A stretch of 64,000 nucleotides of DNA from an uncultured Phycisphaeraceae bacterium (lineage in GTDB: Bacteria > Planctomycetota > Phycisphaerae > Phycisphaerales > Phycisphaeraceae): positions 15,419 to 79,418 of the forward strand of contig CAZKVP010000003.1 of assembly GCA_964556215.1 (NCBI GenBank). Reading direction: 5' to 3'. Positions 1-64,000 of this stretch are shown piece by piece. The position numbers were made by a program, and so were the translations under genes. The stretch's first letter is position 1; each line of letters opens with the position of its first letter. The notes beneath the pieces are model-generated. The model searched no databases. It was not told the origin of the DNA and saw only the letters and a program-made list of their open reading frames with translations.

Positions 1-1398
1 GGCAAACTGATCAACTGCACCTCGGCCTGCGCACCTTGGTTCGCCCGCGGGGCCGCTTTGGGGCAATGGCAGGGCCTGTTCATCTGCGAACCAACCTCCT
101 ATCTGCTCAAGTATGTCCGGATGAAAGAGGACGACAAGGGCCAGCCCCAAGGCACCCAGCCGATCACCGACACCGAATTCCTCACCTCCACCGATGAATT
201 GTTCCGCCCGGTGTTTCTGGCCGACAGCCCGGACGGCTCCCTGTTGGTGGTGGACATGCATGTGGGCATCGTTCAGCACAGCAAATTCGTTTCCGGTTAC
301 TTGCGCCGCTATATCCTCAAATTCGGTCTGGACAAATTCACCGGCTTCGGCCGTTTGTACCGCGTCCGCTCCGTCCGCGAACCGTTGAACCCGCGCCGCC
401 CGGCCCTGGACTCCGCTGACGCCGCCACCTTGGTCAAATGCCTGTCGGATGATTCCGGCTGGTGGCGCGACATGGCCCGCCGCCAAATCGTGGAACGCCA
501 GGTGAAGGATGCCGCCCCCCTCTTGCGCGACCTTTTGAAAACCACCGATCGCGACGAAGTCCGGGTGCAGGCGATGTGGGCCTTGGCCAACTTGGGCGAT
601 TTGAAGGGCACCGACCTGACGGCGCTTATGACAGGTGGCACCGGCACCGGTTTGCGTCTTAGCGTGTGCCAGGCCGCGCTGACCCTGCCGGCCGCCGAAG
701 CCCCGGCGCTATCCGACATGCTGCGGGCTTTCGCGCCGGCCAACCCGGTGGAAGCCGCCGGCGCCATCCGCTTGGCCGCCTCCCTGGGAAATTCAGACTG
801 GCGCGCGTTGGATTGGCTGCTCAAAAACTGGGCCGGCAAACCCTATGTCAACGATGCCGCCTTCGCCGGCCTTGGCAAAAATGCCAAGGCCTACGCCGCC
901 CGCCCCGAGGCCCCGCAGGCGTTTGCCGCCCTCATCGACTCGGCGCATCCGCACGACCAGCCCCTCCCCCCGCCGGTTTTCACGGCCGCCGAGCAAGCCA
1001 GTTTCAAAGCGGGCAAAATCCAATTCGAACTCTGCGCCGGTTGCCACGGCGCCGATGGCGGCGGCTTGGACAACCAAGGGCCGATGCTGGACGGTTCGCA
1101 ATGGGTCAAGGGCGACAAAGACCGCCTGCTGACCCTGCTCTTGTGCGGCCTGACCGGTCCGGTGACCGTGGCCGGCGAAAAGATCGAAGTGCCGATGGAA
1201 ATGCCGGGCCTTGGCCAAAACAAGGACTTCAGCGACAAAGCCATCGCCGATGTGGCCACCTATATCCGCAACGCTTGGGGCAACCGGGCTTCGGCGGTCG
1301 CGCCGGCCGATGTGGCCAAGATGCGCAAACAGTTGAAGGACCGCATCACCACGCCGATGACCGAGCCGGAATTGCTGAAACACTACGGTGACAAATGA
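1..1398 (+). CDS. C-terminal part of a HEAT-repeat / cytochrome c (CxxCH) protein, resembling PVC-type heme-binding proteins; the 5' end lies outside the window
   Basis: Frame 1 is open from base 1; the listed ORF 58..1398 is only the part after the first Met. Heme motif FELCAGCHGADGGG lies near the C-terminus. HEAT-like segment VRVQAMWALANLGD. Confidence 0.7.
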   Translation, partial: GKLINCTSACAPWFARGAALGQWQGLFICEPTSYLLKYVRMKEDDKGQPQGTQPITDTEFLTSTDELFRPVFLADSPDGSLLVVDMHVGIVQHSKFVSGYLRRYILKFGLDKFTGFGRLYRVRSVREPLNPRRPALDSADAATLVKCLSDDSGWWRDMARRQIVERQVKDAAPLLRDLLKTTDRDEVRVQAMWALANLGDLKGTDLTALMTGGTGTGLRLSVCQAALTLPAAEAPALSDMLRAFAPANPVEAAGAIRLAASLGNSDWRALDWLLKNWAGKPYVNDAAFAGLGKNAKAYAARPEAPQAFAALIDSAHPHDQPLPPPVFTAAEQASFKAGKIQFELCAGCHGADGGGLDNQGPMLDGSQWVKGDKDRLLTLLLCGLTGPVTVAGEKIEVPMEMPGLGQNKDFSDKAIADVATYIRNAWGNRASAVAPADVAKMRKQLKDRITTPMTEPELLKHYGDK

Positions 1399-1438
1399 CC
1401 CTGCGGCCGTCATGGCCTTTCCTTATCAGACCTTTCCC

Positions 1439-2257
1439 ATGAAACATTTTCCGACTTGCGCCGCCGTCGTCGCCCTGCTTGGTCTGCTGCCGCTGACCGC
1501 CTGCGCCACCAATCCCACGGCCATGGCACTGGCGCAAAGCCAGATGCCAGGCCAATACCGCCCCGAACCCAAGTTGGACGAACCGGCCGGCTGGCAATCC
1601 CTGTTCAACGGCAAAGACCTCGCCGGTTGGCGCGCCGTCAATGGCAGCCAGAAAAGCCAAGGCAAGGTGGCGAAATTCGAGGCCAAAGACGGCTGCATCG
1701 TCGGCAGCAATGTCGAGGGCTGCACTTGGAATTCCTTTTTGCGTTCCGAACAGGGCTGGTCCGATTTTCTGTTCACCTGCGAATTCAAATGGGACCGGTT
1801 GGGCAACTCCGGCGTGCAAATCCGCTCGCACCAGCTCCCCTGGGGCGTGGGCGCTTGGGATGGCCGGGTTTGGGGCTACCAGGTGGAGATGGACGACAAA
1901 GCCCGCGCCTGGACCGGCGGCATCCAGGAGGAGGGTTGGATGAAACCCGCCCGCGGCTGGCTGCATGATTTGAAAGGCGCAAAATTCGATGCCGCCCGCC
2001 AAGCCGTCAAACTCAAGGAATGGAACCGCATGACGGTGCGCGCCATCGGGCCGCGCATCGAGACCTGGATCAACGGCGTGCCTTGCGCCGATTACACCGA
2101 GAAACAAGTTTCCGCCGATACCCGGGCCGGCTTTTTCGCCCTGCAGATTCATTTCGGTAAGGACATGAGCCAGGTCCGTTGGCGCAATTTGAAAGTCTTG
2201 CCGCTGGGGCCGGTTGCGCCGGCGCCCTTCCCGGCGCCGCCTGAAAAGAAAAAGTGA
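1439..2257 (+). CDS. DUF1080 (3-keto-disaccharide hydrolase-like) lipoprotein
   Basis: Internal ATG at 1439 gives MKHFPTCAAVVALLGLLPLTAC, a lipobox. The body is a paralog of the next gene (QYRPEPKLD, LFNGKDLAGWR, WRNLKVLPLGPVAP). Confidence 0.8.
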   Translation: MKHFPTCAAVVALLGLLPLTACATNPTAMALAQSQMPGQYRPEPKLDEPAGWQSLFNGKDLAGWRAVNGSQKSQGKVAKFEAKDGCIVGSNVEGCTWNSFLRSEQGWSDFLFTCEFKWDRLGNSGVQIRSHQLPWGVGAWDGRVWGYQVEMDDKARAWTGGIQEEGWMKPARGWLHDLKGAKFDAARQAVKLKEWNRMTVRAIGPRIETWINGVPCADYTEKQVSADTRAGFFALQIHFGKDMSQVRWRNLKVLPLGPVAPAPFPAPPEKKK

Positions 2258-2291
2258 CTGATTTTCCCTGTTCGCCTACCCTTACCCTCCC

Positions 2292-3131
2292 ATGAACAAA
2301 CTACTGCTTCCCGCCGCCGCCCTTTTGCTGACTTCGTCCTTGCTGGGGGCTTGCGCGTCCGATGCGACCGCCAATGTTCAGGCCATGGCCCAGGCCACGG
2401 CCGCGTCCAAAGCGCAAGTTGAAGCCCAAAGCCCCGGCCAATACCGCCCCGAGCCCAAGTTGGACAACACCGCCGCCTGGACCGACTTGTTCAACGGCAA
2501 AGACCTCGCCGGCTGGCGCACCATCAACGGCACCAAGGGGCACCAGGCCAAATTCGAAGCCAAAGACGGCCAACTGGTGGCCACCAATGATCTCAAGTGC
2601 GGCCTCAACACCTTCCTGCGCACCGAGCAGGGCTACTCCGATTTCGTCTTCACCTGCGATTTCCTGTGGGATGTGGAATGCAATTCCGGCGTGCAGATCC
2701 GCTCGCACCAGCGGCCCTGGGGCGTCAACGCCTGGGATGGCCGCCTGTGGGGCTATCAGGTGGAAATGGATCCCAGCCCGCGCGCCTGGACCGCCGGCTT
2801 GCAGGAAGAAGGCGGCTCGCCGGCCCGCGGCTGGCTGGTGCCACTCAAAGGCGACAAAATGGCCGCCGCCCGCAACGCCGTCAAACTCAAGGGGTGGAAC
2901 CGCCTGACCATCCGCGCCATCGGCCCGCGCGTTGAGACCTGGCTCAACGGCGTGCCTTGCACCGATTACACCGAACAAAAAGTTTCGCCCGACACCGGCG
3001 CCGGCTTCATCGCCCTGCAAGTCCATTACGGGCACCCCGGCCAACTGCGTTGGCGCAACCTCAAGATTCTGCCGTTGGGGCCGGTGGCTCCCGTTGCATT
3101 CCCCGCCCCCCCATCCCAGGAGAAAAAGTGA
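2292..3131 (+). CDS. DUF1080 lipoprotein, tandem paralog
   Basis: Lipobox LLTSSLLGAC. Collinear similarity to 1439..2257 across the whole length. Confidence 0.85.
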   Translation: MNKLLLPAAALLLTSSLLGACASDATANVQAMAQATAASKAQVEAQSPGQYRPEPKLDNTAAWTDLFNGKDLAGWRTINGTKGHQAKFEAKDGQLVATNDLKCGLNTFLRTEQGYSDFVFTCDFLWDVECNSGVQIRSHQRPWGVNAWDGRLWGYQVEMDPSPRAWTAGLQEEGGSPARGWLVPLKGDKMAAARNAVKLKGWNRLTIRAIGPRVETWLNGVPCTDYTEQKVSPDTGAGFIALQVHYGHPGQLRWRNLKILPLGPVAPVAFPAPPSQEKK

Positions 3132-4492
3132 GCGAAGTCAAAACAGCGTCCGGCCCGTGGTGGCTCAATTTGAGCCGCCCGCAGATCATGGCCTTTGCCG
3201 TCGCCAGCATGGCTTGGTTTTTTGATTGTTTTGACCAGCAGATTTTCAACCTGGCGCGCATGGATGCGGTCAAGTCGCTGGTGACCGGCGATCAGAATCC
3301 GAAAGTATGGGGCGCTTACACCATGACCACTTTTCTGGTGGGTTGGGGCGTGGGCGGCCTGTGGCTGGGGGCTTTGGGCGACAAGTTGGGCCGCGCCCGC
3401 ATGCTGGCCGCCTGCATCTTCATGTATGCCCTGTTCACCGGGCTGTCCGCCTTTTCCCTCTCAGTGTGGGATTTCTGCGGCTACCGCTTTTTGACCGGCG
3501 TGGGTGTGGGCGGGGTGTTCGGCCTGTCGGTGGCGCTGATCAGCGATGTGATCACGGGCGAGGCCCGCCCCAAGGCTTTGGGATTGTTCCAAGCCTTGTC
3601 GACCATCGGCAACATCAGTGCGGGCCTGATCGGCTTGGGCGTCTCCTGGCTGGTGGCCTCCGGCAAATTGACCCCCACTTGGGGCTGGAAAAGCCTGTTC
3701 CTGGCGGGTGCCATCCCCGCGCTGCTCACCGGCTTTTGGGCTCTGACCCTGCGCGAACCGGCCGCCTGGATTGAAGCCCGCGATTCCGGCAAACTGGCCG
3801 CCGCGCGTGCCGGCTCCTACCGTGCGCTGCTTGGCAATGTGAAATGGCGCAAGAACGCGCTGCTCGCCCTGGCCCTGTGCAGCGTGGGCATCATCGGATT
3901 GTGGGGGTTGGGCAATTTCCATCCCGATATTTTGGACTCGGTGCTGCGCAACAAATTCAAGGGCGACAGCCTGGATGCCAAAGGCATGGAGAGCCAGGTG
4001 AGCCAGGCCAAATCCTTCGCCCTGATGGCGCAGAATTTGGGCGGCTTTATCGGCATGCTGCTGATGACGCAACTGGCCCAGCGCTGGTGCCGCCGCGGCG
4101 CCTTCGCCGTCGGCTTTATATGCGCCTGCGCCGCCACCATGCTGGTATTCAAGGGCCTGCGTTCGTACAACGACATCTGGTGGATGATTCCGCTGATGGG
4201 CGCGGCGCAATATTCGCTGTTTGCCGGCTTTGCCATCTACCTGCCGGAATTGTTCCCCTCGGCCCTGCGCTCCACCGGCACCTCGCTGTGCTACAACGGC
4301 GGCCGCTTTGTGGCGGCCACGGCCCCGTTCACGCTCGGGTTGCTGACCAATTATCTGGGGGAAGGCAAAGCGCCGGCTGAAAAAATCGAGGCTTTCCGCA
4401 CCGTCGGTTTTTGGATGTGCCTGATTTTGCTCGCCGGCCTGTTGGTCCTGCCCTTCCTGCCCGAAACCAAGGGCAAGCCCCTGCCTGAGTGA
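3128..4492 (+). CDS. MFS transporter
   Basis: A GTG at 3128 overlaps the upstream stop (GTGA). Multiple hydrophobic helices and the MFS-like motif GALGDKLGRARML. The listed ORF start at 2957 overlaps the previous gene. Confidence 0.8.
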   Translation: MSEVKTASGPWWLNLSRPQIMAFAVASMAWFFDCFDQQIFNLARMDAVKSLVTGDQNPKVWGAYTMTTFLVGWGVGGLWLGALGDKLGRARMLAACIFMYALFTGLSAFSLSVWDFCGYRFLTGVGVGGVFGLSVALISDVITGEARPKALGLFQALSTIGNISAGLIGLGVSWLVASGKLTPTWGWKSLFLAGAIPALLTGFWALTLREPAAWIEARDSGKLAAARAGSYRALLGNVKWRKNALLALALCSVGIIGLWGLGNFHPDILDSVLRNKFKGDSLDAKGMESQVSQAKSFALMAQNLGGFIGMLLMTQLAQRWCRRGAFAVGFICACAATMLVFKGLRSYNDIWWMIPLMGAAQYSLFAGFAIYLPELFPSALRSTGTSLCYNGGRFVAATAPFTLGLLTNYLGEGKAPAEKIEAFRTVGFWMCLILLAGLLVLPFLPETKGKPLPE

Positions 4493-4500
4493 GACCTCCC

Positions 4501-5349
4501 ATGACTTGGACTTTATCCGGCTTTTGCGACGAAGCCTCCGTGATTTTTGCCGAACAAATCGCCGTCGCCAAGCGCGCCGGCCTTTCCACCCTGGATGTGC
4601 GCATCGTCGAAGGGCGCAACATCGCAGATCTAAGCACCGCCGAAGTGGCGCCTTTGGCCGCTGCCGTGCTGGTTGCCAACCTGCGCGTGGGCTCGCTGGG
4701 CAGCGCCATCGGCAAAATCGATCTGAATGATGATTTCACCATCGACCTGGCCCGCTTGGAACGCATCGCCGGCCATGCCGACGCCTTGGCCTGCCGCCAA
4801 GTGCGGGTGTTCTCCACCTTCAACAACGGTGGAGCCCCCATGGCGAAGTGGCGTGAAGTCGCGCTGGAGCGCCTGAATGCCCTTGGCGCGCGCGCCCAAG
4901 CGTTGGGCCTGACCCTGTGGGTGGAAAACGAGCGTCATATTTACGGCGACCGTTTGGCGCAAATGGAAGATATCGCCAACACCACCGGGTTGGGGTTGAT
5001 CTTCGACTTCGACAACTTCCACCAGAGCGGCGACGATCCGTGGGCCAATTGGCTGGCGCTCAAGCCCTTTGTCAAAGCCTTCCATCTCAAGGATTCCAAC
5101 GTCGACTGCGTGCATGTGCCTTTTGGTTCCGGCGCCGGCAAAGCCAAGGAGATTTTGAGCGACGCCAAAGCCGGCGGGTGGAACGGCCTGTTGTCTTTGG
5201 AGCCGCACTTGGCCCGTTCGGCGGCGGTCATGGCCACCGGCCCGCACGGACGCGGTTCGCAGGAAGGCAACGACCCGGTGGCAGCCTTTTTGCTGGGCGC
5301 GCAAGCCTCGCAAAGTTTCCTCGCCTCCATCGGAGTTAACCACGCATGA
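4501..5349 (+). CDS. Sugar phosphate isomerase/epimerase (xylose isomerase-like TIM barrel)
   Basis: Motifs LWVENERHIYGD, FDFDNFHQSGDD, HLKD and LSLEPH. Confidence 0.75.
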   Translation: MTWTLSGFCDEASVIFAEQIAVAKRAGLSTLDVRIVEGRNIADLSTAEVAPLAAAVLVANLRVGSLGSAIGKIDLNDDFTIDLARLERIAGHADALACRQVRVFSTFNNGGAPMAKWREVALERLNALGARAQALGLTLWVENERHIYGDRLAQMEDIANTTGLGLIFDFDNFHQSGDDPWANWLALKPFVKAFHLKDSNVDCVHVPFGSGAGKAKEILSDAKAGGWNGLLSLEPHLARSAAVMATGPHGRGSQEGNDPVAAFLLGAQASQSFLASIGVNHA

Positions 5350-6446
5350 GTTCTTCCTCCAAAAACTTGCGCCTCGCCATTGCCGGTTGCGGCGGCATTG
5401 CCGCTTTCCACGCCCGCGCCATCCATGAAATCCCCGATGCCGAATTGGTCGGTGCCTGTGCCAGAAGCCCGGGCAAAGCCCAGGCTTTTTGCGCCGAACA
5501 CGGTGGCCGCGCCTATCTCACCATTGAAGAAATGCTCGATGCCGAGAAGCCCGATGTGTTGTGCGTCACCACCCCCAGCGGCGCGCATTTGGAAGCGGTC
5601 GAAGCCGCCGCCAGCCGCGGCATTCATGTGATGTGCGAGAAGCCGCTGGACATCAGTTCCAAGCGGATGGAAAAAATCATCGCCGTTTGCGCCAAGCATG
5701 GCGTGCAATTGGGTGCCATCTTCCAGCAACGCATGGGCCCCTTGATGCAACTGCTGCACAAAGCCGTGGAAGACGGCCGCTTCGGCCCCACCCCCATTTT
5801 CCAAGCCTCGGTGCCTTGGTGGCGCGACGATGCCTACTACGGCCCCGGCCGCTGGCAAGGCACCCGCAAAATGGACGGTGGCGGCGCATTGATGAACCAG
5901 GCCATCCACGCGGTGGACCTGCTGCTGTGGCTGGCCCGCGCCGCCCAGCCCGAATTGGCGCCCGAAACCAACCCGGTGGCGCAGGTGTCCTGCTTTGCCG
6001 GCCGCTTCGGCCACGCCGGGGAATCGATGGAGGTGGAAGACACCGCCGTCGTCAACCTCAAATTGCGCAATGGCAAGGTGGCGCAACTGCTGGCCTCCAC
6101 CGCCATGTACCCCGGCTCCTTGCGCCGCTTTCTGGTCGCCGGCCGCGACGGCACCGCCGAAGTGCTGGAAGACCAACTGATCCAATGGACCTTCCGCAAC
6201 GCCACGCCGGAGGATGAAAAGACCCTGGCCCGCTTCGGCCACAGCACCGGCCACGGCGGCGGCGCCGGCGACCCCTTCGCCCTCTCGCATGCCAACCACC
6301 GCGAAAACTTGGCCTCCTTCCTGGCCTGCCTGCGCGCCAACATCCCGTTCGCCTTGTCTGGCGCGGTGGCCAAACAGGCGGTGGAGGTGATTTTGGCGGC
6401 CTATCAATCGAGCGATGCGGGCGGGGCGCCGGTGCAGGTGCGGTAA
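5346..6446 (+). CDS. Gfo/Idh/MocA family oxidoreductase
   Basis: N-terminal Rossmann motif LRLAIAGCGGIAAFHA and the EKP motif (VMCEKPLD). ATGA overlap with the upstream gene. Confidence 0.85.
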   Translation: MSSSSKNLRLAIAGCGGIAAFHARAIHEIPDAELVGACARSPGKAQAFCAEHGGRAYLTIEEMLDAEKPDVLCVTTPSGAHLEAVEAAASRGIHVMCEKPLDISSKRMEKIIAVCAKHGVQLGAIFQQRMGPLMQLLHKAVEDGRFGPTPIFQASVPWWRDDAYYGPGRWQGTRKMDGGGALMNQAIHAVDLLLWLARAAQPELAPETNPVAQVSCFAGRFGHAGESMEVEDTAVVNLKLRNGKVAQLLASTAMYPGSLRRFLVAGRDGTAEVLEDQLIQWTFRNATPEDEKTLARFGHSTGHGGGAGDPFALSHANHRENLASFLACLRANIPFALSGAVAKQAVEVILAAYQSSDAGGAPVQVR

Positions 6447-6672
6447 AGCGGCCTTTTCCAGGGGGCAAATACCGGGGAAAATGCCCGGGAAAAGGCCGCC
6501 CCCATGCGCCCCGATTCCCCTACAATCCCCGCCCCCTCCGAGATACCGGCGCGCGTTGTGGGAACGGCGCTTGGCGTGGGTCGGGGGGTTCCAACTTTTT
6601 TCTGGCGGATTCCGGCATTGCCATCCCCCGCCAGCCCACATTCCTCACAACCCACTTTCGCCAAGGAGCGTC

Positions 6673-8022
6673 ATGAGCACCGCCACCGCTATCGCATCAA
6701 CCCCGTTCAACATCACCGTCACCGAAGCCGGCCCCGCCGCCAAAAAAATCTCCATCGAGATTCCCGAGGCGGTCATTGCCGAGCGCATCACCGCCAGCTA
6801 CGGCAACTACCAGAAGTTCGCCCAACTGCCCGGCTTCCGCCCCGGCCGCGCGCCGCGCCGCCTGATCGAACAGAAGTTCGGCGCCACCATCAAGGATGAA
6901 GTGGCCAAGGAATTGGTCTCCGAGTCCTACCAGGCCGCGCTCAAGGACAACAACCTGGACGCCATCAGCAACCCCGAAGTGGACGGCACCCTGACCTTGC
7001 CGGCCTCCGGCCCGCTGTCCTTCTCGGTGACCATCGAAGTGACCCCCGACTTCAAGTTGCCCGCCTTTGAAACCCTTGAAGTGACGAAGAAATCCTTCAC
7101 CGTCACCGAAGAGGACATCGCTAAGGAAATCAAGGCCCTGGGCGAACGCCAAGGCACCCCCACCACGCCGGAAGGCGCCGTGGAAGCCGGCGACTATGTC
7201 GGCATTTCCCTCAAGGTGCTCGGCGGCCACAACGCCGCCGACGATGCCGAAGTGCTGCTGCACCTGCCGGCCACCTACGCCCTGGTCAACGGCGCCGACA
7301 AGGAGTTCAAGGGCCACTTGGCCGGCATTTTGGTCGAGAACCTGGGCAAAGAACTGGCCGGCAAGGCCAAGGGTGACGTGGTGCGCATCAATGTGGCCGG
7401 CCCCACGGCCCACGAGAACATCGCACTGGTCGGCAAGGACCTGACTTTGGTGCTGACCCTCGACAGCCTGCACCGCATCGTGCCGGCTTCCGCCGAGCAG
7501 ATCGCCACCAAACTCAACTTCGCCTCGGTCGCCGAACTTGAAACCAAAATCAAGGAAGAACTGGTCCAGCGCGCCGAAGTGAATCAAAAGGCCGACCTGT
7601 TCCACCAGATCACCGAGCAGCTGCTCGCCGCGGCCGACTTCGACCTGCCCGCCAAGGTGGCCACCACCCAGGCCCAGCGCATCCTGATGCGCACCCGCTA
7701 CGAGATGCTCTCGCGCGGCGCCAGCGAAGAGGTCGTCGAACAGAAACTCGCCGAACTGCGCGGCGAATCCGATACCGAAGCCAAGAAACAACTCAAGCAG
7801 TTCTTCGTGCTGGACAAGGCCAGCAAGGAACTGGGCATCGAGGTGGATGAGGCCGAAATCAACGGCCGCATCGCCATGATGGCCTTCCAGCAGAACCGCC
7901 GCCCTGACAAAATGCGCGAAGAGATGGCCAAGAACATGCAGATCGAGCAGCTCTACCTGCAGATCCGCGAGCAGAAGACCCTCGACAAGGCCCTCGAAAA
8001 GGCCAAAGTCACGGAAGCCTGA
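6673..8022 (+). CDS. tig: Trigger factor
   Basis: Internal ATG at 6673 is preceded by AAGGAG. Sequence starts FNITVTEAGPAAKKISIEIP, with GFRPGRAPRRLIEQKFG typical of trigger factor. Confidence 0.9.
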   Translation: MSTATAIASTPFNITVTEAGPAAKKISIEIPEAVIAERITASYGNYQKFAQLPGFRPGRAPRRLIEQKFGATIKDEVAKELVSESYQAALKDNNLDAISNPEVDGTLTLPASGPLSFSVTIEVTPDFKLPAFETLEVTKKSFTVTEEDIAKEIKALGERQGTPTTPEGAVEAGDYVGISLKVLGGHNAADDAEVLLHLPATYALVNGADKEFKGHLAGILVENLGKELAGKAKGDVVRINVAGPTAHENIALVGKDLTLVLTLDSLHRIVPASAEQIATKLNFASVAELETKIKEELVQRAEVNQKADLFHQITEQLLAAADFDLPAKVATTQAQRILMRTRYEMLSRGASEEVVEQKLAELRGESDTEAKKQLKQFFVLDKASKELGIEVDEAEINGRIAMMAFQQNRRPDKMREEMAKNMQIEQLYLQIREQKTLDKALEKAKVTEA

Positions 8023-8037
8023 ACCGCCTGAAAAACA

Positions 8038-8070
8038 AAAAAAACTCCGGCCTGCGCCGGAGTTTTTTTG
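8038..8070. terminator. Intrinsic terminator after tig
   Basis: Stem CTCCGGC / GCCGGAG with loop CTGC, extended by an A-run on one side and a T-run on the other. Confidence 0.7.
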
Positions 8071-8072
8071 TT

Positions 8073-8100
8073 TTGCCTTCCGGCGGCGGCTGGCTAGAAT
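8073..8100 (+). promoter_or_regulatory. Sigma70-like promoter: TTGCCT, 16-nt spacer, TAGAAT. The -10 box ends 7 nt before the ATG at 8108, implying a leaderless mRNA.
   Basis: Sequence TTGCCTtccggcggcggctggcTAGAATccacggcATG. Confidence 0.45.
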
Positions 8101-8107
8101 CCACGGC

Positions 8108-8422
8108 ATGACAATCCTGCTGGAAAGCATGCAACCGATCGATCCGGAAAATTCCCGGCGCCTGCTCATCCTGGGCGGACTTGGCATCCTGGCCGCCATC
8201 GCCCTGCTCATCGTCATCGCCGTCGTCCGCAAAAAATACTTCCCCAAGGAAGAGCAGCTCGACCATGCCCCGGCCGGCTTTGGCGTGGGCGACCTCAAGG
8301 ATCTCTACGACCAGGGCCTGATCAGCGACGACGAATACAACGCGGCCCGGGCCAAGATTGTCGCCGCCTCGCACAAGGCGTTCATGACCGCCGGAAAAAA
8401 GGAAAAGGCCGACAAGAAGTAA
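8108..8422 (+). CDS. Small membrane protein with a SHOCT-like C-terminal domain
   Basis: One TM helix (LLILGGLGILAAIALLIVIAVV), followed by DLKDLYDQGLISDDEYNAARAKIV. Confidence 0.6.
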   Translation: MTILLESMQPIDPENSRRLLILGGLGILAAIALLIVIAVVRKKYFPKEEQLDHAPAGFGVGDLKDLYDQGLISDDEYNAARAKIVAASHKAFMTAGKKEKADKK

Positions 8423-8431
8423 GATGGGCCC

Positions 8432-9274
8432 ATGGAGACATTCCGCACCGCCGCCGACATCCGCCTTGCCCGCCAGGCGCAGTTGCGCCAAGGCCAGACC
8501 CTCGCCCTGGTTCCCACCATGGGTGCCTTGCATTCCGGACACCTGGCTTTGGCAAAGGCGGGAAAAAAGCACGCCGACCAGGTGTGGGTGACCGTCTTCG
8601 TCAACCCCACCCAGTTCGGCCCGCACGAAGATTTCCACAAATATCCGCGCCCGCTGGAGGACGACCTGGCCCAATGCCGCGCTGCCGGCGTGAATGGTGT
8701 GTTCCTGCCGGAAGTGGCGACGATGTATCCGCCCGGCGCGATCGAAGTGGACATCGGAGTGCCGGAACTGGCCAAGGACCTGGAAGGCCCCATCCGCCCC
8801 GGCCATTTCAACGGCGTGTGCCGGGTGGTGGCCAAACTGCTGGCGCTGACCCTGCCCGAGGTGGCGGTGTTTGGCATGAAGGATTACCAGCAATTGCGCG
8901 TCATTGAAGCGATGACCGCCGATCTGATGCTGCCCACCCGCATCCTGCCGCACCCCATCGTGCGCGAAGCCGACGGCTTGGCCAAAAGCAGCCGCAACCG
9001 CTATTTGAGTCCGGATGAGCGCCAACGCGCGCTGGGCATCTCACGCGCATTGGACGCCTGTGAGAAATTGGCGAGCCAAGGGGAAACCCGCGCCGCCGTG
9101 CTGGAGGACGCCATGACGCGCACGCTGATCGCCCACGACTTGGGCATTGACTATGCCACGTTGCGCGACCGCAAAACGCTGGTACCCCGGGAAACCTTGG
9201 CGCCAGGCCAAAGCGTGGCCCTGATCACCGCCCGCTGCGGGACGACGCGGCTGCTGGATAACCGGGAGTTGTAG
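8432..9274 (+). CDS. panC: Pantoate--beta-alanine ligase
   Basis: Motifs LVPTMGALHSGHLAL, VFVNPTQFGP and VFGMKDYQQ. Confidence 0.9.
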   Translation: METFRTAADIRLARQAQLRQGQTLALVPTMGALHSGHLALAKAGKKHADQVWVTVFVNPTQFGPHEDFHKYPRPLEDDLAQCRAAGVNGVFLPEVATMYPPGAIEVDIGVPELAKDLEGPIRPGHFNGVCRVVAKLLALTLPEVAVFGMKDYQQLRVIEAMTADLMLPTRILPHPIVREADGLAKSSRNRYLSPDERQRALGISRALDACEKLASQGETRAAVLEDAMTRTLIAHDLGIDYATLRDRKTLVPRETLAPGQSVALITARCGTTRLLDNREL

Positions 9275-9324
9275 GGCTAAACGACTACAATTCCCTCCTT
9301 AAAACCCTTCCACCGAGACCCCCC

Positions 9325-10791
9325 ATGTCGCACAAACCCTGGGAGCACGCCAAGTCCAGCGGCTCCGAAACCAACCCGCTCGCCGCCCGCTTCGTTTCCT
9401 CGCTGGATTACGACAAGCGGCTGTACAAGCACGACATCATGGGTTCGCGCGCGCAGGCCCGCATGCTGGCCACCCAGGGCATCATCACCGAGGCCGACCG
9501 CGACGCCATCCTGGCCGGTCTTGATGAAATCGAAGCGGAAATCACCGCCCAGGGCGATGCTTGGACCGGCTGGAAAATCGAGTTGGAAGATGTCCACATG
9601 TGCGTCGAAGCGGCGCTGGTCGCCAAGACCGGCGACGCCGGGCGCAAGTTGCATACCGGCCGCAGCCGCAACGACCAGGTCGCTTTGGACTTGCGCCTTT
9701 GGTGCCGCGAGGCCGAACAGGAATTGCAAAAGAAATTCTTCGCCCTGGTCAGTGCCTTTGTCGACATGGCCGACCGCTGCGGAAAAGTGGTGATGCCCTC
9801 TTACACCCATTTGCAGCGCGCCCAGCCGATCGTGGCCGGCGCCGAGCTGCTGGCGTGGGCCGATGCCTTTGACCGCTGCGCCCACCGCGCCCACCTGCTC
9901 GGGCAACTCTCCGATGAAAACCCCTTGGGCAGCGGCGCCATCGCCGGCTCCTGCCTGCCATTGGACCGCGACCACACCACCGACGAACTCGGCTTCTCCG
10001 CCACCGGCAAAAACAGCATGGATGGCACCGCCAGCCGCGACGCGGCTCTGGACACCGCTTGGACTCTCTCGATGGCGGCCATGTGGCTGTCGCGCTTTGC
10101 CGAGCAGTGGATCATCTACGCCTCGACCGAGTTCTCATTCATCTCGATGGGTGACGACTACACCACCGGCTCCTCGATGATGCCGCAGAAGCGTAACCCC
10201 GACATGCTGGAACTGATCCGCGGCAAGTCGGGCCAGGCCTACGGCTCGCTGATGGCGCTCCTGACCATGTGCAAAGGCATCACCATCGGCTACAACCGCG
10301 ATTTGCAAGAAGATAAAAAACACCTATTCGCCGCCTACGACTCGGTCTGCGACTCGCTCGACATGGCCGCCGGTCTGGTCAAAACCGCTGCCTTCCGCGA
10401 TGACAAAATCGCCCCCACCATGACCAAAGGCTATCTGGATGCCACCGGCTTGGCTGAGTATTTGGTGGCCAAGGGCATCCCCTTCCGCACCGGCCACCAG
10501 GTGGTGGGTTATCTGGTCCACCTGTGCGACGAAAAGCAGCTGTTTGAACTGAAAAAGCTCACCTTGGCCGATTTCAACGCCGCCTGCGCCAAATACAAAC
10601 TGCCCGAAGTCTGCGCCCCCGACCTCTACGACTGGCTGGGCGCCGACAATGTGGTCAAACGCTACCAAAGCGCCGGCAACGCCGGATTGGCCGGCTTTGA
10701 GGCGCAATTGGAGCACTGGAAGGTGCGCCTGTTTGCGGCCTCGGAGCAGGCTTCGGGCTGCGGATGCTCGGATACCGGGTGCAGCGGGTGA
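9325..10791 (+). CDS. argH: Argininosuccinate lyase
   Basis: Fumarate-lyase signature GSSMMPQKRNPD, plus SRNDQVALDLRLW and YTHLQRAQP. Confidence 0.95.
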   Translation: MSHKPWEHAKSSGSETNPLAARFVSSLDYDKRLYKHDIMGSRAQARMLATQGIITEADRDAILAGLDEIEAEITAQGDAWTGWKIELEDVHMCVEAALVAKTGDAGRKLHTGRSRNDQVALDLRLWCREAEQELQKKFFALVSAFVDMADRCGKVVMPSYTHLQRAQPIVAGAELLAWADAFDRCAHRAHLLGQLSDENPLGSGAIAGSCLPLDRDHTTDELGFSATGKNSMDGTASRDAALDTAWTLSMAAMWLSRFAEQWIIYASTEFSFISMGDDYTTGSSMMPQKRNPDMLELIRGKSGQAYGSLMALLTMCKGITIGYNRDLQEDKKHLFAAYDSVCDSLDMAAGLVKTAAFRDDKIAPTMTKGYLDATGLAEYLVAKGIPFRTGHQVVGYLVHLCDEKQLFELKKLTLADFNAACAKYKLPEVCAPDLYDWLGADNVVKRYQSAGNAGLAGFEAQLEHWKVRLFAASEQASGCGCSDTGCSG

Positions 10792-10817
10792 GAAGGGGAA
10801 AATTGATTCAACACAAG

Positions 10818-10840
10818 CCGCGCGGGAGCGCGGTTTTTTT
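10818..10840 (+). terminator. Intrinsic terminator after argH
   Basis: Hairpin CCGCGC-GGGA-GCGCGG followed by T7. Confidence 0.7.
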
Positions 10841-10842
10841 AC

Positions 10843-10920
10843 AACGAGCCCCGAGCGCAAGCTCGGGGGATGACCACATGATGTGACGCCAATCCCCTGA
10901 GCTTGCGCTCAGGGCTCGTT
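10843..10920. repeat. 78-bp palindromic element, short copy of the element found in queG
   Basis: Terminal inverted repeats AACGAGCC...GGCTCGTT. Two internal 8-bp hairpins, CCCCGAGC-GCAA-GCTCGGGG and CCCTGAGC-TTGC-GCTCAGGG. The ends match 55503..55637. Confidence 0.65.
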
Positions 10921-12541
10921 AAGCACCCAACTTCTCCATCAAAACCTTACGAAAAATATTTAGCGGTGCCGACCTCCCGGTCCATAACGCAAATTGCTCC
11001 GCCGCCTGATGAAGGAACATTTCCGTTCCAGGAATGCAAATACAACCAGCGGCTTTCGCCTGTTTGAGCAGCTTGGTTTCAATCGGGTTATAGACGGTGT
11101 CGAACACCACCACGCCGGGCACAAGTGCGGGATGGTTGTCGGCGAGCGGTGAAGTGTCCACATTGGGCGTCATACCCAAGGGAGTGCAGTTGATCAGCAA
11201 ATCAAACTTCTCGTTTGTTAAAAACTCCATGGGCCTGAATTGAACGTTAAAGACTTCGGCAATTTCTTTTGCACGCTCCTCTGAACGATTAAAAATGACA
11301 ACTTGTTGTTTTTTTCCATCGCCCCGGCCTCCAGAAAATGCGGCTACGGCCGCGCGCGAAGCCCCGCCTGCACCAATCACTGCCACACGCAATTCTTGCT
11401 TTTCCCATTTACTCCAAAATGTTTTTTGAAACCCATCCATCGGGTCTTCACCCAAAGGAGGGGCCATCACATCGTCAATGGCCTCCGAAATACCTCGAAA
11501 ATCCGTGTTCGAAATCATTGGCCCATCTAATGTTGTGGCAGTCCATGTGTTTGCCGCTCCCATGCGTTCAGAAAACTCTTCTACGCATTGTTTCTTCTCC
11601 TTCCCCCACCTCAACAAATTCTCCTTATGCGGAATCGTCACCGAAGCCCCGGAGAAATCCATCCCCTCACACCCGATCCACGCATCCAAATCCCGTGCGA
11701 AATTCTCATACCCCGCCTCAATCCGCATCGGCACATAAACGCCATCGAACTCAACCGCAGAAAACCCCGCATTGTGGATCGCCGGCGACATCGAATGCCC
11801 GACCGGACAACCAATCACGCCGTAGACCTTGGTTTTTTTACCAATCGCATCCCAACGATACAAGTTTTTCATCTCCGCCAACAGCGGCTGCCCCGGCGCG
11901 GTGCCGCTGGCTTGGTCCAAAGCGGCAAAGGTCATGTAAGCGCCGCCTTTTTTGGCCAAAATCCGCGACGGCATGCCCGCCTCGCCCATGGCCAGGGCCA
12001 CGCCCGGCTTGCCGGCACCAGTGCAAACCTTGAGAAAATCCATGGCAATGGCACAATCTTCCAGACCTTGCGCCTTCCACGCCAGCTTCGGCACATCACA
12101 CAGCGGCTCTTCCAGCATCTGCTTTAACCGCTTATCCAGATCCACCGGCCTCCCGTTGAAATCATGCGCTGACAGAATCAACTTCGTCCGGCCCGCCGCC
12201 AGCAAGGGGCCCAGCACCTTGGCCCACTCCGGCTCCGCCCGCCACTTGGCCAACTCCACATCCACGGCCATCGGCGCCTTGGCCGCCGACATCAAGGCCG
12301 CATACAACGCGATGCGCTGCGCTTCCGGACCGTCAAACCCGCCGGTTTCGCACGCATGGCGGCAGGTGACAATGCAGGGCAAGGGTGAATCCGCCACCAC
12401 CGTCTGAACCAAGTCCGGCTGATCCGCCAGGCGATCCACCCGGTATTCCACGGCATCAGCCCCGCCCGCCTTGGCAAGTTGCGCCTTAGCGAGGGCTTGA
12501 TGGGCATTTTCAACGGTGATGGGAACCACAAGGAGCGTCAT
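10919..12541 (-). CDS. aroDE: Bifunctional 3-dehydroquinate dehydratase (type I) / shikimate 5-dehydrogenase
   Basis: The N-terminus LLVVPITVENAHQALAKAQLAKAGGADAVEYRVDRL is DHQase I-like. VYGVIGCPVGHSMSPAIHNAGF, NTDFRG and VIGAGGASRA are AroE-like. Start is taken at the internal ATG at 12541. Confidence 0.85.
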   Translation of the reverse strand: MTLLVVPITVENAHQALAKAQLAKAGGADAVEYRVDRLADQPDLVQTVVADSPLPCIVTCRHACETGGFDGPEAQRIALYAALMSAAKAPMAVDVELAKWRAEPEWAKVLGPLLAAGRTKLILSAHDFNGRPVDLDKRLKQMLEEPLCDVPKLAWKAQGLEDCAIAMDFLKVCTGAGKPGVALAMGEAGMPSRILAKKGGAYMTFAALDQASGTAPGQPLLAEMKNLYRWDAIGKKTKVYGVIGCPVGHSMSPAIHNAGFSAVEFDGVYVPMRIEAGYENFARDLDAWIGCEGMDFSGASVTIPHKENLLRWGKEKKQCVEEFSERMGAANTWTATTLDGPMISNTDFRGISEAIDDVMAPPLGEDPMDGFQKTFWSKWEKQELRVAVIGAGGASRAAVAAFSGGRGDGKKQQVVIFNRSEERAKEIAEVFNVQFRPMEFLTNEKFDLLINCTPLGMTPNVDTSPLADNHPALVPGVVVFDTVYNPIETKLLKQAKAAGCICIPGTEMFLHQAAEQFALWTGRSAPLNIFRKVLMEKLGA

Positions 12542-12580
12542 GCTGCGTAAGGTAGCGACTGGGCGCCGCCTCATCTTATT

Positions 12581-12943
12581 TCACACTGCGGCACGGATTT
12601 GCACTTCGCCAAAGATCCGATCCAAACTCAACCCGGCAATCAGCGAATCCACCGCATCCACCGCATCCACGCAAGGTGATGCAACAAAAGTGGTTTCAGA
12701 CTGTTTGATGGTTGCTTGGGGTGCTTTTGCGGGCATTTGGGCGTCCACCTGCCACCGCACCACGCGGGCCGCGCGCATCGCCATGCGGGCGGCCTCGGTC
12801 AGGTCGCCGGAATCCGTGAGCACCCGCCGGCGAACCTGCAGCTGGGCGAGCAGCCTGCCAGGATCCCGGAACGCCGGCAGCAAGGACGACCGGCGGGGCA
12901 GGGCCTGGCGCAAAGCGGCTTGGCGGGTAAGGGGGGGGCGCAT
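12581..12943 (-). CDS. Hypothetical protein
   Basis: Strong G/C bias at codon third positions in this frame. It sits 40 nt upstream of aroDE on the same strand. No motif recognised. Confidence 0.35.
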   Translation of the reverse strand: MRPPLTRQAALRQALPRRSSLLPAFRDPGRLLAQLQVRRRVLTDSGDLTEAARMAMRAARVVRWQVDAQMPAKAPQATIKQSETTFVASPCVDAVDAVDSLIAGLSLDRIFGEVQIRAAV

Positions 12944-13116
12944 GGCGGATCCTTTCAACCAGGAAAAACACGGAAAGACCAAAAAAATCATTTCACAGGG
13001 GGCATAACGGAAAGGGCGTTTTTCTTATTGCACCCCCTATTCTCTTTTCTTTCACCTTCCGTTAGCATGCCCGTGGGCCGTTCTTTTGCCCTTCTTTCCT
13101 TTTTTCCCTCCCCCTC

Positions 13117-14601
13117 ATGATGCCCCCCACCCCCCGTCTCCTTCGCGCCGCATGCGCCTTGGGCTTGGGAGCCTGCCTTTGGCATGCTCCGGCCCGGGCC
13201 GCCGATGAAACCACCGTGCTTGACCGCGTCAACCGCGAGCTGGACGAAACCCGCCAAGCGCAGGCCCAAGAGGCGGCCTCGGACCAGTTCTCCGTCAATT
13301 GGGGCGGCGAGGCGGCGCTCTCGTATGTGTACTCCGACCGCATCCACGACATCGAATATTCGGCGGCGCGCGGCGACCTCAAGATCTACGGCTTCCTCAA
13401 CGATGCCGACAAGCATATGGTCTACGTGCGCGTGCGTGCGCTGCACGATGACGGCTTTGACAAGAACATTTTCCTTGACAACCAAAGCAACGGCGAGAGC
13501 CAGCGCGACATGGTGTATTTCGACCGCTTCTGGTACCGCATCGACCTCAACAAGGCCATGGACAGCCAGAACGCCTGGAACGCGCGCGCCCAAGTCGGCT
13601 TGCAGCAGGTGCGCTGGGGCAGCGGCCTGGTGCTTGACAACGCGCTCTACGCCGGCTTGGCTGACGTGGGCGGGCGCGTGTGCGAGGCCGGCGAAGTGTG
13701 GCTCACCGGCATGGTCGGCTACACCCCCAACCGTGATTTCTACGAATTCGACCGCTCCCGCCCCGATTACCACAACGAGGTCAACCGCCTGTTTTACGGC
13801 GGCCAGGTCGCCTGGCAGGACACCGGCCCCACCCACACCAAGGTCTACGGCTACCTGCTGGGCCAGCGTGACCACAATCCTTCGCAAGCTACCACCCCCC
13901 TTGGCGTGCCGGCGTTCCTGACCCCGATGCCGGCCACCTACGGTTACGACAGTTACTACCTGGGCCTTGGCGCCGCCGGGGCCGTGCCCGGCCTCTCGCA
14001 ACTGACTTACCTGGCCGAAGGCGTCCTTGAGCGCGGCCGCAGCACCACTTCGCCGATGGACTCCACCGCCTTCATCGTGCCGCAAACCCGCGAAAACATC
14101 CGCGCCTGGGCGGCGCAGGCGCAACTGACCTGGAATTTCCGCGACAGCCTGGACAGCCGCGTCGAGGTTGAAGGTCTGGCCGGCAGCGGCGACTCCGACC
14201 GCTTCGGCTCCTCCTCCAGCACTTTGGGCGGCAACACCTCGGGCACCACCGACACCGCCTTCAATGCTTTCGGCTTTGCCCGCACCGGCCTGCTCTACAA
14301 CGCGCCGGTGTCCAACCTGCTCTCGGTGCGCCTGGGTGCCTCGACCTTCATCGTCCCCAAGCAGGTGCGCCTGGGGGCCGACGCCTTCCTGCTGCGCAAG
14401 CTCGACGGCCAGGGTGCTTCCAACGAAACCACCCGCGCCGGCAAAGACTTGGGTTTTGAAATGGATTTTCACGCCGACTGGAAGGTGCTCTCCGACCTGA
14501 CGGTGGGTGTCCACTATGGTTTCTTTGTTCCCGGCGATGCGACCTCGGATGAGCGCAATGTCCGCCACTTCATCTTCACCGGAGTCCGCTATGCGTTCTA
14601 A
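13117..14601 (+). CDS. Putative outer-membrane beta-barrel protein (porin / alginate-export-like)
   Basis: Signal peptide ending APARAADE. Alternating beta-strand-like pattern rich in Y/G/D/N. C-terminal beta-signal FTGVRYAF. Confidence 0.65.
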   Translation: MMPPTPRLLRAACALGLGACLWHAPARAADETTVLDRVNRELDETRQAQAQEAASDQFSVNWGGEAALSYVYSDRIHDIEYSAARGDLKIYGFLNDADKHMVYVRVRALHDDGFDKNIFLDNQSNGESQRDMVYFDRFWYRIDLNKAMDSQNAWNARAQVGLQQVRWGSGLVLDNALYAGLADVGGRVCEAGEVWLTGMVGYTPNRDFYEFDRSRPDYHNEVNRLFYGGQVAWQDTGPTHTKVYGYLLGQRDHNPSQATTPLGVPAFLTPMPATYGYDSYYLGLGAAGAVPGLSQLTYLAEGVLERGRSTTSPMDSTAFIVPQTRENIRAWAAQAQLTWNFRDSLDSRVEVEGLAGSGDSDRFGSSSSTLGGNTSGTTDTAFNAFGFARTGLLYNAPVSNLLSVRLGASTFIVPKQVRLGADAFLLRKLDGQGASNETTRAGKDLGFEMDFHADWKVLSDLTVGVHYGFFVPGDATSDERNVRHFIFTGVRYAF

Positions 14602-15121
14602 ACACGCCTTTAAACACACTTTTGGTTTCACGCTCGTGGCCTTGGCCATGCTGGCCGGTTGCCAATCCGAATCCGGCCGCCCGGGCACCCCGGTGGCCAC
14701 GACCGCCGGCGAGCCCGTCTCGTTCTGGGAAAACCTGCCCGCCACCCGCACCGTATGCGGCCAAGACGCCTTGCGCGCCCTGTCCGAATTCGGCAAACTC
14801 GACCGTGCCGACGAACTCGGCCACGCCGAGCGCATCAAAGCCATGCAGGCCAAAGGCTGGCTCAAAGCCGATGCCGCCATCGCACCCGAAGCGGCCATCA
14901 CCCGCGGCCAGGTGGCCGCCATCCTGTGCCCCATGCTGGGCATCAAGGGCGGGCTTTCGATGCGCGCCAATTCCTATTGGGGCGTCAGCGAGCGCTACGC
15001 CACCCGCGAACTGGTGGACCTTGGCATTTTCCCGCCGGCCAGTTCCCCTGCCCAAACCCTCTCCGGTCTTGAACTCCTGCGCACGCTGAGTTTTGCCGAG
15101 CGCCAATTGGAACCCAAATAA
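14591..15121 (+). CDS. Putative lipoprotein
   Basis: Internal ATG gives MRSKHAFKHTFGFTLVALAMLAGC, a lipobox. 11-nt overlap with the upstream barrel gene. Confidence 0.55.
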   Translation: MRSKHAFKHTFGFTLVALAMLAGCQSESGRPGTPVATTAGEPVSFWENLPATRTVCGQDALRALSEFGKLDRADELGHAERIKAMQAKGWLKADAAIAPEAAITRGQVAAILCPMLGIKGGLSMRANSYWGVSERYATRELVDLGIFPPASSPAQTLSGLELLRTLSFAERQLEPK

Positions 15122-15132
15122 AGGACACCCCC

Positions 15133-15984
15133 ATGAAACATTTCCTCCCCGCCGTCCTGCTGGCCGCCGCTTTGAGCGCCGCTTTGGCCGCCCCCGCGGC
15201 CCTGGCCGCCGATGCGCCGGCCAAGGCCGAAAAACCCGCCGATTCCCTCAATGCCGTCGCCACCGAGGTGACCGGCAACATCAAATTCCGCCCCACTCCC
15301 GAAGCCAAGTGGGAAGTGCTCAAAACCGACACCGCCCTGCCGGTGGGATCCGAAGTGCTCGCCGGCCCCGGCGGGCGCGCACGCATCCAGATGGGTCCGA
15401 GCGTGTTCCTGATCCTCAAGCCCTTCTCGCGCATCACCATCGCGCAGCTGAAGCTGGAAAAGGCCAACAACACCGACACCCTGCGCGCCACCCTGGCCAA
15501 ACAGTACGGCCGGGTGGAATTTGACGTGCGTGACGCCGGCTTCAAAAACGACTTCAAAATCGCCAGCCCCAACGGCGTGATGGCGGTCAAGGGCACCGGC
15601 GGCGAACATGACAACTTCGGCACCGACGAATGGGTGGTGGGCGTGCCGACCAACAAGGACCACGCCATCACCTATGAAAACCTGGTGGCCGGCTACAAAG
15701 CCTTCCTGAGCGCAAACGAAGGCGTCTCCACCCGCCTGCCCTCGGTGGATGCTTTCGAGGAATTGCTGCGCCGCCTGGATCCGGCCGACAGCAACACCCT
15801 GTTCACCCTGGTGGCCAACCAGACGCGCGGCGGCCAGACCAACCCGATGGGTCTTGGCGAGTGGGAGCAAATCATCCAGCAAGCCGGCTCGCTGGGCGAA
15901 TCCCCCGCAGTGGAGCAGGCATTGGAAAACCGCGGAACCCGCATTATCCAAGACGGCGGTGGCGGATCAACCGGGGGTCAATAA
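15133..15984 (+). CDS. Secreted FecR-domain-like protein
   Basis: Signal peptide. VTGNIKFRPTPEAKWEVLKTDTALPVGSEVLAGPGGRARIQMGPSVFLILKPFSRITI resembles the FecR sensing domain. Confidence 0.65.
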   Translation: MKHFLPAVLLAAALSAALAAPAALAADAPAKAEKPADSLNAVATEVTGNIKFRPTPEAKWEVLKTDTALPVGSEVLAGPGGRARIQMGPSVFLILKPFSRITIAQLKLEKANNTDTLRATLAKQYGRVEFDVRDAGFKNDFKIASPNGVMAVKGTGGEHDNFGTDEWVVGVPTNKDHAITYENLVAGYKAFLSANEGVSTRLPSVDAFEELLRRLDPADSNTLFTLVANQTRGGQTNPMGLGEWEQIIQQAGSLGESPAVEQALENRGTRIIQDGGGGSTGGQ

Positions 15985-16002
15985 ACCGCCAACCCAACCC
16001 TC

Positions 16003-18801
16003 ATGCCACTTACCGCCAGATTGCGCGCAACCCTTGGCGCCCTGCTTGGCTCTTGCCAGCGCCATGGCTGGCTCTCCGGCCTGACCGCCGCCCTGGCGCT
16101 GATTGCAATCGGCGCCGGCGGCGGTTTGCGTTGGCTGGAAAATCCGCTGCATGATGCCCAAGTCCGCTGGTTTGGCACCCGTGCCGATTCCGGAGGGAAA
16201 CCCGGGGCAATCGCCTATTTTGAGATTGACGACGCCGCCTTGGCCACCACCGGCCGCTGGCCTTGGCCCCGCGCCGTGCTGGCTGATGCCATCCGCGAAA
16301 TGGACCGGGCCGGGGCTTCGGTCATCGCGCTGGATTTGCTGCTCGACGAGGCGCAAGAGACACGCTATCCCGAGGCCCAAACGCCCGGCTCCACGCCGGT
16401 GCCGGTCCACGACGACGCCGTGCTGGCCCAAACACTGCGCCAGAACGCCAGGACCGTGCTGGCGGCAAGGGTGGCGCCCGCGCCGCAATGGGATGAGGGT
16501 GAACGCTGGACGCTGGACCAGTTGCTTCAAGAACCTCTGCTCACCGGCGAAGCCTTGGCCCTGCGCGCCAAGGCCGCCAAGCGCAACATCCAGTCCGCGC
16601 TGCAAAGCCTGCCTTCCCTCAAGCGCGAGGCCCTGCGCTTGGGCGTGCTGGCTTGGCGCGCCAAGCACCCAAGCACCCGCACCGATCTGGAAGCCTGCCG
16701 CAAGGATTTGCTGGGCCGGGACGACGGCGTGCACCACCAGCGGCTGGAGTCGGCCTTCCTCGACGCCGCCTGGAGCCAGAATGAAGCCATGGAAACCGCC
16801 ATGCGCCATTGGCCGACCGCCGCCGCGGCGGGCGAACCCACCCGCCTGATCCCGCCCATCCTGCCGCTGGCCAAGGCCGCCGGCGCCGTCAGCGGCGCGC
16901 CGTGGTCGCCCGATGCCGATGGCGTGGTGCGCTCCTGCCTGCTGGCCACGCCGGTCAAAAGCGGATTCGCCCCCACCCTGCCGGTGATGGCGGTCTGCCT
17001 GCACCTTGGTGTTGCGCCGGAAAAAATGCGCCTTGATGGCGACCACTGGGTGCTGCCGCGCCAAGGCAAGCCGGACATCCGCATCCCCCTGTTGGAAGCC
17101 CGCGCCGGCGAGGCGTGGGGCCTGCCTGGCCCGCGCGCGCCGGTGGTATGGGGTGCCGGCAACCCCAGCCGGCAGCCGGTGGGACCGCTGGTCGAATTGG
17201 CCCGGCTGGACGCGGATGTTCGTCACAACGAAATGATGGCAGACAGGGCCCTGATCACCATCGCCACGCTGCCGGACTCCAAAGTGCCCGTGGTACTGCT
17301 CGGGGATGACGGACTGCGCCCCATCATCGACCTGACCACCGACGATCCCGCCCTATTGGATAATCCAGAGATGGCCGCGCGCCGGGCCGAATTGCACCAA
17401 AAAATTCTTGCCGCACTGGCTGCCACCGGAACCGATCCCGGCCCCGCCTGGCGCGCCGCCACCCATCAGGCGGAAGAAGGCCGCCTGGCCACCGGGCGCC
17501 TGCGCAACCAATTGCGCCTGGCCTGCCAGGGAAAAATCTGCATCCTGGGCTGGACCGCCACCGGCTCCTTGGCCGACTTCGTCACCACCCCTTTGGGCGC
17601 GCGCGTCCCGGGCATGTACGTGCAGGGGGCGATAGCCCAAACACTGCTGTCGCAAACCTTCATCACCCGCGCCCCGCTATGGGTGGAAATGCTGCTGTCC
17701 CTGCTGGCGGCCGCGCTGCTGTGCCACCTGGCCTGGCGCAAGGCCCTGCTCTTTTCCACGGCGGCCCTGCTCGTGCTGTCAGCCGGATTATTTGCCGCCG
17801 GCGGCTGGCTTGGCCTTGGGGTCAACCACCTGCGGGTGGACGGCGCCATGCCGCTGGCGGCCTGCCTGGCCGGCTGGACCACCTGCATGCTGCTGCGCTC
17901 CGCGCTGTACCAAAAGCAGAAGCAGCGCATCACGGCGCAATTTCGCAACTACGTGTCGCCCTCGCTGGTGGACCACCTGGTGGCCCACCCCGAACTGGCG
18001 GAGATGAAAAGCGAAAGCCGCGAAATCACCTGCGTGTTCACTGATTTCGCCGGCTTCACCACCGTCAGCACGCAGCTGGATGCCGGAAAAACCGCCCTGC
18101 TGCTCAACCGCTACCTGGCCGCCGCCACCGGCGCCTTCATGGCCCACGGCGGCAACGTCAACAAATTCATGGGCGACGGCATCCTGGTGTTCTGGGGCGC
18201 CCCGCTGACGAACCCCAACCAGGCGCTGGATGCCTGCCGGGGCATTTGCGCCTGCCGCCAAGCCATGGCCAAACTGGCCGACGACCCGGCTCTGGCCGGC
18301 CTGCCCCCGCTCTTTTTGCGCGCCGGCGCCACCACCGGGCAGGTCATGGTCGGTGACTTCGGCGCCCCGCCGGCCCGCAGCGATTACACGGTGATCGGCG
18401 ATTCGGTCAACCTGGCTTCGCGCCTGGAAAGCGCCAACAAACACCTGGGCACCGCTACCTTGGTGGGTGAAAAAACCGCCCGGCAGGCCGAGGCTGAATT
18501 CCTGTTGCGCCCCATCGCCCGCCTCAAGGTGGTGGGCCGCGACATGCCGGAAACCGTGTTCGAACTGCTGGGGCCCAAAGCCGCCGCCACAGCGGAACAG
18601 CATGCCGCCCTCGCGCGGGCGCAAGGCGTGGTGGAGGCCTTCACCGCCGGCCATTGGCAAGAATGCCTGGCCCGCATCGCACTGGCGCAGGCGGCCGAGC
18701 CAGGCGCCAAGTGGCTGGCGCTCTACCAGGCGGCATGCCGGGCGCACCAAGAAAACACCGGCATGCCGCATGACGGCAGTCTGACCCTGGGACAGAAATA
18801 G
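16003..18801 (+). CDS. CHASE2 sensor-domain class III adenylate/guanylate cyclase
   Basis: CHASE2-like FEIDDAALATTGRWPWPRAVLADAIREMDRAGASVIALDLLLDE. TM helices in the middle of the protein. Cyclase core ITCVFTDFAGFT, NKFMGDGILVFWGAP and YTVIGDSVNLASRLES. Confidence 0.85.
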   Translation: MPLTARLRATLGALLGSCQRHGWLSGLTAALALIAIGAGGGLRWLENPLHDAQVRWFGTRADSGGKPGAIAYFEIDDAALATTGRWPWPRAVLADAIREMDRAGASVIALDLLLDEAQETRYPEAQTPGSTPVPVHDDAVLAQTLRQNARTVLAARVAPAPQWDEGERWTLDQLLQEPLLTGEALALRAKAAKRNIQSALQSLPSLKREALRLGVLAWRAKHPSTRTDLEACRKDLLGRDDGVHHQRLESAFLDAAWSQNEAMETAMRHWPTAAAAGEPTRLIPPILPLAKAAGAVSGAPWSPDADGVVRSCLLATPVKSGFAPTLPVMAVCLHLGVAPEKMRLDGDHWVLPRQGKPDIRIPLLEARAGEAWGLPGPRAPVVWGAGNPSRQPVGPLVELARLDADVRHNEMMADRALITIATLPDSKVPVVLLGDDGLRPIIDLTTDDPALLDNPEMAARRAELHQKILAALAATGTDPGPAWRAATHQAEEGRLATGRLRNQLRLACQGKICILGWTATGSLADFVTTPLGARVPGMYVQGAIAQTLLSQTFITRAPLWVEMLLSLLAAALLCHLAWRKALLFSTAALLVLSAGLFAAGGWLGLGVNHLRVDGAMPLAACLAGWTTCMLLRSALYQKQKQRITAQFRNYVSPSLVDHLVAHPELAEMKSESREITCVFTDFAGFTTVSTQLDAGKTALLLNRYLAAATGAFMAHGGNVNKFMGDGILVFWGAPLTNPNQALDACRGICACRQAMAKLADDPALAGLPPLFLRAGATTGQVMVGDFGAPPARSDYTVIGDSVNLASRLESANKHLGTATLVGEKTARQAEAEFLLRPIARLKVVGRDMPETVFELLGPKAAATAEQHAALARAQGVVEAFTAGHWQECLARIALAQAAEPGAKWLALYQAACRAHQENTGMPHDGSLTLGQK

Positions 18802-18888
18802 GGCGGGTTCAGTGCTCGTCCGCACGCAAAGAACCGCGACCGTCAGGGAGCGGCGCGGTGTCCTGCATGCGGATATTCCCGGGGCCGC

Positions 18889-20298
18889 TTACCGGCGCGA
18901 CTGAATCCCGTACAACGCCGTCTCAAAGGCCTGCAACTCGTCCTCGGACAGCGAGGTGGACATGTCACCAAGGCCCGGCGCGTTGGTCTGGTCAAGCAAC
19001 GGGTCCGGGAAGGGCAGCGACTCGGCGGTGTCGGCCACGCCGGTGACCGACAACGATTCCACGCGCAATTCCGACAGTTCGGTGGCGGCCTTGGACAACT
19101 TGTCGTTGGTGCGGCGCAGGCGGTGGTTGAGATGCTGGGCCAGGGGGAAGAGCATCTTGATCGCCATCCACGGCTCCTGGCGCATGATCTCCACGAAATC
19201 TTCGCGGGCGAAAGCCAGCGTGGTGGTGGGCTTGTCGGCCACCACGTCGGCCGAGCGCAGGGCGTTCTCGAGCAGGGCCATTTCGCCAAAGGCGTCGTTG
19301 GCCCGCACCGAGGCCAGCCGGCCGCCCTTCTTGCGCACCTCGGCATGGCCGGAGAGGCACACAAACAGGCGGTGGTCGTCGGCCCCGTCGGTGATGATGT
19401 AATCGCCCGCCTTGTGTTTTTGCAACTGGCAGCGGTTGAAAATGCGGGTCAATTCGACCAGATCCAAGCGGCTGAAAATCGGCATGCGGCGGAAGAAGGC
19501 GATGCGCGAGGCCAGTTCCTTGTCATGCTCAAGCGTCTGCCCCTCGATGCCCACCACCACGGCGGTGATGTTGTCCACCCCGCCGCAGGCGTTGCATTCG
19601 GAGATCAGGATCTCGGGCACCTGCGCGGCTTTCTCGGATGTCATGATGTCCAGGATGTCCGGGCTGCCAAGGTGGGTGGTGACCCCGTCGCTGCACAACA
19701 GGAAGGTGTCACCGTTCATCGGCTCGATCACCAGCACATCCGGATCCACCAGGGGCGCCGGGCTGCCAAGGCAGCGGGTGATGCGGGCGCCCTTGTTGGA
19801 ATTCATCATTTCCTGCAGGGATTGGCTGCCGGAATGCACGCTCTCGATGGCGTAGTTGTGGTCGCGGGTCAGCGCGTGCAGGCGGCCGCGCCGGCACAGG
19901 TAGGCGCGCGAATCACCAAGATGGGCGAAGGTGATGTGGTCGCCCAGCACGACCATCAGCACCAGGGTGCAGGCCATGCCCGCCCGGTCGGGCGATGCGG
20001 CGGCCGACTTCCTGATGGCTTCGTGGGCGGCCTGCACGGCGTCGCGGATCAGGACGATGATGTCGGCGCAGTTGAACACCGTGGTGACGCGGCGGCAATT
20101 CTCCAGCCGCTCCAGGTGCGACAGCAGATAGTCGCGGATGATGTCGCAGGCCATGCGCGAGGCGACCTCGCCGGCGGCCTGGCCGCCCAACCCGTCGCAT
20201 ACCGCAAACACCCTCAACTTTTCGTCCGTGAAGTAGGAATCTTCGTTGTGCTGGCGCTTGCGGCCCACATGGGTCATGGCGGAAACGGTGGTTTTCAT
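18889..20298 (-). CDS. PP2C-family Ser/Thr phosphatase fused to a cyclic-nucleotide-binding domain
   Basis: PP2C motifs [29 protein letters not shown] and [10 protein letters not shown]. cNMP-binding motifs FGEMALL and RSADVVA. Confidence 0.85.
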
Positions 20299-20400
20299 GC
20301 GGCCATCTTAGGCGCACAGGGGCCCCAGTTCAATTTGAAATTTCCCGGCGTATACTCTCCGGACTGTTTCATACCCCTTTTCCCACACCTTGGAGGCCCC

Positions 20401-21339
20401 ATGTCCGAGTCCCTGCTGCGCCGCAAATCCTACAACTCCGTCGTTGAGACCACCTTTGACACCCCTTTGGTCAAACTCAACCGCATCGCCCCGGCCGGAG
20501 CCCATGTGCTGGTCAAGCTCGAGTTCTTCAACCCGCTGTCCTCAGTCAAGGACCGCATCGGCCGCGCCATGATCGAAGACGCTGAAAAAAGCGGTAAACT
20601 CACCAAGGCCTCGCATATCATCGAGCCCACCTCGGGCAACACCGGCATCGCGCTGGCCTTCGTGGCCGCCGCCAAGGGGTACAAACTGACCCTGACCATG
20701 CCCGAAACCATGAGCATCGAGCGCCGCGCCCTGCTCAAGGCCTTGGGCGCCAACTTGGTGCTGACCCCGGCCGCCGAAGGCATGAAAGGCGCCATCGCCA
20801 AGGCCCTGGCCATGGCCGCCGAAGACGCCAGCGCCTGGGTGCCCCAACAGTTTGAAAACCCGGCCAACCCGGCCGTCCACTATGCCACCACCGGCCCGGA
20901 AATCTGGGCCGACACCCAGGGCAAGATCGACATCCTGGTGGCCGGCGTGGGCACCGGCGGCACCATCACCGGCGCCGGCCGCTTCCTGCGCGAACGCAAC
21001 CCCAACCTGCAAATCATCGCCGTCGAGCCCGAAACCTCGGCGGTCATTTCCGGCGGCAGCCCCGGCCCGCACAAAATCCAAGGTCTCGGCGCCGGCTTCA
21101 TCCCCAAGAATCTGGACACCGCCATCCTGACCGGCACCGAAAATGTCAGCAACGACGACGCCTTCGCCTGGGCCCGCCGTCTGGCCAAAGAAGAAGGCAT
21201 CCTGGGCGGCATCTCGTCGGGCGCCAATGTCTGCGCCGCCGTGCGCCTGGCCGCCGCCAACCCCGGCAAGGTGGTGGTGACGGTCTCGCCGTCGTTTGGC
21301 GAGCGCTACCTCTCCACCCCGCTGTTCCAGGAAGCCTGA
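20401..21339 (+). CDS. cysK: Cysteine synthase A (O-acetylserine sulfhydrylase)
   Basis: Internal ATG follows GGAGG. Motifs [23 protein letters not shown] and [10 protein letters not shown]. The upstream 426 codons of the listed ORF are antisense to the PP2C gene. Confidence 0.9.
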
Positions 21340-21390
21340 ACGCGAACGCGGCGGCCCGCCGCGCATCATGCGATTTAAAACAAAACAACG

Positions 21391-21436
21391 CAACGCGCAC
21401 CGCACTTGCCAAGCATGTGCGGCGCGCGTTGTTTTT
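21391..21436 (+). terminator. Intrinsic terminator after cysK
   Basis: 15-bp stem with one mismatch (CAACGCGCACCGCAC / GTGCGGCGCGCGTTG), 11-nt loop, then T5. Confidence 0.6.
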
Positions 21437-21446
21437 CGCATTGCCC

Positions 21447-22709
21447 TCACCCCGCCACCCGCGCCCACAGCACCAGCCAGGCCAGCGCGGCCAGCGTGAC
21501 GGGCACGCCAAGGCGGGCGAATTCCCCCAGCGAAATTTTCACCCCCATCACCCTGGCCTGCTGCACCACGATGATGTTGGACATGCTGCCCACGATCAGC
21601 AGGCTGCCGCCGAAACTGTTGGCCAGCGCCAGCACATAGGCCGCCGTCGGGTGGTGGGCCACATCCACCACCTTGACCAGCAGCATGACCGCGGCGGTGT
21701 TGTTGATCAGGTTGGAAAGGGCCGCCGTCACCACCGCCAGCATCGGCAGTGCATTGATGTCAAGCCCGCTTTGGGCCAGGTCCAGGGCGGCCTGGTCGGG
21801 GTAATGGGTGGTCTGCAGGGTGCCGGTGACGATGAACAGGCTGATGAACAGGATGAGCACCGGCCAATCCACCAACCCCAGAAGGTCCTCGGTCCTGAAT
21901 TTGTGGCTGGCCAGATGGATGGCCGCGGCGGTCAGCACCACCAGCTCCTTGGGCAGGGGCGTGAGAAACAGCAGAACCACCACAACCAGAATGACCACCC
22001 CCTTGGTCGCATGGCGCCGGTTGAACGGGTGCTCCGGCAGTTGCACGACGGGCGCATGCCCCGGCGCCGTGACCAGCCGGTTTTTGGAGAACAACCAGAT
22101 GATGCCATAGGCCGACGCCAGCGACAGCGCCACCGGCACCGCGCACCAGAGCGCATAGCGGCCGAAATCAAGGCCGGCAACCTGCGCGATCATCATGTCC
22201 TGCGGGTTGCCGATGACCGTGGCCGCCGCCCCGATGTTGCTGGCGATCGCCAGCGCCACCAAAAACGGCACGGGATTGAGGTTCCTGCGCACCAGCGCCG
22301 GCGTGATGACCGGCACGAAAGCCAGGCACACGATGTCGTGGTTGAGAAAGGACGACAACCCGGCCGCCCCGGCCATCAGCAGAAAAAGAAAGCGCGCAGG
22401 CCGCTCCAACTCCCCGGCCAACAGGTCGGCGATCTTGTTGAAAAACCCCGAGATGCGCAATTGCGCCGCCAGCACGAAAAAGCCGAACAGCAGCAGGATG
22501 GTCGGCCAATCCACCAGACCGATGGCCTCATGGGTGGGTATGCGCGCGAACACCAGCATCGCGATGGCCCCCAACAGCGCGATGCCGGTGCGGTTCAATC
22601 GCAACCCCGGCACGCGCCCGATGGCAATGCCGAAATAGGTCAGGGCAAAGATCGCCAGAATGACCATCGGCGTGGCGTCGGGAAGCGGGATGGCGTGGAA
22701 CAGGGGCAT
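21447..22709 (-). CDS. ArsB/NhaD-superfamily (citrate-transporter-like) anion permease
   Basis: Polytopic protein. N-terminus MVILAIFALTYFGIAIGRVPGLRLNRTGIALLGA is typical of this superfamily. The start (22709) is uncertain. Confidence 0.7.
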   Translation of the reverse strand: MPLFHAIPLPDATPMVILAIFALTYFGIAIGRVPGLRLNRTGIALLGAIAMLVFARIPTHEAIGLVDWPTILLLFGFFVLAAQLRISGFFNKIADLLAGELERPARFLFLLMAGAAGLSSFLNHDIVCLAFVPVITPALVRRNLNPVPFLVALAIASNIGAAATVIGNPQDMMIAQVAGLDFGRYALWCAVPVALSLASAYGIIWLFSKNRLVTAPGHAPVVQLPEHPFNRRHATKGVVILVVVVLLFLTPLPKELVVLTAAAIHLASHKFRTEDLLGLVDWPVLILFISLFIVTGTLQTTHYPDQAALDLAQSGLDINALPMLAVVTAALSNLINNTAAVMLLVKVVDVAHHPTAAYVLALANSFGGSLLIVGSMSNIIVVQQARVMGVKISLGEFARLGVPVTLAALAWLVLWARVAG

Positions 22710-22939
22710 CGGAGAGGGGAAAAGGGAGGACGCCCCCCAATGATAGGGGGCCGGCAAGGGATGCCCAAAATAGGCGGGTAAAAGTCGCCTGTCCCAGGTT
22801 ATGCCAAGCGGTTTTTTATCGTCAGGACCGCACCGCAGGCCTGGCAGACGGCGCAACTGGCTGGAAAAATGAAAAAATAACGTTGCAACGCAGGTCTCCT
22901 TGCGCGTGCCAGGTTCCGTTCTTCCCACTTCTTGTTTCC

Positions 22940-25309
22940 ATGTCCATCCCCCGCACTCCGTCCGCCGTTGCCATCCTGCTCGCCGCTTTCGTCGCAGGTT
23001 GCCAATCCGCCCCGCAATCCCTCCATGCCGCCGGCGCGCCGCTGCCGCTGTCCCCAGCCGCCACCGCGCTGGAGGCCCAAACCAAAGCCGTGGCCAACCA
23101 CTGCGTGGCAGTCACTGTCGGCATCCTCTCCGCCCATGGCGCCGGCTTCGCCAGCGGCAGCGGCGTCTTGGTGTCGGCCGACGGCCTGATCCTCACCGCC
23201 GGCCACGTGGTGGACAAGCCCGGCACGCCCCTGATCCTGCGCCTGCCCAACGGCCGCGTGGTCAAGGGCGTGGCACTAGGCGTGGACCGCGGCATGGATT
23301 CGGGCATGGCCCGCATCACCGACCCCGCCCCGGCCGGCGGCTGGCCGTTCGCCCGCATCGCGCCGGCCGATTCGGCCAAGCCCGGTGATTGGGTGCTGGC
23401 CACCGGCAATCCCGGCGGCGTGGTGGTGGGGCGCAACCCGCCCCTGCGCCTGGGCCGCGTCACCATCCACGACAAAGAGCGCATCCAATCCGACTGCACC
23501 GTGGTCTCCGGCGACTCGGGCGGCCCGTTGTTCGACTTGTCCGGCCGCGTGGTGGGCATCCACAGCAACATCAGCCTGAGCGTGGACGAGAACCGCCATG
23601 TGCCAGTCAGCATCTATCGCGCGCAGTGGCAGGACCTGCTTGCCGGCAAGACCCTCCAATCCGGCGGCGGCATGCTGGACCACGACCATGCCAATGGGCG
23701 GCGCCACCATCGGCCGGGCCAAGTGGACGCGGATCTCTCCCGCATCGGCGAAGCCCTTGGGAAACTGGTGAAGGAAGGCGACGCCGAAGCCAAAAAACTG
23801 ATGGATGACGCCGCGGCCAATGGCGGCAACATGACGATGGATCCGGTCAAAGGCGCCGAATTGATCGCCCGCGCCAAGCTGCCACCAAAGGATGGCGCCA
23901 AGGCCGGTGCCCCGTCCATCGCCGATATTTCCCGCATCGGCGAAGCCCTCAAAAAACTTGTCAAAGAAGGCGACGCCGAAGCCAAAAAACTGATGGCCGA
24001 CGCCGCGGCCAACGGCGGCAAAATGAAGCTCGACGCCGCCAAAGCCGGCGCACTCGTCGCCCGCGCGAAATTGCCGCCGGCCCCGAAACAAGGGAGGGAG
24101 AAGTCCGGCATCCCCGCCGACATGCGCCCGATGATCCGCGCCCAAGTGAAATCCAGTCTGGAAAAACAGTTCCCCGGCGCCAATGTCACCGACGCGGTGC
24201 TTGAGCAGATCATGGACAAATCCACCTTCGACGCCGCCACCGGCCACCTGGCGTTGTCCCCCGATGTCGAAGACCTCAAGGCGATGGGCGTGTCCCCCGA
24301 AGCCATGGCCTCGCCCCAAACCACCCGCGTGTCGCAGCGCTTGGGCGAACGCTCGCTGCAGGCCCTCGCGCTGTTCGCCCCCGCGCTCGACGCCGTCGGC
24401 GACTGCATCGTCGATGTCTGCTCTGACGGCAAACCCATCCTGATGGGCACCGTGGTGGGCGCCGATGGCTGGATCGTCACCAAGGCCAGCGACCTTGGCG
24501 GCAAACTCTCGGTGGTGCTGGCCGACGGCCAGACCCTGGAGGCCAAGCTGGCGGGCTCCGACGAAGCGACCGACCTGGCCCTGCTCAAGGTGGAAGCCAA
24601 GGGCCTGGAAGCGGCCCCCTTCGCCGTCGACCATTCCCCGCTTGGGGCGTGGCTGGTCTCCCCGGTGCGCGACCCCAACCGGCCGGCCGTGGGCCTGGTC
24701 AGCGTGGCGGCCCGCCCCATTCCGGCGAAGTTCACCCACTTCCAAGGCGAGCAGAAGATCATGATCGGCCTGACGCCTGCCGGTAATCCGGGCAGCATGG
24801 AGATCGGCGAAGTCGTCGCCGGCCTGCCCGCCGCCACCGCCGGCGTGAAGTCCGGCGACAAAATCCTGGCCCTTGACGGCCAGCCGGTGTCCGACTGGAT
24901 GAAATTCGTGGCCAAGGTGAAGGAAGGCAAGCCCGGCCAGGTCATGGTGCTCAAGGCCCGCCGCGACAGCCAGGAGATGGAATTCAAGATGACCCTGGGC
25001 GGCGGCAAGTCCAAGAGCGTCACCAACGACAGCATCGGCGAGACTGACAAGGTCGCCGGCGGCAAATTGAGCAAGCGCCGCAGCGGCTTCCCGTCCGCCA
25101 TCCAGCACGACGCGGTGGTGTGGGCCGACCAATGCGGCGGCCCCTTGGTGGATCTGCGCGGCAAGGTGGTCGGCGTGAACATCGCGCGCTACGACCGCGT
25201 GTGCACCTTCGCCATCCCGGCCAGCCTGGTGCGCCAGACCGTGGCCCGCCTGCGCATGGCGGCGCTGGCCAAACCAGCGGACGCCGGCGGCTCGCGCCCC
25301 AAGCGCTAA
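22940..25309 (+). CDS. Lipoprotein with an active trypsin-like (S1C/HtrA-like) domain, two helical repeats, and a second degenerate trypsin-like domain interrupted by a PDZ domain
   Basis: Lipobox AAFVAGC. First domain has TAGHVV and GDSGGPLFD. Second domain has TKASDL, DLALLKV and ADQCGGPLVD. PDZ-like segment VAGLPAATAGVKSGDKILALDGQPV. Confidence 0.75.
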   Translation: MSIPRTPSAVAILLAAFVAGCQSAPQSLHAAGAPLPLSPAATALEAQTKAVANHCVAVTVGILSAHGAGFASGSGVLVSADGLILTAGHVVDKPGTPLILRLPNGRVVKGVALGVDRGMDSGMARITDPAPAGGWPFARIAPADSAKPGDWVLATGNPGGVVVGRNPPLRLGRVTIHDKERIQSDCTVVSGDSGGPLFDLSGRVVGIHSNISLSVDENRHVPVSIYRAQWQDLLAGKTLQSGGGMLDHDHANGRRHHRPGQVDADLSRIGEALGKLVKEGDAEAKKLMDDAAANGGNMTMDPVKGAELIARAKLPPKDGAKAGAPSIADISRIGEALKKLVKEGDAEAKKLMADAAANGGKMKLDAAKAGALVARAKLPPAPKQGREKSGIPADMRPMIRAQVKSSLEKQFPGANVTDAVLEQIMDKSTFDAATGHLALSPDVEDLKAMGVSPEAMASPQTTRVSQRLGERSLQALALFAPALDAVGDCIVDVCSDGKPILMGTVVGADGWIVTKASDLGGKLSVVLADGQTLEAKLAGSDEATDLALLKVEAKGLEAAPFAVDHSPLGAWLVSPVRDPNRPAVGLVSVAARPIPAKFTHFQGEQKIMIGLTPAGNPGSMEIGEVVAGLPAATAGVKSGDKILALDGQPVSDWMKFVAKVKEGKPGQVMVLKARRDSQEMEFKMTLGGGKSKSVTNDSIGETDKVAGGKLSKRRSGFPSAIQHDAVVWADQCGGPLVDLRGKVVGVNIARYDRVCTFAIPASLVRQTVARLRMAALAKPADAGGSRPKR
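23729..24079 (+). repeat. Two tandem copies of a repeat (copy offset 64 aa) inside the protease gene
   Basis: ADLSRIGEALGKLVKEGDAEAKKLMDDAAANGGNM...ARAKLPP aligns with ADISRIGEALKKLVKEGDAEAKKLMADAAANGGKM...ARAKLPP. Confidence 0.8.
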
Positions 25310-25412
25310 GCGCGGGCACCGGCCATGGGTGACCCCGTTCCAAGGCAAAACCGCAGCCTGAATTTTCCCCATGGGCTGTAACACCTCTTGGCCACCAGCG
25401 TCCATTTAGGCC

Positions 25413-26429
25413 ATGCCCAACACCCCCATCCTGCGTACGCTGACTTTTTCCACCCTGCTGGCCTGCCTGGCCGCCGCCCCGCTCACCCTCACCGGTTGCG
25501 CCGCCAGCCCGCTGCCGGTGGCCGCCGACGGCCGCCCGCTGATCACCAAACTCGGCACCATTGACCTCGACCTGTGCGAGACTTCGCCCTTCGTCTTCAA
25601 GGGCAAGCTCTACCGCTTGGAATGGCACCGCAAGGCCGGCCGTCTGCGCATCATGGACCACGACACGCGCGCCGAAGTGTCGCACTTTGGCAACAAGCAC
25701 CGCTTCCCCTGCGTCTTCGTCGACGGCGACACCGTGCATGTCTACGGCACCAAGGAGGACCGCGGCTGGTTCGGCAACACGCTGACCGTGTTCACCTCCA
25801 AAGATCTGGTCAACTGGAAAGAAGAGACCGCCTTCTCCGACAAGGACTTTGGCATCTGCAACACTTCGGTGTGCAAGGCCGGCGACCGCTACCTGATGTC
25901 CATCGAGGTCAATTCCGCCAGCAAGGTGACCAACGGCACCTTCGCCGCCCGCTTCCTGGAATCCAAGGACCTGATCCACTGGACGCTGACCCCCAAGGAA
26001 TGCCGCCACGGCTTTGACCGCGGCCTGTGCTCGCCGCACCTGATCCGCTACCACGACGGCTGGCATTACCTGTTCTCAACCATCCACAGTTCCAAGGGCT
26101 ATGTGCTGCAGCTGGCCCGTTCGCGCGATTTGGTGAAGTGGGAATACAGCCCCTTCAACCCCATCATGTGGGGCGAAGAGGCGGACAAGGTCCTCTTCAA
26201 TCCCGACCTGACGCCGACGCAGCGCGACAATGTGGCCAAGGCCCGCGACATCGACAACTCCGACATCGATTTCATCGACTACAAGGGCAAGCTCATCATC
26301 AACTACTGCTGGGGCAACCAGGTCGGCAAGGAATTCATCGCCGAGGCGCAGTACGCCGGCACCAGTGGGCAATATCTGGAAGGCTGGTTCCCTGCCAAAA
26401 AAAAATGCCCCTCCACAACAACACCATGA
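25413..26429 (+). CDS. Putative beta-propeller glycoside-hydrolase-like lipoprotein
   Basis: Lipobox LTLTGC. Blade-like motifs recur: SKDLVNW, SKDLIHW, SRDLVKW. Confidence 0.5.
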   Translation: MPNTPILRTLTFSTLLACLAAAPLTLTGCAASPLPVAADGRPLITKLGTIDLDLCETSPFVFKGKLYRLEWHRKAGRLRIMDHDTRAEVSHFGNKHRFPCVFVDGDTVHVYGTKEDRGWFGNTLTVFTSKDLVNWKEETAFSDKDFGICNTSVCKAGDRYLMSIEVNSASKVTNGTFAARFLESKDLIHWTLTPKECRHGFDRGLCSPHLIRYHDGWHYLFSTIHSSKGYVLQLARSRDLVKWEYSPFNPIMWGEEADKVLFNPDLTPTQRDNVAKARDIDNSDIDFIDYKGKLIINYCWGNQVGKEFIAEAQYAGTSGQYLEGWFPAKKKCPSTTTP

Positions 26430-28609
26430 ACATCTCCCTCGTCAAAGCCCTGCCCTTGACCGCCCTCCTGCTGGCCACTTGCGCCTCGGCGCAACCCGCC
26501 GCCGAAACCGCGCTGCCCGATTGCGTCGCCCTCGACGGCACGCCGACCCAGCCCAACCCGGTGGAAAAGGACGGACGCATCCTGCACTTCAAGGCCCCGG
26601 CGGTGCGCCTCTTGCGCACGAAGGCGGACAAGCCCAAGGGCACCGTGCTCATCTTCCCCAGCGGTGGTTACGCCGTGTTGTCGGTGATCGCCGACGGCAC
26701 GACCAAGGCGGAATTCTGGAACAAACTGGGCTACGACGCGGCCATCCTCGAATACACGATCAACCCGAAAGGTTCGACGCGCGACCAAGCACTCAAGGAT
26801 GCCTTGGCCGCCGTCGCCCTGGTGCGCGTCCACGCGAAAGAACTGGACCTGCACGACGGAGCCTTTATCCTGATGGGCGGCTCGGCCGGCGGCCACTTGG
26901 CGGCCCGCACGGTGGCGGCATTGCCCGAGAAGGAACGGCCCAACGCCGTCGTCCTCTTCTATCCGGCCTATCTCGAGGAAACCGCCCCCGGCCACAAAGA
27001 AGCCGGCATGCCGCTGCCGGAAGGCAAACTGCCGCGCTTGCTTGCCGCCATCGCCAAGGACGACAACCCCAAGTGGGTCGCCGGCGCCCGCGCTTATGCC
27101 GAGGCCTGGAACAAGGCGCCGGGCGGCGCCGGCAAGGCGGTCTTCCACCTGTTTGACGACGGCGGCCACGGCTTCCACAAGGACAGCCGCGCGGCGGCCA
27201 AATGGCCGGAACTGCTCACGGCTTTTGAGAGCGGCAAAGCAACCAAAACCGACGACACCACCTCCGACGGCCAGCACCAGGGTGGCGCACTCTTCTGGGG
27301 CTTCCACCGCATCACCAACGCCCCCGACCTGCCGCGCATCCTGCTGGTGGGCGACTCCATCGCCAACGGCTACCACGCGCAGGTGGCCAAATTGCTCAAG
27401 GGCAAGGCCAATGTGGATCTGTTCATCACCGGCCAGCATATCGCCAGCCCCAACTACCAGGCAGACTTGACCAAGGCACTCACGCACGGCCCGTATGCAG
27501 TCATCCACTTCAATGAATCTGGTCTGCACGCCTGGGTGCCGGGACGGGTGCCCGCCGGCCAATACGGCCCGCTGTTCGCGCAGGCCGTCGGCGTGCTGCG
27601 CGCCGGCTCGCCGCAAGCGCAATTGATCTGGGCCACCAACACCCCGTGCACGGTCGCCAACAAGCCCGGCGTGCTCGACCAAGCGTTGGAAAAGACCATC
27701 ACCGGCATGAACAACGACGCCCGCCCGGAAGCCGAGAAAGCCGGTATGGCCATCGATGACCTGCACACCCTGATGGCGGACAAACTCAACTTGGCGGCAG
27801 GCGACCGTTGGCACTGGAACGGCAAGGGAAAGGCGGTGCAGGCCGAGGCGGTGGCGGCTTGCGTGCTGGGCGCGCTGGCTGCCCCGGCCAAGGCAGATTC
27901 CACCAAAGAAAAACCCGCCGCAGACAAGCCCAACGCACCGGCCCCCGCGCGCGAAAACAAGGCCGTCCTCCCCGCCACCCAAAAAGGCAACGGCTACGAC
28001 TGGATGGCGCGCCACAAAGCCGTGCTCAAGGTCAAGGCCAACGTGAACCCCGATCTGGTGTTCATCGGCGATTCCATCACCCACTTTTGGGGTGGGGAGC
28101 CGGCCTCCTACAACCGAACCGGGGAAACGGTGCTCAAAACCGCCTTCGCCAACCACCGCATCCTCAACCTGGGCTGCGGCTCCGACCGCACCCAAAATAT
28201 CCTGTGGCGGCTCGACCACGGCGAATTGGAAGGGCTTGCCCCCAAGTGGGTCGTCATCCTCGCCGGCACCAACAACACCTCGGACGGCCAAACGGCCGAA
28301 GAAATCGTGGCCGGCATCCAAGCGGTGTGTGGCCGGGTCCAAAAACAGACGCCGCAAGCCAAAATCATCCTGATGGCGATCATGCCCCGCGACAACCCGG
28401 CGACTTCGCCGCGCCGGAAATTGATCGACACAGTCAACAGGCTCATCGCCGACTACGCGAAGAAAGAACACCTCATCCATCTCGACATCGGCGCCAAGTT
28501 CCTTGACGCCAAGGGATCCATCCCGAAGTCGCTCATGCCCGACTTGTGCCACCCGAATGCGCAGGGCTACCAGTTCTGGGCCGATGCACTGTTGCCACTG
28601 CTCAAGTGA
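26426..28609 (+). CDS. Three-domain carbohydrate esterase: alpha/beta-hydrolase plus two SGNH/GDSL domains
   Basis: ATGA overlap with the upstream gene. Signal peptide. Motifs GGSAGGHLAA, LLVGDSIANGY, FIGDSITHFWGG, ILAGTNN and DLCHPNAQGYQFWA. Confidence 0.7.
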   Translation: MNISLVKALPLTALLLATCASAQPAAETALPDCVALDGTPTQPNPVEKDGRILHFKAPAVRLLRTKADKPKGTVLIFPSGGYAVLSVIADGTTKAEFWNKLGYDAAILEYTINPKGSTRDQALKDALAAVALVRVHAKELDLHDGAFILMGGSAGGHLAARTVAALPEKERPNAVVLFYPAYLEETAPGHKEAGMPLPEGKLPRLLAAIAKDDNPKWVAGARAYAEAWNKAPGGAGKAVFHLFDDGGHGFHKDSRAAAKWPELLTAFESGKATKTDDTTSDGQHQGGALFWGFHRITNAPDLPRILLVGDSIANGYHAQVAKLLKGKANVDLFITGQHIASPNYQADLTKALTHGPYAVIHFNESGLHAWVPGRVPAGQYGPLFAQAVGVLRAGSPQAQLIWATNTPCTVANKPGVLDQALEKTITGMNNDARPEAEKAGMAIDDLHTLMADKLNLAAGDRWHWNGKGKAVQAEAVAACVLGALAAPAKADSTKEKPAADKPNAPAPARENKAVLPATQKGNGYDWMARHKAVLKVKANVNPDLVFIGDSITHFWGGEPASYNRTGETVLKTAFANHRILNLGCGSDRTQNILWRLDHGELEGLAPKWVVILAGTNNTSDGQTAEEIVAGIQAVCGRVQKQTPQAKIILMAIMPRDNPATSPRRKLIDTVNRLIADYAKKEHLIHLDIGAKFLDAKGSIPKSLMPDLCHPNAQGYQFWADALLPLLK

Positions 28610-28682
28610 AGGCGTACCGCTTGCGAAGGGCCGGGGAGACGATTTATCTGTTTAATTTGGACTGTAGTTCCTAATACTAGTT

Positions 28683-30638
28683 TCAGGTCGGCTGAAGCCG
28701 ACCCTCCCGCAAAATCCCCCGCCACCTCCCCGCCGCGATCCCCGCGATCACCAGCACCATCCCCATCATCGCCGCCGCCATGACGCACATCAATTTCAGC
28801 TGGAAGGATTTTTCCGGAGCCGTGCCCGCCGCCTGCGCCTCGGCCCACCACTTGCCCACGCTCACCACTCCGGCCCACATCACGGCGGTGAAGGTCAGCA
28901 CAAAAGGAATGAAAGTGACCAGGGCGTGGGACTTTTTCTTCGCATGCATCAGCAGCCAGGTGGTGCCGATGGCCAGCGCCAGGGCGGCCAGCAGTTGGTT
29001 GGCGATGCCCAGCATCTGCCACAGGGTGCCAAGGTCGCCGCGGTAGAGCAGGTAGCCCCACAGGGCGCAGGTGATGGCCGAGATCAGCACATTGAGCCGC
29101 CAGTTGGGCTTGCTCTCCGCGTGCGCGGCGGCTTCGATGGGGTTCTCGCCGACCGTTTCGCCGCTTTCCCACATGGGTGGAACTTCGGCGCCCGGTTGCG
29201 CTCGCCCCTTGGCCGCCGGGCGCAGCGAGAGCACGCACTCTTCAAACACGAAACGGGCCACCCGGGTGCCGGTTTCCAGCAATGTCAAAATGAACAGGGC
29301 CTCGAACATGATGACAAAGTGGTACCAGTAGCCCATCAGGCTTTTCATGCCCGGCAAGGCGCAAAACACCTTGGACATGCCCACCGCCAAGGTGACGGCC
29401 CCGCCGGTGCGGCCGGCCAGTTTTTCGCCGGTTCCGGCCTCCATTTGCGCCAATTCGTGCGGCTGCACATTCCAGCCGTGGACGGCCTGCATGTGGTCCA
29501 TGAACCGGTGGTAGGCCTGCTGCTGGGGGAGGGTCTCCTGCGCCACATTGATGGCAAAGTAATCGCCCGGATGCAGCGCGCAGGCCGCGATCAAAGCGGT
29601 GACGGAGACGAAGCCCTCCACCAGCATCGCGCCGTAGCCGATGGCCTTGATGTCGCTCTCTTTGCCCACCATTTTGGGCGTGGTGCCCGAGGCGATCAGC
29701 GCGTGGAAGCCCGACAGCGCGCCGCACATGATGACGATGCAGACAAAGGGCCACACCGAGCCGCTGGAGGCCCCCACCGGCCCGCCGCCGTTTAAAAAAG
29801 GCGTGGTGGCCGGCATCTGCAGATGCGGGGCGGCGATCAGCAGGCCCACCCCAAGCAGGGTCATCACGCCGATTTTCATGTACGACGACAGGTAATCGCG
29901 CGGGCACATCAGCACCCACACCGGCAGGATGGAGGTGATGAAGGCGTAGACGGGCAGGATCATCGACAGCGTCTTGGCGTCGAACAGCAAACAATGGGCC
30001 CACGGGGAATCGGCAAAGGGTTTGCCCAGAACCACCCCCGCCACCACGATGGAAACACCGATGACTGACGCCTCCGCCACTTTGCCGGGCCGGATCTTGT
30101 ACATCCACAAACCGGTCAGCACGGCGGCCGGAATGGTCACCAGCACCGCGAACACCCCCCATGGGCTCTTGGACAGCGCGGTGACCACCACCATGCCCAC
30201 GCTGGCCAAGACCGCCACCACGATGAAGGCGGTGGCGATGGCGGCGATCAGGCCGGCCGCCGGGCCCAGGCACTGGCGGGCGATCTCCGGCAGACTTTTT
30301 CCGTTCATGCGCACCGAGGCCAGAAGGATCACGAAGTCGTGCGCGCCGCCGGCCAGGCAGGCGCCGATCACGATCCAGCCGAAGCCCGGCGCCCAGCCCC
30401 ACTGCGCGGCCAGCACCGGGCCGATCAGCGGCCCGGGCCCGGCGATGGCGGCGAAGTGGTGGCCAAACAGCACCCACTTGCTGGTGGGGTGGTAATCCAC
30501 GCCGTCCGTTAGCCGGTGGGCCGGCGTGACCTTGGCATCGTCCAACACGGCGACTTTGGCCGCCAAAAAGGCGCCGTACAGGCGGTAGGCCACGGCAAAG
30601 GCGGCGGCGGCCACAATGATCAGCCAGATGGAATTCAT
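28683..30638 (-). CDS. cstA: Carbon starvation protein A family transporter
   Basis: N-terminus MNSIWLIIVAAAAFAVAYRLYGAFLA, followed by FGHHFAAIAGPGPLIGPVLAAQWGW. Confidence 0.9.
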   Translation of the reverse strand: MNSIWLIIVAAAAFAVAYRLYGAFLAAKVAVLDDAKVTPAHRLTDGVDYHPTSKWVLFGHHFAAIAGPGPLIGPVLAAQWGWAPGFGWIVIGACLAGGAHDFVILLASVRMNGKSLPEIARQCLGPAAGLIAAIATAFIVVAVLASVGMVVVTALSKSPWGVFAVLVTIPAAVLTGLWMYKIRPGKVAEASVIGVSIVVAGVVLGKPFADSPWAHCLLFDAKTLSMILPVYAFITSILPVWVLMCPRDYLSSYMKIGVMTLLGVGLLIAAPHLQMPATTPFLNGGGPVGASSGSVWPFVCIVIMCGALSGFHALIASGTTPKMVGKESDIKAIGYGAMLVEGFVSVTALIAACALHPGDYFAINVAQETLPQQQAYHRFMDHMQAVHGWNVQPHELAQMEAGTGEKLAGRTGGAVTLAVGMSKVFCALPGMKSLMGYWYHFVIMFEALFILTLLETGTRVARFVFEECVLSLRPAAKGRAQPGAEVPPMWESGETVGENPIEAAAHAESKPNWRLNVLISAITCALWGYLLYRGDLGTLWQMLGIANQLLAALALAIGTTWLLMHAKKKSHALVTFIPFVLTFTAVMWAGVVSVGKWWAEAQAAGTAPEKSFQLKLMCVMAAAMMGMVLVIAGIAAGRWRGILREGRLQPT

Positions 30639-30759
30639 GGTGGGAAATGTAGGTAAAGACGGCTGGCGCCGGATTTAATAAAATACTTTCATTAGTTGCC
30701 TAAACTTTGTAGAATAAAGTCGGACACCGCTTCTGATGCCACCTCTTTTGGAGATTGCC

Positions 30760-31653
30760 ATGCTGACCACTTCCCTCCTCCTCACCTGCGCGCTGGTGGG
30801 CAGCCACCCGACCGCCGACATGCCCCGCGGCGGCTGCCATCTGGGCAACGCCATCGGCATTGGCATTGGCGTGGGCGTCGGCGTTGAATTGGGCCACGCC
30901 CTGCTGCGGCCGCGCCACTGCGATGCTTATTACGCCGACCCCGGCTACTACCGCTGCAACACCGTCTATGTGCAGCAGCCGATGTATGTCGAGCGCCCGG
31001 TTTACGTGGACCGCCCGGTGTATGTGGATCAGCCGGTCTATGTGGACCGGCCCGTGTACGCGCCACCGGTCCAGGTGATCCAAACTGCGCCGCGCCCCGT
31101 CGTGGTTGAAAGGCCCGTCGAACGCCCGGCACCGGTGGTGGAACACCGCCTGATCGAGCGCGAACGGGTGGTGGAAAACGGCAAAGTCACCACCTATGAA
31201 AAAGTGGACGGCACCCTGACCGCCATCACCCATGATTCCCCGGTGCCGGTCGCCCTTGACGGCAATGCCGAAATGGCGGCGCTGTGCAACATCCGCGACG
31301 AAATCAACCGCAGCCTGCCGCTGGCGGTGGCCGCCATCATCCCCGCCGGGCCCGACCACAAGGCGGTGGAAGTCACCCTGCGCGCCACCCGCTTTGCACC
31401 CTATGACCGCGTGACGCGACGCTTCGTCGTCAATGCCAGCCAGCTCACGGCCACCGGCACCGGCCTGACCATCCGCTTCAACAACACGCCGCAGGGCATC
31501 AAGGAGTTGGCCGGCGACTTCAAGGCGCAGATGAAGAAACTCTGCGACGACTGCGCCAAAACCGGCGGCAGCTGGTACTTGGACGACCAGTTCCAGGCCG
31601 AACCCAAGGTGGAAACGGCGAAAAAGATGGCGGATGTGGCGGCGGGGCTGTGA
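30760..31653 (+). CDS. Hypothetical secreted protein with (R/Q)PVYVD repeats
   Basis: GGAG lies 7 nt upstream of the ATG. Signal-like N-terminus. No family recognised. Confidence 0.5.
   Translation: MLTTSLLLTCALVGSHPTADMPRGGCHLGNAIGIGIGVGVGVELGHALLRPRHCDAYYADPGYYRCNTVYVQQPMYVERPVYVDRPVYVDQPVYVDRPVYAPPVQVIQTAPRPVVVERPVERPAPVVEHRLIERERVVENGKVTTYEKVDGTLTAITHDSPVPVALDGNAEMAALCNIRDEINRSLPLAVAAIIPAGPDHKAVEVTLRATRFAPYDRVTRRFVVNASQLTATGTGLTIRFNNTPQGIKELAGDFKAQMKKLCDDCAKTGGSWYLDDQFQAEPKVETAKKMADVAAGL
30976..31065 (+). repeat. Five tandem 18-bp (6-codon) repeats
   Basis: Encodes QPMYVE-RPVYVD-RPVYVD-QPVYVD-RPVYAP. Confidence 0.75.
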
Positions 31654-31667
31654 ACCTTCGCCAGTCC

Positions 31668-31709
31668 GCAAAGCAAAGAACCCGGCACGCGCCGGGTTCT
31701 TTGCTTTGC
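31668..31709. terminator. Bidirectional terminator, 19-bp perfect stem
   Basis: GCAAAGCAAAGAACCCGGC-ACGC-GCCGGGTTCTTTGCTTTGC, with a T-rich tract downstream. It lies between convergent genes. Confidence 0.8.
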
Positions 31710-31723
31710 ACATTTCATTTTTT

Positions 31724-32665
31724 TCAAACGCCGCCCATCAGCACCGCGAGCAACCCCTTTTGCGCGTGCAGCCGGTTGTGGGCCTGCGGGAAAACCCGGC
31801 TTTGCGGGCCGTCCATCACGCCGTCGGTGATTTCCACATTGCGGTAGGCCGGCAGGCAGTGCATCACGATGGCATGCTTGGGGGCTTTGGCCATCAGCGC
31901 CTCGTTGACCTGGAATGGCGAAAAATCCGCCAAGCGCCGCGCTTTTTCGTCCTCCTGCCCCATCGACACGAAGGTGTCGGCATGGATGGCGTCGGCATCC
32001 CTGACCGCCTCCGCCGGGTCATGGGTGATGCGCACGTCGCCGGCGCCGTTTTCCTTGGCCGCCTTGGCCAGGCGCGCGATGTAGGCGCCGTCCCACTGGT
32101 AGGCTTTGGGGCAGGCCAGGGTGAAGGAGCCGCCGAGTTTGACGGTGATCATGGCCAGCGAACGGGTCACATTGTTGGCGTCGCCGCAGAACACCACCCG
32201 GCGGCCGGCAAGGCTGGTGGTGCCGGGGGCCAGTTCGTCCAGCATGGTCATGGCGTCGGCCAGGCCCTGGGCCGGGTGGGCCCAGTCCGAAAGCATGTTG
32301 ATGACCGGCTTGTCGGCCGCCTCCGCCATCTGCACCAGCACCTGATGGTCGAACACGCGGGCGGCGATGCCGTGCACCATCCCGCAGAGCACTTGCGCCA
32401 CATCCGTCACTTTTTCGCGCTTGCCAAGGCCCACTTCGTCCTTGCCCATCACGATGGCATGGCCGCCCAGTTCGATCATCGCCTGCTCGAACGACACCCG
32501 GGTGCGCAGGCTGGGCTTTTCAAACAGCATGGCCAGGGTCTTGCCGGCCAGGACCGGGGCGTTGGCTTTGCCCGCAAAATGCTGCGCGCGCAAGCGCTGG
32601 CCCACTTCCAGCACATGGCACAGGGTGGCGGCCGGGGTTTCTTCGATGGAAAGGAAATGCTTCAT
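31724..32665 (-). CDS. argF: Ornithine carbamoyltransferase (or a closely related transcarbamylase)
   Basis: Motifs KPSLRTRVSFE and HCLPA. Start is at the internal ATG (MKHFLSIEE). Confidence 0.85.
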   Translation of the reverse strand: MKHFLSIEETPAATLCHVLEVGQRLRAQHFAGKANAPVLAGKTLAMLFEKPSLRTRVSFEQAMIELGGHAIVMGKDEVGLGKREKVTDVAQVLCGMVHGIAARVFDHQVLVQMAEAADKPVINMLSDWAHPAQGLADAMTMLDELAPGTTSLAGRRVVFCGDANNVTRSLAMITVKLGGSFTLACPKAYQWDGAYIARLAKAAKENGAGDVRITHDPAEAVRDADAIHADTFVSMGQEDEKARRLADFSPFQVNEALMAKAPKHAIVMHCLPAYRNVEITDGVMDGPQSRVFPQAHNRLHAQKGLLAVLMGGV

Positions 32666-32707
32666 GGGGAAAATGCAAAAAGGGAACGGGACTTGGCCCA
32701 AAAGTAG

Positions 32708-32766
32708 CACAGGCTTCAGCCTGTGTCCCCTTCGTGGCGCAAACAGCCCACAGGCTGAAGCCCGTG
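32708..32766 (-). repeat. Two inverted copies of an 18-nt hairpin between argB and argF; possible terminator or attenuator
   Basis: CACAGGC-TTCA-GCCTGTG (32708..32725) and CACAGGC-TGAA-GCCCGTG (32749..32766). On the mRNA strand the distal one is followed by CUACUUUU. Confidence 0.45.
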
Positions 32767-33639
32767 TTACAGCACGATCTCGGTGCCCACGCCGGCGGTG
32801 GTGTACACCTCCAGCAACAGCGCATGCTTGAGGCGGCCGTCGATGATGTGGGTCTTCTTGACGCCGGCTTCCAGCGCCATGATGCTGGCTTCGACCTTGG
32901 GCAGCATGCCGGTGGCGATGATTTTGGCTTCGACCAACTGGTCGATTTGGGCGCGGGTCAGGTGGGTGGCCCAGTCGGTGGGGTCGTCGGATTTGCGGAT
33001 GCCCGGCGTGTCGGAGACCAGCAGCAGTTTCTCGCACTTGAGCGCGGCCGCCACGCCGCCGGCCACCGAGTCGGCGTTGATGTTGAGTTTGGCCCCGGTG
33101 CGGTCGCGGGCGATGGGCGCGATGACGGGGATGTAGCCGGCGTCGCACACCGCTTCGAGCAGCTGGGTGTTGACCCAATCCACCTCGCCGACCATGCCGA
33201 TGTCGATCTTGCGGCCTTCTTCGCCCGAAAGAAACAAGCGCTTGCCGAACACCACGCACGAAGCCAGCGTGTGCAGGCCGACGCACTTGTGGCCGCTGGC
33301 GGCGATGGTCTCAAGGATGTGCTTGTTGACCTCGTTCACCAGCACGTGCTCGGCGATGGCCAGGGTGCGCTCGTCGGTGTAGCGGCGGCCCTGGACGAAC
33401 TGCGACTCCAACCCGGCCTGCGCCATGGCGGCGTTGATGCTCTTGCCCCCGCCGTGCACGATGACGGGGCGGATGCCCACCGAAGCCATGAAGCACACAT
33501 CTTCCACCAGGCTCTTCAAATCCTCGGGCTGGTCCATGATCGATCCGCCGACCTTGACCACCACCCGCTTGCCGGCGAACTGGTGGATGTACTTGCCGGC
33601 CTCGACAAGGGCGGCGGCTTTGCTGATGGCTTCCTGCAT
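32767..33639 (-). CDS. argB: Acetylglutamate kinase
   Basis: Motifs VVVKVGGSIM, VIVHGGG and LNINADSVAGGVAAAL. Confidence 0.9.
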   Translation of the reverse strand: MQEAISKAAALVEAGKYIHQFAGKRVVVKVGGSIMDQPEDLKSLVEDVCFMASVGIRPVIVHGGGKSINAAMAQAGLESQFVQGRRYTDERTLAIAEHVLVNEVNKHILETIAASGHKCVGLHTLASCVVFGKRLFLSGEEGRKIDIGMVGEVDWVNTQLLEAVCDAGYIPVIAPIARDRTGAKLNINADSVAGGVAAALKCEKLLLVSDTPGIRKSDDPTDWATHLTRAQIDQLVEAKIIATGMLPKVEASIMALEAGVKKTHIIDGRLKHALLLEVYTTAGVGTEIVL

Positions 33640-33737
33640 GGATGGCTTCCGGTAAAAGAAGGCGGACGGGTGAGGGGGAAGGGGGAAATGATACGCGCTA
33701 CATTTGCGGATGCAAGCGGGCAATTACAATCCTCATC

Positions 33738-34058
33738 ATGAGCGAATCCCCCGCCCCCGCCGCCAAAAAACTGGAAGTCGTCGAACCCATCGGCAAGCGC
33801 GTGCTGGTGCGCAAAGACGAGGACAAAAAACAGACCAAAAGCGGCCTGCATTTGCCCGACAAAATCGAAATCCCCACCCTGACCGGGCGGGTGGTGACCC
33901 TCTCCGCCGAGGTGGAAAACGACATCAACTACCCCATCAAGCAGTACGACCGGGTGCTGTTCAACCCCAAAGGGGCCATCCCCATTGATTTTGAGAGCGA
34001 CAACCGGTTGTTTGTGATTCCGGTGGAAAACATTGTGGCCGTGCTGCGCACCGCCTGA
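33738..34058 (+). CDS. GroES/Cpn10-family protein, with no adjacent groEL
   Basis: PIGKRVLVRKDEDKKQTKSGLHLPD...GRVVTLSAEV...YDRVLFNP has a Cpn10-like layout. Confidence 0.65.
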   Translation: MSESPAPAAKKLEVVEPIGKRVLVRKDEDKKQTKSGLHLPDKIEIPTLTGRVVTLSAEVENDINYPIKQYDRVLFNPKGAIPIDFESDNRLFVIPVENIVAVLRTA

Positions 34059-34087
34059 TTCATTTTTTAAGCCCTTTTTCATTCCCC

Positions 34088-35410
34088 GTGAGCCAACTCC
34101 CCCACTCGCTGACCCTGACCCCGCTGACCGGGCCGTTCTGTGCCGTCTTCGCCCCGCCCGGCTCCAAAAGCCTGACCAACCGCGCGCTGCTGCTGGCCGC
34201 GCTGGCCAACGGCACCAGCCGCATGAGCGGCGTGCTGTTCGCCGATGACTCCAAGCGGATGCTGGAGGCCTTGCGGGCCCTGGGCTTTGTGGTTGAAGTG
34301 GACGAAGCCAACGCCAGCGCCGTGGTCCACGGCTTGGGCGGCAGACTCCCCGTCGCCAACGCGGAATTGTTCCTGGGCAACGCCGGCACCGCCACCCGCT
34401 TTTTGTCGGCGGCACTTGCGCTTGGGGCGCCAGGCTCCTCTTATGTGGTCGATGGCATCCCCCGCATGCGCGAGCGGCCCATTGGCCAATTGGTCGAACC
34501 GTTGCGCCAGTTGGGCGCGCAGGTGGAATGCACCCTGAACGAGGGCTTCCCCCCGCTCAAAATCCACGGCGGCGGCTTGAAAGGCGGCGCGCTGACGCTC
34601 AAACCCACCTTGTCCAGCCAATACATCTCCGCCCTGCTGCAAGTTGCGCCCCTGCTGCCCGAAGGGCTGAGCCTCACCTTTGACGGCCCCTGCACCAGCC
34701 GCCCCTATGTGGAGATGACCCTGCGCCTGATGGCGCAATTCGGCGCCAAGTCCGCTTGGAACAACAACACCATCACCGTCTCATCCGGCGGCTACCGCGC
34801 CTTTGATTACCCGGTGGAGCCGGATGCCTCCAGCGCTTCGTATCCGTTGGCAGCAGCAGCCATCACCCCGGGCGCCAAGATCACCGTGCCGGGCCTTGGC
34901 CAGAACTCCCTGCAGGGCGATGCCGCCTTCTGCCTGGTCTTGGAAAAAATGGGCTGCCGTGTCACCCAAGGCGAAACTTCCACCACTTTGGAAGCGCCCA
35001 CCGACGGCGTGCTGCGCGGCGTGGATGTGGACATGAACGGCATCCCCGACATGGCGCAAACGCTGGCCTGCGTCGCCGTGTTCGCGCAAGGACCGACCAC
35101 CATCCGCGATGTCGGTAACTTGCGCGTCAAAGAGACGGATCGCATGGAAGCGCTGCGGGTGGAACTGACCAAGCTGGGAGCGCAGGTGACGGTCAATGGC
35201 GACGATTTGACCATCGTGCCCCCTGCCGGCGGAAAGACTTTGCCGGCGCAAGTCCACACCTACGATGACCACCGCATGGCGATGGCGTTCTCACTGATCG
35301 GCCTGCGCAATCCGGGCGTCACCATCCTCGATCCGGCCTGCTGCTCCAAAACCTGGCCCGCCTACTTCCACGATATGGCCCGCATCACCGGCGCCGATTG
35401 GCAGGCCTGA
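34088..35410 (+). CDS. aroA: 3-phosphoshikimate 1-carboxyvinyltransferase (EPSP synthase)
   Basis: Motifs PGSKSLTNRALLLAALA, LGNAGTATRFL, RMRERPIG and YDDHRMAMAF. GTG start. Confidence 0.9.
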   Translation: MSQLPHSLTLTPLTGPFCAVFAPPGSKSLTNRALLLAALANGTSRMSGVLFADDSKRMLEALRALGFVVEVDEANASAVVHGLGGRLPVANAELFLGNAGTATRFLSAALALGAPGSSYVVDGIPRMRERPIGQLVEPLRQLGAQVECTLNEGFPPLKIHGGGLKGGALTLKPTLSSQYISALLQVAPLLPEGLSLTFDGPCTSRPYVEMTLRLMAQFGAKSAWNNNTITVSSGGYRAFDYPVEPDASSASYPLAAAAITPGAKITVPGLGQNSLQGDAAFCLVLEKMGCRVTQGETSTTLEAPTDGVLRGVDVDMNGIPDMAQTLACVAVFAQGPTTIRDVGNLRVKETDRMEALRVELTKLGAQVTVNGDDLTIVPPAGGKTLPAQVHTYDDHRMAMAFSLIGLRNPGVTILDPACCSKTWPAYFHDMARITGADWQA

Positions 35411-35413
35411 CCC

Positions 35414-36055
35414 ATGTCCGACAACGCCCCCCCACCCGCCCCCTTGTTCCCCGTCATGCTGCGCCTTGAAGGCCAGCCCTGCGTGGTGATCGGCGGGGGC
35501 AAAGTCGCCTTGAGGCGCATCAAATCCCTGCTCGAATGCAAGGCGCAAGTCACGGTCATCGCCCCCGAAGCGGAAACCGAAATCCTGCAACTGGCCGCCA
35601 CCGGCCAACTCGAATGGCTCAAACGCCCCTACCAATGGGGCGACCTTGAAGGTGCTTTCATGGCAATTCTGGCCTCGTCCTCGCCCAAAGCCCACGACAA
35701 GGCCATGGACGAGGCGCAAATGGGCGGCGTGCTGGTCAACCGCACCGACGCTCCCCACCACGGCGACATTGAAGTGCCCGCCCATCGGCGGCGCGGCCTG
35801 CTCACCGTGGCGATCCACACCGGCGGCGCCAGCGCCAGCGCGGCCAAAACCATCCGCGACGAAGTGATGGAAAAACTCAACCCGGACTGGACGGCGTTTT
35901 TGGATGCGCTGTCCATCGTGCGCGAAGAAGTGCAGCGCGATGTGTTCCCGGGGCTGGCGCGGGAAAACTTGCTGCGCACGCTGGGCGGAGATGGAGGCAA
36001 AAACGCCTTCAACGCCGGCGGCCTTGAAGCCCTGCGGGCCTTGGCTAAAAACTGA
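35414..36055 (+). CDS. Precorrin-2 dehydrogenase / sirohydrochlorin ferrochelatase (siroheme synthase N-terminal domain type)
   Basis: FPVMLRLEGQPCVVIGGGKVALRRIKSLLECKAQVTVIAPE. Confidence 0.75.
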   Translation: MSDNAPPPAPLFPVMLRLEGQPCVVIGGGKVALRRIKSLLECKAQVTVIAPEAETEILQLAATGQLEWLKRPYQWGDLEGAFMAILASSSPKAHDKAMDEAQMGGVLVNRTDAPHHGDIEVPAHRRRGLLTVAIHTGGASASAAKTIRDEVMEKLNPDWTAFLDALSIVREEVQRDVFPGLARENLLRTLGGDGGKNAFNAGGLEALRALAKN

Positions 36056-36057
36056 AA

Positions 36058-36103
36058 GTTCCCAAAGAAAAAGCCACCTTCCAGTGGCTTTTTCTTTGGG
36101 AAC
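36058..36103. terminator. Bidirectional terminator, 20-bp perfect stem
   Basis: GTTCCCAAAGAAAAAGCCAC-CTTCCA-GTGGCTTTTTCTTTGGGAAC, between convergent genes. Confidence 0.8.
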
Positions 36104-36112
36104 TTGAGGTTT

Positions 36113-36787
36113 TTATTGGCTGTCTTCGACCTTCTGCACCAGCAGGTATTCCATGTCCACCGGGGTCGCGCGACCGAAGATGGTGACGATGACGCGCACT
36201 TTGCCGTGGATGGCATCCACGCCATCGATGGTGCCTTCCATGCCTTCGAACGGGCCGCCCACCATCTTGACATGGTCGCCGACCTGGAATTCCATGCGGA
36301 TTTCCGCCTGGGTTTCCGGGGGACGCGAGGCAATCAGCATCTTTTCCACTTCTTCGGGACGCATGGCGGTGGGGCGGCCGGCGGTGCCGATGAAGTCACC
36401 CACGCCGCTGGTTTCCTTGACCAGGAAGAAGATGTCCTGCGGGATGCGGCCGTCGCTCTCAAGGCGCATCTCGACGAACACATAGCCGGGGTAGAGTTTT
36501 TCCTCGATGACCTTGGGCTTGCCGTTCTTGATTTCCTTGCGCTTCTCGGTGGGCACCAGCACACGGTTGATCAGGTGCGGATAGTTCTCAATCTTCACCT
36601 TGCGCACCAGGGTGCGCTGGACGGAGGACTCCTTGTTGGAGGCCACGCGCAGCACGAACCAGTTCATGCCCGCACAGGTCTGGGGCTCGCCCTCGGAAGG
36701 CGGCCGCGTGGGGTCTTCAGCCGGCACAAAACCGGCGGGCAGGGAAGGGACCGCGGTGTTGTCGGGGTTTTGCAGGGTGTCGCTCAT
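36113..36787 (-). CDS. nusG: Transcription termination/antitermination factor NusG
   Basis: NGN-like WFVLRVASNKE and LYPGYVFVEM. KOW-like FQVGDHVKMVGGPFEGMEGTI. Confidence 0.9.
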   Translation of the reverse strand: MSDTLQNPDNTAVPSLPAGFVPAEDPTRPPSEGEPQTCAGMNWFVLRVASNKESSVQRTLVRKVKIENYPHLINRVLVPTEKRKEIKNGKPKVIEEKLYPGYVFVEMRLESDGRIPQDIFFLVKETSGVGDFIGTAGRPTAMRPEEVEKMLIASRPPETQAEIRMEFQVGDHVKMVGGPFEGMEGTIDGVDAIHGKVRVIVTIFGRATPVDMEYLLVQKVEDSQ

Positions 36788-36884
36788 GGTTCAATCCTCA
36801 GGGGCCCGAAGGCGAATAACAGGTTGCACGGCAAATGGCACGGGAAGGGAGCCAAGCGACCAAGGTCGCGGCTGAAATCGGAAA

Positions 36885-37265
36885 TCACAGGATATGGATG
36901 GCTTTGAAAATGATGACGAACACATAATCAATGCCGAAAACCATGGCGGCCAACCCGAAAATGCCGGAGATCACGATGATGGTCATGGAGATCAGCGATT
37001 TGCGGCTGGGCCAGCTGACCTTCTTCATTTCGGTTTCGACGGCAATCATGAAATCCACCACGCGCGGGCGGTTGAGCACCACCCACAGGGTGGCCGCAGT
37101 GCCGCCCATCACCACCGCCCACACGATCTTGTGGGCCGGACCTTCCGGCACGAAAAATTTGGTGGCGATCCAGAACGAGGCACCCGCCGCCAATGCCAAC
37201 GAAGCAATGGCGGTCAAAACCCGCGTCCAATATCCCTGCCCCGGCTTGTACATACCCAGACTCAT
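36885..37265 (-). CDS. secE: Preprotein translocase subunit SecE
   Basis: VVDFMIAVETEMKKVSWPSRKSL followed by a TM helix. Position between tRNA-Trp and nusG. Confidence 0.8.
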   Translation of the reverse strand: MSLGMYKPGQGYWTRVLTAIASLALAAGASFWIATKFFVPEGPAHKIVWAVVMGGTAATLWVVLNRPRVVDFMIAVETEMKKVSWPSRKSLISMTIIVISGIFGLAAMVFGIDYVFVIIFKAIHIL

Positions 37266-37323
37266 GGTGATCCGTTCGGCAAGCGAAGAAGGAATGGAAC
37301 GAAAACGGACGCGAAAAACGAAG

Positions 37324-37396
37324 CACGGCGGGGGGGGATCGAACCCACGACCTGCGGATTTGGAATCCGCTGCTCTACCAGCTGAGCTACCGCCGT
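37324..37396 (-). tRNA. trnW: tRNA-Trp (anticodon CCA)
   Basis: Hand-folded cloverleaf. Acceptor ACGGCGG/CCGCCGT, D stem GCTC/GAGC, anticodon stem GCGGA/TCCGC with loop TTCCAAA, T loop TTCGATC, discriminator G. There is one U-C mismatch in the T stem. CCA is not encoded. Confidence 0.85.
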
Positions 37397-37437
37397 ATGC
37401 GGTCTTCAAGGGATCCGGAAATCCGGGCCGTCCGATG

Positions 37438-37462
37438 AAAAACCCCCGTCGGCCGGGGGTTT
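37438..37462 (-). terminator. Second hairpin plus U-run downstream of rplL; terminator or attenuator ahead of tRNA-Trp
   Basis: On the minus strand: AACCCCCG-GCCGA-CGGGGGTT followed by a T-run. Confidence 0.5.
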
Positions 37463-37471
37463 GAGGCGGGT

Positions 37472-37499
37472 ATTCTAGCGTGGGAAAAACTGGCGTCAA
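37472..37499 (-). promoter_or_regulatory. Candidate sigma70 promoter for tRNA-Trp-secE-nusG: TTGACG, 16-nt spacer, TAGAAT
   Basis: Minus strand reads TTGACGccagtttttcccacgcTAGAAT. Caveat: a terminator-like hairpin lies between this promoter and the tRNA. Confidence 0.35.
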
Positions 37500-37511
37500 A
37501 TGAGCCTCATG

Positions 37512-37541
37512 AAAAACCCATCCGCAAGCGGATGGGTTTTT
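37512..37541 (-). terminator. Intrinsic terminator after rplL
   Basis: AAAAACCCATCCGC-AA-GCGGATGGGTTTTT. Confidence 0.75.
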
Positions 37542-37566
37542 CGTGAGGCAATGAGTCGGGCACAGA

Positions 37567-37926
37567 TTACTTGAGTTCGACATCGGCACCGGCGGCCTTG
37601 AGGCTCTCGGCAAGCTTCTCGGCGTCGGCCTTGGGGATGTTTTCCTTGATGACGGAGCCGGCTTTGTCGGCCAGGTCCTTGGCTTCCTTGAGGCCAAGGC
37701 CGGTGGCCTCGCGCAGCACCTTGATCACGTTGAGCTTGCTGGCGCCGGCGCCCTTGAGGATGACGGTGAATTCCGTCTTCTCAACGGCGACGGCGGCCGG
37801 GCCGGCGGCGGCGGCCACGGCGGCGGGCTTGATGCCGTGGGTGGCTTCGAGGTAGGCAGCCAATTCAACGGCGTCCTTGAGGGAGAGGGCTGCGAGTTTG
37901 TCACCGAGTTCAGCGATAGCGGACAT
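37567..37926 (-). CDS. rplL: 50S ribosomal protein L7/L12
   Basis: Ala-rich hinge, followed by [22 protein letters not shown]. Confidence 0.95.
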
Positions 37927-38048
37927 GGGATCTTCCTTTGGAAGTTTCGCGGCAGGAGAGGTCTGGGCAACGCGCCCGTCTTTAACCCCGAGGGGCCAGT
38001 CCTAAACCGCAAGTGATGGAGACGAAAGAAAAGGGAACAACCAATCAG

Positions 38049-38609
38049 TTAGGCCGCGGGAGCGGCTTCGGCTGCCGGGGCATCGGCCACCACCGCAGCT
38101 GCGGCGGGCGCGCCGGCTTCGAGCTTGGTTTTGATCGCATCCAGGATGCCAATGAGCTGGCTTCCCGGCGAGAGCAAGAGGGTGACCACGTTGCCCTGGG
38201 CTTCGGCGCGGGTGGGCAGCTTGGAAAGCTGCTCGACGCCGGCTTGGCCTTCATACAGCACGCCGTCATAGAAGGCGCCCTTGTATTGCAGGGTGGGGAT
38301 CTTTTTGGCCCACACGGCCAATTCGCGGGCGACACCCAAGGCATCGACGCCTTCGCCGGCAGGGTAGACCAGCGCGTTGGCGCCGGAGAGGAAATTGGAC
38401 AAATCCTTGGCCTGGGTGTTGCCCAGGATGGACTTGGCGAGGGCGTTCTTCACCACGGTCACCTTGATGTTCTTCTGGGCCAAAGCGGCGCGAAGGTCAT
38501 TGGTGTCATTGGAAGTGGTGCCACGGATCTCGACCAAAATGGCGCCATTGATGTCGCCAAAGCGGCTCTTGTAGGCTTCCGAGATCAGGTTCTTGACGGG
38601 CTTGCTCAT
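38049..38609 (-). CDS. rplJ: 50S ribosomal protein L10
   Basis: AILVEIRGTTSNDTNDLRAAL...VVKNALAK, and position upstream of rplL. Confidence 0.9.
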   Translation of the reverse strand: MSKPVKNLISEAYKSRFGDINGAILVEIRGTTSNDTNDLRAALAQKNIKVTVVKNALAKSILGNTQAKDLSNFLSGANALVYPAGEGVDALGVARELAVWAKKIPTLQYKGAFYDGVLYEGQAGVEQLSKLPTRAEAQGNVVTLLLSPGSQLIGILDAIKTKLEAGAPAAAAVVADAPAAEAAPAA

Positions 38610-38672
38610 TGCTGGGCTCCGTGTTGGCCGCGCCGAAAAGGGCGCGGCGGAGGATGGTTGGGAAAGAAAAAA

Positions 38673-39350
38673 TTAACGGGCAACGGTGACCGAGGGGGTC
38701 ATGGTGCCGGCGATGGCGATGCGCTTGATGTACTGGCCCTTGACGGTGGCGGGCTTGAGCTTTTCGATGTGCTCGATGAACGCCGTCACATTGTCGGCGA
38801 TCTTCTCGGCCGGGAAGGACTTCTTGCCCACCGAGGCGGACACATTGCCGCCCGCATCGTTGCGGAATTCCACCTTGCCGGCGGCGTATTCCTTGATGGC
38901 CTGCTCGATCTGCGGGGTGACGGTGCCGGCCTTGGGGCTGGGCATCAGGCCCTTGGGGCCCAACTGCTTGCCCAGCTTGGCGACAACGCGCATCATGGCC
39001 GGCTCGGCGATGACGACGTCGAAATCCAACCAGCCGCCTTCGATCTTGGCGACGAGGTCATCGGCGCCGGCTTCGATGGCGCCGGCGGCCTTGGCCTTCT
39101 CCACCTTGTCGGCGGAGACGAAGGCGATCACCTTCTTGGTCGCACCCACGCCGTGGGGCAGGGCGACCGCGCCGCGCAGCGACTGGTCGCTTTGCTTGGT
39201 GTCCAAGCCGAGGTGGAGGACCACTTCGATGGACTGGTCGAACTTGGTATCGCGGAACGACTTGATGACGCTCACCGCTTCCGCCACAGGCAGGGCCTGC
39301 TGGGGTTGCTTGGCGAGATCAGCCAAAAATTTCTTGCCTTGACGAGCCAT
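38673..39350 (-). CDS. rplA: 50S ribosomal protein L1
   Basis: Motifs FDQSIEVVLHLGLD, RGAVALPHG, LGPKGLMPSPKAGTVT. Confidence 0.95.
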   Translation of the reverse strand: MARQGKKFLADLAKQPQQALPVAEAVSVIKSFRDTKFDQSIEVVLHLGLDTKQSDQSLRGAVALPHGVGATKKVIAFVSADKVEKAKAAGAIEAGADDLVAKIEGGWLDFDVVIAEPAMMRVVAKLGKQLGPKGLMPSPKAGTVTPQIEQAIKEYAAGKVEFRNDAGGNVSASVGKKSFPAEKIADNVTAFIEHIEKLKPATVKGQYIKRIAIAGTMTPSVTVAR

Positions 39351-39529
39351 GGGAGGCTTCCTTTCGAATGCCTGCCGGGTCGCTTGCGCTTCCGGACGGC
39401 GGTTCTCCCGCGATTAAGGCTCGCGGTAGGCCATTCCGGGCACGTGCCGGAACATGGAACTGGGTTGGGGCGGATGAAGCCGGGCTTGATGCGGGCTGGC
39501 CGGCGCCAAAAGGCCGGATTTAGGCCGGA

Positions 39530-40015
39530 TCAGGCCACCACATCAACGCCCATCGAGCGGGCGGTGCCGGCGATGGTGCGCATGAGGGCTTCCTTGCTGT
39601 GTCCGGTCATTTCCTTGCCCTTTTCGGCGGCAATGGCTTCAAGCTGCTTGTGGGTGATCTTGCCGACCTTGTTCTTGTGGGGAACGCCGGAGCCTGCATC
39701 GATGCCGGCGGCCTTCTTGATCATGGACGAGGCGGGCGGGCACTTGAGTTCGAAGGAGAATGAACGATCCTTGTACACGTAGATCAGGCAGCGCACGGTC
39801 TGGCCCTTCATCGGCGCCGTGGCGGCGTTGAACTGCTGGATGAACTGGCCGGGGTTCACGCCGTTGGCGCCAAGCGCCGGTCCCAGCGGGGGGGCCGGGG
39901 TGGCGGCGCCGCCGGTGGCCTGGATCATGAAGCTCTTGGTGAGCACTTTGCCCGGGATGGGGCCGACGGAGGTGTTGGCGGCGGCGGCGCCGGGAGCGGC
40001 AGGGGCTTTGGACAT
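39530..40015 (-). CDS. rplK: 50S ribosomal protein L11, with an N-terminal extension of about 20 aa if the ATG at 40015 is used
   Basis: Motifs PAPPLGPALG and VYKDRSFSFELKCPPAS. AAGGA lies 8 nt upstream of the ATG. An alternative GTG at 39946 would give a canonical length. Confidence 0.9.
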   Translation of the reverse strand: MSKAPAAPGAAAANTSVGPIPGKVLTKSFMIQATGGAATPAPPLGPALGANGVNPGQFIQQFNAATAPMKGQTVRCLIYVYKDRSFSFELKCPPASSMIKKAAGIDAGSGVPHKNKVGKITHKQLEAIAAEKGKEMTGHSKEALMRTIAGTARSMGVDVVA

Positions 40016-40139
40016 GGTGGTTCCTTGGTGTCGTAAGACAAAAAGTGGGGATTTTGCTGTGAAAAATGCGTTTTTTCGAACTGTCTGCGAGAGATTTCCG
40101 CCAACGCAAAGTAGAAGCCTTCGCTCAAACGGGCCGAGC

Positions 40140-40167
40140 ATTATAGGGAAATGCAATCTTTCTGCAA
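40140..40167 (-). promoter_or_regulatory. Sigma70 promoter for rplKAJL: TTGCAG, 16-nt spacer, TATAAT, with GC-rich discriminator GCTCGGCCC
   Basis: Minus strand reads TTGCAGaaagattgcatttcccTATAATGCTCGGCCC. Confidence 0.55.
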
Positions 40168-40200
40168 CTCAGGCCTACCCGCCAAACTTTTTCATCGCAC

Positions 40201-40251
40201 CCGTCCAAAGCAAGACCCCGCACTGAAAGTGCGGGGTCTTGCTTTGGACGG
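40201..40251 (-). terminator. 23-bp perfect hairpin after the small basic protein gene; no U-tract
   Basis: CCGTCCAAAGCAAGACCCCGCAC-TGAAA-GTGCGGGGTCTTGCTTTGGACGG. Confidence 0.55.
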
Positions 40252-40270
40252 GATTTAGAAAAATCGACGC

Positions 40271-40591
40271 TTAGGCTGCTTTCACTTCGACGAAGCGGGC
40301 CACGCTGGCGAGGTCCTTGAGGACGTCCAAAGTGGCGGTGAAGGTGCCGGTTTCGCCGATGTTGCCCTTGACCGGGTGCTGCTTGACCACGCGGCCTTCC
40401 CACAGGCGCAGGCGGCCGCCGCGGACGGTGACGCGCTCGTTGGCCTTGCGGGTGGCGTACAGGCGGGCGTTGGTCTTCTTGACGCCGGCGTCGCGCGAGA
40501 GCACGCGAACCAGGGTCTTGCGCGCGGCGATGTTGGTGGGGGTCTTGACGATGGTGACTGCGATTTTGTTGCCGGGGGCGATGGTGCTCAT
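40271..40591 (-). CDS. Small basic hypothetical protein (106 aa)
   Basis: It has its own promoter and hairpin. K/R-rich. No family recognised. Confidence 0.55.
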   Translation of the reverse strand: MSTIAPGNKIAVTIVKTPTNIAARKTLVRVLSRDAGVKKTNARLYATRKANERVTVRGGRLRLWEGRVVKQHPVKGNIGETGTFTATLDVLKDLASVARFVEVKAA

Positions 40592-40650
40592 GGGAATCTT
40601 TCTTGGGAAATATTGCTTATGCAAACCAAATCGGAAATTTGGGGCCGAGC

Positions 40651-40679
40651 ATTATGCCAAACTCTCGGCCTGCGGTCAA
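40651..40679 (-). promoter_or_regulatory. Sigma70 promoter: TTGACC, 17-nt spacer, CATAAT, with the same discriminator GCTCGGCCC as the rplK promoter
   Basis: Minus strand reads TTGACCgcaggccgagagtttggCATAATGCTCGGCCC. Confidence 0.5.
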
Positions 40680-40689
40680 ATGGCGAAAA

Positions 40690-41375
40690 TCACGGAGGGG
40701 CCAAAACCTTGCGCGCCTCCCACAAAGTGACGGCCTCGGGGCGCCGCGGATAAAGGGGTTGCAATTGCGCTGCGCTTGAAAACAAGCCTTTTTTTGCCAG
40801 CCCCCGCCCCACCTCCAGCACGCTTTTGGCCTGCACGGCCGCCAATTCCGGCGCCGAGCGGGTGACCTGCCCGGGCAATGCCAAGGCTGGCGGCGTTTCG
40901 CCCACCAGCAGGGTGCCCGCCGGGCAGGCGGCAAACAGCGCCCCGAAGGCGTGTTCCGCCGGCGCCAGGCGTTCAAGGCCATCCCCCCCCACCACCGCCG
41001 CCCACGCCGTGTCTTTTTTCCACGCCAAACTCACGGCGATGGGCGCGCCGGGATGCGCCGCCTGCGCGCCATGCACCAAGGCATCCACCGCCGGCACCCG
41101 TGTGAAGCGGCAGGCCGGCAGGGCCAGCGCCACAGCCTGCGCGGCGGCGCAGGCTGTGCGCAATCCGGTGAAGGAGCCCGGCCCCACGCCGACATGCACC
41201 ACCGATAAATCCGCGGGGGCAAGGCCGAATTGCGCCATCACCTGCGCCACGGTGGCCACCAACTCCACATTGTGGCGGCGACCCTCGATCAGGTCGCGCT
41301 CGCACAACAGGACACCGTCCCTGGCAAGGGCCAGGGTGCCGTTGGAGCCCGAAGTGTCAAAAGCAAGTTCAACCA

Positions 41376-41379
<4 letters not shown>
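40690..41379 (-). CDS. tsaB: tRNA t6A biosynthesis protein TsaB
   Basis: Motifs LAFDTSGSNGTLAL and VGVGPGSFTGLRTACAAAQ. ATGA overlap with the clpC stop. Confidence 0.85.
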
Positions 41380-43967
<2,588 letters not shown>

Positions 43968-44084
43968 GGGTGATCCTTGGGATGGCGGCGACCCCTGGGT
44001 TGCCGCGTGGATTTGGATTTCTATGCCCGCTCACTGTAGCACAGGGGCGGGAATTTTCAGAATGGAAAGAAAAGGAAAGGGCAC

Positions 44085-45803
44085 CTACTTCTTCTGCTCC
44101 TTGGCCCACGCATCCTTCAACCCCACCGTGCGGTTGAACACCAACTTGCCGGGTGCGGAATCCTTGTCGGCCACAAAATAGCCCACCCGCTCGAATTGAA
44201 GAGACTGCCCCACTTGCGCTTCGGCCAGCGCCGGCTCGCATTTGCCGGTGACGGTGACCAGCGACTTGGGGTTCAGGTTGTTGCGCCAGTCGCCGCCTTC
44301 GGGCACTTCTTCGGCGTTCTCGGCGGCGAACAGATGATCGTACAGGCGCACTTCGGCATCCACCGCATGGCGGGCACTCACCCAGTGCAGCGTGCCCTTG
44401 ACTTTGCGCACATTGCCTTCAGCGTCCGGCGGTGGGTTGTTGCCGCCCTTGGTCTGCGGGTCATAGGTGCAGTGCAATTCGGTGATATTGCCGGCGGCAT
44501 CTTTGATGACTTCCTCGCACTTGATCCAGTAGCCGTAGCGCAGGCGCACTTCCTGCCCCGGAGCGAGACGGAAGAACTTCTTGGGCGCCACTTCCATGAA
44601 GTCTTCGCGCTCGATGAAGAGCTCGCGGCAGAAGGGCACTTGGCGCGAACCGGCGGCCGGATCCTCCGGATTGTTGGTCGCCTCCATCCATTCCACTTGG
44701 CGCTCAGGGTAGTTGGTGATGACCACTTTGAGCGGGTCCAGCACCACCGAGCGGCGCAGGGCGATCTTGTTGAGGTCTTCGCGCAGGCAATGCTCCAGCA
44801 ATGAGATTTCAATGCTGTTTTCACGCTTGGCCACACCGATGGTTTCGCAGAAGTTGCGCAAGGATGCCGGCGTGTAGCCGCGGCGGCGCAGGCCGCTGAT
44901 GGTCGGCATGCGCGGATCATCCCAGCCGTTGACCAGTTTCTCCTGCACCAAGGTGAGCAATTTGCGCTTGCTCATCATCATGTGGGTGACATTCAAGCGG
45001 GCGAATTCAATCTGGCGGGTGCGGTAGATGCCCAGTTTTTCCTGGAACCACTCGTAGAGCGGGCGGTGGGCCTCGAACTCCAAGGTGCACACCGAGTGGG
45101 TGATTTTTTCCAGCGAATCGCCCTGGCCGTGGGCATAGTCGTACATCGGGTAGATGCACCACTTGTCGCCCACATGCGGGTGCGACGCGTGCATGATGCG
45201 GTACATGGCCGGGTCGCGCAGGTTCATGTTGGGCGAGGCCAAATCGATTTTGGCGCGCAGAATCCGGGCGCCGTTGGGGAATTCGCCGGCCTTCATGCGG
45301 CGCAGCAAATCCAGGTTTTCCGCCGGGGTGCGCGCGCGGCCGGCACTGGGGGTGCCCGGGCGGGTCGGCGTGCCGCGCTTGGCGCTGGTTTCCTCCGCAG
45401 AGTCGTCGTCCACATACGCCAGCCCGGCCTCCACCAACTGCTCAGCCCAGGCGTAGAGTTGGTCGAAGGTCTCGGAGGCGTAGGTCATCGCATCCCAGCG
45501 GAAGCCGAGCCACTTCACATCCTCCTGGATGGCATCGATATATTCGCGGTCTTCTCTTGAAGGGTTGGTGTCGTCCATGCGCAAGTGGCAGCGGCCGCCG
45601 TAGTCGCGGGCCAACCCGAAATTCAGGCAGATGCTCTTGGCGTGGCCCAGGTGCAGGTAGCCGTTGGGCTCGGGCGGAAAGCGGGTGATGATCTGGGTGT
45701 GCTTGCCAGAGGCCAGGTCTTCTTCCACGATTTGTTGGATGAAGTGTTTGGGGGCGGGCTCGGGGGCGGCGGACGGGGTGATGGGTGTGGCTGGGTCTGT
45801 CAT
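44085..45803 (-). CDS. glnS: Glutamine--tRNA ligase
   Basis: HIGH-type motif [14 protein letters not shown] and KMSKS-type motif MMSKRKL. Confidence 0.9.
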
Positions 45804-45812
45804 AAGGAGGGG

Positions 45813-45818
45813 ATTGTA
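45813..45818 (-). promoter_or_regulatory. -10 box TACAAT, 9 nt upstream of the glnS ATG; leaderless or near-leaderless
   Basis: Minus strand reads CCTTTACAATCCCCTCCTTATG. Confidence 0.35.
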
Positions 45819-45889
45819 AAGGGGGCGCAAGTTGTGGATGAAGAGAGAAACTTGCGCGTGAAAAGACCCGATGAAATCCAATCCTCATG

Positions 45890-45895
45890 TAGAAT
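45890..45895 (+). promoter_or_regulatory. -10 box TAGAAT, 6 nt upstream of the ATG at 45902; leaderless
   Basis: catgTAGAATgcccgcATG. No clear -35 box. Confidence 0.35.
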
Positions 45896-45901
45896 GCCCG
45901 C

Positions 45902-46162
45902 ATGTACGACCCCTCCTCCGAAGCCATGAAAGCCCGTGCGGAAGCCCGCCGCAAAACGATGACCCTCAAGGTTTATCGGATGGGAGAGGAACCGGAAGTG
46001 GATGAGGACAATTTGGCGATGACGCCGTGGGATCGCTTCGCGTTGGGCCTGCGCCTGACCGTCATGGGATACAACCTAGCCGAGGCCAACAATGATGAAA
46101 TTCGAGGAACTGTCCGAAGACTTCCAAGATCTGCTTGGCCAGTTCATATCATCCGGCGTTGA
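45902..46162 (+). CDS. Small hypothetical protein, possible partner of the downstream nucleotidyltransferase
   Basis: ATG lies directly after a -10-like box. It overlaps the next ORF by 71 nt. Confidence 0.4.
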   Translation: MYDPSSEAMKARAEARRKTMTLKVYRMGEEPEVDEDNLAMTPWDRFALGLRLTVMGYNLAEANNDEIRGTVRRLPRSAWPVHIIRR

Positions 46163-46577
46163 GTTCATGGTCATCGGTGGACAGGCCGTGATTTTCAACG
46201 GCCATGTGCGCGCCACCAAAGATTTGGATGTATGGATCAAGCCCACGCCGGAGAATGCCCGCCGCGTTTGGCTGGCGCTTGCGTCTTTCGGCGCCCCGTT
46301 GGCCGGGGTGACGCAAAAAGATTTTGAGTCATCGGACTTCATCTATCAGATCGGGCAGCCCCCCGCGCGCGTGGATGTCCTCACGCGCGTCGAAGCGCTG
46401 GACTTTGACCGCTCCTGGAAAAGCCACCTGTCTGTGGATTGGGACGGGCGATCCGTGGCGGCGCTTTCATTGGACGACCTCATCCAAAACAAACGCGCAG
46501 TGGGACGTCCGCAGGATTTGGCGGATGTGCACAAGCTTGAGTTGATTCGGGAGCGGATTAAGAGGGGGAAGCCGTAG
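46092..46577 (+). CDS. Minimal nucleotidyltransferase-fold protein (MNT / AbiEii-like)
   Basis: NTase motif MVIGGQAVIFNGHVRATKDLDVWI. C-terminal KRAVGRPQDLADVHKL. Confidence 0.6.
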   Translation: MMKFEELSEDFQDLLGQFISSGVEFMVIGGQAVIFNGHVRATKDLDVWIKPTPENARRVWLALASFGAPLAGVTQKDFESSDFIYQIGQPPARVDVLTRVEALDFDRSWKSHLSVDWDGRSVAALSLDDLIQNKRAVGRPQDLADVHKLELIRERIKRGKP

Positions 46578-46631
46578 GAACGCGCGAGTTGCGCTCCGAA
46601 GGAGCGGAAACCTGTGGATTTGAGGCGCAAG

Positions 46632-46656
46632 AAAAACCCGCCCTGAAAAGGGCGGG
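46632..46656 (-). terminator. Intrinsic terminator after the AIPR-like gene
   Basis: CCCGCCC-loop-GGGCGGG followed by U5 on the minus strand. Confidence 0.7.
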
Positions 46657-46698
46657 CGATGGGTAAAGGCGTAAGAAGAAATAACCGGGCTTGAATGA

Positions 46699-47976
46699 TT
46701 AGGGCTGCAAAAGTAGCAGGCTCGCACGGTCAAACAAGCCAGTGTAAACCGTTTTCGCTTTTCCCATGGTCTGCGGATTATTTTGTAGGTTTTCAAGTTG
46801 GGAAATCAAGTTTTCGACAAGTTCGGCACCATGTGCATCAAAAAACTCAAATGGATCCGCTTTCCATTGCGCCTTGGCATGTTCATTTTTTTCTGCGGGA
46901 AAAGCAACCAGCGCCCTCAGCGAAGCCAGTAGCGGAAAGAGGACGCCAGAAGGGATGACATGAGAAGATTCAACCCCGGTCAGAGGCAGCACTTTTTTCC
47001 CGTTGGGAAAAATACGGTCTTCGGTTTTTCCACGGCGGCCCAGTTTCCCTGCGGGATTCGACTCCTTGTATTTTTCATGGAATTTTGAATACACATGGTC
47101 GTGAAGCTTCAAAATGTCGGGGAGAATTTCGCTCAGAACGGCGTATCCCGAAGCTGTTTTTTCGTCCACTAGACGCTTATCCATCCGACCTTTGCTGGAA
47201 TAGGCCACCGTCGGGGCTTTTCCTTTCTCGTTGTACTCGGGGTGAAAAAGCGTGAGAATTGCAAGAATATCCAACACCGTCACGGATGCGCTCGCATTTT
47301 CTTCATAGCCAATCCGACCCTTGAATTCCGATTTTTTGTCTTCAAGGCTTTTCTTAATCCACTCGAAGTGCCCCTTGAAATCAGCCATACTCCAAGAGGT
47401 TACTTGGCGGCTTGTATTCCGGCCTTGCACCAGCCGTGAAATACGTTCGCGATCTTTCAATCCAACAATGATTTCAAGATGAACCCGTGCAGTTTTCATG
47501 TACGCGGGAATTTGCGCTTGCGTCAAGTGAGAAAAACTTTCGACCTCAAATTCCTTAGCGATTCCTGCCTGTACGCGCGCAATGACTGCATCTGTGGTGC
47601 CGCCATCCGCAACACCCTGCTGGGCCGTGTCGCCGTAGCAATCCGTCAAGAGAATTTCAACAACTTGCTTTTGCGGATCAAAGGTGACTGATTCGGCGAG
47701 AATGGTTTCTCCACGATTTGCCAAGTAGAAATCGGTTGGGCTTTCTTCGATGGTTTGCTGGATCGCCTTGGGAACAGAGCCAGTCAGTGAATCATCCGCA
47801 TGACTGCGCGGATTGACCTCGTCGGGGGACTGGCGACCAATCCAATCACTCAATGTGGGATAAAGGTGGTAGACGGAAACATCGTCTTCCACACTGATGC
47901 GCCTGTAATGGTCTTTGTCAACCGAAATACGAATGGTCTTACTGTCCGATGCTTCTAAAACGATATTTGAGCGCAT
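46699..47976 (-). CDS. AIPR-like (abortive-infection phage-resistance family) protein; tentative
   Basis: AGGAGG lies 6 nt upstream of the ATG at 47976. FYLANRGETILAES, GVADGGTTDAVI and LVQGRNTSRQVTSWSMADF resemble AIPR core motifs. A/T-richer than the flanks. Confidence 0.55.
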   Translation of the reverse strand: MRSNIVLEASDSKTIRISVDKDHYRRISVEDDVSVYHLYPTLSDWIGRQSPDEVNPRSHADDSLTGSVPKAIQQTIEESPTDFYLANRGETILAESVTFDPQKQVVEILLTDCYGDTAQQGVADGGTTDAVIARVQAGIAKEFEVESFSHLTQAQIPAYMKTARVHLEIIVGLKDRERISRLVQGRNTSRQVTSWSMADFKGHFEWIKKSLEDKKSEFKGRIGYEENASASVTVLDILAILTLFHPEYNEKGKAPTVAYSSKGRMDKRLVDEKTASGYAVLSEILPDILKLHDHVYSKFHEKYKESNPAGKLGRRGKTEDRIFPNGKKVLPLTGVESSHVIPSGVLFPLLASLRALVAFPAEKNEHAKAQWKADPFEFFDAHGAELVENLISQLENLQNNPQTMGKAKTVYTGLFDRASLLLLQP

Positions 47977-48319
47977 GATGCGCCTCCTTGTAGTTTGCGG
48001 GAGCAGGGATAGTCCCGTCTTTTTTGATCCTACCCTCGAACCCACGAAGCGACACGCTTGCGCAGGATCCCATATTCGAGGAAGGCCCCAAGATTCTATC
48101 ACAACGACGCCCATTTTCCAAAAAAATCTCGCTTCATTCAAAAATTGACACTCGCCTTCCACTCGCCCTCTTCGGGGCGCAACCTCCACCTATCTCAATT
48201 TCCACGGGTTCCCGCACCTTCGGCGCGTCCACCCGTGGCCACAATCGCCGGCCCTCTTCGGGGCCTCAATCTCCCTATAATCCCCCTCCCATTTTCCTTT
48301 CCCCCAACCCCAAAAAGCC

Positions 48320-49393
48320 GTGTCCACCCCCAACCCCCGCCGTTCCACCCACCCCGCCATCGCCGTCGTCGGCGCCACCGGGGCTGTGGGCGTTGAATTT
48401 CTCCAGGTCTTGGAGCAGCGCAATTTTCCGCTGTCCTCGATCCGCCTGCTCGCCTCGCCCCGCAGCGCCGGCAAGACCATGAAATTCCGCGGTCAGGACA
48501 TCACGGTGGAAGCCCTGACCGACAAGTCCTTCGAAGGCATCGACATCGCCCTGTTCTCGGCCGGCGGCTCGATCAGCAAGCAATACGGCCCGATCGCGGT
48601 GACCGCCGGGGCGATCGTGGTGGACAATTCCTCCGCCTTCCGCCAAACAGCCGAAGTGCCGCTGGTGGTGCCGGAAGTCAACCCCGAGCACATCGGCAAC
48701 ATCGGCTTGAAGCCCGGGCAAAAGGCCGGCATCATCGCCAACCCCAACTGCTCCACCATCCTCATGGTCACCGCCATGACCGCGCTGCACCGCGCGGCCA
48801 ACATCAGGCGTTTGGTCATCTCCACCTACCAGGCCGCCAGCGGCGCCGGCGCGCAGGCGATGGAAGAATTGAAGACGCAGACCCAGGATGTGCTGGAAGG
48901 CAAGCCGGCCAAGCCGGTCATCTTCGCCCAGCAGTACGCCTTCAACCTCTTCAGCCACAACGCGCCCATCGTGGCCAACGGCTACAACGAAGAAGAAATG
49001 AAGATGGTCAAGGAAACCCACAAGATCTGGGGCCAGGACAGCCTGCCGATGGAAGAGCGCACCCAGATCACCGCCACCTGCATCCGCGTGCCGATCATGC
49101 GCGCCCATGCCGAGAGCGTGAACGCGACCTTTGAAAAGCCGATGAGCGAAGCGCAGGCGAAGGCCCTCTTGGAAAAAGCCCCCGGCGTCTCCATCATCGA
49201 CGACCGCGCCGCCAACCGCTTCCCCATGCCTTTGGACGCGCAGCACCAGGACGACATCTATGTCGGCCGCATCCGCCGCGACATCAGCCAGCCGGAAGGC
49301 AAGGGCATTGACTTGTTCCTGTGCGGCGACCAGATTCGCAAGGGCGCCGCGCTCAATGCGGTGCAGATTGCGGAACTGCTGCTGGCCAAGTGA
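48320..49393 (+). CDS. asd: Aspartate-semialdehyde dehydrogenase
   Basis: Motifs AVVGATGAVG, IANPNCSTI and RVPIMRAHAES. GTG start. Confidence 0.95.
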   Translation: MSTPNPRRSTHPAIAVVGATGAVGVEFLQVLEQRNFPLSSIRLLASPRSAGKTMKFRGQDITVEALTDKSFEGIDIALFSAGGSISKQYGPIAVTAGAIVVDNSSAFRQTAEVPLVVPEVNPEHIGNIGLKPGQKAGIIANPNCSTILMVTAMTALHRAANIRRLVISTYQAASGAGAQAMEELKTQTQDVLEGKPAKPVIFAQQYAFNLFSHNAPIVANGYNEEEMKMVKETHKIWGQDSLPMEERTQITATCIRVPIMRAHAESVNATFEKPMSEAQAKALLEKAPGVSIIDDRAANRFPMPLDAQHQDDIYVGRIRRDISQPEGKGIDLFLCGDQIRKGAALNAVQIAELLLAK

Positions 49394-49400
49394 AGCAAAC

Positions 49401-49450
49401 ACCCAATCAAGCAAAAACCCGCCATTGGGCGGGTTTTTGCTTGATTGGGT
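49401..49450. terminator. Bidirectional terminator, 23-bp perfect stem
   Basis: ACCCAATCAAGCAAAAACCCGCC-ATTG-GGCGGGTTTTTGCTTGATTGGGT. Confidence 0.85.
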
Positions 49451-49465
49451 TTGATGGAAAAGCGA

Positions 49466-49999
49466 TTACCGCCCGCCGCCCCCACCTTGCGCCTTGCTGC
49501 CGAAATTGCCCTTGTTGCGCTTGTTGCCCTTGAAGGCTGCGCCCTTGAAGCGGGGAGCCGACGGGTTGTTGCCCTGGTTCCATTTTTGCGGACCGCGATT
49601 GACCAACGGCATCGGCGCCGGGCCGCGGCCGCCGCCTTCACCGCGCACCAAGGTTTCGGGTTTGGCATCAACCGCGGGGGCGGGCGCCGAAATCAGCGCA
49701 GCGGCCACCACCGGTGCAGCGACCGGGGCGGGCACTGGCGTTGGAATGGGAGCGACCACCACGGCGGCCTTCGCCTTGGGCGCAACTTGCGCCTCGGGGG
49801 CGGCCTTTTTTGCCGGCGCCTTGGCGATCACTTTGGCCACTGCCTTGGGCTTGACGGCCGCCTTGGGTGCGGGCTTGGCAACAGACTTGGCCGCCGGCTT
49901 CGTGGCAGGCTTGGCCACCACTTTGGCCTTCGGCTTGGCAACAACCTTCGCGGCGGGTTTGGCGGCAGGCTTAACGGGAGTTTTGGGGGCTTTGGCCAT
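49466..49999 (-). CDS. Lys/Ala/Pro-rich histone-H1-like protein with a Gly/Arg/Asn-rich tail
   Basis: N-terminal repeats AKPAAKVVAKPKAKVVAKPATKPAAK. The tail ends GSKAQGGGGGR. The opposite-strand ORFs are Arg/Gly-rich shadow ORFs. Confidence 0.6.
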   Translation of the reverse strand: MAKAPKTPVKPAAKPAAKVVAKPKAKVVAKPATKPAAKSVAKPAPKAAVKPKAVAKVIAKAPAKKAAPEAQVAPKAKAAVVVAPIPTPVPAPVAAPVVAAALISAPAPAVDAKPETLVRGEGGGRGPAPMPLVNRGPQKWNQGNNPSAPRFKGAAFKGNKRNKGNFGSKAQGGGGGR

Positions 50000-50111
50000 G
50001 GGATGGGTTCCAGAAGAGGAGGAATATGGAGATGCTAACGCAGGCGATGCAAAAAATGCGGAACTTGCGCCAAAAGTAGACGCGGACGCTGGCCGCGTCC
50101 ACGGGCAACAA

Positions 50112-50158
50112 CCTCAAAAACAACGCGCGCCGCAAAGGGGCGCGCGTTGTTTTTGAGG
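50112..50158. terminator. Terminator after acnA, 20-bp stem
   Basis: CCTCAAAAACAACGCGCGCC-GCAAAGG-GGCGCGCGTTGTTTTTGAGG. It is nested inside a 13-bp outer inverted repeat (50073..50085 and 50184..50196). Confidence 0.7.
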
Positions 50159-50194
50159 CTGTCTTTTCCCACGCGGCGGGCCGCCGCGTCTACT

Positions 50195-53008
<2,814 letters not shown>

Positions 53009-53131
53009 GGAAGAATCCTTGCGGGAATGGGGTATGTGGACAGGGACGGGGATTTTAGGCCATGCCACGGGAATGTGCGTTTGCTCCCCGTGCAAACTGG
53101 TCCATGCGAGCAAAAAAACAACTTTGGTCCC

Positions 53132-53159
53132 TTGCCCAATCAGCCAACTCCCCGATAAT
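53132..53159 (+). promoter_or_regulatory. Sigma70 promoter: TTGCCC, 16-nt spacer, GATAAT. The -10 box ends 7 nt before the ATG at 53167, implying a leaderless mRNA.
   Basis: TTGCCCaatcagccaactccccGATAATggcccccATG. Confidence 0.45.
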
Positions 53160-53166
53160 GGCCCCC

Positions 53167-55269
53167 ATGAACCCTCTCCTTGAAACCGCCGGCCTCCCCC
53201 GCTTTGACCGCATCACCCCTGACTTGGTCGTCTCTGGCGTGCGCGCCGCACTCAAAACGATGGAAGCGAACCTTATCGCGTTGGAATCCTCGCTGACCGA
53301 CCTCCACCCCGGCAATCCGCCGCACTGGGACAACACCTGCGCGCCCCTGGCCCGCATCGGCCGCCCCTTTGCCCGCTCGTGGAGCGCGGTGTGCCATCTG
53401 GTATCGGTGATGAATTCCGACGCCCTGCGCGCGGCCCACCAGGAGATCATGCCCGAGGTGGTCGCTTTTGGCCTGCGTTTTGCGCAAAGCAAGCCGGTTT
53501 ACGGCGCACTGAAAAAAATCGCCGCCGATCACGCTTATTGGGAATCCCTGCCGCGGGTCAAACAACGCATCATCGAGGACCGCCTGCGTGATGCCGAGCT
53601 GGCCGGCGTCGGGCTGGAAGGCCGGGAAAAAGAACGCTTCCTGTCCATCGCCAACGAACTTTCCAAACTGGAAACCAATTTCTCCAACCGCGTGCTGGAC
53701 GCCACCAAAGCGTGGGGCAAAACCTTCACCGATCCGAATGGCACTGAAGGCTGGCCGGAAGTGCTCAAACAGATGACGGCGCAATCCTTCAACGCCCACA
53801 AGGCGGCCGACGCGCCCGAAGCCACTGCCGAAAAAGGTCCGTGGCGCCTGACCTTGGATGGGCCGCCTTACGCGGCTTTCAGCCAGCACCACCGCCTGCG
53901 CGCCGACCGCCAGGAAGCCTATTTGGCCTTCGTCACCCGCGCCAGCGAAAACAGCCCGACGCCCGGCTTCGACAACGGGCCGGCCATGGCGCAAATTCTG
54001 CAATTGCGCCAAGAGAAGGCCGAACTGCTCGGCTTCGCCTGCTATGCCGACCTGTCGCTGTCCACCAAAATGGCGGAAAACCAGCTTCAGGTGCGGGCCA
54101 TGTATGACGAACTCGTCCCGGCCTGCAAGGAGCCGGCCAAACAGGAATTGGCGGAATTGCAGAAATTCGCCGAGCAAAAAGGCTTTGCCGGAACCCTTGC
54201 CCCGTGGGACATTCCCTTTTACGCCGAGCGCCTGCGCGAAGAAAAGTACCGGTACACCGCCGACCAAACGCGGCCCTATTTCCCCTTCGCCCGCGTGCTT
54301 GACGGCCTGTTCGCCTTGTGCGAAAAACTGCACGCTGTCACCTTTGAAAAAGCTGCGCACGGCACCTTCCCCACCTGGCATGCCGATGTGGATTACTACC
54401 GCATCCGCGATGAAGCAGGCAGCGAAATTGCCGGACTGTATCTCGACCCCTACGCCCGCCCCGGCCTTAAGCGTGGCGGCGCTTGGGTAAGCAGCTGCTT
54501 GGGCCGTTATGTGGACGGCGCCGAATCGCAGTTGCCGGTCTGCCATGTGGTGTGCAACGGCACCCCGCCAAGCGCCGCCACGCCTTCGCTGATGTCCTTT
54601 GACGAAATCACCACCCTGTTCCACGAGTTCGGCCACGCTCTGCAAAGCACCCTGACCACGGTGGACGAGGCCGACGCCGCCGGCCTGGGCGGCATCGAAT
54701 GGGACGCAGTGGAGATCGCCAGCCAATTCATGGAAAATTGGTGCTACCACCGGCCGGTCCTGCTTGGCATGTCATCGCACTTCAAGACCGGCGAAAAACT
54801 GCCTCAGGAATTGTTTGAAAAAATTTGCGCCGCCAAAACCTTCCGCGCCGGATCGGCCTTTGTCCGCCAATTGCACATGGGTCTCTGCGATCTGGAACTG
54901 CACAGCACCTACGATCCGGCCCGCGACGGTACCCCCAACGATGTGGCCCACCGTTTGGCCGCCGCCATGCTGCCGCTGGCGCCGGTGCCGCAGGACCGCT
55001 ACTTCAACGCCTTCACCCACATTTTCTCCGGCGGCTATTGCGCCGGCTATTACTCCTACAAATGGTCCGAAGTTTTGAGTGCAGACGCCTTCGCCGCCTT
55101 TGAAGAAGTGGGCTTGGACAACGACGCCGCCGTGAGGCAACTGGGTCGCCGCTACCGCGACACCCTGCTGGCGATGGGCGGCGGCGAGCACCCGGGCAAG
55201 GTGTACCAGTTGTTCAGGGGCAAACCGGCCTCCACGGCGGCGCTGCTCAGGCACAACGGATTGAGGTAA
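53167..55269 (+). CDS. prlC: M3-family oligopeptidase A
   Basis: Zinc motif FHEFGHALQ. The N-terminus [16 protein letters not shown] resembles the OpdA start. Confidence 0.85.
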
Positions 55270-55271
55270 GC

Positions 55272-56429
55272 ATGCCCCGCCCCGCCGACCGCATCCGTGT
55301 GCTGGCTTCTGCCCAAGGTTTTGCCTTGTTTGGCGTGGCCGAAGTTGCGCCTTCGATGCGCACGGCGGAAATGGCACAATGGATCATCGAGGGCAAGCAT
55401 GGCGAAATGGGTTATTTGGCTGAACATCTCGCCTTGCGCCAGGACCCGCGCGCATTGTTGGAGGGGGCCAAAAGCGTGCTGGTGGTGGCGGATGCGTATG
55501 CCAACGAGCCCCGAGCGCAACCGAGCCGACTTGTCGGCATCAAAGAGGAAATTCCTTTGCGAGTTCCGCAAAGCGAACCTCGGGGGAATGCACAGCCCAA
55601 TGACGCGCATCCCCCGAGCTTGCGCTCAGGGCTCGTTCAAGGCCGCTTCGCCCGCTACGCTTTTGGCAAGGACTATCACGACACCCTGAAAAAACGCCTG
55701 CACGCAATGGCCAACCAGTTGCGCCTGGAATTCCCCGCAGCGCAATTTCGGGTGACGGTGGACACCGCGCCGATTCACGAACGCGAGGTGGCCCTGCGGG
55801 CGGGTCTGGGCTGGATCGGCAAAAACACCCTGCTGCTACACCCGCGCCATGGCTCCTATTTTTTGCTGGGCACTTTGATCACCACGCTGGACTTGGAACC
55901 TTCGCAAAAAATCGAACCCGACCACTGCGCCAACTGCCGCAAGTGCATCGAGGCCTGCCCCACCCAGGCCATCGCGCCGGAGGGCTATTCCCTGGACGCG
56001 CGCCGCTGCATTTCCTACCTCACGCTGGAACACCGCAGCCCGATCGCCCCGGCCCTGTTCGCCGGCATGGGTGATTGGCTGGGCGGCTGCGACATCTGCC
56101 AGGAAGTCTGCCCCTACAACAAAGTCGCCGAAAAAACGCCGCTACCGGTCGGCTTGGGGCACAAACCACGCGCGCAAGTCAAGGATGGCGCCGCCCTGTT
56201 GGATGTGCTGAACTGGACCGAAGACGACCGCCGCCGGGTGTTTCAGACCTCGGCCCTCAAGCGCATGAAATTGGAAATGGTGCAACGCAATGCCCTGATT
56301 GCGGCGGGCAACGCGCTCAAAAAACGCGACTTGCCGCAATTGCGCCTCCGGGTTGCGCAACTGGCGGCGGACGGGGCGGCGCATCCCTTGGTGCGGGAAA
56401 CGGCCAGGGCGGTGATGGCCGCGCCATAG
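55272..56429 (+). CDS. queG: Epoxyqueuosine reductase, carrying a 45-codon in-frame repeat insertion
   Basis: Motifs RYAFGKDYH, GLGWIGKNTLL, CANCRKCIEACPTQAI and CDICQEVCPYN. Confidence 0.85.
   Translation: MPRPADRIRVLASAQGFALFGVAEVAPSMRTAEMAQWIIEGKHGEMGYLAEHLALRQDPRALLEGAKSVLVVADAYANEPRAQPSRLVGIKEEIPLRVPQSEPRGNAQPNDAHPPSLRSGLVQGRFARYAFGKDYHDTLKKRLHAMANQLRLEFPAAQFRVTVDTAPIHEREVALRAGLGWIGKNTLLLHPRHGSYFLLGTLITTLDLEPSQKIEPDHCANCRKCIEACPTQAIAPEGYSLDARRCISYLTLEHRSPIAPALFAGMGDWLGGCDICQEVCPYNKVAEKTPLPVGLGHKPRAQVKDGAALLDVLNWTEDDRRRVFQTSALKRMKLEMVQRNALIAAGNALKKRDLPQLRLRVAQLAADGAAHPLVRETARAVMAAP
55503..55637. repeat. 135-bp palindromic element, long copy, in frame within queG
   Basis: It has the same ends as 10843..10920 plus a 57-bp internal block. 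It spans exactly codons 78-122. Confidence 0.65.
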
Positions 56430-56437
56430 GGTGCCCC

Positions 56438-56443
56438 TACAAT
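56438..56443 (+). promoter_or_regulatory. -10 box TACAAT, 10 nt upstream of the hflX ATG; leaderless or near-leaderless
   Basis: CCCCTACAATCCCGTCCCCCATG. Confidence 0.35.
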
Positions 56444-56453
56444 CCCGTCCCCC

Positions 56454-57899
56454 ATGGAACTCAACCACCGCGAAAAAAACGTCTCCGTCGCCCGCGAAAA
56501 AGCCATTCTGGTCGGCTGCCTGCTGCCCGACGACGGGCTGGATCCGCACGACCCGCTTGGCGAGCTGGCCTCGCTGGCTGAAACCGCCGGTGCGCAGGTC
56601 GTGGACCGCCTGACCCAACGGCGCATCAAACCCCGCGCCAAAACCTTCATCGGCGAGGGCAAGGTCGAGGAGTTGGCCGAAATGGTGAAATTCCACGGCG
56701 CGCAGGTGGTGCTGTTTGAAAACAACCTGTCCCCCTCGCAATTGTCCAACATCGAGAAGGTGGTCGGGTGCAAGATCCTCGACCGCACGGAACTGATCCT
56801 GGACATCTTCGCCTTCCGCGCCAAAACGCCGGAGGCCAAGTTGCAGGTCGAACTCTCGCAGCTGGTCTACACCTATCCGCGCCTCAAGAGCATGTGGACC
56901 CACCTGGAGCGCCACGCCGGCGGTGTGGGCACCCGCGGCCCGGGCGAACAGCAGTTGGAAACCGACCGCCGCCTGGTGCAGGTCAAGCGCCTGCGCCTGG
57001 AGCGCGAACTGGCCGAAATCGAGGAGCGCAAGAAACGCGAGGTGGAAAACCGCAACAACGAGCATTTCACCGTGGGCATCGTCGGCTACACCAACGCCGG
57101 CAAGAGCACGCTGTTCAACACCCTGACATGCGCCGGCACCTACGCCGATGACAAGTTGTTCGCCACCCTTTCCACCCTGACGCGCAAGTGGAAAATTGCG
57201 GGTGGCGAGTGGGTCGCCCTGTCCGACACCGTCGGCTTCGTGCGCAATCTGCCGCACCGGCTGGTGGCCTCGTTCAAGGCCACGCTGGAAGAGGCCGTGC
57301 ACGCCGACCTGCTCCTGGTCGTGCTGGATGTGGCCGACCGCGATTCCAAAAAGCGCCTCGACACCGTGCTGGAAGTCCTGGAAGACATCGGCGCGGGCAA
57401 GGTTCCGCGCATTTTGGCGCTCAACAAGATCGACGCCGTCGAAAACAACGCCGAACTCCTGATGCTGACGAACCAGTTCAAAGACGCCATCCCGATCTCG
57501 GCCAAGACCGGCCGCGGACTCGACCTGCTGACGGAGGCCGTGGCGCGGCATGCGCGCGGCGCGGACCGGGAACTGGTGCTGGAAATCCCGCTGAATGACG
57601 GCAAAACGCTGCAATACCTCGAAGGCCGCGTGCCCATCCTCGCCCGCGACTACGACGCCGCCGGCCTCGTCAAACTCACCGTGAAGATCGGCGCGCGCCA
57701 ATTGGCGCAGCTCCAGGTGATGGGATCGAAGGCGGTTTGGGAAGGCAAGAAGAACAAGGCGAAACAGGGCTGGGGCGAAGGGGCGGAAAGCAAACCCGGA
57801 ACCCAAGAACCGGAGTCGGAAGCCGGGGACGCCTTGCGCCGCGTGAAAGTCCGGACCCAGCCCAGGGTGAAGGCGGCAAACCGGGAAAACAGGAAGTAG
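56454..57899 (+). CDS. hflX: GTPase HflX, with a basic C-terminal extension
   Basis: Motifs GPGEQQLETDRR, GYTNAGKSTLFN, DTVGF and NKID. Confidence 0.9.
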   Translation: MELNHREKNVSVAREKAILVGCLLPDDGLDPHDPLGELASLAETAGAQVVDRLTQRRIKPRAKTFIGEGKVEELAEMVKFHGAQVVLFENNLSPSQLSNIEKVVGCKILDRTELILDIFAFRAKTPEAKLQVELSQLVYTYPRLKSMWTHLERHAGGVGTRGPGEQQLETDRRLVQVKRLRLERELAEIEERKKREVENRNNEHFTVGIVGYTNAGKSTLFNTLTCAGTYADDKLFATLSTLTRKWKIAGGEWVALSDTVGFVRNLPHRLVASFKATLEEAVHADLLLVVLDVADRDSKKRLDTVLEVLEDIGAGKVPRILALNKIDAVENNAELLMLTNQFKDAIPISAKTGRGLDLLTEAVARHARGADRELVLEIPLNDGKTLQYLEGRVPILARDYDAAGLVKLTVKIGARQLAQLQVMGSKAVWEGKKNKAKQGWGEGAESKPGTQEPESEAGDALRRVKVRTQPRVKAANRENRK

Positions 57900-57906
57900 A
57901 CACGTC

Positions 57907-58020
57907 TTTTTGGAGAACCTATGAAAGCCGGGCCCCCCAGTGGGCGGCACAAAGCAGGAGCGTATCCTGCGAAGGGACTTGCCCGCGAGGGGGGCCCGGC
58001 TTTCATAGGTTCTCCAAAAA
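57907..58020. repeat. 114-nt palindrome: 32-bp perfect arms and a structured 50-nt loop. Probably a bidirectional terminator.
   Basis: TTTTTGGAGAACCTATGAAAGCCGGGCCCCCC ... GGGGGGCCCGGCTTTCATAGGTTCTCCAAAAA. Confidence 0.7.
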
Positions 58021-58021
58021 A

Positions 58022-60481
58022 TCACTTCGCCAGTGGCGCGTAGCCGGCGATCTCCAGGTCGATCGCGGCGGCCGCATCCTTGGCGTCTTTCAAATGCTTG
58101 CGGGCGGGCGCGGCGGCCTCGACGGCGGCGTTGTAGGCGGCGGTCTTTTCGGCATACAAAGTCTCGTTGCGCGGCGGCGGCGCATTGTTGACCGACAAAC
58201 GCCCGGCATCGGCGGCCGCCACGGCATCCTCGAACGGCTTGCCCTTGGCGGTCATGTCCGCCACCTTGGCGTCCGCCTCCACCTTGTTCTGTTTGAGGTA
58301 CAACGGCACCCCCATGAAGCGCAACTGAATGGCCGCGGACCTGGGCAGAGCGCCCATCTGGTAGCACAGGGCGGCGATGCCCAACAGGACCGCGGCCGCG
58401 AAACCAAGACTGAACGCGTACCACCACAGGCTCTTCTTCTGCTTGTAGGGGTCCGAGAACGAACGCTGCGCCCCGTCGGGGAATTCCGCCAACCTGGTGA
58501 GAGATCCCCCCAGCGGGATGTTCACCTTGACACGGCCGTTGATGGCCCAGCCATTGGCGTCGAGAATGGGGCCCAAATTGCGCTGGCGCAATTTGAGGGC
58601 GGCCACCAGCATCGAGGGGCCGGAGATGAGCAGGATGATGCCGGCCAGCCCCAAGGGAATCCAGAAACCCAAACCCAGGAAATATCCCATGAAAGTCATG
58701 ATGGCGGCGGACAAGGTAGCTGCCACCGTTCCGATCAAGGCGATGGTCGCCAAGTCGATTTTCCTGGGCGGCACCGGCGCGGGCGCGCCCGCCGCCGCGG
58801 TGGCGGAGGCCGTGGCGGCCATCTTGGCGTCGGATTCGGCCTCGGCCGCAGCTGCGCGCTTGGCGACCATCTCATCCACCATCCGGACGGCCTTTTTATA
58901 GGGCGAGAAGAACGCCTGCCGGATGCTGATCGGATTCTCCACGATCTTGGTGATGGTGGCGTCCCAGTCGCGGCCCTTGCGGTCATAAAACACGCCGTTG
59001 CGGCCCACCATCAGGTAGTCGCTGTCACCGCCGCTGAATACGGCGGCGATGTCCATCTTCTCCCCGTTGGGGCGGGTGCAGGCGCAATAGGCGAGGTAGC
59101 ACTTGGACAGGCCGGCCAAGGCGCCATGCTTGGCCGCGTCCTCCACCCGCACGCACAGGTCGCATGAACGGCTGTCGAGATACAGGGTGCCGGCCTGGAA
59201 CACCGCCCGGCAATCCTGCGCGTAGAAATCGGTGAAAGAGACGAAATTGTGCAGCAGACGGAACAGATCGCGATGCAGGCGCGCGAGCTTCTCCAAGTTG
59301 GCGATGCCGGAGAATTCCGCGGCACAGCCTTTGTCCTGCGCGACGAGGTCGGCAAGCTTGGCCTTGGCGCCGGAGGCGAGGATGGCGCGCATGCGGGCCA
59401 GGCCCAGCGGCTCGACCTTGGTGGCGGGCTTGGCCGCGGCCCAGGCCACGTGGGCGGCGAGGACCGCCTGCACTTGCGCCCATTCCGCTTCGGCCAGGCT
59501 GTCCTTGGCGCCAAGGATCGGCGTGATGGCGGCCGACGCCAGGGCGCCCACGGCGGCGGTCCAGGCGGGGTTCACGCCGTCCGCCAAGGGCAGCGCGCGG
59601 CCGGCCTCGATGCGGGCCAGCGGGAAGCCGGCAACCTCATCGGCGGTGATCGCCATGTCCTTGGCGGCGATGGCCAGGTATTCGTCCTGGCTGCGATTGA
59701 CGGCGGCCAAGGCGCGGGCATCGAAGGCGGCCAGGCGGCAACGGGCGAAGAAATCGTCCACCTTCGCCTTGATGGCCACCACCGCCAATGCGGCGGCTTC
59801 GGTGCCTTCACCCAAGGGGCGCAATTGCGCCGGCTTGTCGTCCAGTTGCTTGTGCCAGGCGTCGAAGGCGGCCAATTCGGTGAAGAAGGCATCCATGTCG
59901 GCCTGCGCCACGCCCATCGCCCCGCCGCAGTCGGCCGTGCCGCCGACGGTGGCCAGAATGTCGGCCACCACCTGCTTGGTGGCGTCATCTTCGGCGGCCT
60001 CGACACCCAACACGCCGTCACCGTTAAAGCGGGCCTTGGCCAAAATGGACTGGGTGTCGGCCACATCGCCGAGGGTGAAAGCGGCGGCATCGCCTTTGCC
60101 CAGACTCCTGAGCACCGCCCTGGCGCAGGCCAGCGCGGCCTTGCCTTCGTCCGTGGCGTCGCTCAGGTTGGCCAGTTCCACCGTATCCACACCGGCGGTC
60201 AGCGCGTCCAGCGACTTGAGGTGGTCGTGGCAAAACTTGATCGCCGCCAGCACTTCCGGCACGCGGATGCGGCCATCCTTGTCGGTGTCGATCAAACCCA
60301 ATGTTTTTTCATCGAATTCCAAGCCCTTGACCGGACAGGCCAATGCCACCCACAATTTTTGGTCAAGTTGCGCCAAATTGGCGATGTCGGCCCCGGTTTC
60401 CAAACGGACTTGGTCAAGGCCGCCGGCGCGGAAAAAGCGCCAAGTGTGGGACGAACGCGACGGCAGGAGATGGTTGAGCAT
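58022..60481 (-). CDS. Large (819 aa) conserved-looking membrane protein with a canonical EF-hand loop; function unknown
   Basis: Start is at the internal ATG (MLNHLLPS). EF-hand loop DTDKDGRIRVPE. C-terminal TM helices. The upstream 291 codons of the listed ORF overlap the GNAT gene. Confidence 0.65.
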   Translation of the reverse strand: MLNHLLPSRSSHTWRFFRAGGLDQVRLETGADIANLAQLDQKLWVALACPVKGLEFDEKTLGLIDTDKDGRIRVPEVLAAIKFCHDHLKSLDALTAGVDTVELANLSDATDEGKAALACARAVLRSLGKGDAAAFTLGDVADTQSILAKARFNGDGVLGVEAAEDDATKQVVADILATVGGTADCGGAMGVAQADMDAFFTELAAFDAWHKQLDDKPAQLRPLGEGTEAAALAVVAIKAKVDDFFARCRLAAFDARALAAVNRSQDEYLAIAAKDMAITADEVAGFPLARIEAGRALPLADGVNPAWTAAVGALASAAITPILGAKDSLAEAEWAQVQAVLAAHVAWAAAKPATKVEPLGLARMRAILASGAKAKLADLVAQDKGCAAEFSGIANLEKLARLHRDLFRLLHNFVSFTDFYAQDCRAVFQAGTLYLDSRSCDLCVRVEDAAKHGALAGLSKCYLAYCACTRPNGEKMDIAAVFSGGDSDYLMVGRNGVFYDRKGRDWDATITKIVENPISIRQAFFSPYKKAVRMVDEMVAKRAAAAEAESDAKMAATASATAAAGAPAPVPPRKIDLATIALIGTVAATLSAAIMTFMGYFLGLGFWIPLGLAGIILLISGPSMLVAALKLRQRNLGPILDANGWAINGRVKVNIPLGGSLTRLAEFPDGAQRSFSDPYKQKKSLWWYAFSLGFAAAVLLGIAALCYQMGALPRSAAIQLRFMGVPLYLKQNKVEADAKVADMTAKGKPFEDAVAAADAGRLSVNNAPPPRNETLYAEKTAAYNAAVEAAAPARKHLKDAKDAAAAIDLEIAGYAPLAK

Positions 60482-60550
60482 AGGGCGGGATTGTAAGGAC
60501 GCCGCCATGACACACCTGAACCGGCAACGCCCCTGCCGTATCATCCCGCC

Positions 60551-61123
60551 ATGCCCACCCCCCCCTTCAAAATCCGCCATGCCAGCGTTGCCGATGTCAA
60601 GGCCGTGGCCCGCATCATCAATGCATCGGCGGAACTGGGATTGATGCTGCCCAAAAGCCATTCGCTGCTCTATGAGGACATCCGCGAGCTGCATGTGGCC
60701 ATTGACCAAACGGGTGAAGTGGTCGGGGTCTGCGGCCTTTCCATCGTGTGGGCCAACCTGGCCGAAGTCATTTCGCTGGCGGTGGTGCCCGAGGCGCGCG
60801 GCAAGGGCCTTGGCGCACGCCTGGTGCGCGCCTGCATGCGCGAGGCCAGGCGGCTTGGCATCCGCAAGGTCATGACCCTGACCTATCAACAGAAGTTCTT
60901 TGAAAAATGTGGGTTCCGGGTGGTCGACCGGGCTGATTTGCCGATGAAAGTCTGGAGCGTGTGCGTCAATTGCCCCAAAAACCAGGCCTGCGATGAAATC
61001 GCCATGATCCACGAATTCACGGAAGTGGCCGATGCCGGCGGGCCGCCGGAGTTCAACCACCCGGCCTTGCGCTATGAGGTGCCGGTACAGATCACCGCCG
61101 TGGGCAAACCGGTGATCCGCTGA
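60551..61123 (+). CDS. GNAT-family N-acetyltransferase (short N-acetylglutamate-synthase-like)
   Basis: Motifs LAVVPEARGKGLGARLV and YQQKFFEKCGFRVV. Confidence 0.8.
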   Translation: MPTPPFKIRHASVADVKAVARIINASAELGLMLPKSHSLLYEDIRELHVAIDQTGEVVGVCGLSIVWANLAEVISLAVVPEARGKGLGARLVRACMREARRLGIRKVMTLTYQQKFFEKCGFRVVDRADLPMKVWSVCVNCPKNQACDEIAMIHEFTEVADAGGPPEFNHPALRYEVPVQITAVGKPVIR

Positions 61124-61238
61124 CAAACCGCACTCCCACGAAAGAAGTCCGCCAAAATTCCCGCCACTTACCCTTGACGCGGGGGGCGCCAAGGCCGATG
61201 ATGCCGTGCCGTTTTGCATTTCCTTTGCCGAGGTACCC

Positions 61239-61469
61239 ATGTCTGAAGCACACGACTCCGCCGCCAATGCCACCGCACTTTTTGCCCTGGCCCTGGAAAA
61301 CGCGTTCATCACCCTGCCTGAAGCCCAGCGCGAGGTCCTGCGCCTTAAGTTCAAACGCGGCTGGGGTTATCCGCAGATCGCCGAAGCCACCGGGCAATCG
61401 GCATCCTCGGTGGCTTACCTCGTCCATCACGGGATGAAAAACCTCGCCACCCGCGCTGAAAAGGCCTGA
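61239..61469 (+). CDS. Sigma-70 region-4-only protein (ECF-type HTH, no region 2)
   Basis: LPEAQREVLRLKFKRGWGYPQIAEATGQSASSVAYLVHHGMKNL. Only 115 nt separate it from the GNAT stop, so there is no room for region 2. Confidence 0.6.
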   Translation: MSEAHDSAANATALFALALENAFITLPEAQREVLRLKFKRGWGYPQIAEATGQSASSVAYLVHHGMKNLATRAEKA

Positions 61470-61517
61470 TTCCGGATTTTCCCCCCGCCACCGGCGACCC
61501 CTTACAACCCACACGCC

Positions 61518-63158
61518 ATGGATCTTGAAATCCTCCACATCCGACTGACCGCCTACGCCTTGGGCGAACTCGATGCCGCGCAGCGCGCTGACATTGAGCG
61601 CATTTTGACCGAGAGCCAGGATGCCCGCGACCATGTGGCGCGCACCAAGAACATCGCCAAAGCCATCAAGGAACTGCTGCCGCAGAATGCCGAAGATGTG
61701 CAACCGGTGACCCCGGCCGAATACAGGATGCGCCAGCAAAGCGGCCTGACGGGGAGCCATGCGAACATCCCTTCGCCGTTCGCCGCCCCCAGCCAAACCC
61801 CAACGGGTACGCACGCCACCTCCGCGCAGGCCGCCGGCAAGGGCCTTGTCTGGCTGCTGGCCGGCTGTTGCGCGTTGCTGGCCGTGGGCTGGTTGTGGCA
61901 ACTCAAAGCCGCCCCGCCGGCACCCCGGCAAAACGCGGCCGCGGAAGACGACTCGAAAACCAAAGCCCGGTTGGCGGAAGCCAAACAAGCCGTCATCGCG
62001 GCCCAAGCCGCCTTGAACCAAGAGCGCGCCGTCCACGCCGAATTGGAAGCCAAACTCGCCGAAGCGCAGAAAAACGCCCAAAACACCCAGGGTGCGTCGG
62101 ACGCACTGGAAGAAGAGAAAAAAAGCCTTGAAGCGGCCAAAGCGCAATTGGACGGCGAACTGGCCTACGCCAAATCGCTGGCCGCAGCCGTCCACCAGCC
62201 CTTTGTCCCCACCCAAGCCCAGGTCATGCTGGCGCTTCCCGCCAGCACCGGCAACCACACGCTGGAAACCATCACCGACGCCTTGACCCAAGGGGCCCTG
62301 CCGCCGCCGGACCAAGTGGATGCCAGCGATCTGCTGCAATCCTTCAAATACAACTATGCAGCCCCCCCGCCCGGCCAGAGCCTGCCCCTGCTGGCCTGCT
62401 CGCTGTGCACCTGCCCATGGTCCGAGGGGCATGTTCTGGCGCGCATCACGCTGACCGCCGGCACCCAGGCGGCCACCTTGTCCTCGCTGCAGGTCGAATT
62501 CAACCCCACAAAAGTGGGCAGCTGGCGCCCAATCGGGCGGGAAGTCAAACTTGAAAACGGCACCGCCGGCGGGCAGGGAACCGGCGAGTTGAAGGCCGGC
62601 GCCACCCTCACGCTCCTGGTCGAATTGATCCCCGCCACCGACCCGATGGCCCCGCTGACGGCCAAGCGCGCCGAACTAAGCCAGCAAATGACGGCCGCCC
62701 AACGGCAGGTCGCCGCCGGGGGCGACGCCACCGCCTTGGCCGAAGCCAAATTGCTCTATGAGGGCCTGCGCCTTGACCTGCAGGAATTGGATGCCAAAAT
62801 CGCCGCCACCAAGAGCGACGCCCCTGTTTGGCGCTATTTGCAGCCCGCCCAACCGACATCCCAAGCCGCGTCCGGCGACTGGCTCGCCGTAACCGCGTCG
62901 TTCACGGACGGCTCCGGCAAAGCCGTCCCCACCCAGGCACTTTTGTCCGGCGCGGCCAAGCCGTTCACCGATACGGATGCCGATTTCCGCCTGGCGGCGG
63001 CGGCGGCGGCCTTCGGCATGGTGCTGCACGAATCCCCCAACCGCGGCGGGGCGAATTTGGAACTGGTGGGCAACCTGCTCAGGGACCTGCCGCAAAGCGA
63101 TGACGGTGTCAAAACGCTCACAGATCTGGCAAAGCAAGCCGCCGAGATCCTGCCATGA
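61518..63158 (+). CDS. Anti-sigma-like membrane protein with coiled coil and YfbK-like N-terminal and C-terminal modules, but no vWA domain
   Basis: N-terminus LTAYALGELDAAQRADIE. TM helix LVWLLAGCCALLAVGWLW. LPPPDQVDASDLLQSFKYNY, LQVEFNP and DADFRLAAAAAAFGMVL. Confidence 0.65.
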   Translation: MDLEILHIRLTAYALGELDAAQRADIERILTESQDARDHVARTKNIAKAIKELLPQNAEDVQPVTPAEYRMRQQSGLTGSHANIPSPFAAPSQTPTGTHATSAQAAGKGLVWLLAGCCALLAVGWLWQLKAAPPAPRQNAAAEDDSKTKARLAEAKQAVIAAQAALNQERAVHAELEAKLAEAQKNAQNTQGASDALEEEKKSLEAAKAQLDGELAYAKSLAAAVHQPFVPTQAQVMLALPASTGNHTLETITDALTQGALPPPDQVDASDLLQSFKYNYAAPPPGQSLPLLACSLCTCPWSEGHVLARITLTAGTQAATLSSLQVEFNPTKVGSWRPIGREVKLENGTAGGQGTGELKAGATLTLLVELIPATDPMAPLTAKRAELSQQMTAAQRQVAAGGDATALAEAKLLYEGLRLDLQELDAKIAATKSDAPVWRYLQPAQPTSQAASGDWLAVTASFTDGSGKAVPTQALLSGAAKPFTDTDADFRLAAAAAAFGMVLHESPNRGGANLELVGNLLRDLPQSDDGVKTLTDLAKQAAEILP

Positions 63159-64000
63159 GCGTCCTTGTTCTGGCCAACCCCTTCAGCGGCAGCGGCCCCA
63201 ACCGCGCCCACATGGAGGCGCTCACGCGCGAATTGGCGGCCTTTGGCATCAATACCCACATCGCCTGGTCGCCGGCCGAAGGGCGCGGGCTCTTGGCTGA
63301 CTTTGGCGGCCACGCCCGCGCGGTGGTGGCCGCCGGCGGCGACGGTTCGATCGCCGCCGTGCTGGGCATGATGCAGGCAGCCGGCATGCTGCCGCAGGTG
63401 CCCTTTGCCACTTTCCCCATGGGCAACGAGAACCTGTTCGCCAAACACTTCGGCTTTGCGCGCAACCCCGGGCAACTCGCCGCCCATCTGGCCCGCGGCC
63501 AAACCCGTCCGGCCGATTTGGGGCTGGCCACCTGCGGTGAAGGGCAACCCCGCCTGTTCTCCCTGATGGCCGGCATGGGCCTGGATGCCGAAGTGGTGCG
63601 CCGGATCGAATCCTGGCGCCATGCCCCCACCGCTGACAATCCGCACCGCAAGCACCGCGTGACACGCCGCAGTTACGCCCCGCACATCCTCAAGGCCGTG
63701 CTGAAATACCCCACCCCGCCGGTGGTGCTGGAGGCCGGCGGCCAAACCCACACCGGCGCACTGGCCATGGTGTGCAACCTGGCCGAGTACGGCGGCGGCC
63801 TGAAATTCGCGGTCCATGCCAAGGATGACGACGGCCTGCTGGATTGGGTGCTCTTCACCAAAGGCAGCGCCGTGGCCGGCCTGCGCTACGCCTTCAGCGC
63901 CTACTTGGGCCGCCACCTGCGGCTGGCCGATGTGCTGCACGGGCAGGCGAAAAAGATCACCGTGCACGGGCCCGGCGCGCCGGTGCCGGCCCAAATCGAC
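63155..64000 (+). CDS. Diacylglycerol/lipid kinase (YegS/BmrU family), 3'-truncated by the window end
   Basis: ATGA overlap with the upstream stop. The frame is open to base 64000. Motifs VLANPFSGSG and VVAAGGDGSIAAVL. Confidence 0.8.
   Translation, partial: MSVLVLANPFSGSGPNRAHMEALTRELAAFGINTHIAWSPAEGRGLLADFGGHARAVVAAGGDGSIAAVLGMMQAAGMLPQVPFATFPMGNENLFAKHFGFARNPGQLAAHLARGQTRPADLGLATCGEGQPRLFSLMAGMGLDAEVVRRIESWRHAPTADNPHRKHRVTRRSYAPHILKAVLKYPTPPVVLEAGGQTHTGALAMVCNLAEYGGGLKFAVHAKDDDGLLDWVLFTKGSAVAGLRYAFSAYLGRHLRLADVLHGQAKKITVHGPGAPVPAQID

Follow-up and report, generated by a model that had tools for sequence, protein, structure and literature searches.

The interval between glnS and asd in an uncultured Phycisphaeraceae bacterium holds a short, A/T-richer segment, and it raises the question of whether this segment is accessory DNA and whether its genes form one defence system. 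We analysed the segment (the islet) within a stretch of 64,000 nucleotides, referred to here as the window. The islet proved to be a real and fairly ordinary accessory segment. It is probably a mosaic in which two unrelated modules, a toxin–antitoxin (TA) operon of the MenAT1 type and a solo gene for a short AIPR-family protein, lie back to back upstream of glnS. This reading draws on established observations: the family memberships of the proteins, the conservation of an active site, the pairing of two of the genes, the fact that relatives lack the islet, and the failure of the two modules to co-occur. The features are listed in Table 1.

Table 1. Features of the glnS–asd interval, in coordinates of the window.
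Feature	Position	Strand	Remark
Variable accessory segment (islet)	45826..48273	.	From the glnS start to the asd promoter region
TAGAAT -10-like box, candidate leaderless promoter	45889..45894	+	7 nt before the small-ORF ATG
Small protein, 86 aa, upstream partner of the NTase, predicted antitoxin	45902..46162	+	Conserved gene pairing
DUF6036 minimal nucleotidyltransferase (NTase), 161 aa, predicted MenT1-like toxin	46092..46577	+	PF19502
G+C-rich hairpin terminator separating the NTase gene from the convergent AIPR gene	46636..46657	.	9-bp stem, 7 G-C pairs
Short single-domain AIPR-family protein, 425 aa	46699..47976	-	PF10592
AGGAGG Shine-Dalgarno site	47983..47988	-	6 nt upstream of the AIPR ATG
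AIPR promoter-like site TTGGAA-17-TAGAAT, preceded by TG	48093..48121	-	Consensus scan only
Three-hairpin element: two exact GCCCTCTTCGGGGC 14-mers around the inverted repeat 48202-48238	48165..48264	.	

The borders of the islet were set by comparison with three related genomes (L093, L175, and L174). DNA homology to them ended at approximately 45,819–45,825 and restarted at 48,274, leaving about 2.4 kb with three real genes, namely the small open reading frame (ORF) and the NTase gene on the forward strand and the gene for the 425-aa protein on the reverse strand, as had been predicted from the letters of the sequence. The islet was missing from L093 and L175, in which the asd–glnS gap measured approximately 330 bp and was filled by an unrelated spacer of 300–330 bp, with no clean empty site. 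The closest relative, L174 (89% nucleotide identity), carried other genes at the same left breakpoint, and the three related contigs differed from one another upstream of glnS. The interval is not conserved, and the junction just upstream of glnS is rearrangement-prone.

Lower G+C content, the property that had singled out the segment, was borne out by calculation (52.7% vs. 63.6%, z = -5.6). The deviation was strongest in the AIPR gene, whose GC content of 0.489 (z = -6.2, against 0.636 +/- 0.024 outside the islet) was reached by none of 1180 same-length windows and whose GC3 was 0.50, compared to host values mostly between 0.65 and 0.87. The NTase pair was only mildly reduced (0.583, z = -1.8). 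Listed ORFs in the surroundings of the islet included no integrase gene and no direct repeats were found flanking it, in line with the original prediction, and there was no tRNA gene within about 8 kb, the only one being located at 37,323–37,396. The segment thus bears none of the marks of a recombinase-delivered genomic island (integrase, tRNA or tmRNA target, flanking direct repeats). Because only three related genomes were compared, the choice between gain in this genome and loss in the relatives was judged by composition, and we infer the route of acquisition.

The 425-aa protein is, by its sequence, a genuine member of the AIPR family, as its resemblance to that family had suggested. It matched Pfam PF10592 with 59.8 bits (E = 4.5e-16, cut-off 25), and the match was nearly full-length, with residues 53–384 aligned to profile positions 2–285 of 308. 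This family corresponds to the AbiU1/AIPR group of Makarova and Koonin and to the 'abortive infection phage resistance protein' of restriction-modification (RM) operons. The start codon agreed with the family alignment, and the three motifs first noticed in the protein (NRGETILAES, ADGGTTDAVI, and GRNTSRQV) fell on its invariant columns. Within the clade, the motif ADG[AG]T[TS]D was conserved; conserved polar residues were H37, R57, H59, R88, D124, D129, H166, E168, R186, and E225. We collected 194 homologues, most of them 420–480 aa long and all with PF10592, with a top identity of 67%. The nearest (63–67% identity) came from metagenome-assembled genomes (MAGs) of Planctomycetaceae and Gemmataceae, more distant ones (50–55%) from MAGs of Chloroflexi and Opitutaceae, and full-length homologues with 25–28% identity were encoded on 5.6-kb Firmicutes plasmids with little beyond replication genes. 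The Shine-Dalgarno site of the AIPR gene was as unusual as had been proposed: an AGGAGG-N6-ATG start occurred on this one real gene in the window, and neither glnS nor asd had a comparable site.

In the literature, AIPR is placed in the DndB/ParB-like superfamily, described as common in RM operons, and ascribed an N-terminal HEPN domain; the papers found showed no biochemical mechanism for AIPR proteins. The islet protein differs from this description in being short and single-domain. AIPR was its sole Pfam match, so that no HEPN-family domain, including an N-terminal one, was detected in it; Pfam DndB and DUF262 gave no match either. The AF2 model (pLDDT 88.6) had no match in the PDB. In BFVD, it matched phage-encoded AIPR proteins (E = 1e-6 to 1e-7), among which was a Podoviridae 'AIPR protein' with E = 1.2e-6 and probability 1.0 at a TM-score of only 0.3. 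Weaker matches to GmrSD-N/DUF262, DndB, and ParB/Srx, with E = 0.005–0.06 for the DndB and DUF262 (GmrSD N-terminal) ParB-like proteins, suggest a ParB-like affinity at these low TM-scores.

The genomic surroundings of the AIPR clade were also different from the RM operons of the literature. Across 56 non-redundant loci, there was no conserved neighbour, the most frequent being DndB at three loci, and close homologues were mostly solitary, among housekeeping genes and outside RM operons. In the window, the neighbours were glnS, asd, and the NTase pair, rather than RM genes. Distant short-AIPR homologues adjoined dnd, methyltransferase, and GHKL ATPase genes, as do AIPR genes in RM/MORC contexts, and some lay inside dnd clusters, a likeness to DndB systems. 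A role as the DndB of these clusters was ruled out because a separate, bona fide DndB (PF14072, 440 bits) stands beside the AIPR gene at the dnd-linked loci. No dnd genes were present in the islet or its flanks.

Next to the AIPR gene lies the NTase pair. The 161-aa protein, described in the original prediction as a minimal protein of the nucleotidyltransferase fold, matched DUF6036 (PF19502, 32.2 bits, cut-off 23.6), which Pfam describes merely as a 'nucleotidyltransferase of unknown function'. DUF2204 matched below the Pfam threshold, and PF08843 (DUF1814) gave no Pfam match; precomputed PF08843 (AbiEii) matches existed on only a few of the homologues. Several thousand DUF6036 minimal NTases are present in public data, and a full-text literature search returned no paper on DUF6036 by name. 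The expectation of defence-type content was upheld by these family matches and not by PADLOC, which called neither module: it gave a weak AbiEii match for the NTase (E = 0.007, no system called) and no match for the AIPR protein.

MenT1 (8AN4/8AN5/8RR5) was the sole significant PDB match to a profile built from 27 NTase family members (E = 2.2e-4). The sequence similarity is remote, with 16–18% identity, and was seen with the profile only. The AF2 model of the NTase (pLDDT 94.6) pointed in the same direction, since MenT1 from the MenAT1 complex (8an5_B) gave the top Foldseek TM-score, 0.67, with E = 1.5e-5. Foldseek E-values for other proteins were 2.8e-6 (TM1012), 1.3e-5 (LnuA), and 1.7e-4 (ANT(2'')-Ia), those of TM1012 and LnuA being slightly below that of MenT1. 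T42, D44, K134, and D145 were invariant across the 27 family members and aligned in the profile alignment with T39, D41, K137, and D152, the active-site residues of MenT1 (PMC10435456), of which T39 is the regulatory phospho-acceptor (PMC10435456; PMC11375011).

The small ORF upstream of the NTase gene is a real gene, as had been supposed. Homologues of its product (71–115 aa) were encoded directly 5' of the NTase gene at all seven loci examined, with the two genes overlapping or abutting; at three of these, the homology was weak (10.9–16.5 bits by hmmsearch with filters off). The overlap with the NTase start was 71 nt in the islet and 53–71 nt at four of the seven loci. The proposed leaderless start is plausible and probably correct on sequence grounds: the small ORF had no Shine-Dalgarno site, and the conserved TAGAAT-7 nt-ATG arrangement agrees with it, GTAGAAT-N7-ATG being kept, spacing included, where two other loci (L006 and L007) carry the homologous module. 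The conserved partner appears leaderless in this lineage. The pair with its -10 box (45,889–46,575) was DNA-homologous (74%) to a unit of another metagenome, where it stands beside a serpin gene. Searches of Pfam, NCBIfam, PHROG, and PADLOC gave no match for the 86-aa protein, and similarity to MenA1 or to any solved structure was not detectable; profile searches showed no homology to COG5340-type antitoxins. As Pfam gave no match, no HEPN-family match was detected either. As judged by sequence, it forms its own small family unrelated to MenA1, and it is predicted to be an antitoxin from its position and size.

The closest known system is MenAT1 (Rv0078A/Rv0078B) of Mycobacterium tuberculosis and, more broadly, the MenT/AbiEii (DUF1814) nucleotidyltransferase toxins. 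Both systems have a small NTase with a common core fold, shared Thr, Asp, Lys, and Asp active-site positions, and a compact two-gene operon in which the gene for a short partner protein directly precedes the NTase gene; the antitoxin MenA1 is a short protein of 68 aa (PMC10435456). Unlike MenT1 (approximately 196 aa), the islet NTase is shorter and belongs to DUF6036 rather than DUF1814, its partner lacks detectable MenA1 similarity, and the gene for this partner runs into the NTase start and is apparently leaderless.

Hairpins mark two places in the islet. The one between the convergent genes has a stem followed by a T-run on the reverse strand, and locus L006 had an analogous hairpin 3' of the NTase. 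Near the asd side, within the variable segment, the two predicted copies of a 12-mer (48,166–48,177 and 48,252–48,263) were exact, and the repeat extended to 14 nt (48,165–48,178 and 48,251–48,264). The three-hairpin element of which they are part had fold z-scores of -3.9 (forward strand) and -3.3 (reverse strand), had no match in Rfam, and was absent from 176 other loci compared.

The original prediction had further raised the possibility of a composite defence module made up of the NTase pair and the AIPR gene. Using an HMM of the NTase family, we surveyed 82 AIPR-homologue loci (56 non-redundant groups, 510 kb) and obtained no match, while every positive control was recovered. Conversely, there was no AIPR gene among the called genes of six independent NTase-homologue loci. 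The absence of co-occurrence largely refuted the composite module, and the two modules are independently mobile.

How, then, should the islet be explained? An ancestral segment deleted in the relatives, with genes that are ordinary lineage-specific housekeeping or regulatory ones rather than horizontally acquired, seems very unlikely to us. It could account for the missing insertion marks (integrase, tRNA, and target-site duplication) and for the unrelated spacer of about 300 bp seen instead of a clean empty site, and the comparison involved only three contigs that are mutually discordant upstream of glnS. It would leave unexplained, however, the AIPR gene as the lowest same-length window in the 64 kb, with a GC3 below that of the host, its strong Shine-Dalgarno site, perfect at that spacing on no other real gene of the window, the patchy spread of its homologues from Planctomycetaceae and Gemmataceae to the more remote Chloroflexi and Opitutaceae MAGs, and the 74% DNA identity that the NTase module shares with a unit from unrelated surroundings. 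We regard a single system, for example with the NTase as a sensor or regulator and the AIPR protein as the effector, as hardly tenable. The two parts are adjacent in one segment absent from relatives, both are in families with links to abortive infection or to TA biology, and the AIPR clade is at times found within multigene defence loci (dnd clusters, GHKL ATPase, and methyltransferase genes). Against this stand the absence of each family from the loci of the other, the convergent orientation with a terminator in between, the difference in GC content (0.58 vs. 0.49), and the existence of the NTase pair elsewhere as a separate DNA-homologous unit.

A different doubt concerns the function of the NTase, which might modify antibiotics or metabolites in the manner of LnuA or ANT(2'') or be an MNT-type antitoxin with a toxic small partner. 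In MNT-HEPN systems, the antitoxin is a minimal NTase. A small-molecule substrate is possible because TM1012, LnuA, and ANT(2'')-Ia are on par with MenT1 in Foldseek E-value, and the Pfam label would allow it. We nevertheless consider a non-toxin role unlikely: the sequence profile picked out MenT1 but none of the antibiotic NTases, the family keeps the Thr specific to MenT1 (the phospho-acceptor), the Lys, and the C-terminal Asp without exception, and some members had precomputed AbiEii matches. The tightly coupled, overlapping upstream gene at seven of seven loci is a trait of TA operons, unlike resistance enzymes, and Pfam detected no HEPN-family match in its product.

Under the preferred mosaic of two unrelated modules, the first (45,889–46,578) would be a two-gene TA operon of the MenAT1 type with the NTase as its toxin. 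By homology with MenT1, the NTase most likely adds nucleotides at tRNA 3' ends, which would block both aminoacylation and translation. The predicted cognate antitoxin is the 86-aa protein, which would be made from a probably leaderless mRNA and would keep the NTase silent by binding it; these toxin and antitoxin roles and the tRNA target are presumed ones. The second module (46,579 to approximately 48,121) would be the solo short AIPR gene, clearly foreign in composition and furnished with a promoter-like site of its own as well as a strong Shine-Dalgarno site. We propose that it encodes an enzyme of the DndB/DUF262/ParB-like superfamily, made of a single polypeptide, that most likely acts alone as an abortive-infection or restriction-type factor against invading DNA, presumably with an anti-phage role.

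It is conceivable, if somewhat short of an even chance, that the DUF6036 NTases and their conserved upstream partner make up an undescribed, widespread branch of MenT/AbiEii-type tRNA-NTase TA systems, smaller than the characterised members and equipped with antitoxins of a new family. Such a branch may or may not rely on auto-phosphorylation of the conserved Thr induced in the manner of MenA1.

These findings do not overturn current ideas. They indicate, for a lineage that has been poorly sampled, that small defence and TA cargo gathers at rearrangement-prone junctions beside essential genes without a recombinase of its own. DUF6036 gains a concrete, testable assignment as a tRNA NTase toxin akin to MenT1 and paired with a new family of small antitoxins, and the compact HEPN-less AIPR clade, encoded by a solitary gene, could serve as a minimal model for AIPR function.

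The variable segment between glnS and asd spans positions 45826–48273 and carries two modules: the NTase gene with its 86-aa partner (module A) and the AIPR gene (module B). The interval had been described as less G+C-rich than its surroundings, and on calculation the dip proved real and strong (GC content 0.527 for the segment, z = −5.6). The AIPR gene had a GC content of 0.489 and a GC3 of 0.50, against 0.636 ± 0.024 for same-length windows outside the islet (z = −6.2), and none of the 1180 such windows reached a value as low. For the NTase pair, only a mild dip was seen (0.583, z = −1.8). A second low-GC patch is located at 10800–11600 (0.49–0.52 vs. a mean of 0.636) and corresponds to the 3' half of a fused aroD-aroE gene (10919–12574, minus strand; DHquinase_I and shikimate dehydrogenase domains); this part of a core gene may have been recombined or be of foreign origin.

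Features of the segment between glnS and asd and of its flanks (window positions)
Feature	Position	Strand	Remarks
glnS, 572 aa	ATG at 45803	−	Real start; ORF listing
Small ORF, 86 aa	45902–46162	+	ORF listing
NTase ORF, 161 aa	46092–46577	+	ORF listing
G+C-rich hairpin	46636–46657		Between the convergent NTase and AIPR genes
AIPR gene, 425 aa	46699–47976	−	ATG at 47976, start backed by family alignment
Promoter-like site for AIPR gene	48121–48093	−	TTGGAA-17-TAGAAT with preceding TG
Three-hairpin element	48165–48264		Two exact 14-mers flank inverted repeat 48202–48238
asd	From 48320	+	Identity as aspartate-semialdehyde dehydrogenase confirmed

The AIPR gene has AGGAGG-N6 before its start codon and, listed in the original prediction among a few with a perfect Shine-Dalgarno site, is the sole real gene so arranged in the 64 kb; no such site was found at glnS or asd. 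The two reported copies of CCCTCTTCGGGG are exact, and each can be extended to a 14-mer. The fold of the three-hairpin element to which they belong was more stable than that of shuffled sequence (z = −3.9 and −3.3), and an Rfam search of the islet returned no RNA family, whether at the gathering threshold or with permissive E-values. The 14-mer was rejected as a dispersed repeat: the window contains it twice in exact form, and among the other loci it recurs only in the contig L001, which matches the window at 100% identity. Further copies of the three-hairpin element as a whole were likewise not found. The element could serve to insulate the divergent promoters of AIPR and asd from each other's transcription; alternatively, it could be a remnant of what delivered the AIPR gene. 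A perfect 9-bp inverted repeat (GCGCAAGTT...AACTTGCGC, 15-nt loop, 45826–45858) was seen by eye at the left end of the variable segment, in the stretch from the glnS start to the promoter of the small ORF; the repeat tool did not list it.

We compared the interval with that of relatives obtained via a protein search followed by cluster look-up. The lineage is sparsely sampled: besides the window's own protein, a single close GlnS cluster (90% identity) was found, the remaining clusters showing ≤68% identity, and the contigs of the close cluster yielded three comparisons. A GlnS scan of genome contigs was useless for synteny, with relatives at ≤64% identity among the matches listed. In L093 (GCA_947471825.1) and L175, which share ~82% DNA identity with the window across clpC-glnS, asd directly adjoins glnS in divergent orientation with a ~330 bp spacer. 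Homology to these contigs was traced to 45766 by BLAST, carried on to ~45819–45825 (~20 bp upstream of the glnS ATG) by pairwise alignment and the match to a third contig, L174, and resumed from 48274, where a conserved TATAAT precedes asd. The spacer of the two relatives is unrelated to any islet sequence, indicating replacement rather than clean insertion.

The closest relative, L174 (GCA_964628335.1, 89% nucleotide identity), has the same left breakpoint as the window, ~20 bp upstream of glnS, and a wholly different gene content beyond it (positions 1–5985: a LapA-domain gene, a ferredoxin gene, and hisD). A different gene set starting from the exact same breakpoint marks the junction as a recurrent rearrangement point. 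Synteny of the window with L093 and L175 breaks again directly after asd, which is followed by topA in both relatives; together with the break in L174, this identifies the region upstream of glnS as a recurrent rearrangement junction. Comparison of the glnS-asd interval, as had been proposed, thus found the islet in the window genome and in none of the three available relatives. The stretch after asd (49389–50000) holds a 177-aa Ala/Lys/Pro-rich ORF (49466–49999, minus strand) lacking a Pfam match and a conserved 36-bp palindrome (49408–49443); beyond it lies a 972-aa ORF (50195–53113, minus strand) that is aconitase-like as judged by eye.

The resemblance of the 425-aa protein to the AIPR family, noticed originally from three short motifs, was borne out by a match to Pfam AIPR (PF10592) over residues 53–384 (E = 4.5e-16, 59.8 bits vs. 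a cut-off of 25), and all three motifs sit at invariant columns of the family alignment. A large protein collection contained 194 homologues, all with PF10592 and nearly all 420–480 aa long. The best shared 67% identity, and the named ones showed a patchy spread over Planctomycetaceae, Gemmataceae, Chloroflexi, and Opitutaceae MAGs. The invariant polar residues are many and include H37, R57, H59, R88, D124, D129, H166, E168, R186, N187, E225, and E226, as would be expected of an enzyme. A 496-aa version of the ORF with a GTG start was dropped because the alignment of homologues begins at Met72.

The AlphaFold model of the AIPR protein was confident (pLDDT 88.6), and neither sequence profile nor Foldseek searches found a counterpart in the PDB. 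Among predicted viral structures, the model matched phage AIPR proteins (E = 3.5e-7 and 1.2e-6) and, with weaker scores, GmrSD-N/DUF262, DndB, and ParB/sulfiredoxin proteins. These matches agree with the assignment of AbiU1/AIPR to a ParB-superfamily nuclease-like domain common to DndB (PMC3632139, PMC3506569) and with the description of AIPR as a common protein of RM/MORC operons (PMC2292703). The N-terminal HEPN domain ascribed to AIPR in the literature (PMC3632139, PMC3506569) was, however, not detected in the window protein, AIPR being its sole Pfam match. A phage collection yielded a single, distant AIPR match, and searches of all three islet proteins with PADLOC, NCBIfam, and PHROGs returned nothing informative.

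The neighbourhoods of AIPR homologues were surveyed in 82 loci (contigs carrying two homologues plus 80 metagenome loci; 510 kb in total, falling into 56 groups at 90% identity). None of them contained a match to an HMM of the NTase family, with all positive controls recovered, and clustering of flanking ORFs found no family in more than four of the 56 groups, that is, no conserved partner. In Pfam and PADLOC scans of the 150 nearest neighbours, the commonest family was DndB (3/56 groups); DndA/DndC, D12 methyltransferases, SNF2/ResIII helicases, and PemK toxins occurred in two to three groups each. Many neighbours were housekeeping genes, such as those for aminoacyl-tRNA synthetases, citrate synthase, SAM synthetase, and ribosomal protein L20. 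According to this survey, the short AIPR clade behaves like a stand-alone gene in need of no partner, and its recruitment to modification-based defence loci is occasional.

In dnd-linked loci, the AIPR gene has a true DndB (440 bits) for a neighbour, which ruled out the AIPR protein as the DndB of such clusters; a GHKL ATPase or HD hydrolase is also found beside it. Distant short-AIPR homologues (41–42% identity) lie within dnd phosphorothioation clusters in L141 and L145 (also in L142 and L144), where they neighbour genuine DndB, DndA/C/D, and a GHKL (HATPase_c_3) ATPase or HD phosphohydrolase, a setting that hints at a modification-linked effector role in loci of this type. Full-length homologues with 25–28% identity were also detected on small Firmicutes plasmids. 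A 5.6-kb Enterococcus plasmid is annotated, besides AIPR, with a RepB initiator, a hypothetical protein, an epsilon antitoxin, and a divergent HTH regulator. On two small Firmicutes plasmids, L176 (NC_019385.1) and L177 (CP120665.1), a short AIPR gene is combined with a divergent 93-aa HTH regulator, which the window lacks.

The 161-aa NTase belongs to DUF6036 (PF19502; 32.2 bits vs. a cut-off of 23.6), with a weak PADLOC match to AbiEii (E = 0.007). Its family is very large (4868 proteins at E ≤ 0.001 among the candidates scored), and a scan of viral contigs found no relative. A profile of 27 members had one significant match in the PDB, the toxin MenT1 of the Mycobacterium tuberculosis MenAT1 toxin–antitoxin system (Rv0078A; 8AN4, 8AN5, 8RR5; E = 2.2e-4). 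The AlphaFold model was excellent (pLDDT 94.6, pTM 0.89); its top Foldseek matches were TM1012, LnuA, MenT1, and ANT(2'')-Ia, the highest TM-score being to MenT1 in the MenAT1 complex (0.67, rmsd 3.7 Å). In the profile alignment, T42, D44, K134, and D145, all four invariant throughout the NTase family, align with T39, D41, K137, and D152 of MenT1, its named active-site residues (PMC10435456). The antitoxin MenA1, a short protein of 68 aa (PMC10435456), silences the toxin by way of T39, which is the phospho-acceptor (PMC11375011).

The 86-aa partner had no family match in Pfam, NCBIfam, PHROGs, or PADLOC, and no more than about five related clusters turned up in an exhaustive search. The gene is real nonetheless: each of the seven independent NTase loci examined has an upstream ORF of 71–115 aa that overlaps or abuts the NTase start, mostly missed by the gene callers of public records. 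Homology of these partners is clear in the window, L006, L008, and L010 and weaker in L178, L181, and L179 (16.5, 15.4, and 10.9 bits in an hmmsearch run on these three pre-specified candidates). The module (45889–46575) shares 74% DNA identity with a serpin-adjacent unit of L006 and L007. GTAGAAT-N7-ATG with identical spacing, and no Shine-Dalgarno site, is conserved in that unit, which supports the prediction that the small ORF is leaderless. A profile of the small protein matched nothing in the PDB or Pfam, MenA1 included, so the predicted antitoxin would represent a different family. L006 (2507–2851) and L007 (2983–3237) hold a second, truncated NTase copy downstream of the serpin gene, and in L010 (4547–7987) the module homologue lies directly upstream of HATPase_c_3 (GHKL) ATPase, FRG-domain, and unannotated genes, a neighbourhood that looks like a defence-island context.

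The original prediction combined the NTase pair and the AIPR gene into one composite defence module. This reading is contradicted by the composition and orientation of the genes, by the failure of the two to co-occur, and by the mobility of the NTase pair on its own. Best supported is a mosaic, in which two unrelated modules would have come to lie at a recombination-prone junction. Module A would be a MenAT1-like toxin–antitoxin pair, with the DUF6036 NTase as the putative toxin, tRNA as its presumed target, and the new small protein as antitoxin; module B would be a solo short AIPR gene, and anti-phage activity may be supposed. Horizontal gain is favoured over loss in the relatives by the foreign composition of the AIPR gene and by its Shine-Dalgarno site. 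As had been noted, there is neither an integrase among the ORFs listed around the islet nor a flanking direct repeat, and a nearby tRNA is absent too; since no recombinase is present, the segment was probably acquired by homologous recombination via the flanking core genes.

The islet is unsurprising to a specialist, both modules belonging to known kinds. Modestly new is the specific, testable place given to DUF6036, of which no mention was found in the literature searched, in the MenT/AbiEii toxin superfamily, together with a novel predicted antitoxin family. Likewise modestly new is the delineation of a compact, HEPN-less, and mostly solitary AIPR clade.

Follow-up and report, generated by a model that had tools for sequence, protein, structure and literature searches.

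Palindromic repeats that are read in frame within bacterial genes have been known for some time. Intragenic in-frame REPs have already been described, with the largest number found in the PVC bacterium Opitutus terrae, and the Rickettsia palindromic elements RPE-4 and RPE-6 have been classed as CGTC REPs (Di Nocera 2013, PMC3733652). A separate line of work on class 3 TnpA_Y1 transposases has shown that these occur mainly in Planctomycetes, and that their genes are flanked by hairpins that are sometimes highly repeated (Quentin 2018, PMC6006769). Phycisphaerae and intragenic copies are unmentioned in that study, and its supplement holds no Planctomycetes REP sequences.

Here we describe a palindromic element within queG of an uncultured Phycisphaeraceae bacterium, found in a stretch of DNA of 64,000 nucleotides (hereafter the window). 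An initial annotation had likened the element to RPEs and supposed such in-frame residence to be undescribed for a PVC-type genome, a supposition that the published O. terrae in-frame REPs contradict (PMC3733652). The 135-bp insert is a REP dimer (BIME/REPIN-like, tail-to-tail) whose family is dispersed across Phycisphaerae genomes, and as such it is a clean new instance of a phenomenon known in other bacteria.

Results

The element in queG and its intergenic relative

The host gene, the element with its component parts, and a second copy between genes are listed in Table 1. Position 55503 is base 1 of codon 78 of queG and position 55637 is the final base of codon 122, with no stop codons in between, and the in-frame 135-bp element of the initial annotation is therefore correct in both position and frame. 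Its first 18 nucleotides are identical (18/18) to 10843-10860 as well as to the family consensus. The two hairpins that had been claimed for the 57-bp block (GCCGAC-TT-GTCGGC and TTTGCG-AGTTC-CGCAAA) both appear in the predicted fold, and no second copy of this block was found in the window or in the at least 80 genome-scan loci searched. The 3' end of the block, AAGCGAA, echoes the GAGCGCAA that directly precedes it. When folded, the queG element reaches -70.7 kcal/mol (z -7.4 versus shuffles) and the intergenic copy -59.2 kcal/mol (z -9.6), each being far more stable than its shuffles, while an Rfam scan of 55300-55800 returned only sub-threshold miRNA-precursor noise.

Table 1. Features of the window described in the text, with positions in the window
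Feature	Position	Strand	Description
queG, tRNA epoxyqueuosine reductase	55272..56429	+	host gene; intact ORF, 385 aa
REP dimer, 135 bp	55503..55637	.	two inverted modules, tags outward; queG codons 78-122, translation NEPRAQPSRLVGIKEEIPLRVPQSEPRGNAQPNDAHPPSLRSGLV
Left module, 5' part	55503..55520	+	tag AACGAG, 5' stem CCCCGAGC, loop GCAA
Unique block, 57 bp	55521..55577	+	interrupts left module directly after loop
Left module, 3' half-stem	55578..55589	+	CCTCGGGGGAAT, consensus GCTCGGGGGAT; from alignment to intergenic copy
Inter-module spacer	55590..55608	+	partial likeness to intergenic-copy spacer (TGACGC..ATCCCC)
Right module, inverted	55609..55637	-	ATCCCCCGAGCTTGCGCTCAGGGCTCGTT
Intergenic REP dimer, same family, 78 bp	10843..10920	.	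29-nt arms, 93% complementary; 20-nt spacer

The intergenic copy sits between convergent argH-like (9325-10791, +) and aroD/aroE-like (10919-12574, -) genes, and its final two bases are the AA of the latter gene's TAA stop codon. Exact matches to AACGAGCCCCGAGCGCAA occur at 10843 and 55503, and its reverse complement lies at 10903-10920 and 55620-55637 (1 mismatch), giving 4 matches versus 0.19 expected, with 4 or more seen in 0 of 100 shuffles. At the right end 22 nt are identical in the two copies, where the chance expectation is 0. The ends previously reported as shared agree at 18/18 and 26/27 positions, with about 0 expected. Describing the queG copy as the short copy plus 57 bp proved approximately right, in that 66 of 79 alignment columns match once the block is removed, but the spacers have diverged. 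Partial similarity is seen between the spacers of these two copies. The initial annotation had also noted lengths divisible by three, which is not a trait of the family: the 58 inverted dimers listed fall into the length classes modulo 3 as 19/26/13, and the divisibility of 78 by 3 is thus a coincidence.

The flanks of the copies were also compared with integron attC sites, a candidate we rejected because they misfit the RYYYAAC ... GTTRRRY core sites (save for a chance fit at 10918-10924) and because copies are dispersed singly, with no cassette arrays.

A hairpin module dispersed in Phycisphaerae

The family unit is a 25-nt hairpin module, RACGAG-CCCYGAGC-GCAA-GCTCRGGG, in which an invariant foot, (R)ACGAGC(C), lies unpaired on the 5' side of a stem of 6-8 bp (CCYGAGC/GCTCRGG) that is capped by the loop GCAA. 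The further copies that a mobile palindrome should have are indeed present: counted at up to 5 mismatches, at least 134 modules occur across the window and at least 80 loci from 13 Phycisphaerae species, against 14 matches in all for a shuffled control at a looser 7-mismatch cut-off. At least 29 of the listed loci derive from one MAG. Within the foot, (A/G/C/T)ACGAG, positions 2-8 are constant in 133-134 of the 134 modules listed. Compensatory changes are seen at three stem pairs (pair 10-23, CG 29, TA 14, GC 2; pair 12-21, AT 40, TA 6; pair 9-24, CG 48, GC 3), and the observed pairing was reached by just 0-2 of 2000 shuffles. The module is stop-free in all six frames.

Modules are arranged as singlets, as inverted dimers (at least 58, with lengths of 62-421 bp) and as direct arrays (three modules in locus L028, four in L050). 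Among the dimer spacers, 46 of 52 are without a relative among the other spacers, and because spacers are not conserved the dimer as a whole is unlike a recently copied REPIN. A search for target-site duplications at 26 clean dimers (k=1-6) gave only chance-level matches.

Copies in frame in other genes

About 86 of the 91 elements are not read in frame, and the window holds two dimers in its 64 kb. Intragenic copies were called by a GC3-frame test combined with Pfam; this replaced a test of stop-free spans, which was uninformative because in DNA of 63-70% G+C nearly every element is ‘open’ in at least one frame. Tallies of convergent and divergent neighbours from the GC3-frame test were unreliable and were set aside. 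In addition to the queG copy, other species have four in-frame copies, located in proteins with the SMC_N, Dus, Carboxyl_trans and UvrB families. Each of the five intragenic copies keeps the reading frame and is free of stops even across its spacer, and the three that consist of a single module are all read in one frame, TSPERKLG. We infer that the proteins carrying in-frame RACGAG copies are functional. The presence of family copies in frame in other housekeeping genes makes the behaviour RPE-like, and to this extent the RPE hallmark ascribed to the queG element stands (in-frame residence in queG and four further genes), but it is not a member of an RPE family.

A related genome links the module to a class 3 Y1/HUH transposase

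At locus L063, from a related genome, a gene at 2566-2003 (-) encodes a Y1 protein; two RACGAG modules precede it and a third, inverted, follows it. L055 contains a decayed remnant. The L063 ORF is without the usual stop. Searched directly against Pfam/NCBIfam its product had no match, even at E<=10, and its family was assigned via homologues of 49% identity in L080 and L073, which match PF01797 with 30.1 bits versus a cut-off of 23. On either side of these homologues lies a sister REP, GTAGAGCCCCYCGC-GCAA-GCGRGGGG, whose foot is GTAGAG. The Y1 protein has 1267 homologues; among the 120 listed, most contain PF01797 and many are named RayT by JGI. An alignment of 27 sequences shows no variation at residues H91, H93, W137, Y158 and Q163 (NHVH, W, Y----Q), and the family profile matches IS200/IS605 TnpA structures in the PDB. 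The motifs of these Y1 proteins match those given for class 3 TnpA_Y1 by Quentin 2018 (PMC6006769). A transposase gene of this kind is absent from the 64-kb window, and the putative RayT link of the queG element rests on a related genome, not the window.

QueG and its linker across orthologues

The identity of QueG is given by a profile scan with the TIGR00276 equivalog (295 bits versus a cut-off of 200), whose match is broken into two parts, one either side of the insert. The protein also matches PF08331 and PF13484, as well as PDB entries 5d08/5d6s (E 4e-36). In the AlphaFold model (mean pLDDT 89.8) residues 78-122 are coil with a pLDDT of about 50-56, located between strands 68-75 and 123-126, and the insert is predicted to form a disordered surface loop. 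Outside the insert QueG is intact, and the enzyme is probably active; the REP-encoded peptide is most likely a translated passenger without a function of its own.

The 45-aa segment is missing from all 20 QueG orthologues, in agreement with the proposal that residues 78-122 are lineage-specific. In the five closest relatives the linker measures 15-28 aa. The insert had been placed within the linker, but the element is the entire linker and no native linker residues are left. A scan of metagenomes for a near-identical strain with an empty site gave 0 matches with the right junction, and with the conserved left coding flank gave 5 unrelated genes and no empty site; the insertion event is for this reason deduced from orthologues at up to 79% identity. 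Across orthologues, dimers from three palindrome families that are unrelated to one another occupy this QueG loop in frame, in three lineages. A different loop of QueG provides a fourth case.

Origin of the insert

The explanation we favour, and hold to be likely, is that a REP dimer of a dispersed Phycisphaerae family, spread by a RayT-kind transposase, has been tolerated in frame in a loop of QueG. Modules would spread as single-stranded DNA hairpins through a single-copy class 3 Y1/HUH transposase which, as expected from its family membership, would cut and rejoin at the hairpin foot without generating a target duplication. One dimer would have entered the hypervariable QueG loop between two core β-strands, or displaced an older REP there. 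Its survival could be accounted for by a length of 45 codons that preserves the frame, a module that is stop-free in six frames, and a loop that tolerates a disordered 45-aa peptide.

The second of these routes deserves consideration in its own right, as a variant of the main explanation and not its opposite. The ancestral loop might already have been palindromic, with the present dimer replacing an older REP by insertion into or beside it, or by recombination or conversion, in which case no native peptide linker was entered. The absence of native residues speaks for such turnover, as does the closest orthologue, P0122 (79% identity), in which a different REP dimer (GTAG-ACGCGGCGGCCCGCCGCGT; dG -53, z -7.4) lies at the same linker and belongs to a family repeated within its own genome and within the window. 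Orthologues P0128 and P0132 have a third palindrome at this site, the P0123 linker begins GCC AAC GAA CCC and thus resembles that of the window, and REPs are known as targets of further insertions (PMC3733652). However, the P0123-P0126 linkers are without significant structure (z -1.9 to +1.4) and within the window element there is no trace of a second REP. On balance we regard prior occupation of the loop by a REP as a tentative proposal.

It is unlikely, in our judgement, that the element has been co-opted, either as an mRNA hairpin regulating queG translation or decay or as a peptide with a role in QueG. Its fold is certainly very stable (-70.7 kcal/mol), with a GCAA loop on a C-G closing pair, a combination well known as a stable tetraloop in RNA. 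The TSPERKLG frame is moreover the one used by all three single-module intragenic copies, and many REPs have been argued to be RNA elements (Di Nocera 2013, PMC3733652). Yet this module also occurs in proteins of unrelated kinds and, for the most part, between genes; the prediction for the peptide is disorder, and orthologues manage without the segment.

Two further readings are very improbable. In length (78-135 bp) and in its 18-29-nt terminal inverted repeats the element could pass for a classical MITE, shortened by deletion from an insertion sequence with a DDE transposase, but the 26 clean dimers are without target-site duplications, each ‘terminal repeat’ also exists alone and in direct arrays, and the interiors are unrelated. 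Since the modules flank a RayT-kind Y1 gene in the related genome, and not a DDE gene, the element is a REP dimer. Nor is the insert readily seen as escaping translation through mRNA removal or through ribosome bypass of the kind known from gene 60 of T4 and from mitochondrial ‘byp’ elements: the hairpin would draw the flanks together, but neither route would need the frame and freedom from stops found in 5/5 intragenic copies, and matching take-off and landing codons are absent at the element ends. Finally, a native ancestral linker resembling the intergenic element by chance, conceivable only in that a hypervariable linker might hold any sequence, is refuted by end matches of 18/18 and 26/27 (about 0 expected), by the module in 13 other species, and by the lack of the segment in all orthologues examined.

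Discussion

The REP dimer in queG provides a well-documented case, from a free-living planctomycete, of REP hairpins translated within conserved enzymes, and it connects a REP family with class 3 Y1/HUH transposases, which have received little study and whose substrates were earlier called just ‘atypical’. The different REP families found in one QueG loop show how selfish hairpins can give rise to linker sequence and turn it over. For annotation, REP peptides such as TSPERKLG, PSLRSGLV and NEPRAQ... are to be expected in genuine Phycisphaerae proteins, and should not be taken for frameshifts or assembly errors. A more speculative reading is that, in Phycisphaerae, REP hairpins associated with class 3 Y1 transposases might repeatedly supply the sequence of protein loops. 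If this is true, it would imply either that transcribed or replicating loops prone to hairpins are targeted by site or by structure, or that selection acts on the peptide, and would constitute a free-living, large-genome counterpart to the RPEs of Rickettsia with an identifiable transposase.

Compared with the REP/BIME/REPIN sequences and their RAYT transposases (Nunvar 2010; Bertels & Rainey 2011, PMC3116915; Ton-Hoang 2012; Di Nocera 2013, PMC3733652), the RACGAG family shares a short, G+C-rich hairpin whose 5' foot is conserved and unpaired, no target-site duplication, and probably also the abundance of dispersed copies that lie mainly between genes, often at the 3' ends of convergent genes. 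Inverted dimers are likewise frequent, with variable tail-to-tail spacers of 20-100 bp, and the L063 transposase gene lies between hairpins of the family, as in a REPtron. On the other hand, the foot is RACGAG instead of the canonical GTAG or CGTC, the loop is invariantly GCAA (or GCGA), and the associated Y1 protein is of class 3 (Y----Q), whereas RAYTs are of class 2 (YxxxNP). The copying of whole dimers that defines REPINs (Bertels & Rainey) is not apparent here, 46/52 spacers being unrelated.

The in-frame REPs of O. terrae and other bacteria (Di Nocera 2013, Additional file 3) encode 7-8 aa as single REPs and 20-30 aa as dimers, and the 45-aa insert of QueG is longer because of its extra 57-bp block. 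The hosts in that list are likewise annotated housekeeping genes, among them uvrA/uvrB and genes for tRNA modification, but queG is absent from it, and both the REP families and the host class (here Phycisphaerae) differ. With the RPEs (Ogata 2000, 2002) the family has in common palindromic repeats in frame in protein genes, in surface-exposed positions compatible with function. Their sequences are not visibly alike: by definition RPE-4/6 possess the CGTC tag and a stem whose first two positions are A/T, in contrast to the RACGAG module, which lacks CGTC at the hairpin foot and has a stem starting C-C. For CGTC REPs no dedicated transposase is known, whereas the RACGAG family flanks a Y1 gene. 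The closest parallel for that gene is class 3 TnpA_Y1 (Quentin 2018, PMC6006769), with which its product shares NHVH, W[TA] and Y----Q, a length of about 155-160 aa and a conserved N-terminus; the structures reported there have a CnGA foot and are ‘atypical, weaker’, whereas those described here have an ACGAG foot (GTAGAG in the sister REP) and a strong hairpin.

The palindromic insert in queG and its intergenic relative

We consider it likely that the palindromic insert in queG is a dimer of a new family of RACGAG-footed REP sequences associated with class 3 Y1 transposases. The product of the host ORF is matched by the TIGR00276 equivalog at 295 bits (cut-off 200, NCBIfam), by PF08331 and PF13484, and by the QueG structures 5d08 and 5d6s (E 4e-36). 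The NCBIfam match is broken into two parts and the 77-position PF08331 profile is stretched over residues 56-165, which places extra residues inside the N-terminal domain. As the initial annotation had it, the 135-bp element covers exactly codons 78-122, codon 78 beginning at 55503 and codon 122 ending at 55637, and is free of stop codons. Judging from the intact downstream domains, this QueG is probably not a pseudogene.

Exact copies of the 18-mer AACGAGCCCCGAGCGCAA start at 55503 and at 10843, the first base of the 78-bp intergenic copy, and its reverse complement, differing at one position, lies at 55620-55637 and 10903-10920. Where 0.19 matches would be expected there are 4, a count that no shuffle reached. 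The 22 nt of the right end are identical in the two copies (0 expected), and the shared ends noticed at the outset are therefore real. When folded, both copies are far more stable than shuffled controls (z -7.4 and -9.6). Once the 57-bp block is removed, the queG copy agrees with the intergenic one in 66 of 79 aligned columns. This block, which interrupts the left module of the queG copy in its loop, ends 3' in AAGCGAA, an echo of the preceding GAGCGCAA, and no further copy of it was found in the window or in the 80 genome-scan loci listed. The intergenic dimer (region 10815-10921) is wedged between the terminator-like hairpin of an argH-like gene (GCCGCGC-GGGA-GCGCGGT then T7, about 10818-10842) and an aroD/aroE-like gene, whose minus-strand TAA stop (10919-10921) shares 2 of its 3 bases with the element end.

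A family of RACGAG-footed hairpins

A scan with AACGAGCCCYGAGCGCAAGCTC, using one genome per species, recovered at least 80 loci, those listed all being from 13 Phycisphaerae/Planctomycetota MAGs. The window and the listed loci together hold 134 copies of a 25-nt module at up to 5 mismatches, and shuffled sequence, even with 7 mismatches allowed, gave only 14 in total. The module has the consensus (A/G/C/T)ACGAG-CCCYGAGC-GCAA-GCTCRGGG, with a paired core of 6-8 bp, and is near-invariant at positions 2-8 (ACGAGCC) and in the loop G-C-R-A. Compensatory variants occur at stem pairs 9-24 (C-G or G-C), 10-23 (C-G, T-A or G-C) and 12-21 (A-T or T-A), and the observed pairing was reached by 0-2 of 2000 shuffles.

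About 40 modules are singlets, and 58 inverted pairs have their feet outward, with total lengths of 62-421 bp (mode 85). Direct tandem arrays, an arrangement rare for REPs (Di Nocera 2013, PMC3733652), were found at two loci (L028 5087-5189, 3 copies with a 39-bp period; L050 4432-4589, 4 copies with a 44-bp period). Among 52 dimer spacers 46 have no relatives among the others, and a search for target-site duplications around 26 dimers found none. Taken together, the singlets, arrays, unrelated spacers and lack of target-site duplication identify the 'terminal inverted repeats' of the queG element as two copies of an autonomous hairpin module and not as MITE ends. Lengths in multiples of three, initially taken as a property of the element, are not favoured (dimers modulo 3, 19/26/13).

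Association with transposase genes

In Phycisphaerales JB054 (locus L063) a minus-strand gene (2566-2003) has two direct modules upstream of it and an inverted one downstream, all of the RACGAG family, and an N-terminal remnant of the same type of protein lies between modules at L055. The L063 protein shares 49% identity (E 2e-45) with proteins of 160 aa from L080 and L073. On either side of the L080 and L073 genes stands a sister hairpin, GTAGAGCCCCYCGC-GCAA-GCGRGGGG, that has the architecture and loop of the module but a canonical GTAG foot. The L080 protein matches PF01797 (Y1_Tnp) at 30.1 bits (cut-off 23). In all, 1267 homologues were recovered; among the 120 listed most carry PF01797, and many bear the JGI label 'REP element-mobilizing transposase RayT'. 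In a 27-member alignment the H-V-H of NHVH, W, Y and Q are invariant, with spacing Y----Q, and the profile matches the IS200/IS605 TnpA structures 2ec2, 2f4f, 2a6m, 2vhg and 2xm3. Motifs, length (~155 aa) and planctomycete host are like those of class 3 TnpA_Y1 (Quentin et al. 2018, PMC6006769). No gene of this type was found within the 64-kb window. From the arrangement of genes and modules, and the known behaviour of RAYT and IS200/IS605 enzymes, we infer that a class 3 Y1 enzyme would mobilise RACGAG modules.

The L063 RayT-like ORF (2003-2566, minus strand) lacks a stop at the usual ...RxQ end and stays open across the module that follows it (..CCVPSLRSGLVK..) and on into the adjacent gene, in antisense; it may be decaying or extended.

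In-frame copies in coding genes

Requiring a coding pattern of codon-position G+C on both flanks in one continuous frame, we found five intragenic elements, queG included. The suggestion that such a palindrome resides in frame within genes thus extends to four further hosts, each confirmed by Pfam (Table). By this measure ~5 of 91 elements are intragenic, far fewer than the share of coding sequence in genomes of this kind would give, which fits a loss of most insertions into genes.

Table. Coordinates and products of genes and intragenic elements
Feature	Coordinates	Strand	Host or annotation	Peptide	dG (kcal/mol)
queG, 385 aa	55272-56429 (window)	+	ORF; TIGR00276 equivalog		
Dimer, L036			SMC head	ERAPSASSGFDEPGTGKDNPSLRSGLV	
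Three tandem modules, L028	5086-5195		Dus-family protein	TSPERKLG x3	
Singlet, L062	4006-4030		Carboxyltransferase	TSPERKLGS	
Singlet, L007	3908-3932		UvrB C-terminal tail	TSPERKLGP	
P0128 QueG gene with in-frame palindrome, L084	1501-2742				-100
P0161 QueG gene with in-frame palindrome, L085	1501-2664				-56

All six reading frames of the module are free of stop codons, as read from its sequence. The single-module intragenic copies (L007, L062, L028) are all read in one of these, TSPERKLG, a coincidence expected by chance about 1 time in 36; selection on the peptide or a bias in orientation may lie behind it.

Recurrent palindromes in a QueG loop

QueG is hypervariable in the linker that joins the conserved VVADAY strand to GRFARYAxGxDYH; this linker has 47 aa in the window, against 15-28 aa in its five nearest relatives (72-79% identity) and ~14 aa in B. 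subtilis. Alignment of 20 orthologues found the 45-aa segment in none, in agreement with its proposed lineage specificity. In an AlphaFold model (66 sequences; mean pLDDT 89.8, pTM 0.87) residues 78-122 are predicted coil with block-mean pLDDT of 50-56, between strands 68-75 and 123-126. From the absence in orthologues and the low-confidence coil, the insert is lineage-specific and occupies a place where a disordered loop is tolerated.

Simple insertion into a linker fits poorly on two counts: the element fills all positions between DAYA and QGRF, leaving no native linker, and its left module is split by the 57-bp block. The closest orthologue, P0122 (79% identity; MAG CAZVNU, gene order as in the window), has a 28-aa linker that also forms a strong palindrome (dG -53, z -7.4), made of two copies of another REP, AAAGTAG-ACGCGGCGGCCCGCCGCGT. 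This family occurs elsewhere in the same MAG (L011, L029, L051) and in the window (50069-50200 and 21346-21364). A third palindrome, G-rich/C-rich (dG -100), occupies this linker in P0128 and P0132, and P0161 has a relative of it in a different QueG loop, the one preceding the Fe-S domain. The P0123-P0126 linkers show no significant structure. Either the loop was colonised repeatedly, or a REP was replaced by another at a resident REP site. The latter, a variant of our main explanation, is held with fairly low confidence.

Several further hairpins were observed. The AAAGTAG pair forming the P0122 linker lies at L083, about 3229-3312. At 50069-50200 an AAAGTAG-ACGCGG...CCGCGT dimer, feet outward, has as its spacer a complete bidirectional terminator hairpin (AAAAACAACGCGCGCC-GCAAAGG-GGCGCGCGTTGTTTTT), and resident DNA can therefore serve as the 'spacer' of a dimer. 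A lone ACGCGGCGGCCCGCCGCG palindrome (21346-21364) follows, after ~7 nt, a TGA (21338-21340) that is a possible stop of the reading frame upstream. The P0128 and P0161 palindromes (GAGGGGCCGAGGGG... / ...CCCCTTGGCCCCTT) encode GPRGQGAEG...APWPLDPSAPS-type peptides. At 32704-32770 a third REP family, canonical in its foot (GTAG-CACAGGC-TTCA-GCCTGTG), is present with an inverted GTAA-footed partner 23 nt away, these being its only two copies in the window. Directly 3' of an hflX-like ORF (56454-57899), a perfect 32-nt inverted repeat (TTTTTGGAGAACCTATGAAAGCCGGGCCCCCC / complement, 50-nt spacer; 57907-58020) looks like a different MITE-like or hairpin element. Lastly, an A/T-rich hairpin at 36046-36115 (TAAAAACTGAAAGTTCCCAAAGAAAAAGCCAC / ...; 32-nt arms 91% complementary, 6-nt loop) is unusually long for a terminator.

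Comparison with known elements

REPs have stems of 6-9 bp and an unpaired foot, GTAG or CGTC; these hairpins lie mostly downstream of genes, and frequently form head-to-head or tail-to-tail dimers with spacers of 20-100 bp, variable in the tail-to-tail type (Di Nocera et al. 2013, PMC3733652). The same authors describe 'REPs located inside genes ... in several species', most numerous in Opitutus terrae (Verrucomicrobia, PVC) and Rickettsia conorii, those of R. conorii being RPE-4 and RPE-6; the peptides encoded by dimers have 20-30 aa, and many of the genes that harbour them serve repair or tRNA modification. In-frame mobile palindromes are thus already known from the literature, the PVC superphylum included, and the initial view that none had been described for a PVC genome does not hold. 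Its core idea of a mobile palindrome in frame was right, but the element is a REP dimer and not a member of the RPE family, having neither a CGTC tag nor an A/T stem start. We also rejected a strict REPIN (spacers are not copied), a MITE (no target-site duplication) and an attC site. We found no literature on such elements in Phycisphaerae, and queG is absent from the intragenic hosts listed by Di Nocera 2013.

The RACGAG family resembles the REPs of Di Nocera 2013 in every structural respect except foot sequence, and differs from REP/RAYT systems in that its transposase is of class 3 whereas RAYT is of class 2. Modestly new are the family itself, its association with class 3 enzymes, the near-identity of its copies across at least 13 species, and the fact that three different palindrome families have recurrently occupied a single QueG loop.
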